Assembly (NCBI GenBank): GCA_016748015.1
Contig: JAAOMT010000494.1
Location: 299,179-363,178 of the forward strand
DNA: 64,000 bases
Direction: 5' to 3'
Source: Geosiphon pyriformis uo1
Lineage: Eukaryota; Fungi; Glomeromycota
Each line of letters starts with the position of its first letter. Positions within the stretch are counted from its first letter, which is position 1. Made by a program: the position numbers and the translations under genes. This document shows, piece after piece, positions 1 to 64,000 of this stretch. The notes below the pieces were generated by a model. That model did no database searches, was not told the origin of the DNA, and saw nothing but the letters and a program-made list of their open reading frames with translations.

Positions 1-1526
1 AGATACAGTTAATCTGGAGGCACAATCAACTTTTGATTAACGAAAATCATCATGTACTTGTTTTTTATGTATATTATAACATTTGTATTAAGATAACTTG
101 AATAAAAAAAAATTAGCTGAATTTGTTTTTAAAGTTGTTCGCCTTAACTTTTTCGCCAGAACTGTATTATACGCTATAAATAATTTATTAAAATTACAAA
201 TAAATCTAAATAATTATTAACACATAAAATAAATTAATAATTTGATAATAAAATTATTATTGAATAATTCTCTTGATATTATTATATATTAATATCATTT
301 TTTTAAATTATTTATAACCATTAATTTTGAAACTTTGAATTAAATATTATAAAAAATTATTCAAAGGATTTGGCATGTTTAACTTTTTCATAATAGTGAT
401 TTTATAAATTTCAACAAATTTTTGTAGTTTTTAAATACTAAATTTTCTCTAAATTTAAACTTTTAATACTATAGTTTGTGCACTATTTATTTTATGTATA
501 TTATAATGTTCATTATATTTTATTTCTTTTATTAATTATCGTATTCTGAAATCAAAATATTTTTTGAAACTTTTTTCTCCATTATAACCCATTTTTCCTG
601 TTCGAAAACTTGATTATTTTTGCTTTATGTATATTCAAAATAAAGAATTTGAATAATTATTTAAATAGAAATTATAATTGATATTAATTTTATATTTACC
701 AAATCTTACAAAGTTATAAAGTTTTTGTTAATATCCTGAATTTCTTTAAAAGTGTACAAATAAATAGATTTTCAGATTAGACATATTTTGAAATATTTTA
801 ATTAACAAAAAAAGATAAATATGAGCGATTCTATTTGTATTCGACAGGCTAAATCTAACCTAATAGATCTGTGATCGAAGCTATGATTTTCTATTTGGAC
901 TGATATGTCAACCAGTAGTGATTTTCCTCTTTCCCAATTTAATTTTGTGTAATCCAAATAAAAACCTAAAGTGAACGTTTTTATTGACTACTTTTCATAC
1001 CTGTAACGGTTTTTCGTTTACGGTTTGCCATATGAAAAAAAAAGACACGAGGAACGCGGTCTTTCTAGCCACAAACCTTAAAAGTAACAAAGATAAAATG
1101 ATGAAGATTATCTTGACGGGTAAACACTTGATATGATTGGTGTGCATGGCAATCGCGAGATAAAGAAAAACCAATATTACAGGTGTAAAATTATCATTTT
1201 TGGAAATTGAGCGCGTGTTTAAATCAGTCGAAGGGAAGATTTGGTAAACACAAAAACTTTGGAAAAAATGAATATTATTAACTAATTTCAGTTGATTCAC
1301 TTTCTGTCACCAATCACATGAAAAATTTGGTTAACTATTAAAGTGGTCGGTCAAAAGCTTCTCATGGTAAAACTTGCGTTTTTTCAAAAAAAAAACTCCA
1401 CGAGAGTTCATTATTTAAAGATTAACGTCAAACCTTCCCATTCACCAACAATCAAAGTTTAATAAAACAACAAAACGCGTTTTACGTAAAATCACGCTAA
1501 AAGACACGTAAAAATTAGAATTTATA

Positions 1527-4139
1527 ATGGAAACAAATAACTGTCAGAAGCCTTGCGAATTTCACCATACTTCACCAACATTTAATATGGTCATGCTACC
1601 GCAATGCTTTGATCCACAATTCGAACAATTCTTTTCCATCTTACCACAAGATATTGGAATTGGAACGATTTTTGACCCAATCGCTCAAGCAGGTTCACAA
1701 CCGATTAGCTTGGAAGAATTGATGGATCCATCACTGAAATTTCATAATCTTTTCTCAATTATGTCACCAGTAGAAACCAGAAATGAGTTGGAACGAAATT
1801 ATCTAGCTGAATTTCATGAAGCCAACTTCTTGAATGATATTAAAACTTTGACAACTATAAATAATCATCAATCGCCCGATTTCCCTGAGGTCAACTTCCT
1901 ACATGATATTGGAAACGTAACACGTCCAAATAATTATCAATCACCTGACCTTCATGACGTCTGCTTTCCTCAAAACTTCAGGAACGTAACAGACTTGAAT
2001 TTTTGTCAACCACCTGCACTCAATAAGCCCACCTTAGGGCAAGATTTCAGTACCGAAAAAAATAAAAAAATAAAAAATTTCTTCGAGGTTAGCTTGCCTC
2101 AAAAAGACGGCGTAAATTATCACAATGATCCAGAGTTTCCTGACGTTACCCTACAAGATTTAATGGAGCCATCCTTTGAAGTCGAATATCTTCTTTCTAA
2201 CTTATCACGAGAACAACTCGTTGCCATTGAAAAAAATCTGAATAAGGCTAAAAATAAAAAGCTCAATTTAATGAAAGTCCCTAAAGATGGTCGTGTAGAA
2301 AAAAAGGTGCGCAAGCCGAAGCCTACACCTCTTATATGTCTACCGACACCTCCCAGAACTATTCTATATCAAAATACAGGGTTAGCCACGCCACAAGAAA
2401 GCACAGATTCTTTCCTCGCCAATTTTAGCCCTAAATCAGACACGAATTTCTATACGAAATCGGAAACACAATTCTTTGGACTTGAAACGCCCCTCACCAC
2501 GCCAACCAGTATCATGAATAATTTCTGGATGGATCCTATTAATCCAAAGTTGGAAGGATCTGCAGCACAATATACATCGCCACAAGAATCCAAACCTCAC
2601 AAATATAACTTTATTAGTTCAGAATACAACAATATACCCCTTCCTAAACCAGGTTTAAATTCCTCTGATAAATTAAAGGCTGAAGCAGCTTCTGCCCACA
2701 ATAAAAATACCACCATTCCAAACCAAGAATCCTCCGATATCTTGGATGGCCTTAAATTTAATACAGACCAACAGCAACGATTTCCAATTCAATCATCCCA
2801 CCAGAAACTCGGTTATGAAAATTTTAACTTTGCGTCCTCTGAACCCAAAGAAATTACCATTCCAAAGCTGGAGTTGGACCCTTTTTCTAAATCTAAGATT
2901 CAGGAAATTTTTGGATCTATGGAAAATATGCCGGTAACCAATGAATTGGCCATGGAATATCCTGGAGTAGAATCGATGATCTTCAGCTATTCACATCATC
3001 ACGTGTTGAAGACATACCGCATTCGAACTGATATACAAAATGTGGATATCAATTTAATTGATGAACAATTCAAAAGAGACAATTGTGTAAGATATATTTT
3101 TTTCAGATTGGATACAAGTTTTACAAATTGATTCATATTTATTAATTATTAATTTCTTGCATAAAATCTATTATAACTTTAGATCTACCCACGCGCCTTT
3201 TGTCTTCCAGAGGCTTATAATGGTAATCGTTGGATATATGAAACCGAATGTAATTCCCTTGGATGGATATTAGCTTTTCTAAACCCAGAAGAACTCGGTG
3301 GCAAACGAGGTCTCATACAAAGAGCTGTTGACTCATTTCGTAATCGACAACCAGGTTCAAAGTCACGAAGAGTAGCTCGCCAAGAAAAGGTGATGAAGGG
3401 CACATTGCGCAAGCGCAAGGCCTCATATCCTGGAGATGAAGACGCTCGTCCATTAAAGCGTAAATTAGCAATTTCGCACAAGCCGAGAACCATCCTTCTC
3501 GAAGATATTGTTTCAGGAACGAAGATCAGGATCAAAATCAACGTTGAAGAGGTCGATTTAAATCAAGTTGACTCCACTTTCAAAAGAAATAATTGCGTAT
3601 ATCCTAGAGCAGCCTTTTGTACTCGTGAACAATACACTGGACGTCGTTACGAGGAAGAAGTAGGGTGTAATGAGTTAGCTTGGAAATTGGCAAGTCCTTA
3701 TAAACTGTAAAAATTTTTCTCTTTCATAAATCGGAAATATTCTAATAACAGTTTTAATATCTCCTTTTCACCTTAGGCCTGGCTAAACCCCCGTAGTTTG
3801 GCTAATAAGAAACGGCTTCTTCAACTAGCGATAGATCTTTACAGAACGAGGTTTACCAGCAATTTTAAACCTCGTTCTGCTCGACTACCAGAAGATTTCG
3901 ATATCCAAGCCACCACCTTCATTACAAACCCTTGTAATAACATTGAGATGGAGACCCATGCGGCTCCAGCAGAAATGTTGACGACAAATGAGACTTTATT
4001 AGATAACCTGCCGCAAAGAAAAATATATTTTGAAAATTTGCCGCCCGAAGGTTATGATAACTTTTTACTTGGTTGTAACCAGCCAAATGAAATGCCCCTT
4101 TGGCATTATACTGATCTCGCTGACGAGCAGCAATATTGA
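1527..4139 (+). CDS. Protein with two C-terminal DUF8032 (S. pombe Adn1-like) domains; exons 1527-3086, 3183-3689, 3777-4139
   Basis: The splice model keeps frame (GTAAG...TTTAG; GCAAGT...CCTTAG). Domain 1 reads YRIRTDIQNVDINLIDEQFKRDNCIYPRAFC...GNRWIYETECNSLGWILAFLNPEELGGKRGLIQRAVDSFRN. Domain 2 reads IKINVEEVDLNQVDSTFKRNNCVYPRA...GRRYEEEVGCNELAWKLAWLNPRSLANKKRLLQLAIDLYR. Both match the remembered fungal CVYPRA...GKRGLIQRAVDSWRN motif. Confidence 0.8.
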
Positions 4140-6008
4140 GTTTAATGCTTCGATTTCCGGTATTCAGGGTTAAAAGGTCAAATCTCGAGCTAAAATTATT
4201 TGTATATATAGGTATTTTAAATTTTCGATCTGCCTTCAATATCGACTGTCTCGTAACCAAAATAATATTTGTCCAAATGATGCCAAAGTCTATTGCTATT
4301 ATAGTGTTCTTGTTTCACGCAACGTTTTTGAAAAAGCAAAAGGCTTTTATTATATACTCAAAAGTGTCAATTATAAGTTATCAGTTATTGTATTTGTAGA
4401 TCAAGTTATCTCGTTAAGATATATTTTAAATATTCAATAAATCATGTATAGAGTTGTCTGAAATTGTCAAAAAAAATCAAGACCCAAAAACAAATTTGGA
4501 AAGTTTTGACGTTTTTATCCAAAGTTATAATAAGTTTAAAATATTATAGTTTTCCAGAAACCTTGTTAAGTGAATTTTCTAGTTCGATTTCTTTAATCCA
4601 CAAATTGAAATTAATTCTTGATCGCTAAACTTGACAAAAAAATTCTTCAGCAGTCAAAGTTGAATGCAAGGATTTAATTTTTAACCAAAGATTCCAAGAA
4701 AAATATTTATTAATAATTGAATATGGCTACTTTCTTTAACTGAGATATATTCTTCACTGTTTCAAATTTTATAATGCGAAAATCAATTTATCACACTAAA
4801 CAGATCCAAACATAAAACCATTTCCCGAAAATTTCGTTTAAAATGGTCTTAAACACTTTCCAAAAAAGTAAATGTTCTTAAAGATTAAGTTTCTCATCAA
4901 AAAAATTGAAAATATTTTTAAAAACCAAGATCTCTAAAATAAATCCTAAAACAATACTATGACAAAAATAGTCAATAATTAAATTATTTGGTGGGCCATT
5001 TCATCAAAGTCTTTGTGATATGCTTTTAACTACATTCAATCCATACTTCCTATAGTTTTGAAGGTTTTTTCGGCAAGTGCTACTATTTTGGCCAAATATC
5101 ATAGGGCCAGAAAGAAATCGTAAAAAAAGAATGTCAATATATGTTCAATATTGAAAAAATTAAAAATAATTTAACATCGAGACATTGTTCATACTATAAC
5201 CAATATTTTTTATATTCATGTCCTATCAAAAGATGACATTAATTGTTATAAGGTTTAAAAATCACAATTTGTAAATATGAATAATCAATTATTTGAAAAA
5301 AAATTGCTTTGAAAACTTTTCATCTCTCCCATATAAAATTAATCAAAAATGTCTCTTTAAAAAATATCTTTAAAAACTTTCAGATCTCTTAATTTATGTT
5401 GCATAAAAAAATTTTAATCTAAAATTTTTTCAAGAAGCTATATTTTTTAATTAATAATTTTTTAAGACTTTGCAAAGTTTTGAAAAATTGGGTTTCTTGT
5501 AATTCTGCTTGTTACAAATTCAATACAGTATATAATTTTACCAAATAAAAATTTCAAATTCAAAATAAGAAATGAAAATGATAAAAACACCTTCAGATAA
5601 TTTCATCTCGAAAAAGAATATTTTGTAAAAAAAAAATTCATTTGAATTGGTTAAAAAAATACAGAAACATAACTTGCTGTTTGATCCTTTAAAAATTAAA
5701 TTAATAGAGCATCTTGGTTATTTACTTAAAAAATTCTCAAAACAAACTATACTTCAACTAAAAAATTAAGAAGATAATTTTCGAACTACATAAAAACAAC
5801 CACATTGTTGAATGATACATTTTTCTCATCAAAATTTTTACTCTTGACATTTCAATAAAAAGTTTCCATTATTTGTATTTCAGTTGAATTTCAACTTAAA
5901 TAATAATCTTTTTGTGAAAATTTGTCAAGTAAAAAACTTGACATATACATCTTCATAATATTTAATATTTTTTTTAGCAAACAATGACCTCCAAAGAAAA
6001 ACAAATTC

Positions 6009-6260
6009 AATATTCTAAATTTTCATTAAAAAACAAAATTGTATTTAGAATGATATTTTTTAACATTAATATTTTAAATTTCATTTAAAAACAAAATTGT
6101 ATTTAGAATGATATTTATTAACATTAATATTTTAAATGAAAATTTAAAACAAGATTGTATTTAAAATGATATTTTTTAACACTAATATTTTAAATTTTCA
6201 TTTAAAAACAAAATTGTATTTAGAATAATATTTTTTAACATTAATATTTTAAATTTTTCA
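6009..6260. repeat. Tandem repeat, ~59-bp unit, ~4 copies
   Basis: Recurring aaaaacaaaattgtatttagaatgatattttttaacattaatattttaaattttcatt with minor variants. Confidence 0.85.
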
Positions 6261-8383
6261 TATTCAAAAGTGGAAGATCATTTTCATTTACAAAAATAAT
6301 GTTTAAAAATATTTCGTTTATGTTGGTTAAATGGAATTACTTTGGTTTTGTAAGATATTTACATTTTCAGTAGTATGGTTTATCAATTCAATTTCATGTT
6401 TCTCTATAATAACATCAAGACAATCTATGGCTGTATTGGATTTATAATTGTGTGATTACTTATGGCTAATATTTAGCAGTTTCAATAATTCATTTAATTC
6501 AGCGGTCGTTTTGTTTAAGTTGGTGGTTTCAATAATTCGATAATTTATATTTATTCCATATTTTATGGTTTTAATCTTGAATTATTATATTCACAATTTA
6601 AGTTAAAAAAATTTCAAAATCCACAAATTTAACATAAATAAAAATGGATAATATTTTCAAAATCTAAATTTTTCTCTTTAAACTATTTTCAAAAAACATC
6701 TAATTGAACATTGTTATTCTATTCCACCCTTAAACCAATCAAATATTAAAACCATTAATTTATATTCTAATATGGCATTAAAAAACACCGAAAATGATTA
6801 TAGATTATTATATTTCACTTGTTTATTGTATTATTAATATAATTAAGAAATCAAAATAATAATTTTTTATTGTTTTTCATTATTAAAAATTATAATATCG
6901 TTAAATAATCTACTTAATATTTTTTATACTTTATTAAAAATCATCTTGTCAACAAAGAAATTCTTCGAAATTGTATATTTCTTAATAATAAAATTGTTAC
7001 AAATTTCAAATATACATTTTTAATCAATATTTTTAAATTAAATTGTTTTTATAATAACAAGATCATTAAAATTTTTTTAATATCTATAAACTTCAAATTC
7101 AATCTATTAGTAATCTTTCAAAATTCTAAAATTTCCAAAAAAATTTATTTCTAATGATAGAAAATTTGAAAGTGTTATATAGTTTTAATTAATTTTATAA
7201 TAGATTTTGATAAAAAATCTTTGGACTATCAAGAACATTAAAAAAATCTATAATTTAAATTATTACAATAATAAAATCTTTTTTTAAAAAAATATAAATA
7301 AAATAGTTTTTTTTCATATTTGAAATTTAACCTTAAAATTTTATTATTTAAAACTTATTTACATATTATTAAATTGAGAATAATTTTTCACAAGATAAAA
7401 CTATTAACATAATTCTACATTCTGACCAAAAAGAAATATAATTGTAAATTACATTACTTGATTATATTTTTTTATTGAATATAAAATTTTTAAAACAATA
7501 ATTTTATTTATGTTACTGATAAGTACTGTATATGATATATCAATAAAAAAAACATAAAAAACAATTTATTGAAAACCAATTATTTGGTTTATTTTAAAAA
7601 TAAAAATAAAAATACATTTTTTTCAAACTTTATACAATACAAGAATATTATAATCAAATTTAATTTATTTACAAAGCAAATATTTCATTGTAAATACTTT
7701 ATAAAAATTAGTTAATACTTACAAAATTACACATAATTACAAGTATTTTATAATTTTTATAACAAAATTTTTATTTTGATCAATATTACTTATTATTCAT
7801 TAATTTTTTTTATTCAAATTTTTTATTTTTGACGGTTTTATAACATTATAAACAAAAAAAATTTTTTCAATTATTAAAAAAACCAAAAATTGTCTTAAAT
7901 TTTCATAATTAATATATATGGTATTTATTTCAAAAAATTATTAATCAATTTAATATATAAACTTTATAACATTATTAAACAATAAATAATCTTTCATTAG
8001 CAACAAAATTAATTATAAAAATCATTAATAATAGCATATTAATTAAATTTTTTATCAAGTTGTTTATTTTTGAAATTAGTAATTTTTTATTGTTTTATTA
8101 CAATTTTTTTCCTAAAACAAAAAAAAATATAGTTTTTGGAATTAAATCACAGAATACTTTTGTGAATAGAAAGTTCACAAATGGATTTCTCGATTATGAA
8201 AGAATTAAAAAAATTTAAGTACATCTTTTATCAAAATAATAAAATAACGTTAAAAATTTTATTTTAATAATTAAAATTATACCAACATAGAAGAAGTTTG
8301 AATAATTTTCGCCCACCATAATTCATAGGATATTTGCCGTAGAATTCCCTTACTATCCCCTCCCCACTACTAGTGATATATTG

Positions 8384-8568
8384 AGTGACGTCAACCTAAA
8401 GGTAGTAGGGATGCCATAAGCTAAGTTTGGCAAGCCAGGGACTTTGTTCTATTGTTAAAAATTTGTCTAATATCGTAAAATTTCAGTGAACTCTATTACA
8501 GATATTATACTATAAAGAACAGATAAAAAGATATTACACTTGATCTTAGCCAAAAGGTTTGAGAGGAT
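8384..8568 (-). pseudogene. U2: U2 spliceosomal snRNA copy, probably a pseudogene or divergent variant
   Basis: The minus strand reads ATCCTCTCAAACCTTTTGGCTAAGATCAAGTGTAATATCTTTTTATCTGTTCTTTATAGTATAATATCTG..., against canonical U2 ...CTCGGCCTTTTGGCTAAGATCAAGTGTAGTATCTGTTCTT...AGTTTAATATCTG. An Sm-like AATTTTTAA follows, then CCTGGCTTGC (stem III-like) and a stem IV-like 3' end. Total length ~185 nt. Confidence 0.85.
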
Positions 8569-9815
8569 TAAATCAAATAAATAGTTTTAAAAAATTATAA
8601 AAAATAATATTGTTTTTGAAGATAATTTAATTCAAAATTAACTTTGAATCATTGTTATTTAAAATATATATTACTAAATTACTGTTATTTTGTCTTTTTA
8701 ATTATATTTTTGTTATAAATCTTAATATAAAATTCCAGTATTTATTGATAAGTTTAAATAATCATAAATTTATGTCAAAATTATGTTACAATATAAAAAA
8801 TGTAAAAATAATTTTTTAAACAATAAAAATAAAATATTTTAATTATAATAAGTTTTCATACTAATAATATATAAAAGCATTTTGGATTTTTACAATAAAT
8901 AAGTAACAATTCATTTTCTGAAATATTTTTCTTGAGCATAATTTTTTAGAAAGCACGAATGAAATTGGGGTTTAAACGAAAGGAAAAAATTGCAAACTTA
9001 ATTTTCAAATAAAGAATTAATATTGTCTTTTTTTAATTTTAAAAAAAGTAGAATTTCATTATCATTATTTTAGTAAACCAATTTTCAATGAAAAACCCCT
9101 ATTACAGCCATGTACACAAAAGTCTATTATTACTGTTTAATTAATAATCAATTAAATTAAAAAATTAACAGTTCAGAAAATTTTTAATATAATAGCAAAT
9201 GGCGTTAAAAAGTGCCAACTATAAAAGTTGACTTTTTTTTATTTGAAACTAATATTATTTTTATTTCTGTCAAAGTTTTAATAATGGATATTATTAAATA
9301 TTAAGCTTTAAATGAAAATAATTATTTAAGTAAAATTCATAATAATTTTATTTGAATTTGAATTATCAATAAACTAACCAATAATTAAACAAAACTTACC
9401 AAACTTTTTGGGTTAAAATTCAAATTAAATAAATATATTATTATCTTAATGTTACTAATAGTTTTTTATCTTTACTGTGTTTATTAATAGTGATAAAAAA
9501 TGTTTTTGTCAAAAGTGTTTTTTATTTTTCTATATCTTGACAATTATTTTTTATCAAATCAATAATAAAATTATTTTTACAATAGTCATATTTAATATTA
9601 AATGAAATTTGATGGTTATAATTTTTGCTAGCTTAAAAAGTTTTTTTTTAGTTAGTTTCATTATAAGAATCTTCAACACTTTTTTCAGGTAACCTCTTTT
9701 TCAGACCTTAAACGAAATAATAATTAACTTTGCAAATCGATCACAATTCCTCGAAAATCGCATGGACTCGTATAGTTAAAAAGGCCAAAAGCTACTGATT
9801 TTATTAATATAAAAT

Positions 9816-10650
9816 TTAATATGCAATTATTTTGCTTTTACTCTGAATAATTAACTGACAATGCCGCAACATTGAATCTATTAAATTGATTAGAATAATT
9901 TTTGACATATTTCCATTTTTCAATCATATATTGTTCCAAAATCATTCATATTTTTTAGCATTCATTTTCTACTTTATTGCTCATAGATGTTCAATGGATT
10001 TAAATCTGGAATACACAATGGCCAGTCAATAACCTCACGTAAATTTTCTGCAAAAAACGCTTTAGCTACGCTTGGGATTTTTATCTTGTTGAAAGTGCCA
10101 TTCCTTTTCAAGTATTCCATTAACTTCTAGAACATGTTATCGCAAAATTTTAATATAAAACTTTGCATCCATGATATCCTGGAAACAAAATAAACTGGTT
10201 ATTTTTCATACAAAACCACTCCTTGCAAATATTTTTGTACAATATTTTGGTCTTGGAAAAATTGGGTGTTTTTCCTTTTACCAATTTTGAATTGTATTTG
10301 AATGGTGTTCATGAGAAAATATGTTTTTTTTAGTATTATTAAAATAAAATTTTGCCCATTCAACGCGTTTCTGTTTTTCAATTTGTGTGATCATTGACAT
10401 AGTAATTGTAAGTTTTTCATATATCCAAGTGAGTCCAAATGTCTGCCAATTGTGGAATATCTAATGTCTACTTCCTTTGTATCTAGTTTAGTAACAATTT
10501 TTTGCAGAGACATGAATATATTGACCTACTTTTCTCAATATATATGTTGGTAATTTTCTTATCACAATTATTACTGCCTTTGTGCTCAATTTTTCCTATT
10601 TAATGAAAAATTAGTCTATATATTAGTCAAAAAAATAAAAATAATTAAGG
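9816..10650 (-). mobile_element. Degenerate Tc1/mariner (IS630-Tc1-mariner) transposase fossil
   Basis: Minus-strand translation across stops and frameshifts gives YSTIGRHLDSLGY, KQKRVEWAK, TSLFCFQDIMDAKFYIKILR*, WHFQQDKNPK, VIDWPLCIPDLNPL (cf. WP..SPDLNPIE) and SMLRHCQLIIQSKSKIIAY*. Terminal inverted repeats were not identified. Confidence 0.8.
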
Positions 10651-12302
10651 TTGCGACTCTTAAAAAAAAGCAGATCTAAAACTATTGAATATTTGGGACC
10701 AATCAAAACTAAAAAACTTTTTAATGAAATCAAAATTGACTTCTATAGACCATTTCTAATCACAATAAAACCTGGTATACTTTTTTTCCTGTAAATTAAT
10801 TAATTATCCCAAAGCCAAGACCGTTAAAAGAGTTGATACTCAATCAATTACTAATTTTGTTTACAAAAATTTGATTTATAACCATAAATGTTACAAATTT
10901 TTTTTAACATGTCGCCCTGCCAATTATATTTGTTGTTGCCATTTACTTATAACAAACAAAAATTTTAAAAAAAGCCTATAAATTAATGAAAACTTTGAAA
11001 AATAAAATAAAAATTAACATTTATTATGTAAAACACTTTGAAACCATAAAAATATATTAAAGGTGACAATCCACTTTTCAAAAATTTAATTGTTTACAAA
11101 ATTGGAAACAAAAATCTTATTATATTACACATAGAAAGAAATAAAAAAATTCTTTCAAGATAGAAATATTCTATATTCATCAAGTATTACAAAATTAATT
11201 TTAAAAATGATAATTTTTTAAAATTGTATTATAAACTATAATTATTATAATTAAAATCATTTTTTGTATCTTTTGACTTATCACTTTGAAATTTAAAACC
11301 AATTATAATAAATAAATATTATTTTTATTTTAAATTTTTATTACAAAAACTCAAAAAGAAATATATAAAAAATGGTTTGTTTTTTATTTCTCGTCTTTTT
11401 ACATTATAAAAATTTTTGAAATTTTTTTTTAACACTTTAAATATTACTCAAAATACTTTAATAATTAAATTCTAATTTTTAACAATTTCGCAATTCACTA
11501 TATATTAAAAATCTTTTAAACAACATTGTTTTTAATTCTATAATTTAAAAACTTTAAAAATAGTGTTTGAACTATTTTTAATTATTAAAAAATCAACGAT
11601 AATAAAAATATCTTAACAAATGGAAATTATTTTCAACTTCTATTAGTATGATAAATAATAGAAATTTTGAATCAAAAAACTCAAGATTGAAAACAAATAT
11701 TTGTTAATTAGAAGAAAAATATCTATATTAATTTGAAATATTATTGGAAAAAACAATCAGATACACCATTTTAAAGTAACTTGTAAACTTTATACTCCAT
11801 TTTAGAACTTTATATTATTTTATTGAATTAAACCATAAATTTAATTCATTAAAATTAAAAATTTTTGATTTTTAAGACTCTTATCAACAAATTACAAAAG
11901 GTGTTATTCAATATTATTTGAAAATGATTTTCAGTTTCAATTTTGTATAAATAATCACAAGTTTCATTATTGCACATATGAAAATTTTAAATAAATACAT
12001 AAATAAATAATGGAGTAATATATATAAAAACTGTTTTAATAGTATTAATATTAGTTTTTATCTTTTCTTAAAAAATAGTTGGTTTTATATTAATAATTTC
12101 ATGTATTTATTTTAATATTATTTTAATTCTGCTCAAACCACGTATAAATCGTATTTTGAAATCGAGAAAACAAATAAAATAATAGAAAAAAATCTTTATT
12201 TATATTTATTTAAGTAAAATTTAACCATTTTACTAAAATTTTTACAAAACCAATAGTATTAAAATCTCAATAATACTATTTAAAATTTGTTAAAAATAGT
12301 AC

Positions 12303-13472
12303 TATTCAAAACTGTGTAAAAAATAGTTAATAAATAATTTAAGAGTTTTAACATTTGAAATAAATGTAATTTATAAGAACAATTTTTTTTGCCCAAGTCA
12401 TATTCAAAAAAAAACTAATATTACTTTTGAAATCTATTTTTTTTGTTATAAATTAGTAATTCCAAAGTTGACTAGCTACTAACTTTGTTGAATTTAATTT
12501 AGTTGTCTAATTTTTGAAACCCAAAATGAATTCACTCATAATTATTTCACAAAATAACTTATAATCTTGGACAAATGCATATAATACTCTCAAAATTACA
12601 CTTGAATTACATTAGAATTGGTTGATTTAGAAACAGCCTAATAATTGGACTTTTATGAACCATGATTGAAATTGTTTATGTTCAATTTGACAAAAAAATA
12701 AAACTAAGAAATTGTTTTTTATTTCCAAATTTTAAAGTACTCATGGGTACTTTAGAATTTTCAAAGCCAGGTTTTTGTGAAATACCCCAGGTAGAATCCC
12801 ATAATTATAATTAATTATTAAATCAAAATGGCGAATTACGGTATTGTGACGTGTAAGAATAAGACACGTGAAATAACGCCATTTCTCACTTGAACAAATG
12901 GGATATTTTATACCCTTTTATCACAAAATATTAACTTCGCCACAATACTGTATTTCGCCATTTTACCTCATTTTCAAAAACAATAACTAAATAAATAAAA
13001 ATTTTTCAGCATTTAATTTAAATAAAAATTTCATAATCCAAAGAAGTTTCCTTGCATCCAATGGATAGATATTAAAAAAAATATTTTTTACGTTTATGTT
13101 AGAATTATTAAGTAGGAAAAAGATGAATTCTTCCTGCGGCCATCATCAAATAGAGTTTATTTCTCACCGCTTCCAGAAAATGGGTCTCATTTTAAATTGA
13201 AAATCACAATGAGAAACAAATACTGTACATTCGTTTATACATGTGGTTTCAGTACAAAGTACATTCCTTCCCAGACGATCTCTATCCGTTTAATAATCTC
13301 AATGACAGAATCTAACATTGTGGCGTCTAAGAATTATTCAAAGCGAATATGATTTAAAAAAAATCATACGTTAAAAATCCTTATTTATTAGCCAGGTAAA
13401 CTCTTTCAAGTCCTTCTTTCACCACACAAAATTTTTATAGTTTAATAATCCCTTTGTGTTTATTTAAAAATC
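12303..13472 (+). repeat. Upstream/promoter region duplicated at 62242-63159
   Basis: Collinear shared blocks (e.g. aagagttttaacatttgaaataaa, tagaattttcaaagccaggtttttgt, ttccttgcatccaatggatagatatt) separated by many indels. Confidence 0.9.
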
Positions 13473-16385
13473 ATGCTTTCAACATCATCAATTTCAATTG
13501 AAAATGTAACTTCACATTTCGGCTGGGTTGAAGGAGCATTCATTGTCATTAAAGAAAGTTTGAACAATTTTCCAAGCGACAATTATTCAAGAATTGCTGA
13601 CTTTGTTAAAAAATATTTTGAACGCAATCATAAAACACCCGAAGATTTATTCGATTACTTAAACAATAAAAGTTCAAGAAGTTCAATAGACTATATTTTG
13701 CTTGGCTTTTCTTTAGAACATGGGGTTGGAACTATTCCTAATTCAAAAAAAGCATTTTTAGAATTTCAGAAAGCAGCGAATTCAGAATTTTCTTTTGGAC
13801 AATTCTTCTTAGGTCGTTGTTATGATCATGGAATTGGTACTCATCCAGATCGAGGAAAAGCATTTGAATTCTATTCAAAAGCAGCCGAGATGGGAAATAC
13901 CCTTGCACAAAACACTCTTGGATGGTTTTATCTAAATGGATTAGAAACAGCGAAAAATGTGGAAAAAGCATTTAAACTCTATTCAAAAGCAGCAGAGTTG
14001 GGAGATACAATGGGACAGAACAATCTTGGATGGTGTTATCAAAATGGATGGGGAGCAACGAAAAATCCAGAAAAAGCGTTTGAACTCTATTCAAAAGCAG
14101 CAGAGGCGGGAAATATTCTTGCACAAAACAGTCTTGGATGGTGTTATCAAAATGGATTAGGAACAACGAAAAATCTGGAAAAAGCATTTGAATTTTATTC
14201 AAAAGCAGCAGAGGCGGGAAATATCCTTGCACAAAACAGTCTTGGATGGTGTTATCAAAATGGATTAGGAACAACGAAAAATCTGGAAAAAGCATTTGAA
14301 CTTTATTCAAAAGCAGCAGAGGTGGGAAATACAAATGCACAAAACAACCTTGGATGGTGTTATCAAAATGGATTAGGAACAACGAAAAATGTGGCGAAAG
14401 CATTTGAATTCTATTCAAAAGCAGTAGAGGGGGGAAGTTTAATTGCACAAATAAATCTTGAACATTGTTATCATGGTGGAAATCCATGTTCAAAAAACAA
14501 TCTTGAAACGTGTTATCGAAATAGATGGGGAACTATGGAAGACCTGGAAAAATCATTTAAACTCTATTCAAAAACAACGGAGGCGGGAAATCCAAGTACA
14601 CAATATAATCTTGGATGGTGCTATCAAAATGGATGGGGAACAACAAAAAACCTAGCAAAGGCATATGAACTCTATTTAAAAGCAGAGGGAAATAAATTAA
14701 GTTATCAAAGTGATTTTCCTGATTTGAATGGCCATAATCTCACTTTAAAGAATCAGGATAACCTGGAGCGTTTTATTTTGCAATTCCAAAGTCGAGGTTT
14801 TAAAGGTCAAGGTAATCCCAAAGGAGAATTTTTAGATTCTGAAGCTTTCTTTGATCAGCTGTCAGACGAATTCAAGTGTTATAAATGTGGTAACTTGGGT
14901 GTAATCATTAGTGGATCTCCTATATGTCCATTTTGCGATACTAATAAAAGTGATGATATCTTTGAAGCGGGGTTACCGAAATGTCCAGAATGCTATAGCA
15001 CATTAAAAGATCCACTTTGGTGTAAATTTTGTGAATATTCACGATTTTCAAAGAGTTGGGGAATATGGAGTAGTGGAAATGATAATATTGATCAGTATAT
15101 AGCAAAAACACAGGAAATTTCTGAAAGCTGCAGAGGCTGCCTGGAATGGATTTCTCCTGACGAGATTACATTTTTAGAGAAAGTGGGAATGGGAGGGTTT
15201 GGTATTGTTAAAAAAGGTAGATTGGAGAGAGGCAAAATTCTATTTTGGGACGAGAAAAATCAAAAGCATGAACGAAGCGGGGTTACGAAAGTTGCTTTGA
15301 AATTTCTCAGAAGCAGTCAAAATATAAAATATATTAATTCAGATGAGGTACTTCCTTTCAAGAAATCTATGTGATTTTTATTATTCTAATTTCTTTTTCT
15401 AACATTAGAAAACATTTTGAAATAGTTTATTGCACATCTTAAAAGTGCCTCTTGCAAATACATCCTTGAATGCTATGGAATAACCAAAGATGTTACAACC
15501 GATGAATTTATTATGGTTTTACCATTTGCGGAACATGGGGACCTTAAAGCTTTTCTCAGGATGAACGAAAACCCTCTTACTTGGAAAATGGTTCTTTGTA
15601 TTCTTTTTCAAATCGTTGGTGGCCTAAGGTTTATACATGAATCAGAACTAGTGCATGGAGACTTACATCCTGGCAATATCCTTGTTTTGAAATCAAACCC
15701 CTTAAAAGTTGTCATTGCTGACCTAGGATTCTGTCGTCCTGCCAATTACTCTCCACAATCTGGGGAGATTTATGGCGTTGTCCAATACCTAGCGCCCGAA
15801 GTTTTTACTTTATCGTGTCATACCAAATACAGCGACATTTACAGTTTTGCTATCATTTCTTGGGAAATTATTTCAGGAGAAAGACCTTGGAATGATATTA
15901 AAGATTCTATGCATGATGTAATTTCTGGAAAGCGCCCCACAATTGAAAAGCATACACCTCAATGCATTCAAGAAATGATCCAAAAAAATTGGCGTAAGGA
16001 TCTGGATTGTCGTGATACTGCAGAACAACTTCAACAAAGAATTATTGCTGCTCGCGGTAAATGTAACTTAAATGAATCTATCTCTAAAAAAAGAAGTGTT
16101 GCCTGTGATATGATAAGTTATAAAAGTCGATTAATCTTAGGAAGTCAATCAATGTCAAAGCCTATATATGGTAAGTTTTTTTATTTAGTATTATTTTAAT
16201 AGGTAAAGAACTTGTTTTGATTAAACGCCTTTTTTTCAGATTTGGAATATCCCAATAGCTCAAGTTATCTATTTAACTACTCAAGCTCTAATAAAGTTTA
16301 CTTTGATTCCTCTAAGTGTGAGGTTAAGTGTCTCCTTATCAATGATGCTGGAACTGTTGATAATATGCTAGAAAAAACTAATTAG
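13473..16385 (+). CDS. Sel1-like-repeat (SLR) + CxxC zinc-finger + TKL-type protein kinase; exons 13473-15347, 15426-16170, 16240-16385
   Basis: About 9 full and 1 truncated 36-aa repeats (AQNxLGWCYQNGxGTTKNxEKAFELYSKAAE). Then CYKC..CPFC and CPEC..WCKFC motifs, and kinase motifs GMGGFG, VALK, HGDLHPGN, DLG, APE, DIYSF. Two GT-AG introns keep frame, ending at TAG 16383-16385. Confidence 0.92.
13700..14690 (+). repeat. Intragenic 108-bp tandem array encoding Sel1 repeats
   Basis: Central units (~13975-14420) are nearly identical at nucleotide level, e.g. cttgcacaaaacagtcttggatggtgttatcaaaatggattaggaacaacgaaaaatctggaaaaagcatttgaa is repeated exactly. Confidence 0.95.
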
Positions 16386-17132
16386 GCTAGGAATTTCTTG
16401 ATAAGCAAACTTCACTGCCTTTTCTACGTTCCGACTTCTAGAATAGTAATTTATATTTTAAATTATTCGAATTTTTAAATTCATTCAGCATTAAATAAAA
16501 TTCTTAATTCTTACCTTTCGGATATCTTTTGTCCTAGCGCGTTTCTACTCTGTATTCCATTTTTGATATTATTAGCGTAAATATAAGAATTAGAGTAATT
16601 TATTAAATTCATCTATCTTTTGATGTCTTTTGTTCAGGTTGTTAAACAAATTAAAGATAAGTTTTTGAATGGTTTTATTTTTTATACTATTAAAACATTA
16701 AATAAAGAAGTACGACAAACCCAAGTTTATTTAAAAAAATGAATTTTGAAATTTAATTGATAAAACAAATACGTACGAATGTTAAAAAAGGAAAGACTAA
16801 AGTGTTTAAACGCGATAGATGTAAACTTTATATTAATGGAATTTTGCCTACGGGCATTGATCTAATCCGAGAGCCACATTTAATCAAGCCACGGTAAAAT
16901 ATTACGTAACTACATGAGAAAATGAAGAATGTAGTAATTTCCTTTAAAATTTCAGTATTTTAGAAGGGTTATACACTATAAAAACAATCTAACTTTCGAC
17001 AAAAAAAACAATAATCAAACAACACCTTTTTTAAAACTTTGTATTTTTAATCAGTTAGTCAATTATTTAGTTAGTTAGTTATGTGTTTCAAGTACATGTA
17101 GTAGTAATGAAAAAAAATTTCATCTGATCGGC

Positions 17133-17642
17133 ATATTTTAAAAAGAAATATATTCCCTTGACCCTACCTAAATAACACTGGTCAAAAGTGATTTGAATTT
17201 CAAAATTGTGTTTTTCTAAATAAGTGGGTCCCATGATAGAAAAAGAAAGTTGGCGAATAAAACTTAATTATAATCTTTTTTAATCGTTTATCCTTCGCTT
17301 TCTTGTTTCAATTTCTAAAAATAATTCAGTTTAATCTAACGATATTTTATTTTTTGCTTTTTCAATATTGGTTTTACTTTAACTTTAAATTGAAATAATA
17401 ACTCAAATTAAAAAGTAAAGACTTAGTTTGTTATTTTTTTTAAAAATATAGTTACAAAAATTCTAACACTAAATACTTTTTTAACTCAACTTACTTAAAT
17501 ATCTATTGTTTTCAAAGCACACGTTGATTAAATTAAAATCTAACTAAAATTAGGCTATTAATACAATTGATAAAAAAATTAAATACAAAAATGGGGACCA
17601 ACTCTATTTATCTTGATTACCACCAGTGTCTTTTTAAAATAT
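17133..17642. mobile_element. Possible MITE-like element with imperfect inverted ends
   Basis: Left end atattttaaaaaga...acactggt...taaataagtgggtcccat; reverse complement of right end atattttaaaaagacactggt...taaatagagttggtccccat. Confidence 0.35.
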
Positions 17643-18340
17643 TTTTCAATATATTAAAATTAGATTTGAGATAAGGTAGTATGCTAAAAGAAAAAATAAC
17701 TTACTCTTGTCTTAAATTAAAAAGAAACTTGTTACTCTTTTTTGATTGGACATCTGTATTAATAGAGAAGATTAAGTATAAATAGATTTTTTACAAATGA
17801 AAATTCTTAAGAAAGCAAATTTACCTAAATTAAAGACTAAATTATTGCAATAATTAAGCAAACATACTGTTATGAATTGAAGTAACAAGCTAATAGATAA
17901 CAAAAAAAAACAAATATTGAATAATAAAAAAGAAAATTCAACTAAATAAATCAATTGAATTTGTATAAATTCAATATGCAAAATCAGTTTTATAAATATT
18001 TCAATTACTGTTCTTTTAAAAAAATTAATAATTTGTAGTGTTAACAAAAATAAACAGCAGTCATAATTATATGTCTTATATTAATGTTTTTGTAATTTAG
18101 TAATAAATATTATTTGTACTTTTTGGTAAATATTTTTATTTAATATATTTTACAAAAGCTAACAATATACAAATCAAGAAAGAAAAAAATAAAATAGTAA
18201 GAAAAAATAAAATTATTATATTAATTTTGCTAATTAATTATTGTCTAAATTGATTAGTATAAGATACTTTTCTATAACTTTGGAAAGTTTTACTTTTATA
18301 CTTTCAAAAAAAATCAATAATCAAATTATTAATTACACTA

Positions 18341-18572
18341 ATAATTATATTAACAATTAATTTTTAAAATAAAGTAACTATTATAAATAATATAAATAAT
18401 TAATACTTATAATTAAGTTAATAATTATATTAACAATTAATTTTTAAAATAAATTAGCTATTATAAATAATATAAATAATTAATACTTATAATTAAGTTA
18501 ATAATTATATTAATTAATTTTTAAAATAAATTAGCTATTATAAATAATATCAATAATTAATACTTATAATTA
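18341..18572. repeat. Tandem repeat, 80-bp unit, 3 copies
   Basis: ataattatattaacaattaatttttaaaataaa...taattaatacttataattaagtta begins at 18341, 18421 and 18501. Confidence 0.9.
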
Positions 18573-21162
18573 ATTATAATTAAACAATTAATAGTAGTAT
18601 TTTAAAAAATTAAGTTTAATAAGTATTTAATAATATTATTAGATATTATTTAACAAATTTTTTTTAATAAAATAAAACTTTAATATTAAAATTACTAACT
18701 TATATAACTATTATTATAATCAGTAATTAAGTATTTTTAATATTAAAATTAAAAAAAAAACATATTAAAATATTATTTAATTAATAATTAAATATATTAA
18801 CAATAAAACTACTGGTTTAAATAATTATTTGAATTTAATTATTTATTATTATAATTAGTAATTAAGTATATTTTTATAATACTATTTAAACATAATATTA
18901 TAAGCAAAAATAATATAAATTAAACTTTGTATTAAATACTAATTTAAAACTAATTAATAAAATACTTATTTTTTTTGGCTTTAAAATTAAAAATTAAAGT
19001 TTTAAAAAAAGAAAAAAGTTTGTTTAGTTAAATTTTTTATATTAAATTAAAATTTATTTATATATTTTTAATAATTTTTATTAACAATAAAACTTTATTA
19101 ATTATTTTAAACTTTTTATTAATTATATTAATTACTTTTAAAAAAATATTACTAATTATGTTAATTATTTTTAAAAAAAAAACAAAAAAACACACTGTTA
19201 AGAAAACAAAAAACATATTTTTATTATATTATAAAATAATATAATTAGAAAAAGCAAGATTTAATATTAAAATATTTATAAAATTTTATTAAATTATTAA
19301 TAAAATTAAAGTAATAAAAATTAAATAATTTGAATATAAAACCAAAATAATTAATAAATTATTATAATTAACAATAGTTAATAAATGAATATAAAATTAC
19401 ATAATAATAATAAAAATTATAATATTAATAATACAAAATAATACAAAATATTATACTAATATTATATTTTATTTTATAAGTTATTTTTTTTTATTATACG
19501 TTTTATAAGTATAATTATATAAGTTATTAATAATTAGTAAATTTTTAAAAATTAAAAAAATTAAATAGTATTTTATTTATATCTAATTTATATATTAATT
19601 TTATTATAGAAAAAATTTATGTATTATTAAAAATAATAAAAAAACAAAAATTTAAAATACAAACAAACCAAAAAAAAAGGTTATTAAATATTAAAATAAT
19701 ATTATTATTAGAAAACAATATAATAATTCTATTTTAAATTTAATAATATAAAAACAACACAATATTTTAATAAAAAAATAAAAAACGAAATAACTAATAA
19801 AAATAATCTTAAGCTTTTTAAAATTTTACATAATATTTTTGTTAAGCTTTGCAAAAAAGTTAAAATAGCATAACAAAATTATAAACAGTTAATTATATGC
19901 ATGAAAATATAAAAAAAAATTTCAAGTTAATTATTAAATTATTTGTTTTTATTGTTAAAACTTGATAATTTTTTAAGATTTGTTTTAATGTTTATGTTGT
20001 TTGACAATTTTGGTAAAAATATTACACATATTATAAAAACAATTTGTATAAAATTTTAATTTTTAAAACTTATTACAACTCTAAAATTTACATTTTTTCT
20101 TGGTATTTTTTATAGTTATAATTTAACCAAAATTTGAGTTTTTTTATTTATTATATGTTCAAAAAACCATAAAACCAATTTAATTTGTTTGTTAAAAGTA
20201 AAAAAAATTAGCATAATATGGAAAAAAACAATAAAACAATAACTATTTACAAGTTTTATCACATTTAAGAAAAATAGCACAAACAAATTCACAAAACAGT
20301 AAAAAATCAAGAAAATACTGTGAATGTAAAGCATTTTGAATAGAACATTGCTGTTATAATACATGAAAATTATAATGGAAATTGTTTATTATGTTTGGTT
20401 CTGTTTATTTTATATTTTATTAATTTCTTAACTCTTTTTATCTTGTGTATCTTGTCTTTACTATTTTTTTGTATAAATTATGAATCTTTTTCTAATAAAT
20501 CTGACTCTTTTATTTTTAATTTTAATAACAAAAAGAATCTCGTCTTGGCAAAAATTGTTTATAGTACAAGTAAATATCAAATTGTATGTTTTTACAATGA
20601 TGGGTGATAATTATAACATAAAAGAATATGCTGAGATTAGTGGAACAACTTCAAGACTCAAATCTTTGATACTGGTGCCACTTTATGTTTCAGCTTGACA
20701 AATTAAAAGTATTTCATGTTATTGAATAAGAACTATTTTTTTGATTAAGCTTCAGATCTGTCGAGGCTTACATCGTTATCATATATGATGTAAAAATAGG
20801 GACGTTCATTAAAAGATGCAGGCACGGCTGAAATATAATTATTTTATAATTCACAATATATCATTCCATAATCTAATTTAGTATTACTGAAAGTTTACAA
20901 TGGTAACCTTGATCAAATCTTCTTTTTTGAACGAAAGATAATCCATAGAGCACACCTTAAAATCTCGTTCTGACAGAAGGATTGTGCATTTCGTGAATCC
21001 ATCTTTGGAGATGAGATACAAAAAAGAAAATAAAACAAAGTGGGACGCACGGTTGTCTTGCCAATTTTTTTGCCAACTGTGTATGATAAATCTCTATTTA
21101 TTTGAATCAAATTCTGTTTATTAACAGCTACATTTATCTAACTTAATTTCCTATCAATTATA

Positions 21163-21642
21163 TTAAAATTTAAAAAATTCTAGAGCGAAAAACAGCCCAA
21201 TGATCGCGAAAACATGACTAAAGTTTCCAACATTTAAAGCCAAGGCAGTTGCAGCTGAAGCTGTAGTTTTAGTTGAACTAGAACTCGAAGCTGAAGTAGT
21301 TTGGTTTCCATTTCCTTTGGATTCAGTGGATGATGCATCAGTCGTAACGCCATCTGTCGTTTTATTCGACGAATCAGTGGATGATGTAGTTGAAACAGAA
21401 ATGGACGTGTTTGGTACAAGAGTCGATAGGGTTGGGGTTGATCTGTTTATATGGTAAACATTAAATTTGAAAATTAAAAGTTTTGCTTAAAATTGGGGAT
21501 CATAGTTCAAATTTGAATACTTACGTAGTGTTGGAATTAGTTTTTGTATCTGTCGAATTATTTTTAGAATTCTCATTTGTTGTGGCATTTGTTGATTTGG
21601 TTGAGTTTGGGAGTCCGGTCGAGAGGCTTTGAGTAGTAGTAC

Positions 21643-21674
<32 letters not shown>

Positions 21675-22204
21675 CTAGTAGTAGGAGTAGTACTATTATT
21701 ACTTACACTGTCACTAGAGAACATTGGAAGAGATTTTGAGTTTTAATTCAAAACCAAGAACGTCATGAGTATTTTGAATATTGAATTTGAGTCTAAAAGA
21801 GAGTAATCGAGAAGGAAACGCCAACGTTAAGAAAAGAAGAAACTGAAAAAATGGAATTTACGATAATGAAGGAAAAGGATTAATTTGAGTTGTAAATGGG
21901 ATTCCCGTTATGATTGAGGAGCTTAACGGAATGCCCCCCACGGGTGGAAATATCCTTGTGTGACGATGGAAGAAAAAAAGAAAGGGAAGACGCGAATACG
22001 AAATATATTTTTTATTTTAAGAGTTAAACGAGAAAAATAATATCGTTCAAAATATAAAATTTATCAAAGTAATTTAATTTCAATGGATTTGAATTAGTTA
22101 GCTCGATTGTTACAATACCTTGGCGTTTGAGCAAATGAGTTTTTAAAGGCGGCGAAAGCGAAGAAAGTGAGAAACGTCAAGAAAAAAAGATTCAAACGAG
22201 CCAT
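21163..22204 (-). CDS. Secreted Ser/Thr-rich, probably GPI-anchored cell-surface protein (184 aa); exons 22204-22119, 21713-21525, 21442-21163
   Basis: Signal peptide MARLNLFFLTFLTFFAFAAFKNSFAQ, a poly-Thr/Ser body, and a C-terminus of small residues then a hydrophobic tail (SAATALALNVGNFSHVFAIIGLFFALEFFKF*). Two GT-AG introns; 555 nt in frame. Confidence 0.85.
21632..21692 (-). repeat. (ACT)n coding microsatellite (poly-Thr)
   Basis: agtagtagt... run on the plus strand within exon 2 of the GPI-protein gene. Confidence 0.9.
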
Positions 22205-23064
22205 ATTGTGAATTTAGAGATTTTAGATATATTTGTAAAGTTTTCAATTAATCGTGTTTAGATGACATTCACGAAAAAAAAGCAAATTCCACCTGTCTAT
22301 ATATATATACAAAAAAAACAATTATTTGAAGTTTTTTTTGGTTCCCTTGTTAAACAAGTAATCTTTTGACTGTTTTACCAATGTCGTTTCATTTTAATCA
22401 TTGAATTACATTTTACATATCCACTTATGTGAAATAAATCCTCATTCATACACACAGTTGTTTTGCCAGTTCTCTCCTAAATCTGCAGGAATGTGTGTTA
22501 CTTTTCATTATGAATGGTTACCTTGGCTTGGCTTGGCTTCTAAAAGTTCTATAAGCAGGGGGCATGTCGTTGACTAAATGCTATTGAAACATCATGGGAA
22601 AAAAAGGCATAAAATCAAGGTAGAATGTTGCATAAAATGTCTTTGTTATTATCATGCCCCCATGAATTACGCCTGGGTACCATTGTAAAAATCAAGAATT
22701 AATAGCTGGGATAATATATCGAGTACATCAAAGAAAAATATATTCTTTCTTCTTATGAGACCCTGGCATCAATAACACTTCAAGTTTTTCTCTTTAGAAT
22801 TTATTACCTTATCCAAGAGTTCTAAAAAGAATTTTCAGTTTACTATTGATAGTTTCGATTTTTTTCTAAATATATTCTCCCATTAAAAAAAATGATCTTT
22901 TATCTTGCTCATAATTATTTTCATAAAAACGACTTTATAACGAAAATTTAGCAATAAACTTTCTTAATTTTCTTTTAATATTAATGCTTAAATGCTTGAA
23001 ATAACAATAAAAATTCATAAATTTGTATAAATGTTTAATATATAAATTTTCTTGATTTTGTAAT

Positions 23065-23096
<32 letters not shown>

Positions 23097-25615
23097 GATT
23101 CTAATTTTTGATTAAATTAATATTAAAACCCAAATACAAACTTTAATAAATAATTTTAAAAAAAAAAGCCAATATTAGAAAATAAATAATTTTAATACCA
23201 TATATGATAGATAATAAGAAATCTATTTTATGATTATCGAGCCTCTAAAATAGAAAGTTTCTTTCAGTTTTTAGCGCCTATATACTGCACCAAGTCTAGT
23301 CACAACAAAATGCTGCGTGCCGCACTGAAATTTGGGCTGCAAGTATTACATAATAAGTAATATTGATCAAAGCCTTAATTCGGTTGTGATGTGATATATT
23401 TTATGCCAAAAAGTTCATCTAAGCTATGCGCGAGAGAAAAATAGATTGACAATAAAGCTTGAGCAACATTTTCGAGTATTTAAAATCTAAATTTAATAAA
23501 TTAGGATTATCTGCAATACAAGCCATTTTTGCAGTAAAGAAATATAAGGTCTCATAAAGGAATTTTAGAATGATATTTTAAATTAAATTATTATATTAAT
23601 AATTTTTAAAAATATAATTCTATTAGTTTATTATTTAAATTAAAATTTTTTAGTAAAATTTTGAATTTTATTTTTTTAAAATTAATATATTATTGAATGC
23701 AACTAGGCTTGGTACACCATATAACAGTATAAATAATCAACAAAAAAAAAATTTATTTGTTCAAAAACTAATAACTATTACCAATAACAATTAAAGATAA
23801 TTTTACTTAAAAGTCAAAAAATATAGAAAAAATTATAAAAAACTTTAGTAATAAGATGATTTTATTTTTGAATATATTTTTACATTCAAATAATAAAGTA
23901 GCTGTTTTTTGTATTTTTGTAAATATAAAAATTAATTTTAAACTTGAATTAAAAAAATTTGTAATAATTAATATTAAATTTAATGCTAATAACAAAAATA
24001 AAATTCTTTTGAACTTTAAGTCAAATTAATTTGCTTTTATAATTATTAAAAAAAATTTATGCTTTAAATATTTATCTAAAAAAAAATTCAATAAAAAAAA
24101 TATAAATAATTAGAAAAATGTTTTTATTAGTAAATAGTTTTTATTTTTTTTAAATTTTAAAAAATTATTAAATTTATATATTAGTTAAAATTTAGTTTGA
24201 AAAAAACCATAATATTAATGGTTTTAATATAAATTTATTCAAATTTTTTATTATTTACTCTAAAACTAAAAATAAATATGTTTAAAAAAACTTAAAATTA
24301 AATGTTTTATTTATTAAAAATAATTTATTTATTATTTAAAAATAATATTAAATAAAGTATTAATTTTAAAAATATTTAAATTTAAATTTTTTAAATTTTT
24401 TAATAAACTGTTTTATAACCAAAATTTCAACTTAATAAGTTTTATAGTCTATTATTAATTATAGAATTTAATTTAAATTTATACTTAAAAATTTATAAAA
24501 AATAGATTGTTTAATTAGAAAAAAATCAAAATTTAATATAAATCTACTTAAAATTCTTTTTAAACAAAGTATTATATTATTTTTTATTATATAATTTAAG
24601 ATTTTTTAAACAAATACAAATTAAAAAATTGACTTTAATATTATTAATTTTTTTAAATAACTAAAAAAAGTATAAGTTATATTTAATTTAAAATACTTAA
24701 TTGTTGTATTGTATTAAATTATATATAAATAATAATAAACTATATGTTTTACTTATTTTTATTACATATAATAATAATAATTTTAAATTAAATTAAGTTT
24801 TTATAAACAAAAAACAAATAATTTTAATAATTATTTAAAAAAGATATTAATAATATTTTTTACATAATTAATATAATTAAAAATTTAATAGTAATTTATA
24901 ACATTATTATCTTGTTATTTTTAGTTAATAATTTTAAATATTAATTTATGATGCTCAGTTTTTTTAATTGATAGTTATAAAAAATTTAACAAGAAAAAAA
25001 AAAGTATTAATTATGATATTTCTTTTATAAGAACATGTATTATTAAAACTTAAAAAAATATGAATTAATTCTGAACTTTTATCAAGTCTAAATTAAAAAA
25101 TATCCTTCCTTGTAATATTATCAGTGACCCCTAATAAAATTAATTTTCTTTTATGAATTAGCTGGAATAATTCAGAGATTTTATGAAGTGATTACCTTTA
25201 GGGATGCTAAATACCCATTAAAATTTAGTCTGCGTCAACTCAGATGGCGTAGTATCGAAAACTTATCAATTTATCTCCCCATAAAATAATTGATATTGAA
25301 ACTTATAACCAATGAAAAATTTCAATCGGAGGCCACTAATAAAGAAACATGAAAATGGCAACGGCTCTACCTCAAAGAACAAAAGAATCAAAGAGAAATA
25401 TCGATCGTTGATTTTATGTTTTATAATCAGAATTTTATGTTTGTCCTAAATAAAAAATACATGTTATAAAAGTTTTCTCACGTATTAGGAAGCCTCTGAA
25501 ATGGGAGGGGATATATTATAGAGATCTGATTTACGGATTAAATGGTATTTTTATCTAGAACTAGTGCTGCTAATTTAATTTAGGGATTAAAGATTTACAA
25601 TTTTGTTGTTTATAT

Positions 25616-26327
25616 TTATTCGTTGCCTTCAAAGACGAGAACATCATAATCATTTTGACGAAGTTCACTTTGCTTATATCCAAAGGATCCACCGTCCGCC
25701 AAATGCTAAGGTTTGATTTCAAAAACTCAATTAGACAAAGAATGCAAAATTTATCAACTTGCTAAGATAATAATGACATATGGCTGAATTTACCCTGCCA
25801 GCTTTTCCATAAATCCAACCATGACCAGCTGGATGAGGAAATCTAGCGACATACAGTTCTTTACCATCTCTTTCGTAACCAGCCCTGAGGGGAATATTAT
25901 TTTGTGGACGAACTTCACCATGGCTTTTTATGCGTTATTTTAAATTGGAGGAAATTTAAAGATGATAAAAATCATTTCGAGATTGAATTCTCCAATTATA
26001 ACAAACAAAATTGTAATTAAACAATGGGACTTACAATGCCTTCCATTTAAATTGATCCTGAGCTTGAGCTGTAGAAGAAAGACTACCGCCGATATTAGCT
26101 GAAAGAACCTTGTAATGTTTCAAAATGACCTCCTTGCCACCATAACCTATATGTAACCCTTGATTGGTGACATATCCCGGATGCAATCCACCCTCATATT
26201 CACCAACTCCAATATGTTGACCGTCGTAGACGAAAGCGTTGCCACCAGTGTGACCATCACTTTGGTCTTTCCATACAGTTGCCCAGTGATCTTGAGATAC
26301 TGGCGAAGAGAGAGATTGATCTGCCAT
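25616..26327 (-). CDS. DM9-repeat (DUF3421) lectin-like protein, 170 aa; exons 26327-26035, 25923-25794, 25705-25616
   Basis: Two DM9-like units: HIGVGEYEGGLHPGYV...IGYGGKEVILKHYKVL and PLRAGYERDGKELYVAR...IYGKAGRHLADGGSFGYKQSELRQNDYDVL. 513 nt in frame. TATA-like sequence ~40 nt upstream of the ATG. Confidence 0.85.
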
Positions 26328-28573
26328 TTTAATTTCAGGTGAGGTCCTGTAGAGAAATCACACGGTATATATAAAGATCACCAGTCAAAAAAAGGGCTAG
26401 ACTATCAGATACAAGGCGTTTTTATTTAATCTTCCAGCCCAAAGTTGGTCAAACACACGGACCACATCCAGTATGATGACACCATTTAAGGCCAAAGTTG
26501 CCGGATTATTTGTCTTGGCAATCTCTTTTACAAATTTTATTATAGAATAATTATTGAAATATGCTGTAAACATTACGCCATTATAGATCTGATCTTTAGA
26601 TAATCAAAAATTAACAACGAAAAAATATCAATAAATTAAAAATAAAATATAATAATAATAAAAGAGTATTCTTGGTCCGGATATATTAAAAATCCACTTT
26701 TTCACAAAGTTAAACAATTTTTTTAACATATTATTAATAAATATTTAAAACAAGTAGATTTTTAAACAATCTCTTTAATCAATAATTTATAAAATATAAT
26801 GTATTATATTCAAGTTTTTACTTTTAGTTGACATATTTAAAAAATTTTAGCAAAAATTTTAAATTACAAAATCAAAAAATACAATTGTTTATAATTATTA
26901 ATTTTATTATTATTGTAAATACAATTAGATTAAAAAATTTAAATTTTAATAATAATAATTTATTTAAATACAATATATATATATTTTTTATAATAAATAT
27001 AGTTTATGTGTTTTTTATATATTATTAATTACTTAAATTAATTAAAATTATATTATATAATAATAATAATAATAATAAATTTTTATTAAAAATTAATAAC
27101 AAATTTGTTTATTAAATATATATTTATATTTTATTATGTTTTTAATAAAATATAATTTATTATTATCTTAAATATACAATAAATAATTATTATATAAAAA
27201 ATATGACTTATAATTTTATAATATATAATCAGTTATTTAAACCAATTAAGACTATATTATATACTTATATTTTTATTGAATATTAAAAGATTTAACAATT
27301 TTAGCAAAATTAAACTAAAATTTAAAACAAAACAATTATAACTTTTATATTCAAAAATTAATAACAAACCAAAAACAAAACCAATTAAGTAAATATTATG
27401 TGTGTTTTTTAATATTAAATAATTAATTTTATTCAAAACCACAAAATACTTATTAATTAAACTTTTTTTTACATATTTTTTTATTATAATTAAACACTAA
27501 ATTTTTAAATAAAACCAAATTAAAAACTTTATATTATTTTTTAAAATCAATTTTTTAACAAAATTTATATATAAAATATTATTTATTTTAATTAATAAAA
27601 AGCATTACAGAATAAAAAAATTAATAACCAAAGTTTTAACATATAATTTCTATATCTTAAAAAACTTATTAATAATAAAATTTCTTTTTAATTATATAAA
27701 AAAGTAATTCAATATTTTTTTCTTTCTGTACTAAATATAAAGTTTAATAATACTTATTATATTATTTCTTTTTTGTTAATTATATTTTGAATTTGTCATA
27801 TTATATTATAATTATATAAATTTAAACAATTTGTAATTTTTTTTATTAAATATATATTTTAAAAATAAACTTTTATTTTTGAAATACAAATAATAAAATT
27901 TAATTATATATTTTAATTTTATTATTTTTATAAGACCAAAAAATTATTATAACTTTTAAAAAATTTATATTTACATTATTTATATATATTTTATATTTTA
28001 TTATAATTTTAATAATACCAGGTAAAAAATTTTTAATTACAAGTTTTTTGTCATAAAACACATTTGGCTTTTGCATTTTCCAATTAAAAAAAATCATTAT
28101 TACCAAGTTTATTAATAATAGCTTTTTAACTAATTTTTTTTAAACTAAAAATTTTTTATATTTTTAGTTAACAATATTATTTCCAAATATTTATAAGTTT
28201 TCTTGGCTTTTTGTTGCTCCAATTTCTTTGCCACTAATTTTTAATTTAATAGCATTAACGGGGTGGCTGGTCACACGCAGACAGCGAATGAGCTGCGCCT
28301 AATATGTAATATTCCTTGTTGCGTGTTCTTAGATCACACTTAGTTAACGCATAAAAAAAAAGTTTCGTGTCCATTCTATAGTTAATCTTACATAAAAGCA
28401 GAATATAAAGAGGCGTGTCACAATATTCTATTTTTAGTGATTATCATTAGACCTGTCTTATTTTATTTACACGTTCCTGAAATTTTTTTTTGAATTTGTT
28501 TCGCTAGTCACCTTTTAGGTAGTCTTTTGGTTTAAACTGCTTTCACTAATAAAATACCTTGCGATTTCTCATC

Positions 28574-30427
28574 ATGGAAGCGGAAATTCGGTGCAACATT
28601 GTTCTATGCCGTAAAGTCCTCAGCTCAGAAGGACGTGCTTGCGTCACAACTTGCTCCCGTAATATACTGTCGCTCTGCACTGATTTCTTTGGCGATCTCT
28701 TGCTAATTCTGGATCTTATTATTTCCTTTGGCTTCCTGTTTTCCAGACATATTTTGTGGTATGCTTCTTTTTATGACTGGATTTGAACTAGACATCATAT
28801 TAACAGTCCAGCATCGATTTTTTCGTGATAGTTGACTGCGCGAATAAAGCCTTCTCTTCAGCCTTGGTATGTCCAGCGTGCGAAACTAGTTTAACAGAAA
28901 AGTATTCATTTGCTTTTTTATATTCTTTGTCAAGCTGATCTTATTCTACGTTGCAAATATATATCTGATTTATTCATGCATTCGTGCGCTCCTATATTTT
29001 AAATAGCGATGATATTGTATTTGCAGACTTGAATCCTAATGAAGATTATAAATCTGTAGGTGATTTCATTCAATTTTTCTCTAATCTATTTCTTTGCGAT
29101 AGGTTTTTATAATTTGTCCAAAAAATCATTTATGACTTGATCATAAGTCCGTTCTTTCAGGCCTTCGCCCCGATATCGTTATGGAAATCTGCACTCGAGC
29201 TCTCTCTTTCTGGACTTATCAAACTACCCAGGAAGCGTGTTTTCAGGAAATTTTATATAAAAATCTAGAGGAAAAGTATACTCAAATCGAGAAAAATTTA
29301 CAAGGAGTGATGAGAGACGCCCAAGCCGAAATCAACAGTGAGTTTTAATTATATATTAAATAAATAAAATTACCAAATACTCAACTTTATATGTAATTCT
29401 CAGCATTGAGTGATAGAGTATCAGGTAAAGATCCTATTGATAATTTAATTCATGTCTTCCACAAAGGTCATCGCCTTAGATATCTTTCTGTTTCTACAAT
29501 AAAGCCTTACAAAAAGATATTGAACTCGAAAAACGAAAAAGTCATGACCTATCGGAACAACTGCAAGAAAAAGGAAGACAGTTTTCAAAGTTACAGGTTG
29601 ATTTTATGAATATCACTCTTGATATGGGTTCCACTTTGCCAACTATTTAGATTATTTCTTAGGTGATGTATGACAAACTCAAACGTCGAACTTTAGTTCC
29701 AGCAATGCAACAGACGATACAGAATGTGGTTAGTTCTGGCGCTGCAAATGGGGCTACCGGAAATAATCTTGGTATCAATTGTAACTTAGGGACAAGGAAG
29801 GTCCCTATTGCTGTGGTAGGGTGATTTTTTGCCAATGAAATAGTTTTATAAATGTTTTCATTTTTCTTGATTTGAAATATTTATTAAAACAGCAAGCCGG
29901 GATAAATCGAAGGCCATTCGCAGAAAATCTTGTTAATCGCCCCAATCATAATTCACAAATCTGGAATACTGGTTGTAAGAACGGTGGCCAAGGTATAATT
30001 CATAATATTATGGTTCTCGTTTGTATTCTAATACTGCTTTAATCAATTTACTGAGGGACCAATTTAAACAGAGAATTTGCAAGACCCGTTTTATGCCCAG
30101 CAACAAAACTGTCCCTCTAGTCTTAACCGAAATCAGTCACAGCATCCCAAAGGTTATTCCTCATACCACGGAATAACATCTAGCGCTAACATGGGCAATG
30201 ATAGCTTTTCTACTAATCTAGCAACTGCTGGCACAAGGCGAGACTCGAATTCATTTCAACAAAAAGGTAGATATTTTGGTCTTATTAAGATTTCTACTGA
30301 AGTAGTTTTTTTAATATTCAGTTTATTTCTAATAACCTTAGCTTCTGTCGGTCAATCTCGAAATCGATTCGCCGTTGGACAAAATACAGCCATGGGGATG
30401 ACACCGAACGGAGGCATGAGAGGATAA
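28574..30427 (+). CDS. HEI10: HEI10/CCNB1IP1 meiotic RING E3 ligase (multi-exon)
   Basis: Spliced product MEAEIRCNIVLCRKVL...ACVTTCSHIFCVDCANKAFSSALVCPACETSL...DIVFADLNPNEDYKSSVLSGLRPDIVMEICTRALSFWTYQ matches the HEI10 RING and the LAGLRPEIVLDISSRALAFWTYQ motif. A coiled coil and low-complexity tail follow; the 3' exon boundaries are less certain. Confidence 0.9.
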
Positions 30428-30900
30428 AACCTCTAGTATTTCTTAAATTTTCTGCTCGTTTTTATTTAATGTAATCATATTACTGTTTTGGGGTCGAGTG
30501 TTTGACAACTATAGTAATTTGTAGGAAACTGATTCGCTTAGCGTTTATATAGGTGTTTCATGTGATCGATTAATTGTAATTAAGACTTCATACTCAAATA
30601 AAAGGAAATAGGATGTAAATAAGATACTTGAGCAATTTTGTTCAAGCATCTTTAGAAATTCAACTTGCTTTGAAGTTTGGAGGCCAAGGAGCTATACAAA
30701 TGATTTCCGAGAAATAAAGTATGTTCCTTGTTCTAATCCCTTAGATATTAATAGTCTTTCATTTGGATTTATGAGCCTAATTGGCTCATGAGGCGCGCGA
30801 AATATGAAAAAAAATTAAACATGATCTCGTTTCAACCCACTTAATCCTCAACCTATCCTTGAATGAATGCCTGGTGTAATGGGAGGTTTAGGTGAATTTT

Positions 30901-32578
30901 TTATTCCAGTGTTAGGTACGAAAGATTTTCTATAATATACGGTATCTTCTTTGATGCTGATCACTGGATCGTGCCTCTATCCTGTTAAGTTGCATTAAGG
31001 CAAGTAGAACAGCATTAGTGTTGGCCGTAGCACCTAGAATTTAGTAGAAAATTAGTTTTCAATGTGTATTGATGGAGAAAACCCATATCAATACCTACCG
31101 CCAACTTCATGAACTAACTCGTCATAGGTTATTTCATCATAAATTACATCTTTATATTCTGGCAAGTCTTGGTACTCTGTTGGGAGAAATTTTTAAGAAA
31201 AATATTTACTGGAAAACCAATCGAATATGATCGGTACCTCTAATCAACTCGTTGATATCATCTATAACTTGATTGAGGTACTAGATTTACGGACATAATT
31301 TATTAATAAATTCAGTGAAAAGCTCTGAAATAAATCAGTAATGTTTACTCACTTCAACTGGAACTTGAGAACGAAGATATCCCAATGCCTCCATTTCATG
31401 TGGTTCAATAGTAGGTATTTGAACGTATCTTGGTGCGAAAGGGTCTTCAGTTTGAGAAAATAATTTTCGCTTTTGAGAAAGTGAAGAGTTGCGTTTCGGT
31501 GATATCTCATCATTCATAGTCGTCGATGCAACACGTGATGGGGTCGAAAATATTTCTAATTGAACGGAGTGATCAGTTGGAGTTTCGTCGTACCTAATGA
31601 TTGAGAATACAGATATTTGTGAATTAGTATCTTTGATATGAACAGACATGTCAAAAAACAACCAGAGAACCTAATAGCGTTACGATTTTTGTTTGCACGT
31701 GCTGACATTGGAGTACCTTTTTTGAGAAAAAGGACTAAAGATCTTAGCAGTTTTCCAATAATCTCAAGATTTTACTTTTTCATATACGCACCATCCTTTA
31801 GCAATGCAAGAGCACGATTCGAAATACCGAAACTTTCAAGGGTAGGACTGTCTTGTTCTTCCATAATAAATTTCCTGGTAAATACTTTATTTACAGGAGG
31901 CGTAAGCAGTTCGAACTTTTGCGGGCGAATTTCCGGTGACACTGGAGGATCAATGCTAAGACTATCAATGGGAGCGTTAGAATAGGATATTATTTCTTTC
32001 ATAGAATTTTCAGCATTTTTGTCTATGCGATTAGGAGATACTGGGATAAAAAATTTACAAAAATGATTACAGCATTCATGATATTGTTATATGAAAAGTA
32101 TCATGCCAAGAAAATTTTTACCTTCATATCCAAAGCTCCTTAATCGATTTTCTAATAATCCAATGTCATTTTGAATCTTTTTTAGCGGCAAAATCATAAA
32201 TTATGATCTTTAAATTGGGTACTTTCGGAGTGTATGTATTTGTCCAAGTAACAAACCCTTAGATAAACGGCGTCAACCGCCAAAACCATACTATTCATAG
32301 AATGTTTCATATTGGGAGTTCGCTCCAAAGCCAACGCGTCTTTCATCATCACTTTTGTTTCGGTCAAAATTTCTTTTAGGGAGTTCTCCTGATGTCCAGA
32401 GTACACAGATAGTGCGGGATTCTCAATAGTAGCTCTTAACAAAATCGTGAATTTTAAGAATGCAAGTGTTTTTTTTGGTAATGACGCGTCCAGAATTAAT
32501 GGCTCTTTACCTCAGATCATAATAATCTTGTTCAAGCTTTCTGCTAAATTGACCGAGCTCTTCAAAGAATTGTTCCAT
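30901..32578 (-). CDS. SKA3: Ska complex subunit, most similar to SKA3 (multi-exon)
   Basis: N-terminal coiled coil MEQFFEELGQFSRKLEQDYYDLR...DIGLLENRLRSFGY. Central SPTLESFGIS resembles SKA3 PKLEHFGIS, in an SP/TP-rich linker. C-terminal IEPHEMEALGYLRSQVPVEYLNQVIDDIN...AVLLALMQLNRI...RYRII resembles the Ska winged-helix tail. Confidence 0.65.
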
Positions 32579-32999
32579 TTCGCGTGTTGTGTTTGTCCGG
32601 AATGCACCTGATATAAAGACATACATAATTAGAGTCGCGAATATGTGATATGATAAAAAGTCGGTCACATGAGGCGATCGACAGTATCAATTTCTTTTAG
32701 CTTAAATAGAGGTTTGATTTGTTGTTCTTTTTCTCTAAAGTTGTTATACTATACTTGCTCTTTCGAAGTATTTTTGTTGAGTACAGATGAAATCCTCCTC
32801 TATGGAATCAAAGCCCGGCCTATTCACCTTATTACTTTACCTTAAACATTTCATTACGTCTTTTCAAACTACAACATATAAACCTATACAAACGGAAATA
32901 TTCAAAAAACCTCATATGACCATCACAAAAAAATTTGAATCTTAATTTCTAATATCTTAATGATCCACCGAAGATAATGTAGATCACCGTATGTGAGAA

Positions 33000-33990
33000 A
33001 ACTAATAAGTGTAAACTTATGAAGGAAAATTATGAATCCTTGGCAAGTTCCCTCAAGTAATTATCTTAGCAATGTAATAAGGCCTCAAACAGAGCCCGGT
33101 CTACAACAGAACATATGAGCATAAAAGAGTAATTTAAGGCCGCTTAAAACTTACTGAAAGTACAGGAATGATTTATATTAAATTCAGTATGTGGCTTCTT
33201 TATTTGGATAACCATTGCCATCACTGACATGATTGAAGATATCTTACAAAAGCCATAATCAAATGTCAACTTTTAATATGGTCCATATCTTAGGAATCTT
33301 TGACACATCGTTTACTGATAAGCTGAACTACACTGTAGATTAATCTCATTAAAATTTAGCTGCCATAAACCCAATAAATTTTGCATACAAATCTCTACGT
33401 GGTACCTTTTTTGTAGAGCTTTCATCGTATATACTTTCCTTAATTCTTTTCTGAACTACATCCCAGTCTCCTTCATCTAATATAGAGGGTTTTTAATGAT
33501 CCTTGATTAAAGATTCTTCGTTTAGTATTTGTGTAACTGTTAGTGCTTTTTTCACCACAAAAAACTTTCAATATAACGAGGCGTAATGGGATTGAGGTGG
33601 AAATTTGGATAGGCTCAGGATCAGAGAAAGAATAGGGTAGCGAGTGAATAACTAGATTCAGAGATTTATTATTAATGAATAAGGTTAAATTTGATTCAAT
33701 TTCCTAAAAGAATTTACCCTGCCCATTATATCGTTTCAACACATTTTTCTCTAATGAGCGGGACGCAGGCGCCTATCATTGTTGCGGAAGTATGTTCCCC
33801 TTTCTCAGGAGTCAACAGGGCTCTCCAGAGCTTGCCATGCTGCCTGCCAGTGGTGATTTAAAGGAAAATAAAAAGATGCTCGCCTCAAAAACATTAAGGA
33901 AATGTTGAACCGTTTGTTACTCTTGTTTCGATCCTGTTCTATCAAGTATTTCAAGCACTTTTAGAGTCTTTGTGCCTCCAGGCAAAAATT
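33000..33990 (-). pseudogene. Possible decayed protein-coding gene
   Basis: Coding-like GC content with exon-like frames bounded by splice signals but carrying in-frame TAA: tttag|EIESNLTLFINNKSLNLVIHSLP...DH*KPSILDEGDWDVVQKRIKESIYDESSTKK|gtac. Confidence 0.3.
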
Positions 33991-34190
33991 ATTTTAAAAT
34001 CATATTGGGCTTTAAAAAAGGATACATCTAAATTTATACGTTGTAAATGGTTAAAAACTATTAATTGCGAAAGTACAATCTATGTCAGTTGCATGATACA
34101 CGTGACTTATTAGCTAATTTAAACTACACTTTTTTTTAACGCATATCTTTGTTTACAAACCTATTCCCATTCAGAAGTTTTTCTTATAAT

Positions 34191-34633
34191 ATGCCAAAAG
34201 GAGGGAAACCAGAAGAAGTTTTATGCAAACTTCACTATCGTGGTATGTGTTTGTGAGTCTTTATTATGTTAATTATACCAAATACTTTAATAACGCTAAA
34301 CTCTCTTGTTAGAATATTGGGAGAAACACTATTTTAATTGGGTCAGTATTTTTCACAAGAGTGAAAAAGAGTGTCTGGTTTAACATTCCTTTCTATGATT
34401 CATGTTGTTTTTTACTGATTTAGCATTTATTGCATATTTTTTTTATCTATTAATAGGCATGTAATTCAAGGATCCGCAATTAACTTGTTCCTCATGAGTA
34501 CTTAATATCTGCTTCGGATATTGCATTATACCGAAAGACGCTTGAAGAAATGCGACATCACCACACGGAAGAGCGATCGCAACGGGGTCGGCATTTGTCT
34601 TCTATGCTCATGTCGCGAGCTGAAGAACCGTGA
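34191..34633 (+). pseudogene. Small three-exon gene (34191-34242, 34313-34341, 34457-) giving a 35-aa peptide, or a pseudogene with premature TAA at 34481-34483
   Basis: Donors GTATGT and GTCAGT, TAG acceptors and branch-like GCTAAA/ACTGAT. Spliced frame: MPKGGKPEEVLCKLHYREYWEKHYFNWACNSRIRN*LVPHEYLISASDIALYRKTLEEMRHHHTEERSQRGRHLSSMLMSRAEEP*. Confidence 0.45.
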
Positions 34634-35518
34634 AACATAATCATGACCTTTAGGACGCTATGTAAGAGAAACTTGACAAGATTCCTGCTACTTCTGTGAC
34701 TATTGCTGATGTTATTCAGCCTCTGCTCCCCTCAAATAACTAATAATCAAAAAATCCTAACAGCTCACTCCAATTTATTCACTTATGAAGCGGTCCCTCA
34801 ATGTGGCAATAATCGTTTAGAATCTTCGTATTACCCTTTTAGAAATCTACGATAGTTGGGATTAATTCTACTTCTAATTAAAGAAGCCGAATATTACTTG
34901 GGACTGAATTGTAACTATCAGACAAGGAAGGATATTTTTAAATTGTTCACTATCTCTTGGCCGGTACTGTGATAGCATTTGGCATCTAAATTGCCTGCTT
35001 GAATAAATTACCTCATGATTTTTTTTAGAATGAACTTCAGCCTCAAGGAGCCCAAGTAAATCGTTTCAAATATTTGAATCAAACCCTTCATTATAACATC
35101 TTTGAAATTTCTCATCGCAAAAGATTTGATCATCGAGAATGAGAATTGTAGAAGGCAATCACCTGGTTTTTGTGGATTTTTGGACAGGTCAATCCCAAAT
35201 ATGAAGATCCTAACAAAAACAATAGTCGATACTTGCTCGCGGCTGAAAAATCTAATAGTTTTTTTGAAAATTGATTTGCTCAATGAAGAAACTAGTAAAT
35301 TAGTGATACCCAAAACTTCAAAGGAAGGATTCCTCTTTATTATGGTTGCAAATATTTTTAGTCTTTACCAATTTCAGCCCATAGTCGAGAAATCATTCTT
35401 CATCCAATCAAATTGTATCCTCATTCTGCCTCTATCCAGTGGAATACTTTGTGATTCGCTCGTTGGAAGTCTAGAAATTTGTACATACTTTCAACACTTT
35501 TTTCGCTTTGAAGACGCT

Positions 35519-38500
35519 ATGGAATCTACTGAAACAGTAAAAGAATCTACCGTTGCTGCAATAAGACGTAAAGTTTCCATAAGTAGTTCCATGAAAGGAA
35601 CACTGACTTCGGATGATGGTCTTGGAATAAAATCAACAAGGTCTAATACAACGACTGCTTCTAACCCTACAATCACTACAACTACAACCACAACCAATAA
35701 TTCTTCCGGAAGAACAAAGTTAGACCGTATATTTTCAAGGCGACCTTCAGTATCAGGCTCTAGCAGTACCACGAAAAACTTTCTATCTGATATGAAGTTG
35801 ACCCGTGCTGATAGTACACCAACTAAGAGATCTACTCCTCAAATTCCCAGCGAAATGACTTCGTATTCCCACCAACAACCTCGTACAGCAGGAGCAAAAC
35901 TGCGAAAACCAACTCGGCCGCCTAGTGGTCAATATTCTTCTCCGACTTTAGGTACCACCGAAGAAGAACCATCCACCGAAAGCAATGATCAGACAGTTGG
36001 GGACCACAATAATAATCATAGCATAGCTAGGAAACTCACACTTCCTGTTGGCACCTCAACAAATAATTCTAACCGCAAAACAAATAATTTATTTTCTTTG
36101 GACATTGGGAATAAAAATGATAAGGAATTAGCCAATAAAGTGAATGCCCTAAAAGATGATAGAATGGAAAAGCTTTCGAAGAAAGCAAAAATATTTTTTG
36201 ATCCGAGATCAAAGCCAAAAGCTAGGGCTGCTTCGTTGTGGGGCTTTATTGGTAAATATCTTACTGAATTTCATAAGGAATGAAAAGGAGTAGGGAGAAA
36301 TTAATTAGATGGCCTATCACAAAAAATTATGATTTTTTATCAACTAGATGCAGCCAACGAGTTGGATCAGGCGCAATTCTTTCAGGACAATGCTGACGAA
36401 GTTTTTGACGTGACTTACAAAGCATATATCAGCCAGGTCGATAAAATAAAAGGTTCTAATAGAATGATTAAATCTTTCTTATTTTCTCTCAATTTATTAA
36501 ATTAACTCTATTGATAATTTGATTTGGGATCAAACCATAAAAATCCAGACAAATCAGATAGGGTCCCATCATTTTCGGGGAAAGAATTTATAAATTTATA
36601 TAAAATTCTTGTCTTACTACGAAAGATTTTCTTATTTTTGCCTGATTTGATAAAACAGGGCTGGCAAAAAACTCAAATAGGTAAACCTCTTTCAAAAATA
36701 GCTTTCATCATCTCAATTTTATAACAAATCTTCACTATTCCATTTTTTTCTCTGTGCACGTATGAAATTGTACTTATAATACGTAATCTCAATTTGTCAA
36801 ATATACAAGCTGATATTCTGACGCATCTCCTTGACCATAGCAATCATCCACGTGTGCGAAGTCAAGGATTTAATTTATTATTATTATGGCTGAATGATCA
36901 GATAATTGAGTTAACAGAATGTATAAACCTTTATAAAAATTCCATATCATTGGATTTGTTTCTGTATGATCAGATCAATAATGTAGAGCAGGCAGTAAAA
37001 AATCATGAAAATTACGGATTATCTGAACTTGGTCAGGATTTAATCAGATGTAAGTTGTATATTATTGAAACTCTTTATTGTATTCTCAAAAATTTTCATC
37101 CATATTTTTGATTTTAGCCGATGACCGGGGTCCATTATATCAAAACCCTTATCCACCTACATATAATGATGCTGTAACTTTGTTGAAGATAGCTTTATCC
37201 GGTATTGCCAGATTAGCTCATGTGGCAGCAGGATCAATACTTCCTCCCGAGAATTATGATTTTGCCATGATGGACAATAATATTCAACCCGATAATGGGA
37301 TCGCGATAGGAATCGGGATTGATGCTGCGTTAGAAGCAGCAAAGTTTCAATATGATTTGCTAAAAAAGTATTATCTTGTAAAATTATTTCCTGCGTGTTC
37401 TAAGGAAAAAGGTAATTTTAATCTTTGAATTTGTGATGTAATTATTATAGTCATAATTAAATACTTTCATTTTCTTTGGATCTATTAAATATTAGTGACA
37501 GGTTTTGATTGTTGCCCGCCAACCGTTTTACGAGCGCTGATACAATTCTTCATTGATTACTGCCTGGACAATAATTTTGGATCTTCAGAACATGTTACTT
37601 CTTTTCCATCACCTGCAACCCCTATCTTAAAATCGATAGTTTTAGCACCAGAAAATCGTGAGTTTGCACATGAAATTATACGACAAGCGTTATTATTGCC
37701 GGCGGGCATTTCATCCACAAAAGATATTGTTCGAGGAGCTGTACATATTGTTGGAGTATGGATTTTGAGCGGGGTTCGTATAAAAATTCACCGAAATCTT
37801 GGCAGTTAGATTTGAAATAATTTTTAAAATAATACTATAACAAATAGGAAGAAGAAAGACCTGCTTTCTTACGTAAGACAATATCACTTTCACCACTACC
37901 TGTAACGAATAATTCTTCACTAGTCGGCAACTGTCAAACCATCGAAACCTCTAGTAGCACCCTTTCGTGTGCTGCGAGTTATGCCGATGCAAATATATAT
38001 CTTCGAAGATATATTAAATTGCTGACTTACGTTTTTAATGATCATTCGATGGCTTCACTTGATATCGGGATAACTAATCTTGAAGTGGAGGCTCAGATAT
38101 CCATATATCGTGATGTATTGTCGCTTTATCGATCAATAATGGCTGAAGGACCTATCGAACTTGAAACCGAGACTTGGTTCGTAAAAATTTAGTGCCCGAT
38201 TTCGAGAATTTATAAATTGGTTTTTGCTTAGTCTAAAAATTGTTTACAGGGAAACTCTCTTGGCATTTCTCCTTGAAATTCAACAAAAAACAATTAATCA
38301 AAAAGAAAAGTATGGGCCCTTTCCTTCAACTTATCCTGCTAATGAGTTTGCTGATTATTTAATTGAGGTATTTAGGGATTAAGTAAAATCAGGATTTGAA
38401 ATTCGACCATCCATAATCTTACACATACACATATGGGTATTTATCTGTTTGAATTAATCTAAATAGACCATATTAATCGCATATGTTCGATCAATGTCTA

Positions 38501-41500
38501 CTCAATCTGATTTATGGCAAGGACTAGTCAATCAGATGCGCGAAAGTACCAGATGGTCACAAACCATTTTCCAATGGAAGGTAAGCGGAAGCCTGAGCAA
38601 TAATTTATTTGATATAGAATCATTATTTTATTCACTTTTGTATAATCTGAATTTTTAATGATAGAAAGTCATGGATCGTTTAACAAAGATCTTATCAAAA
38701 CATCTTTACAAAGTCGATCTTGAAGCTGTAGATTTGAATCGTCGTCTTTCTGAATTATCAAGCTCAGAACGTCATCGACGTCGACCCTCCAACAATCGGA
38801 CTCGACATCTTTCGTTAAAAGGTTCACGGCATAAATCAACGGGAAGTAATTCATCTCGCGAGGAAGTTGCCTCACAGGACCAACAAATTCAAAAGAACTC
38901 GACTGATCACAAATCTAGTCGAAGGGTGACAAGCATACATCAGGATGATTCAAAATTGCTAGGTGGACCCACGTTGCTGCATTTTGTAAGCAATGGGTTT
39001 AATGGAGGTTCTTCAAATCATTCGGGAAGTATTGCTTCTGAAAACGAAGAAGATGAAGATCAGGAAGAAGATGAACAACTCTTTGGAGCCAGTAGTGATA
39101 TGTCCATGGAAGAACACACCGGGAACAAGGTATCTAATAAACTTTTTCTGGGTGACTTTCTTTTATTTGCATATCGATTGTATTACTCAACCCTTTGTAT
39201 TTTATTTAATCAAGTCAAACAGGACGTCAACCTCATCGGCCTTTTTTGCATTGGCTAATTTTAGCAGTGACAGGATCTCGCTTTCTTTGGGCACCTTTAA
39301 ATCTCTTGAATTCACAAACATTGACGGACTACCTTGGAATGCCGAAAGCTCTTTGACCATCTGGAAAAAAATGTTATGTGCCTTGGGTAACGTGAATAAA
39401 ATCCAAGTAAGCTGAAACATAAATTTTTTCTGAAATTTTTGATATCTGATAAACATAACGAGTCATCTTCAAAACAAAGATCCCACCCAATCATGCAGAA
39501 GCAATAAAAGGCCTTATTAATATCTGGGATACGCTTACATTGGTATTTACCATTTTGTACATTGACCATTTTCTAGTGTTCGCAACAAAAATTAATAATT
39601 TCTTCGCTTTGTAGACCCGCAAGAGTCAACCCTATAGCGATTTTCCATTACCATTGCTTCATGAATTTGCTCCCTGGTTTTTTGAAGCATGCGATTTGCC
39701 CATGTATGTAATCCAGGATTTTTCTAATGTAAACAAAAGCCATAAAAATTAATTAATCATTCCTAAATCCTCAGAACATTTGGTTCAGGTCGTTCATTTG
39801 CTTATGGAGCAATTTGCAAAATAATGTCACGTAAACAAGAACAAGATATTCCAGGAGCTTATTATGCTCATTTTTATCGAATATTACTCAAGGGCCTATC
39901 GGATAGTGATAACTCGATAACACATGCCATAATCAATAATTCTGCAAGACTATTTTCCCAAAATTTACCCGGATACAGTATCCTATTTTACACTTTTATT
40001 GAAAGCATCACCAATCTACTTACCAAACAAAATCGATCCCATGTACCAGAGGCAACACGACAAAATGCGATCACAATTTTGTGCTCCCTAATATGTGTTG
40101 TAAATCAAATAACGTCTGGTGAAATACCAGTAATAACATATTATCAGTTGGGAAATTTAAATACGGTTGATTATGAGGATTTCTCAGATTATCTTATTAA
40201 TCGTTTGCCCTGCTCAGAGGTAGGAATAATAAAGCTATTTTGCATCTCATTTTTGAGTGATAATACCAAATCAATTTTATTATAGGTGAGATTCAATATC
40301 ATGGAAACACTCATAAAATCTCTTGCCACCGAAGAAAGTATCCATAATTCTGACACGCATATCATGTTATTGCAAGGTATTTGTACACTCGCTTTTGACG
40401 AAATCACATCCACGTCTAGGTTAGCCTTTTTTTATTGACTCCTTAATTTGTTCAATTTTTTAATCATCAAAACTCAACACTTTCTCCATTGAATTTTTTT
40501 GATAGCCCTTCAAAAAATGTTATCAAACAATGTTTCGATGCACTATTCGATCAATTATACTGGAGTCACTTGCCAGTTGTTTGTGCGGCCGCAGATTGTT
40601 TAATTGTGTTTGCACAGAACTGTAGCATCACTTGGGATGATGATGGCGTGAGTTAAAAACGTTTAATATTGCTTCTCTTATGTGTTCTCAACTTCTAATT
40701 TAAATGGATATGTTTAGTTATATCTTATGATGGTTCAAGATGTTTTTGGTAATTTAATTGGTGCGCTTAATCATCATCTTAATTTACAAAAAGGAGCACA
40801 AAGAAATGGGAGAGGTATTTAAATTTCTGTATAATCATGCCGACACACATTGATTAAATCTGCTTCTGATCTATTCTAACATATTGCTTTATTTTCTGTA
40901 ATCGTTAGGCTTTATTCTTGCCAAGCTATTTTATTGTCTTCTAGAATGGTTGATGGTATTGCCTCCAAAATTGTTTACCGACACCGAACTCTATCAGCTG
41001 GTATTTGAAGCGATCGATCTGGCTTTTGACGTCACTGGGGTTCGTAGGAAATCTAATTTCTTTTTCTTTATTTCCGCAATAACATTTGAATTAATTAAAA
41101 TAACATTCAACAGACCGAATCGCCAAAACATCATGATAAATTGCTACCCATACCGCCAAATAAAAGCAGAGGTAAGCGTCACGGTAATGATGCTACCGTC
41201 AGGTTCAAGAAAGCTGAGCGTACCATCTGCTTATCAGCTAACCTCAATAATGAACATGGGGTTCATGTGGTCGGTGCTGATAGCATCGAAGATGCGGATC
41301 TTGTTAAGGTACATTTATTATTAAAAAGATCAGTAATTTTGTTCCATAAAATCATAATAAAAAATGTTATTTTTTAGGATGTAGCTGAATGTGTGCTTTT
41401 ACACCTAACGCATCACCTCAATAATTTCGCTCCACTTCATGGCCCCGCAATGATCAGCAGGTGAGTTTTCCCCAGCCTCTTTGTATAGCTTATAAATTTC

Positions 41501-43485
41501 TATAACTCATTTAATTTGAATATAGTAACTTAATGGGACCTATTGGAAGCGAAACAAAGGATGAAGAAATTTCCTATCATTACCAATATTTCTCATTCAA
41601 TGACACAACTATAATAACCCTTGTCGAGATGCCAGGTGAAGAAACATCAGGTAGAATATTTTTTCACATTTCAATTTCAACCACTGTAGATCAGCTCATA
41701 TTATTTTAATTGATCCTTCAAATTCTTTGAAAGTGTCACGAATGATTGTTCGAGATGTTACCGGGCGCTATGCTTGGGATTCTAAATTATTCTATAAAGC
41801 TCATCGAGATAACTCATTGAATAATGGAATTGAGGAGCGAAGATATGTTGGGATGACCGATCAATTGGTCATTCGACCTGATATCAAAATTACCAAATTG
41901 CCTGAGATCAAAAAAGGGTAAGTTTTTGCTGATCTTCATTTACCTATCTTTGTGAAGTTTTTTGGGGCGTTCAATCGATCGACTGATTAGTTTCAAATTT
42001 ACATTAGAGAATCTAGGAGTCTAATGCTAAATAAATTTGAATCATCACCCAAAATCACCAATACTCCTATTTCCACTGATCCGTTACCCTTACCAGTTTG
42101 GACAGTAGAAAACCAAGCAAATGACGAAAATATGCTGCAGAGGCTGCTTGAATTGTGAGATTTCTTTATTTATTCTTTTTAAAACTTTAATTATACAATT
42201 TACTTATCAATACCCCTTTTGCTTTTAGCGTCGGTGAACAGCATCCAGATTGTAGATTCTATCCTTCCGGTTCTAATCTTTCTGCTGTTGATGAGGATCC
42301 TGTTCTTTCAGTTATAGATGTCCAATTAGAGCGACATATACAAGAGGAAGCATGTTATCGTAGTGCCATGGATCCTCATGCGTGAGTTTCATCTTTTCCA
42401 AAAAAGAAAAGCCCTCCTGTCTCTAACTATTTTTCACCATGCTATTTTATCACAGAAAATCATGGTACGAATCGGTGATATTAATACGTAATAGGATCTT
42501 GAATATGCATGATCATAACAAAAGTATTGCCAAGATATCAAAGGTGCCACTTTATTCGCGTTCAACCTCTCATCTTTCACTTGGCGCTGATTTCTCGCTA
42601 TGCAGGTCATTTCTTCCAGTTTTGCCTCCAGAAGCTGAAAAACCAACAGAACCATACCAACATTGTCGATTATTTTTGGGTCACTTTGGATGGCTTAGTC
42701 CTGAAACCTTGAAAGACAATGCTATCTATTTACTAAACAAAACCCCAGCCTTATATCGTGATATACGTCTTTTAGATAAAAAGCATCCGCGTGAAGTGGT
42801 GAAAATCGCACTCTTATATGTTGCTCCTGGGCAAGAGGATGAGCAGAGTATATTGCATAATATAAATGGAAGCTCAATGTATGACGAATTTGTGGCTAGT
42901 CTTGGGTGGGAAATTGACCTTGCGACTCACCCTGGCTATATTGGTGGACTGGAACGAAACTCGACCAATGGATCGACCGCGACATATTTTTGCACTTCAA
43001 CAATTGAAATAATCTATCATGATGTGACTAAAATGCCAACCGACCCCACAGATCCGAAACAATTAAAAAAGAAACGACACATAGGGAATGATCACGTTCA
43101 CATAATATGGAATGAAAATTACCGTGAATACCAACGAAACACTATCGGGGGTGATTTTGGCAACGTTCAAATCGTAATTACCCCTTTACCAAATGAAATG
43201 TTCTCAATTGATTTATCACGTGACCAAAAAATTCCTTTATTCGGACCTTTATTAAATGGGATGGTTGTCTCTCGAAACGTGTTGGGTACTTTGGTACGAA
43301 TGACGGCAGTACAAGCCTTTCGAAATTGTTTGCACCACATAAACACCACGAATAATACAATGTATCAACATCCGTATATGGAGCGCGTTGTCGATATTAC
43401 AAAGATAACGGGACGGCACAAAAATAACAAAAGTACAACTTACGAAACATTTATGTCCCGAATTTTCGTGTCTGATGAAGAGTAG
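35519..43485 (+). CDS. RALGAPA: Ral GTPase-activating protein alpha subunit-like (tuberin/Rap-GAP family), about 20 or more exons
   Basis: C-terminal Rap-GAP domain REVVKIALLYVAPGQEDEQSIL...FVASLGWEIDLATHPGYIGGL...YHDVTKMP...KKRHIGNDHVHIIWNE. N-terminal NHPRVRSQGFNLLLLWL, and central WKKMLCALGNVNKI and YYAHFYRILLKGL blocks, are typical of RalGAP-alpha. Start placed at the MESTETVK ATG. Confidence 0.85.
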
Positions 43486-46485
43486 GAGGCCCTGAAAAAC
43501 TTTCTATTTCCCCATTTTCGGAGTGTTTAATTTGGGCGGGAGGGCTTTATCTAGTTTGCCACATGATTTTATCCTAATGAATTTTCTTGTCTTTTATTTC
43601 TTACATTAATACTTTTAGTTTTCTTTTTTAATATTTTTCCCTATTATGTAGTAACTAATACTTTAATTCCTAATATTTAATTCCTTAATCTAATACCTAA
43701 TATTTAATATATATTGGCTACTTTGGACATTACGTTTTAGTCATTGTAGTCCTTAATCGTTAGATCATTATTGAGCAATTTCACTTTATAGCTACCACCA
43801 AGTCTTTATTGAAAGTTGTTTGCTCTTACATTTTGTAGTATATATTTTACCTTTGTATATAAGCTTAGACTTGATTTTGATAAATATTAAAATTGGCCTA
43901 ATGTTAAATTGAAAAATTAAATAAATAATTGATTTTCAAAGATTCACCAATAAAAAATCATTTAATATACTTAATAATTTCATATATCAAAAATACAAAA
44001 TTTATGATTGAATTGATTTATTTTATTTTTAACCAGTTCAATATAGGTTGTATGTATATGTTGTATGTATTTAAAAAGAAAAAATTAAAAAAATTAAAGT
44101 AGCAAAAATTAGCACGAAAAGACCAATTAAATATTTGTTAATTTTAAAAAGTTGTGTAATAAAGATATTTTCAATATTTATTTAATAAAGTTCAAATAGT
44201 GAAAAAAATAATTTAAATTGATTACTTTAATCAATATTGGTATTGCAGTTTGTATAAATTATGTTTTTATATTTTCATTATTGTAATTTTTTTATATGAA
44301 TAATATTAAATTTTAACACAATTTATGATTTAATAAACTTGCAAGTATTTTAAAAACAATTTAATCAAAAGTTTTTTAAAGTTTATATCTAAACAATTGA
44401 ATAAATGTTTATGAAAACAAATTAATTAATTAAAAATTTATTACTCGTATAAAATCAAATTTCATGTAAGAATTTTGTTTTATAATTCTCAAGTTTTAAG
44501 ATCATAAAAGTTATAAAAATTAGTTATTAAAATGTAATTTTGGGTGTTGGTATTTTTTACGATTGTAGTTTTTTTTTTAATTTTGTAAGCTAAAACAAAT
44601 ATGTGTGTAATGTTTTGTACACATTATAATTTTTTTTAATTTTCTAAGTTAAAATAAACAGATAATTCAATATTTTCTGATAAAGAGCAATTAAGAATTT
44701 AAACCATTTTTTCAGAAATTTTTTTTTAATTGGTTTTTTAAAGTTTTTCAAATTTTAAATGAAACATGTATTTTTTAAATTAAGCAGTAAATTTTTTTTT
44801 AATGAATCATTTATTTAATATTTGAAGCAAAACTTTTTAAACAATATAGTTTTTTTTTTCAAGTTTCATCAAGAACTGTCAAAATAGAATATAGATTAAA
44901 ATTTATTTTTTTTATCAACAAAAGCTTTGCGAAATCTGGCTTTGAAGTATTATATTATAAATATAGATTTTCCAGATAATTGATTTCGGTTAAAGACTTG
45001 AATTCTAAAATATATATGGTTTACAAAGGAAATATATTTTCAATTTAATGAAAAATAATTTTCAAGGATTAAGAGTTTTTTGATTATTTAGTTTATTGAA
45101 GTATATTGATTGATTGGTTTTTGCTTAAAATAAAATAGAAAATATGTGATTATCATAAAACATTGCTTTTTATCAACTAATTGGTCTGAGACTCACTTAA
45201 AATTTTAATTTTTAAAAACTAATGAAAGAGGAATCTTAATTTAAAAATACATGTTGCTTTTAAAACAAAGTAAAAATCCTTGAAAAAAAAATATTTGATT
45301 TTATCTTAGCTTTTAAGGAGAAAGGTATGCTTTTTCATTTGGAAAGCAATAGATATAAATTAATTTTGCAAAATTTGGCAGCAATTTTTTTATAGACTTT
45401 AAATCAAAAAATAATTTTTTTGTGTTGTTGATATTTTAAGTTTTATTTTTATTTTCGGATGAGTTTTTAAAGTTTAAAAATCATGACTTTTTTCAAAATA
45501 TCTGTTTAAGGACTGATTGGATTCATAAAATCAACCCCTACTATTAAGAGAGATGAATTTCGAATATATGATCCAGATAAAATCATATTGCTCAAAGATC
45601 TTGTTGCCAAAAACAAGTATTTTTATTTATTTTTTACTTTTCTTGAACCCATAAAAATTTTTGGTCTAATTAATGTGATAACAAACTTTAATCTTAAGAA
45701 CTTCAAAAAAAAAATACTTTGAAAAGTATTTCATTTCAGAAAAAAAAAAGTTTTCAATTGAATTGCTAATTAAATCAAACAAAAATAAACAATTTTTGAC
45801 TTTCATTACAGAATTTCAGAGATGAGAAAAGAGCTCTGCCTTTCAAAAGATAAAAAACCAAAAAAAATTATATTCATTTTAATAAAATTGGTTAACATGC
45901 AAAATTGAAATTTGTTTTTCAAATCAAAAACCATTTATAGAAATGTCTTCAAATATACTATACATCTTCAACAAATATATTTGACAAAAACTACCTATTT
46001 CACGTAGGATATATATCTTTAAATATCATTTTTGATACTAAAATTATAACCACAATGTTTAATTTCAAAATTTTTTTTTCATAAAAACGTTATACATTAA
46101 TATCAGGATATTTAAACTTTTATTAGACACCAAAAATCTAAAATGATCATTGTTAAATTGGCTCTGCTTGAAAATACTTATTTTTAGGAACATGTGGAAC
46201 AATCAAAGTTTACCTTTTATAAAATTAAAAGTAGTATTATAAAATCTTACACCTCTCTTTTTACCATAAGAATTAATAAACCTTTCTAAAATATAAATGG
46301 TTTCAAAAATATCAATTTTGAAATGAAGACTTTACTAATTTTCTCCTTTTAAAATAAAAACAAATTTCAATAAAAATTTTTGAATACGAGATTACCATAC
46401 ATAAATTATATAAGATGAAAGCATACAATTAAAATCCAATCTATACTTTATTTTATGTGAATAAAAGAATTTTTTGATTTTTATT

Positions 46486-46567
46486 GATATTTTTCCCAAA
46501 AGTTTTCTATTCAAGTCATATTTGAGGATATATTTTCCAAAAAGTTTTCAATTCAGATCATATTTGA
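46486..46567. repeat. ~41-bp tandem duplication
   Basis: gatatttttcccaaaagttttctattcaagtcatatttga / gatatattttccaaaaagttttcaattcagatcatatttga. Confidence 0.6.
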
Positions 46568-47353
46568 ACACAAACAAATAAAATATTCTAAAGAATTGTA
46601 ATTTTTATTTGATTGTTTGATACTTCTTTTAAATTCAAAATCATTTCAGTAATCTAAACAATACAGAAATTATATTGGTTATTAAAAATTTTAAATAAAA
46701 AATTGGTTTTTATCAAAAATTTCTGTTTCAAAATTTGAATTTAATTTTATACAAAAACATAAATTTACGATATAAAATATTAAAATATTTATTTGTGAAA
46801 ATTTCTTTACATATTTTTCAAAGATATGAATGATTTTTAAAATTATAAAACAAACATATTTGAGAATATTTAATTCAAATTTAAAATTTTTTAATAATTT
46901 CAAATTATAATTTCAAAGTATGTTATCGTATACAATAAAAAAATTCAATCAAGTTTTAGCACATGAAAATTTTATAATTTGTAAAATTTATTTCTTTAAT
47001 AGTAAATTCTTTTTGAATTTGGCAAAATTTATTTATGATTTAATTTCTCTATAGTATTTTATTGTCATAACAAATCGCTCAAAAAATCAACCCTTTTTTT
47101 CAGTTCAACTTTCAAAAATTTTAAACTTATTATTAAACTTATTTTTCGTTCTTTTTTTTTTTTAATAATTAAAAATATAAGTTGAAAGTTATACTTTTTT
47201 TCACATTTTCACTCAAAAATCAATTTTCTCTAAATAAATGTAGCTATTTTAAAAATTTTCATTTTTTAAATTTATTTATCTTTTAAAAAAAACCTAATAT
47301 ATATATTAAATATTATTTTATTCATATAATTTGTTTCAAATATTCAAGTTCTC

Positions 47354-47935
47354 TCAATCTTTAAAAAGTATGATTATAGAAGGATGTAAATCTTTAGGTA
47401 ACTTTTCAAAGACTTGCCAATACAAAAAAGTGATGCCTCCATATTTCCAAATATTTTGGAGCTGTTTGGTTAGCTCTTTGTTCGACAATCTCTTCATGAT
47501 TGCTTCGAATTCTTCGGAATATATTTTCTTTTTCGATTTGGGATCATTAGTGATTGGAGCGCTAATAAAAAATTCATACTCAAACCAATATTGAATCATG
47601 CGTTCAAGCCTCTCTGTTGGTTCTGGATATTTTGAATTCTTTTGACCTTTGAAAATCTCACTAAATTTTTTCACTCTGTTCATTAAAAACATGACAACTG
47701 ATTCTTCTTTAGTAGAAAATGTTTCATTCTGACAAAATTTTTCAAAAGTTTTGAAAGCTCTCTCTTTACAATAGTATAGCAAAAGTTCTTTCTCTTTATT
47801 GGGAATGAGAGGAAAATTTCCATTCTAAAAAAAGGTTTTTTTATTTAAAAAAATTTAGCAACTCATGAATTTGAAGTAAAATATAATAATTTTTCTGAAT
47901 GACATTACCTCACAAAAGTCACCAATATCCGACAT
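47354..47935 (-). CDS. Hypothetical protein (exons 47935-47909, 47824-47354), possibly a truncated remnant of a longer gene starting at 48130
   Basis: MSDIGDFCE|gtaatg...tttttttag|NGNFPLIPNKEKELLLYYCKERAF... is in frame with the 142-aa ORF. No family recognised. Confidence 0.45.
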
Positions 47936-50639
47936 TAAGTTGAATTATATTTATTGAAAGATTTAAACAAAAAACCAACTGATATATATCCCTTTTTTTA
48001 ATAATGAAAATTGTGGGCCAGCGAAATTTTCAAACTCTTTTTTAAATTTAATTTTACAATTTTTTAAAAAATCAAAACAACTATCCCTTGCATCTAAATC
48101 AAAATTTTTAAAATATCTTTCATTTGTCATTGATAGTTCAATATAGTTTCAAATCATAGTATTTTTTAAAAATATTTTGATTCATCATGATATTTCAAAG
48201 TTTAATTTCTTGGCAAAAATTGAGATTTTGAAAACTTACTAAAAAAAAGTGATGACATAATAATTGTATAGTCAAAAAAAACTTGGATAAAGTGAAATTT
48301 TTGTAAACAAGAATTTTAAATTCAAGCTGAGAAATAAGTTTGCTTGAAATTTTCTTTTATTTTAAAAAAAGTTTTTTTTTATTTTTTTTAAAATATCAAA
48401 TTCAAATGGGTTTATATATAACCCTTAAAAAATATAGGCTACTCGATAGTTTAAATAAAAATAATTTTTTCTCAGACAATTAGGAATATTATAATTGATT
48501 TACATTAATTTAAATTTGGTTTATTTCAAGTTAAATTCATGAAAAATCAGATTTATCAAAAAAATTATTTTTAAATTTAAAAACTAATTTATTATAATAA
48601 TCCTACTATTAGAATAATTTAATAAAAATAAATTAATTTTGTTAATGACAATTGGTTTCAAAAAAATTTATTCATTAAAATAATGAAAAGAATGATAAAA
48701 ATAACTTCAATAAATTCTCTTTGAAATTTTTTAATAACTATTTTTATTAAAAAATAAAAGGGCCAATTATTTCACACATGAAAAATAAATTTACATAAAA
48801 AATATATATTTGAACTAGCATAGAAAAATTTAATTATGATATATTGCTTCTACCATAACCAACTTAGTACATAAATCATTTTGTATTTAATTTTAACCCA
48901 ATTTAAAAATCATACAATTCATTACCTTGAAAATTATAAATTGACCTAAAATCATTTCTGTTCCATTGATTTCAATGTTAATAGACTTGATTACGGGCCA
49001 TTATTTAAGCCAGTGGTTTTAATGTTAAAATACTTGATTACTATTTCAATGCACTTAATTACTGGTCACAAGCAATGTTTATATATATATATTTTTGTCT
49101 TAATAAATAATTATTTTAATGGTTTCAATATTAACACAATTAATTGTTGGTTTTACATAATTAATTTTTTAAGTCAAAAAAAATTTAAATAGATCAAACA
49201 AAGTTTACTTAAAAAATTTGCATTTCAAAAAAAAATTCAGAATCAAGATCATACATAAATGGTTAAATATCTTTTAAAAAAATTAAATCGTATGCCTTTT
49301 ACATGTTTAACTTTGGAAATTATACAATTAAAATTATAGAATTCACTTTTTTGAAATTTTTATTAAAATATTTCAAAAAATGAGCAAAATTTTTAAAAAA
49401 CTTTTGATAATCTAAAACTTGAAAAAAGAAAAAGAAAATTGCATTAAAGTTTGAAAATAAAAAATTTTATATTTAAGCATTGAAAATATTATGTATTTAT
49501 AAACAACATTTTTAACTCCTCTGAACAGGATAAAAACATTAAACACCTATAATTCAATTTTAAACAAAAAGCAAAAAAGTCAAAGATTTTTTTCACAGAG
49601 ATAGATACTTCTATAAAAAACAGTAATGGTTCAGTTTAAGAAAAAAATGAAATTAATACAAAATAAAAAAATTATGGAAAGAGAATATTTCATTTTTGAA
49701 ATAAAAAATTTATAACCAAAAAGATAATAATGGTTTATAATTTTTCCAAGAAGGACAAACAGAAACTTTAAAAAAGTTTCTTTTAAAAGATCATGTGAAT
49801 ATGATTTTTAACAGAAAGTGCTTTGTCACTTTAATACTGTGATAAATATTTTTCACAATATTGATATTTTATTACAATATTTTTTTTAAACAAGAGCATA
49901 TACAAAATATCAGATTTTTGGTTTATTGGTATGCCTTAAACAATATTTTTTTATAAATGATCGTTCAACACTTTATAGAATTTTTGCCAAGGCTACTTTG
50001 CTTGAACCTCTGAATATTTTTCATAAAATTTAGCCAATGATTTTTGGAAATGTCAAACCGAAGAAGTTTATCATTTTAAAAAATGATTAAACATATCTTG
50101 AATAAAAATTTGTTTTAAGTATGCTTTAATGAATTTTTTTTAAAAAAAAAAAGTAAATCACTTTGCACACACTAGACTTTAAAAATTTCATTGCCAGAAA
50201 AAGTAAAAATTTACTCAAATTAACAAGAATTTAAATTCAAAGTGAATTATTTTTTGCAATCAACAAAATATTTACTCAAAACCAACAAGTGCTAATTGTC
50301 AGAATAGAACACTGGTGAGAAATTGATGATTTCCGATTTAAATCATAATGCTCAGTTAAATCAATGATGCAGATTTAAAGATGTGATCGATTTCAATTCA
50401 ATTCAATTCAATTTAATTTAATTTAATTCATTTAAATTTAAAATTTCATAAAAAGAATGGGAGTAGTATGTAGTGAGGGAGCTTGCGTTTCACGCAAATT
50501 TAAACCTTTTCATGGCTTTCTAATGATTTTAATGTTTTCCGAAAATCTTTGTATTTTTGGTTGAAATTTAATGATTTTCTTTGTGGTTCTTAAAAATTAA
50601 GTCTATCACCATAAAAATAACAGATACTTTGAATTAAAA

Positions 50640-51518
50640 ATGGTTTGTGCTTGTCTTATTCTTTCTAGTGTCTTTAAATGCTCCCAATAGAATTAAAATT
50701 ACCTAGCTACTTAACAATAATTTGATATGAAATTTAGCCACACCAAACAACTTTTCTGAATGGGATTGACTATTTACCAAATTCTGAAATATGTGAGAAT
50801 CTCCCACGTTACCGACCCTCGAGAGTTCGGGCACCTTCTTATCATCGTTATGAGGATTTAAAAGAAAACAGACCTGTAAGGAAATGTATTTGAAAGCTTA
50901 TTGAAATAGAACTTTGCGCGATATAAATTCGAATTCGAATTCGAATTTGAATTCAACTAGAAATCCATTAATCGACGATATAAATTGGATCGAGATGCAA
51001 TAATTCGAGACGATGGCCGAATTTTCTACTTTTACCTAGGGAATCCTCGCGATGCACAAGATTTCTCACAACTTTGGAATGAAAGAATGACAATCGAGGC
51101 ATATAAAGATAATTATTTGAGGATTAACAATGAAAGCATTCTTTATAAAATGACGGGTGGATTTTTTAAAAGTAAAAAATTCAAGTTTAATTTTGGCGGT
51201 GAATGGAGGTAGAAAAACAAATAATTTTTATTTTTAAAAATTTTTTGGGTGGTGATTAATTATATTTTGACAAATTTCATCAATAGATGGATCGATAAAG
51301 GCGATCGTTTGGTGTTTCGCGCGATTTATCGTAATGAATGCAATGAAAAAGAAATTCGAAAAATTGCTGTTTACGAAAAAAATACAAGGGAGTTTCTTTT
51401 CGATCAAAAACAACTTTCCATGATGTTGATTGACGAATTTGAAATTGTGATGTTGATGTCGTGTATGGTCTTCATGCAGTCTTTGGAGAAGAGATCTTTA
51501 TTAAGAAGACGTTGGTAA
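50640..51518 (+). CDS. Hypothetical protein, possibly a DUF6593/tubby-C-like beta-barrel; exons 50640-50642, 50738-50875, 50961-51208, 51287-51518
   Basis: Three GT-AG introns link ATG|PHQTTFLNG...ENRP|KSINRRYKLDRDAII...KFNFGGEWR|WIDKGDRLVF...EFEIVMLMSCMVFMQ in frame. The beta-strand pattern followed by a hydrophobic C-terminal helix suggests the fold, but that call is tentative. Confidence 0.65.
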
Positions 51519-52644
51519 CGTAAATTTTTTTTAAATTTTTTTAATTTGATCATTATTTCACCATATATATTAAATCCATCAAATTCAATAAAATCTTGTT
51601 TTAGCATTCCCCGTTTATTTAAATTTAATAAGAATCTGAAAAGCAATCATCAATACCGCGAAAAGAGGTGAAAGCTTTCAAATATCCTTTTAAAAGTAAA
51701 ATTATTTAGCAAAAGATATTTTTATATTTGTTTTATAACTCGTTTTTAGGAGTAAAATGTTTGGTTTTCACTGGATTTATAAAGAATAAAAAGGGTTGAA
51801 ACAGTGATATCAAGTTTTTTGTTTCAAAGTAATAAAATTTTAGTTATTATTTTAGATTTTTTAAAAGGATTAACATTTTTAAAATTAACAAATAAATTAA
51901 ATAATACATGAAGAAATAAGTTTTCAATAAAAACTTAATTTTAACACAAACTTTTTATTTCTGTCTTAAAAATCATCACCAAATTCATTTATTAAAAAGT
52001 TAATATTTAAAAAAAAATCTATAATTAAAGTGAGTTTTACATAAAATTAGATTTCAAAAGATTTTTGAATGAAAACATGATTTTTTTTTAATAATAACAT
52101 GAGATTTAAAAATGTTAATTTATAAAAATAAATATGATTTAATACACAATATATAATTATTATGATATTATATGTTTTAGTTTTTAATAAAAGTATCCTT
52201 ATTTCTTGAAGTTAATTAAATATATATACAATGAGTTTCATCATCATAATTTTATTTCACTTATTACTAACACAAAAGAATTATTCAATTTTTATTGTTC
52301 TTTCAATTCAAGTGAGCTTAAATTTCTAAATGATATTCAAAAATTATAAAATAAAAAAGTTTATTAATAGTAAGAAAAAAGTAGAAAGAGAAGAAGAAAA
52401 AGAAGAAAGAATCTATCAAACCTGCCATCTCTTTATCATGATATCAAACAATCAAAACGGCATGTTTATGATATAAAAAATTTTTCTTTTGTTAATTCAA
52501 TTCATTTTTGTTTTTAAAGGCAAAGAAAATTGGATTGAGAATATGTAAAATTTTTTTTGAAACCTTTTATTAACTTTAAATATCTCAAAGATATATATAT
52601 ATATTTTTATAAAGAAAAAAAGTCTTACTTTGCTTCTTACTTTT

Positions 52645-52646
<2 letters not shown>

Positions 52647-52680
<34 letters not shown>

Positions 52681-52775
52681 ACCGAAAAAATTCTTTTAGA
52701 AACCATTGGATAATACAAATTCCTTTTTGTTTTTTGTTGTACAAAAACAAAAACAAAAACAAAAACAAAAAACCA
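52647..52775. repeat. Microsatellites (TCA)n and (AAAAAC)n
   Basis: Directly visible runs. Confidence 0.85.
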
Positions 52776-53619
52776 TAACATAACATCCATACTATACATG
52801 TATATTTACATGTATTTATTTATTTAAAAACTCTGCGTTGTACAAATTTTTTTTTTAACAGTTAAATGGATGCATCAACTTTACAACTTTCTAAAAGGAT
52901 TTTTTAAAAAAAAAAATATTGGCCATTTTTAAACTTAATTTCCCCTTACAGTTTAAAATAGGAATAAAAGACTCCTGAATGTCATTGTTTAGAATACCTT
53001 ATTTATTCATTTTAATCACATTCAAAAATTTTTTACACAACGGTTTTTCATGATAACGTTTCATAGTACTAAAATCACGATCCACGTGTTTTTTTTCACT
53101 TTGTCGGCTACCAAAAAAAAAGTTTCAAAAATTTTTAATCAGTCCGGCGCCCGTTTTTTATGCAATCAATCAAAGTATTATTCGCATTAGTAACGGAACT
53201 TTTTAACTATCTTACATAGTCAAACCATGATGCGGCCTGATTATCAAGATTCACCATAAGATGACTGGATCTTAACATAATCTTGGGAATTTTTTTTTAA
53301 AAAACACTGCTGATTTATGATCCTTTTAAAACGTATTTATACAGTTGACAAACACCTTTAATTTGTCGCTTTTGGACTTTATTCCTTTCCCAAGATTTTA
53401 CCTCTTTCAAAATTTTCACAAAAAGCTTTTTTTTTTCACAAAATCTTTTTCAAAAAAAAAAAAGAACCTTTTACGTTAAAAATCATTAGAATTTCAATAA
53501 ACATTCAATCGATCCAAGTATCCTCTTTTCAAAACTCTCTGATTCAACCCCTAATACCTCTTTTTCAGAATACAAACTCACTTATATTTGGAAAAGGAAT
53601 TTTTTTTTAGGAAAAAGAA

Positions 53620-54653
53620 ATGTCACCAAAAGTTAAGAAACAAAAAATCGAAGACAAAGATAAAGACAAAGGCAAAGAGACAGTCGAAACCAAAGATATC
53701 TCAACCTCTCCCGAAAAAGGCTTATTTAATGATCTTGCCCCTGAACTTTTTATCAACATTTGCAAATTTCTTTCACCTAAAGACTTGTCTAAACTGTTGC
53801 TCGCTTGCCGTCGATTTCACAATTTTCTTTCGACTGTTGATTCATTTTCTACTGAATTAATTTGGCGCGAGGCGCGACTCACGTTTTTTCCAACGTATGA
53901 TCTCCCACCACCTGAAGGTGTTTCTGAATGTGATTACCTTCGTTTGCTTGTTGAAAGAGGTTGTAAGCTTTGTGGAAAGAAAACTACCGGCCCTGCCCAA
54001 ATCCATTGGGAATTTGTGGTCCGCTGTTGCCACGATTGTTTTCTTTCCAACATAATCTAGTACGACTAGGAATTTTGTGGTGAATTCACTTGTTGTTGTA
54101 ATTTCTAATTATCATTGCATTAAGTCAAAGTTTTTTTTTCCCTAATCTTAGCGACCATAGATTATCAAGCGTTGCCTCAATTCCCGATGAACTTATTCCT
54201 GCTCTTCCTTATGGTAGACGCTACAATTGTCAGGTTTATTGGATTCCACAGGTAAAAAAGATTTGTGAGGAGTATAATGCGATTCCTAAAGGAGAACAAG
54301 CCAATTGGTTAAAGGAACATATCGCAAAAGCTCAAAGAGCAGTCAAAGAAAAACTTCCTCGTCAAGCCTCAAGGGTGCGAGCAAACAACCAAAAGAAAAA
54401 TGAGCGACAGCAAGAAATCAAGAGTCGTGTTGAATTAATGTTGAAGGAGACTGATGAATACGGAAATCTAAAGTTTGAACGCGATCGAGTCACAAAATTG
54501 GGCACAATTTATTGGTGGGCAATCACTGCGGATTACACCAATAAATTCACTGATCTTGCTTGGCACCGATTGAGGCGGAAGATAGAGAGTGAATATTACA
54601 AGAACATAAGCATGGACATCGCTGCAAGTAGAATCATTGGAAGGAACAATTAA
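53620..54653 (+). CDS. F-box protein with CxxC...CCxxC Zn motif; exons 53620-54059, 54152-54653
   Basis: F-box FNDLAPELFINICKFLSPKDLSKLLLACRRFHNFL, then IWREAR and RGCKLC...IHWEFVVRCCHDC. A single GT-AG intron joins the two ORFs in frame. Confidence 0.88.
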
Positions 54654-55020
54654 GAAAAATCTTATCAAAAGGTTTCTCGATTAGAACATGGGGTATTGGT
54701 GACATTTATGTTTGGTGTAATGTTGTATTGCATAGAATCAATTATACACGAGGAGACTCTCAAATACAGGGGTTTTTTTAAAGTTTGGTAGTAATTAAGA
54801 AACAAAAAATTTCTGCTTTGCTTGTTTCGCGAGATGGCTCCCTTTAGAAATAGTTTACAACAAGAAAAAAAGGCCAGACAAATGACTCTTTAATTTAAAT
54901 TAGGTATTCAAATTTGGATTTCCAGCGATTTAAATGATGAATTCAAGAGTTGGAAAAATATAATGTTAACAATTTGAAACTATATAACCCAACCTGAAGC
55001 TGATATTTCATGTTTCTCTT

Positions 55021-55047
55021 AACAACAACAACAACAACAACAACAAC
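55021..55047. repeat. (AAC)n microsatellite
   Basis: aacaacaacaacaacaacaacaacaac. Confidence 0.9.
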
Positions 55048-57025
55048 ATGAAAGAGTTCAAATTTTTAGCGAAATTTGCAAACCTTTTTTAAATTTAGTA
55101 CGGCCTTTGCAACGTGAAATTTACTTTGAGACTGATGTGTAAATGATGACTTTTCCAGTTTTAAAAATAAGTTTAAGCAAATTAATTTTTTAATAAATAA
55201 AGAAGTTTTAATTTTTTAATTTAGAGAAAAGAGTATCGACTATTCTAATTAGATTTGATTAAACCTCTTCTCTCTATTAAACCATATAGAGTTCAAATTT
55301 TTTTCAAAAAATAAAAATAAAATACTATTACATAAATATTAAATTAAAAATTTAACACATTTAATCAAATGAAATATTTCATAATGCCCTAAATGTATTA
55401 TATCATATTATTTTGATCTAACATTTATCAATATCTTTGATTTGATTTGGAACGAAAAATTAATTTTAAAAAACAAAGCAATTGATTTTCAAACGCATGG
55501 AAAAAATAGTTTTTTTTTATTTTAATTTTTACACTCTAAAAATATAAATTAATTTTATATAAAATTATATATATATTTGTATCGAGTATCAGCCAAATTT
55601 TTATAACTTTGAAGTTTTTTTTTTTTTTTGTGTTGTGAATCTTTAGACAAATATATATATATATATATTTATATTTATATTTATTTATTTAAAAAAGAGG
55701 CACATGATAAATTTATTTATTTTTAAAAACGATTTTTTCATGAATTTTTAACAAAAATAATTTAGAATAATTTGATATGTCAGAAATTTTTTTCATATTG
55801 AACAATCTTTAAAATTAAGCTAAATCGAAAAAAAAAAATTATGAAAGATTTCTGTAAAACCGTTTAAAATATTTTTAATAAGATTATCTACATTTTTAAA
55901 AACTGTTTAAAATGTATTTTTATCTAATTTTGTTCAAGATTAGAGGTTTTTTTTAGGAATTTTTTTTTGTCACGTGTCGAAATTAATTGATAGGTAAACT
56001 ATGTTAAAGACCATTGTGGGAATTCATTTTCCGACTTGAAGGACAAATTTAGCCTTTTTTTTCTCTCTAGAATTTTTTGTATTCAGATTTAGAGATTAAT
56101 TTTACCTTATGGAGATTAGGATCCTTTTAGAAAAATCTAAAATTTTTTAAAACTATGAGCCTTATAATTTGGAAATTCCCTTTTAAAAAAAAAGGAGGGA
56201 AATTCCCAATTTGATTTTCATGAATGAACTCCAGTTCATTCATAACGAATTTCTTTCTAGAAAATTCTATCGAAGATCTGCATGGAAATCTCCGGAATTG
56301 TAAATATTATAATTTAAAATGGAAATTCTTTTTCTCAAAATATTTAGGAGAAGACTGTACATGTTATCAGAATTTTTAATAAATTCTTCAAATCAGAATA
56401 AGGAAAATTTAATAAAGAAGGTCAACAAATTCCGATATATTTTCAAAGGAAAAAGTCCTCACATTATAGCCGTCTGTATTTCTGAGGTAACAGACTATTA
56501 TTGAAACATTGGCTAATTGTTATAGAAAATATTTTTAATTTTCATTTGCAACAGAAAAATCTAATTCTTCCTGTCATGAGTTCAAAAGAAAATTAATAGC
56601 CTACATTATGGCGGGAGGAACTTACTGTTGATTCGAATTTTTTGAACATTTTATTTAAAATCTTGTATTTTCTTGTGTTATTAAATAGGATATTAAATGT
56701 ATTGTGATTAAAATGTAGCAGTTAACAAATTGTTTTTAAATCTGAACCGAATATAATTTAAAATAAATATAATGGTTAATTTCTATAAAATGATCCAATA
56801 ATAAGAGAAGAAGAAGAAGAAAAAGAAAAAGAAAAAGAAGAAAAGGTAATTAAAATAAAAATTTTATTTAAACACACCCTCAAAGATTGAACTTGAACCA
56901 AAATTTATCAGTAATAAATTGACAATTTCAGACTTTCCTAAGAATTATATATAATAAACAAAACTTTAAATAAAAATCAGAAAAATTTTTTAATAACCAG
57001 TTCAACTTTTAAATAATAATTTAAC

Positions 57026-57577
57026 ATGAATGCTCAGGAAAAATTCGAATTTTTCTTTGACCAATATCTTACCCACATAAATCTTCAAGAGAATACAGTT
57101 ACATTGCCTTCGGTCAAAGATCTTTGGAATAATTATCCAAAAAATTTGAAAATTGCCTTGGGAAAAGCTCATATCAATGATTTACCGAGTCCAATTCTCT
57201 GTCAGTATTTTTCTTTTATTACTTCTAAAGAAAATTTGGCTTCTATGTCAACCAAAGACTCACATAAACCTCAAGAGAGTTTACAATTCAATCAACCTGC
57301 CTCCAATTCTATCGATATAAATTCTGTCGAAATGGGCTCTCAACCAATGACAGCTAAACGGAATTCCAGCGATCAAATAAATGCAGTTACCTCATCCAAT
57401 AATAACCTTTCATACAGCCACAAAAAAGATTATTATGCGGTGCAAGTTGACCAAGAATTTCTTGAAAAAGGAGGACGTTTCCCTCACTTAATAACCGGAG
57501 AGAAGGTTGTTAACCATAATAACTTGATAAATTCATTTGATATAAACGAGGCATACGAATTTGCCAAACAAAAATGA
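57026..57577 (+). CDS. Hypothetical protein (183 aa)
   Basis: ATG-initiated ORF with coding-like composition inside an AT-rich background, with TATA-like sequence upstream. No family recognised. Confidence 0.55.
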   Translation: MNAQEKFEFFFDQYLTHINLQENTVTLPSVKDLWNNYPKNLKIALGKAHINDLPSPILCQYFSFITSKENLASMSTKDSHKPQESLQFNQPASNSIDINSVEMGSQPMTAKRNSSDQINAVTSSNNNLSYSHKKDYYAVQVDQEFLEKGGRFPHLITGEKVVNHNNLINSFDINEAYEFAKQK

Positions 57578-57596
57578 TTATTATTATTATACCATA

Positions 57597-57638
<42 letters not shown>

Positions 57639-57652
57639 GTTATTATTATTAT
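57577..57652. repeat. (ATT)n microsatellite
   Basis: Long attattatt run immediately after the ORF. Confidence 0.9.
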
Positions 57653-59864
57653 TATTTTTGTTTTTTCTTGAAAATCTTTTATCTTTCACAGATTTGACCG
57701 AACAAATATTTATGAAATAAAAAGTATTCTTCATACCGGATAAAAATGAAATTTTTCATGTGTTTATCCCTTTAAAAGTTAGAGTTTCAAAAAAATTTCT
57801 GTATAAAAGAGAAATGAGGGTATCCAGCAAAAAACATTCTTGAATTCAAAAATCTAAAATGATTAAAAGCTAATTTCTTTTAGAATTTCAAACAATTAGT
57901 TCATTCAATATAATATTTTAATCACAATACTTTTTGTGATATCAAATAGGATAAAAAACTTATTGAATTAGCAATTCAGAAGAATTATCACTAAAAAGAT
58001 TTTTATTCGTTGTGTTGCAAAACTATATCATTATACTTTTAAATAACTAGGAAACAAAATATTTTACAATAAAATCATCAAAGATACAATGGTTAAAAAA
58101 TATTTGATCATTAAATATTTCTTACAATGATTTCAAACTAAAAAAAAAAAACTAAAGTACAATTCACAAAAAATATATTTGTCATTTCAAAAATTACACA
58201 TGAAGATTTGGAAACAATATATTGCAAAAAAATTCTTTAATGTTAATTAAAATACGGTATTTTTTAGATAATAATTAATTTACTTTATAATAAATTTTAG
58301 CCAATTTGTCACAAATATTTATAGATAAATTTAAAAATATTTATATGTAAATAAATATTTCAAAACATTTAATTTTTTTTAAATAATTATATTTGATATT
58401 CAATATAAAATTTAAAAAGAGTAAGCAAAAAAAAACATAATTTTTCAAAAAAAAATGATAAATTTAATTTATTACATCTAATTCAAAAAAAAAAAGTTTA
58501 TTTTTCAATAAATTGATATTTTAAAAAAAAAATTTTCTTACATTTATCCCTTTTAAAACCAACTAATTTAATATTTTGTAACTAATCATACATAATTTTA
58601 CTAAAATAAAATTGGGTACTTAAATTGACAATTAAATTCATAATTAAATTTATGAGCAAAATACACACAAATATAATATAAAATTCAAACATAAATTTCG
58701 TAAATTTTCAAGCTTACTCTTGATAAATCTATAAATTTTTCTTATACAATTTACAAAGTTTTATTTTAATCAAGAAATTAAATTTGACAATAAAATTTCA
58801 AAAATTGACAAGACATTCTGAATATCATAAAAATTTTTAGTTTTATTTAAAAAAATATCAACTTATTATTACTTTGACATTATATTATCAAAAGAAATTA
58901 AAAGTTGAAAAAAAATTTAAAAATTTTATTTGGCTTAAATAATCGATTATTTGTGAAATAATATAATTTTTAATAATTTAATTAATCCATTTTTCTTATA
59001 TAGATTAATATTTTTGTAATTAATATAAATTTTTAATTAAATTTCAAAAATTTTAATAATCATATCTAACTCACTTGATAGTTAAAATTTTATTTTTTTT
59101 TATTCAACTTCAAAATAAACGAAAAAATTTGTTTATTTTCAAAATTAACAATAATCAGAAAATTCAATGTCTTGTGTGTTATATAAAAATAAATATTGAT
59201 TTTTGTATTTATAAAAATAGTCAATTTTTGTTTTAATTCAGATTTGTTTTTATAAATTAAAAAAGTTATATTTTATGCAAAAGTCTAATTTTTAATTGTT
59301 TTTAAGTTAAACGATTTATATATTCTGATAATTATAATTAAAAATAAATTTGTTTAAAAATTCTTTTAAATTTTGAGACAAAATAAACTAATCAATTTTT
59401 TGAAATCATTAGCTAGTTAATTTTTGTTGATTTGTGTTTCAAAACAATAAGTATTTTTATTTTAAGTGTATTAATATATTATAAAAAATATTGTTTTATT
59501 ATAAAATTTTATTAAAAATATACATTTTTTAAATAAAAAAAGCTTTTTTATATATTTTTAAATTGTATTATTTTAAGTTTTAATATTTTTTGTAAAAATT
59601 TTAATAAACTATTAAACAATTCTTAATGTTAAATATTTTATAATATAATTATAATATTTACTTATATTTGTATATATTACAAAAATTGTTATTTATTACT
59701 TTTTTTGTAGTTTTTTAAAAAAAAATTTATATTGTTACAAATTAAAATAACATATTTATTGATAACAAAATAATTACAAAATAATTAAAGAAAATTTTTA
59801 TTAAAAGAGTAAATTAAATATGCATGTATTTAATGTGTAAATTAGTTTTTTTTTTTTTATTGTT

Positions 59865-60830
59865 GTTACCGGAGTCTAGCTATTGTTTTAAATTCATTGT
59901 GTATTGGGTTTTTCTGTACTTTTTAAGATATTACTAAATAGTCTTTATACTTCTCTAATTATTATCGAAAGTTGTTGTAATCTCTGGTAATGTATTTATC
60001 TCCAAAGTATCTCTTTATACTTTGAATGGTGTATGCTGTTGGGCTTATATAATGGCCAATTCCATGCCAATAATCTTTATCTAGTTACTTTGTGTTGAAA
60101 GTCAACTCTCTTACAGGAATCCTCCTTCTGTAGGCTCTTCAAAAATAACAAAAGTAAAAATAAAAATAAAAGAATTTAAAATAAAAATATGTGTTTTTCC
60201 AATATGAATTTCAAACTAGTCTCGCGAGTTGTCATTTTTCTAATTATTAAATCTCAGTTTAAATCGGAGCTTAAAACGAAGTTTCAAGATTTAACATTCA
60301 AAAATTAATCTACCAGATTAATTTTAATTGTCTATTAGTTTCGGGTTTTTGAATTTTATCGAATTTAAAAGTCATAATAATTTTTAAGAAAAGAGAGAGA
60401 AATAAATGTTTTAACATTAAATATTTCATTTTAATAATTAGGAAATTAAAAGATTACATTTTTATTTCAAATGTAGAGAATATTACTCTGCTAAATATCT
60501 ATTGTAAGATACATTTCTTGAAAGAGAAAAGCTCTTCTTTTATACAAGTTTTCGTTTCACTATTTTATGTTCTTGAACTTTTTGTTCTTTCTAAAATATT
60601 TATTAATTTCTGTAAATAAATATGAATTTCAATGAACTATTCATTAATGCGAAGAACTTTGATTAATTTCAACCTAAACTTGTTGAACTTTTTCTAATTT
60701 ATTTGAAATCTATCTAAAAATGCATGGACTTCTTGAATTTCAGCCTGAACTGCTTGAAATTGCTCTTGTATTCAAAGTTTACGGTTCTGCATACGATCTA
60801 CATACTTTCTGTAGATCAATGCTAATTTCG
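59865..60830 (-). pseudogene. Decayed coding sequence, probably a retroelement-derived fragment
   Basis: Minus-strand frames read as protein apart from scattered stops: RRRIPVRELTFNTK*LDKDYWHGIGHYISPTAYTIQSIKRYFGDKYITRDYNNFR**LEKYKDY..., and a coiled-coil-like IQEQFQAVQAEIQEVHAFLDRFQ. Confidence 0.4.
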
Positions 60831-62241
60831 TTTAACATTATTAACTAATAATTAAATAACTAAATTAAAAGATTGGATAATTGAATAACTGGGTAATAAA
60901 TAATTGGATAAATAAATAAATAAATAAAGTAACTGATAAATAGTAAATAAGAAATTATAAATAATTTAAAATATTTTTTTAATGCTTTTGTATTCTTATC
61001 TTTTTTTCTGATAATATCAACAAACAAAAGCAGTTTTAATAGCTTTAAAAGACCCAAAATACATTATAGCATATTGCTACAAACAACAAACTTTAGCTTA
61101 ACATTTAAAATTTTATTAAAAAATATCTAAAAAAATGTTATACAAAATTATAACAACAAAAATAAAAGCAAAAACAGATATTATAAAAGATTTTACAATT
61201 TTAAAAGTGCTAAAAAAAAGAAAATTAGCAAGTAATATTTAAATATTATTATTCAAGAAAACCTAAAATACAAACTCTATACAAAAAAATTTAATATTGT
61301 TTTTAATAACCAATTTTAACTAAAACACAAACTTAATATAAACTAATTTGGTTTTAGCATTTTTATTAGATATTAAAATAAAGATTATCTATTTAATAAT
61401 TGGTAAATATTTTCTAGATATTAATAGAAGTTGTATGTAAAAACATAATTTGTTTAACTTTTAAAATGAATAATAATTAATTAGATATTAATATATTAAG
61501 CAATTTAGCCATATACTAATAAGAACCAACTTTAACAATATGTTGTTATTACTATTATCTAAATAAAAAAGACTATTGTTTATGGCCAAATTTAGATTAA
61601 GTACTATAATTGGTACAGTTATAACAGGACTAATGTAAATATCAGAAAAACAAAAAAAACCAATATCTCTATTTTTCACAAAAAAAAGCAGGCTTTAATT
61701 CAAAAAAGATAATCTGAAAGACATTAAAAGAAAAATTTTCCTCAAGTATTTTGAAAAATTGGCAGCAGCAGTTTTGAGAAAGAAAAAAGTTTGGTTATTT
61801 GCTCTTTTGGTCTTTTAAACAGTAGTAAGAGAGGTTGTAAAGAAAAAAGAGTAGCTTTGTTATCAGCTTGTAAAAGTGATAATTACACTAAAACTGGTTC
61901 TAATATGATTGCCACTTGGAAAAGACTTGGATGGAGAAAAACTCTTATTCAAAGCCAAAGACTACTTTGTATTTATATTATTTAAGAGAAGCGTTTCAAA
62001 AAAATACTGCATAGCTAATTTTACTATAGAAAAAACTTCGAAAGTACTATAACTGGTTAAAAAAAATAAGTGCTTCCTTTTTATTCTTTGCTCTGGTTGT
62101 GATCATAAAAATATGAAAGAAAAAAAGATTTTTTTATTCATAACTAAAAATAAAAATATTAAATTGTAAATTTATAACCAGCTCAAAATTTAGTTTAAAA
62201 ATCACATGTGTTTTTTAATATTAGATTTAATATTAACTTTG

Positions 62242-63159
62242 TATTCAAAATTGTGTAAAAAGAGTTAATAAATAACTTAAGAGTTTTAACATTTGAAATA
62301 AACATAATTTATTAAACAACTTTTTTGTAGTTCCAAAGTTGATTAGCTGCTAACTTTGTTGAGTTTAATTTAGTTCTCTAATTTTTGAAACCCAGAATTA
62401 ATTCACTTATAATTAATTCACAAATTTAACTTATCATCTTGGACAAATGCATTAAAATTACACTAGAATCGGTTGATTTAGAATTTTCAAAGCCAGGTTT
62501 TTGTAAAACTACGCCATTTCTCACTTGAACAAATGAGATATTTTATACCCTTTTATCACAACCCATCACAAAATATTAACTTCGCCACAATACCGTATTT
62601 CGCCAATTTACCCCCTTTTATTTCATTTTTAAAAAACATAACTAAATAAATAAAAATTTTCAGCATTTAATTTAAATAAAGATTTCATAATCCAAGGAAG
62701 TTTCCTTGCATCCAATGGATAGATATTAAAAAAATTATTTTTTACGTTTATGTTAGAATTATTTAAGTAGGAAAAGAGATTTATCAATGAATTCTTAAAA
62801 TAGTTCCTGCGGTCATCATCAAATAGAGTTTATTTCCAGAAAATGGGTCTCATTTAAAATTGAAAATAGCAATCACAATGAGAAACATATACTGTACATT
62901 CGTTTATAATTCCTTCCCAGACCATCTCTACCCGTTTAATCAATCCCAATGACAGAATCTAGCCTTATGAAGTAAGCATTTATATCAAGAATTTTTCTTT
63001 CACATTCTCGCGTTTAAGAATTATTCCAAGCGAATGTGATTTAAAAAAAATCATACGTTAAAAATCCTTATTTATTAGCCAGATAAACTCTTTCAAGTCC
63101 TTCTTTCACCACACAAAATTTTTATAGTTTAATAATCCCTTTGTGTTTATTTAAAAATC
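62242..63159 (+). repeat. Diverged duplicate of the Sel1-kinase upstream region (12303-13472)
   Basis: Collinear homology with indels. Confidence 0.9.
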
Positions 63160-64000
63160 ATGCTTTCAACATCATCAATTTCAATTGAAAATGTAACTTC
63201 ACATTTCGGCTGGGTTGAAGGAGCATTCATTGTCATTAAAGAAAATTTGAACAATTTTCCAAGCGACAATTATTCAAGAATTGCTGACTTTGTTAAAGAA
63301 TATTTTGAACGCAATCATAAAACACCCGAAGATTTATTCGATTACTTAAACAATAAAAGTTCAAGAAGTTCAATAGACTATATTTTGCTTGGCTTTTCTT
63401 TAGAACATGGGGTTGGAACTATTCCTAATTCAAAAAAAGCATTTTTAGAATTTCAGAAAGCAGCGAATTCAGAATTTTCTTTTGGACAATTCTTCTTAGG
63501 TCGTTGTTATGATCATGGAATTGGTACTCATCCAGATCGAGGAAAAGCATTTGAATTCTATTCAAAAGCAGCCGAGATGGGAAATACCCTTGCACAAAAC
63601 ACTCTTGGATGGTTTTATCTAAATGGATTAGAAACAGCGAAAAATGTGGAAAAAGCATTTAAACTCTATTCAAAAGCAGCAGAGGCGGGAAATATTCTTG
63701 CACAAAACAGTCTTGGATGGTGTTATCAAAATGGATTAGGAACAACGAAAAATCTGGAAAAAGCATTTGAATTTTATTCAAAAGCAGCAGAGGCGGGAAA
63801 TATCCTTGCACAAAACAGTCTTGGATGGTGTTATCAAAATGGATTAGGAACAACGAAAAATCTGGAAAAAGCATTTGAACTTTATTCAAAAGCAGCAGAG
63901 GTGGGAAATACAAATGCACAAAACAACCTTGGATGGTGTTATCAAAATGGATTAGGAACAACGAAAAATGTGGCGAAAGCATTTGAATTCTATTCAAAAG
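63160..64000 (+). CDS. Second Sel1-repeat kinase paralog, 5' part (runs off the window)
   Basis: ATGCTTTCAACATCATCA... is identical to 13473 onward except S->N (gaaagt->gaaaat), K->E (aaaaaa->aaagaa) and the absence of one 108-bp repeat. The kinase domain is inferred to lie beyond the window. Confidence 0.92.
   Translation, partial: MLSTSSISIENVTSHFGWVEGAFIVIKENLNNFPSDNYSRIADFVKEYFERNHKTPEDLFDYLNNKSSRSSIDYILLGFSLEHGVGTIPNSKKAFLEFQKAANSEFSFGQFFLGRCYDHGIGTHPDRGKAFEFYSKAAEMGNTLAQNTLGWFYLNGLETAKNVEKAFKLYSKAAEAGNILAQNSLGWCYQNGLGTTKNLEKAFEFYSKAAEAGNILAQNSLGWCYQNGLGTTKNLEKAFELYSKAAEVGNTNAQNNLGWCYQNGLGTTKNVAKAFEFYSK

Follow-up and report, generated by a model that had tools for sequence, protein, structure and literature searches.

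A one-unit difference between two linked Sel1-repeat kinase genes of Geosiphon pyriformis, within a gene family of varying repeat number

Introduction

What does it mean when two nearly identical genes on one fungal scaffold differ in the assembly by exactly one unit of a repeat array? The question is raised by two loci of Geosiphon pyriformis, here called copy A and copy B, which encode arrays of Sel1-like repeats and share one scaffold of the published assembly (129 Mb in 795 scaffolds, PMC9453076), at a distance of 49.7 kb and in direct orientation. The stretch of DNA analysed, hereafter the window, comprises 64,000 nucleotides (C608:299179-363178), and positions are window positions unless a scaffold coordinate is given. 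An expansion of Sel1 and tyrosine-kinase-like genes in the Glomeromycotina is documented, with the function termed unknown or 'signalling' (PMC9453076, PMC8647823, PMC6123716). Those studies count domains; in the searchable literature (most subscription journals being outside its scope), no description was found of unit turnover, groove hypervariability or inter-copy gene conversion in the Sel1-kinases of the Glomeromycotina.

Results

Gene and protein architecture

The first exon of copy A (13473..15344, plus strand, its end being approximate) encodes a cap, nine Sel1-like units, a linker with five CxxC motifs and the start of the kinase, and belongs to the database gene model P0001, while a further reading frame (15513..16199, plus strand) encodes the kinase C-lobe, matching PK_Tyr_Ser-Thr and carrying HGD, DLG and APE motifs. 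P0001 (921 aa) was used as the spliced copy A protein, and the exons were otherwise searched singly. The helical cap spans residues 17-65 of P0001, the array was matched by Pfam Sel1 (PF08238) in seven stretches with E = 6.4e-80, and the kinase, of TK/TKL type, was matched by PF07714 with E = 9.9e-33, its motifs being intact (GMGGFG at 572, VALK at 607, HGD at 702, DLG at 724 and APE at 748). No Pfam match was obtained for the linker, and a NACHT or NB-ARC (NOD/STAND) domain was absent among the Pfam matches to exon 1, exon 2 and the linker of copy A. Since no hydrophobic segment of transmembrane character was found in copy A, its protein is probably cytosolic. Copy B (63160..64000, plus strand) opens with the start codon and N-terminal helical cap, continues with its first six Sel1-like units (Pfam Sel1 E = 2.8e-57, five stretches), and is cut off at the window end, where a gap of 1011 N follows; its kinase domain falls within that gap.

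In the AlphaFold2 model of P0001, each unit of the Sel1 array folds into two antiparallel helices, helix A at unit positions 4-16 and helix B at 24-36, with pLDDT >90 over residues 70-330. By sequence match the closest solved chains are Sel1-like repeat proteins, with E. coli c5321 (4BWR) reaching E = 4.7e-81 and the Helicobacter pylori proteins HcpC (1OUV) and HcpB (1KLX) matching as well. Solved Sel1-like structures (4BWR, SEL1L, Legionella and others) share the two-helix 36-residue unit of the predicted model, but they lack both a fused kinase and arrays whose units were duplicated recently. The best protein matches came from Geosiphon pyriformis, then from Diversispora and Rhizophagus 'kinase-like' proteins with PF08238 and PF07714, and this domain combination occurs in Geosiphon, Diversispora epigaea, Rhizophagus irregularis, R. 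clarus, R. diaphanus and Funneliformis; the Sel1/TKL genes of Glomeromycotina (Rhizophagus, Diversispora, Paraglomus, Geosiphon) are like A and B in architecture, with clear homology.

Among the neighbouring frames, one between A and B (42439-43485, plus strand) encodes a Rap/Ran-GAP domain (PF02145, E = 6.3e-48), and four further open frames of the window, 183-534 aa long, had no Pfam match. Just downstream of B, on the minus strand (C608:367308-368867; locus L011, 6309-7868), lies another kinase gene that has a Cys-rich N-terminal extension of the 'WTSGN..ID' type and no Sel1 array. An antisense ORF of 173 aa (13972-14493, minus strand) was rejected as a gene, being periodic and mirroring the repeat as a mechanical by-product.

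The two copies differ by one unit

Exact global alignment of A 13473-14421 with B 63160-64000 yielded two ungapped blocks (502 and 339 nt) with one 108-nt gap, and just two substitutions over the 841 nt of B, both missense, i.e. A13558 G / B63245 A (S29N) and A13611 A / B63298 G (K47E). The gap corresponds to one Sel1 unit of A (13998..14105, plus strand), or equally to 13975-14082 after a left slide by 23 nt, because the same 23-mer, AACTCTATTCAAAAGCAGCAGAG, closes both units; standing at both unit ends in A, it occurs a single time in B (63662..63684, plus strand), at the junction where A has its extra 108-bp unit. The peptide absent from B is LGDTMGQNNLGWCYQNGWGATKNPEKAFELYSKAAE, and the reading frame is preserved. 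A preliminary description of the window had stated that B is without exactly A 13998-14105, in frame, with two missense SNPs in addition, and the exact alignment found every detail correct; the one-unit difference is confirmed at the assembly level. Non-synonymous sites make up 79% of the sites and two missense changes out of two have a chance of P = 0.63, so the two SNPs are uninformative, and a selection reading of them was rejected.

Diverged flanks and near-identical gene bodies

Homology between the A and B loci spans only ~5.5 kb, by which a large segmental duplication was rejected. The window contains zero N, and copy A, 50 kb of unrelated sequence and the 5′ part of B form one contiguous stretch; given this and the short duplicated segment, the two loci are linked and distinct. 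The 5′ flank of B (62242..63016, plus strand) is homologous to that of A (12303..13329, plus strand) with ~8.5% mismatches and many indels, amounting to 57 mismatches in 674 aligned columns plus ~440 gap columns over A 12316-13329. The left edge of the near-identical tract is formed by the ~145 bp directly upstream of the B ATG (63017..63159, plus strand; 3 mismatches in 144), and the readable part of the gene body, from ~145 bp upstream of the ATG to about A 16820, shows 3 substitutions in ~1558 nt, in contrast to the 5′ flank (Fisher P = 5.5e-27). Past B's gap the 3′ end of A (16105..16820, plus strand) reappears with 1 mismatch in ~717 nt, followed by a 3′ flank of 2-3% divergence with indels, in which homology fades near 17800, and beyond ~1.9 kb downstream the sequences are unrelated.

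At 175 synonymous sites no difference was counted between A and B versus ~15 predicted from the flank divergence, and purifying selection is therefore no explanation for the near-identity. In the simplest reading, A and B would be older duplicates, their flanks being 3-10% diverged with many indels, and ectopic gene conversion would recently have homogenised their transcribed bodies. Alternatively, the body identity may stem from a second copying event, and consensus polishing with cross-mapped reads may have contributed part of it.

Repeat number and unit relations in the family

A search of the genome with the N-terminal cap returned 150 scored matches, ~100 of them across most of the cap length, and the family, of at least 100 copies, encodes soluble proteins built from the helical cap, the Sel1 solenoid, the Cys-rich linker and the TKL kinase. 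In-frame stops or short open frames occur in about one third of the cap matches, so the family includes many pseudogenes or mis-assembled copies. Copies A and B are mutual nearest relatives, with 98% identity versus at most 75% to any other copy.

The preliminary description had called for the paralogues to be collected and their units related, and repeat number proved not to be invariant: arrays at 37 paralogous loci range from ~8 to 32 units, with successive units spaced by 36 aa in 495 of 536 cases. Among 574 clean 36-residue units taken from 38 loci, 57% have their nearest relative in their own locus versus 3% by chance; the first two units and the last one are positional orthologues across genes, and the internal units resemble their own array. 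High conservation of fungal NLR repeats has been defined as >85% amino-acid identity over at least 100 residues (PMC4986451); here at least three units are linked at >85% amino-acid identity in 27 of 38 loci, with a mean within-array identity of ~0.5-0.8. Paralogues with 94-97% identical N-termini carry 14 versus 24 units, or 18 versus 9. In copy A merely 2 units are >85% identical, its array being short and of low conservation.

A subgroup of very recent paralogues, L017 (C603), L018 (C788), L022 (C721) and L028 (C642), has N-termini that are 97% identical and internal units at least 94% identical within and between loci in non-collinear order; the arrays of all four are interrupted by assembly gaps.

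Variable positions of the Sel1 unit

Entropy is concentrated at 8 of the 36 unit positions, namely 3, 4, 5, 8, 12, 15, 18 and 24. In the AlphaFold2 model, positions 4/5, 8, 12 and 15 line up as a single stripe along helix A, with the conserved packing residues 6, 7, 10, 13 and 14 on the opposite side, and taken together the hypervariable sites occupy one helix A face and two sites at loop edges. When the L-G-x-x-Y motif was aligned with the TPR consensus at an offset of +3, unit positions 3, 4, 5, 8, 12 and 15 fell on TPR positions 34, 1, 2, 5, 9 and 12. In TPRs the concave face that binds the ligand includes positions 2, 5, 9, 12 and 34, which also rank among the most variable ones (PMC1261162), and by this motif mapping Sel1 positions 5, 8, 12, 15 and 3 would sit at the concave-face equivalents.

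Counting on 112 independent nearest-neighbour pairs gave an ω at the eight variable sites of 1.07 (κ = 1, not different from 1) to 1.46, and of 1.18 with κ = 3.3 and an A-rich neutral composition; larger, less independent pair sets gave values up to 1.8 (1.81), and the counts with transition-bias correction ranged from 1.18 to 1.81. In the IQ-TREE codon model MGK+F3X4, run on fixed FastTree topologies, ω of the eight sites was 1.26-1.42 in four random samples (2ΔlnL 3.9-8.6 versus ω = 1), with 0.40-0.43 at the remaining sites and 0.18 at 20 scaffold sites; overall unit ω was 0.56-0.98, depending on the model. From the scaffold value it follows that the arrays are under selection to fold. Recombination among units and the choice of sites with the data already in view each push towards false positives for ω >1, and the eight sites are unconstrained at the very least and probably exceed neutrality by a modest margin, the size of which depends on the model. 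The variable sites had been expected to be non-neutral and to lie on the concave ligand face; their concentration at 8 of 36 positions and on helix A agrees with this, but the ω excess is modest, down to 1.07 by the conservative count, and the face is placed by motif mapping.

These values bear directly on a non-adaptive account, according to which the indel is real and has no adaptive meaning, the family being a bloated birth-and-death family that behaves like repeated DNA and drifts by slippage, with unconstrained solvent-exposed residues as its variable sites. Such an account would accommodate the many copies that are stop-broken or short, the high overall ω and the conservative pair count, and is consistent with the equivalent positions being the most variable in TPR proteins generally (PMC1261162) and with the high-copy Sel1 and kinase genes of Rhizophagus lying in gene-sparse, methylated regions (PMC8647823). 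It sits less easily with the eight-site ω above 1 in the codon model and in the transition-bias-corrected counts, with the strong constraint on the scaffold, and with the many long open frames that remain with intact kinase motifs. We regard it as plausible, at somewhat less than an even chance.

The assembly gap in copy B

A run of 1011 N occupies C608:363179-364189, starting one base past the window end, and covers the remainder of the B Sel1 array, the Cys-rich linker and the larger part of the kinase, for which the counterpart in A is 1683 bp long; past the gap, B is readable again from the final codons of the kinase exon onward. Of 39 family loci examined, 11 have N runs of 20-2518 bases within their Sel1 arrays or next to them, and these runs look like scaffolding gaps of estimated size. 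Since the gaps appear to cluster in Sel1 arrays, repeat counts of this assembly are untrustworthy pending long-read confirmation. A protein search returned no fragment of >67% identity to the 280 residues of B, and hence no second assembly or transcript match, and an exact scan of metagenome contigs for the unit-2 pattern found no match.

The 108-bp difference might accordingly be an assembly artefact, with B truly carrying the units of A: the assembler would have entered the near-A body from B's unique flank, skipped a unit via the common unit end and stopped at the gap. The gap starts 316 nt past the junction, the N runs of variable length at family loci indicate that the assembler struggled in these arrays, short-read assemblies are known from published tests to omit or create repeats in highly conserved arrays (PMC12222747), and past the two SNPs the indel alone marks the sequence as that of B. 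Against this, the common boundary is merely 23 nt and the skipped unit is ~15% unlike its neighbours, so that a false join would require k-mers or overlaps of very small size; at the two SNPs the assembler kept B and A apart; and clean one-unit changes occur elsewhere in the family in gap-free arrays. An artefact is less likely than not, and a serious rival nonetheless. It is very improbable that A and B are two haplotypes (of nuclei or individuals) of one locus misplaced 50 kb apart by scaffolding, a reading favoured by the near-identical gene bodies and by the probably non-clonal material sequenced from this unculturable fungus, but opposed by the N-free contiguity from A to the 5′ part of B, by the indel-rich divergence of the 5′ flanks and by the unrelated sequence downstream.

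Discussion

We consider it probable that the A/B difference is a recent loss of one unit in one of two gene-converted paralogues, and we infer its direction and mechanism from sequence relations that are themselves observed. The unit missing in B differs by at least 16 of 108 nt from each other unit of the 574; as a unit with no close relative would be old and not a fresh duplicate, the change is read as a loss in B, not a gain in A. The bodies of the older A and B duplicates would recently have been equalised by ectopic gene conversion, or re-copied, and B would have dropped exactly one 108-bp unit during or after that conversion or copying. Its likely route is out-of-register pairing at the identical 23-nt unit ends, by unequal exchange, synthesis-dependent strand annealing or slippage, and a clean loss between such ends fits this route. 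In yeast, double-strand-break repair by strand annealing is well known to contract repeats.

Copy A also contains an irregular unit of 51 residues (14430-14590; P0001 residues ~328-378), which resembles a Sel1 unit with a 15-residue out-of-register partial duplication and looks like a second scar of out-of-register exchange. It is the sole low-confidence part of the predicted array, with pLDDT <50 at residues 337-353.

Functionally, the solenoid most likely serves as a binding module inside the cell, with control over the kinase. If so, loss of one unit would remove one stripe of variable groove residues and shift the register of the later units, and the family would diversify by gain and loss of units together with fast change at the groove positions.

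Among known systems, the HNWD genes of Podospora (het-e, het-d, het-r) and fungal NLRs with highly conserved WD40, ANK or TPR repeats are alike in having tandem units of 30-40 residues that change in number, with exchange within and between paralogues and variability at a few positions of the binding face (PMC4986451). Unlike these, the Sel1-kinases are without NACHT/NB-ARC and without an N-terminal death or effector domain, their output being the C-terminal kinase; their mean within-array identity is lower, and the differences seen here are between paralogues of one assembly only. The Helicobacter pylori Sel1-like (Hcp) family shares the repeat type, and lineage-specific positive selection is reported for it (PMC1941758), but the Hcp proteins are secreted and bacterial, with disulfide-bridged repeats, no kinase and no arrays of near-identical units. 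The candidate LRR/TPR receptors of Ectocarpus likewise belong to a non-canonical lineage and are reported to be fast-evolving with reshuffled repeat units (PMC3341825); each of their repeats forms its own exon and their partners are NB-ARC or ROCO, whereas the whole array lies in one exon in the Sel1-kinases.

The proposal of the preliminary description, a diversifying repeat-kinase analogue of the NLR/HET proteins, is by this comparison partly supported for the family, through its range of repeat numbers, the prevalence of nearest relatives within the own locus, the 27 loci of 38 with highly similar units, the confinement of most variability to 8 of 36 positions and a codon-model ω above 1 at the variable sites; a NOD/STAND domain is missing from the analogy. 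The A/B pair barely supports it, contributing one indel beside a gap, two uninformative SNPs and, in copy A, an array of low conservation.

A wider reading, which we offer tentatively and hold to be unlikely as a whole, is that the Sel1-TKL genes of Geosiphon, and probably those of other Glomeromycotina too, may form a kinase-coupled, non-NLR repertoire of variable intracellular receptors, in which conversion and whole-unit gain or loss recombine groove residues into new specificities; the A/B pair would then show such an event just after its occurrence. Sel1 motifs number in the thousands in the Glomeromycotina, and unusual kinases in the hundreds. Should their arrays diversify as do the repeats in the immune receptors of fungi, the arrays would become candidates for the means by which these ancient symbionts distinguish partners, endobacteria and other fungi without an NLR architecture, and the near-identical A and B, one unit apart, would be a natural matched pair for binding and kinase assays.
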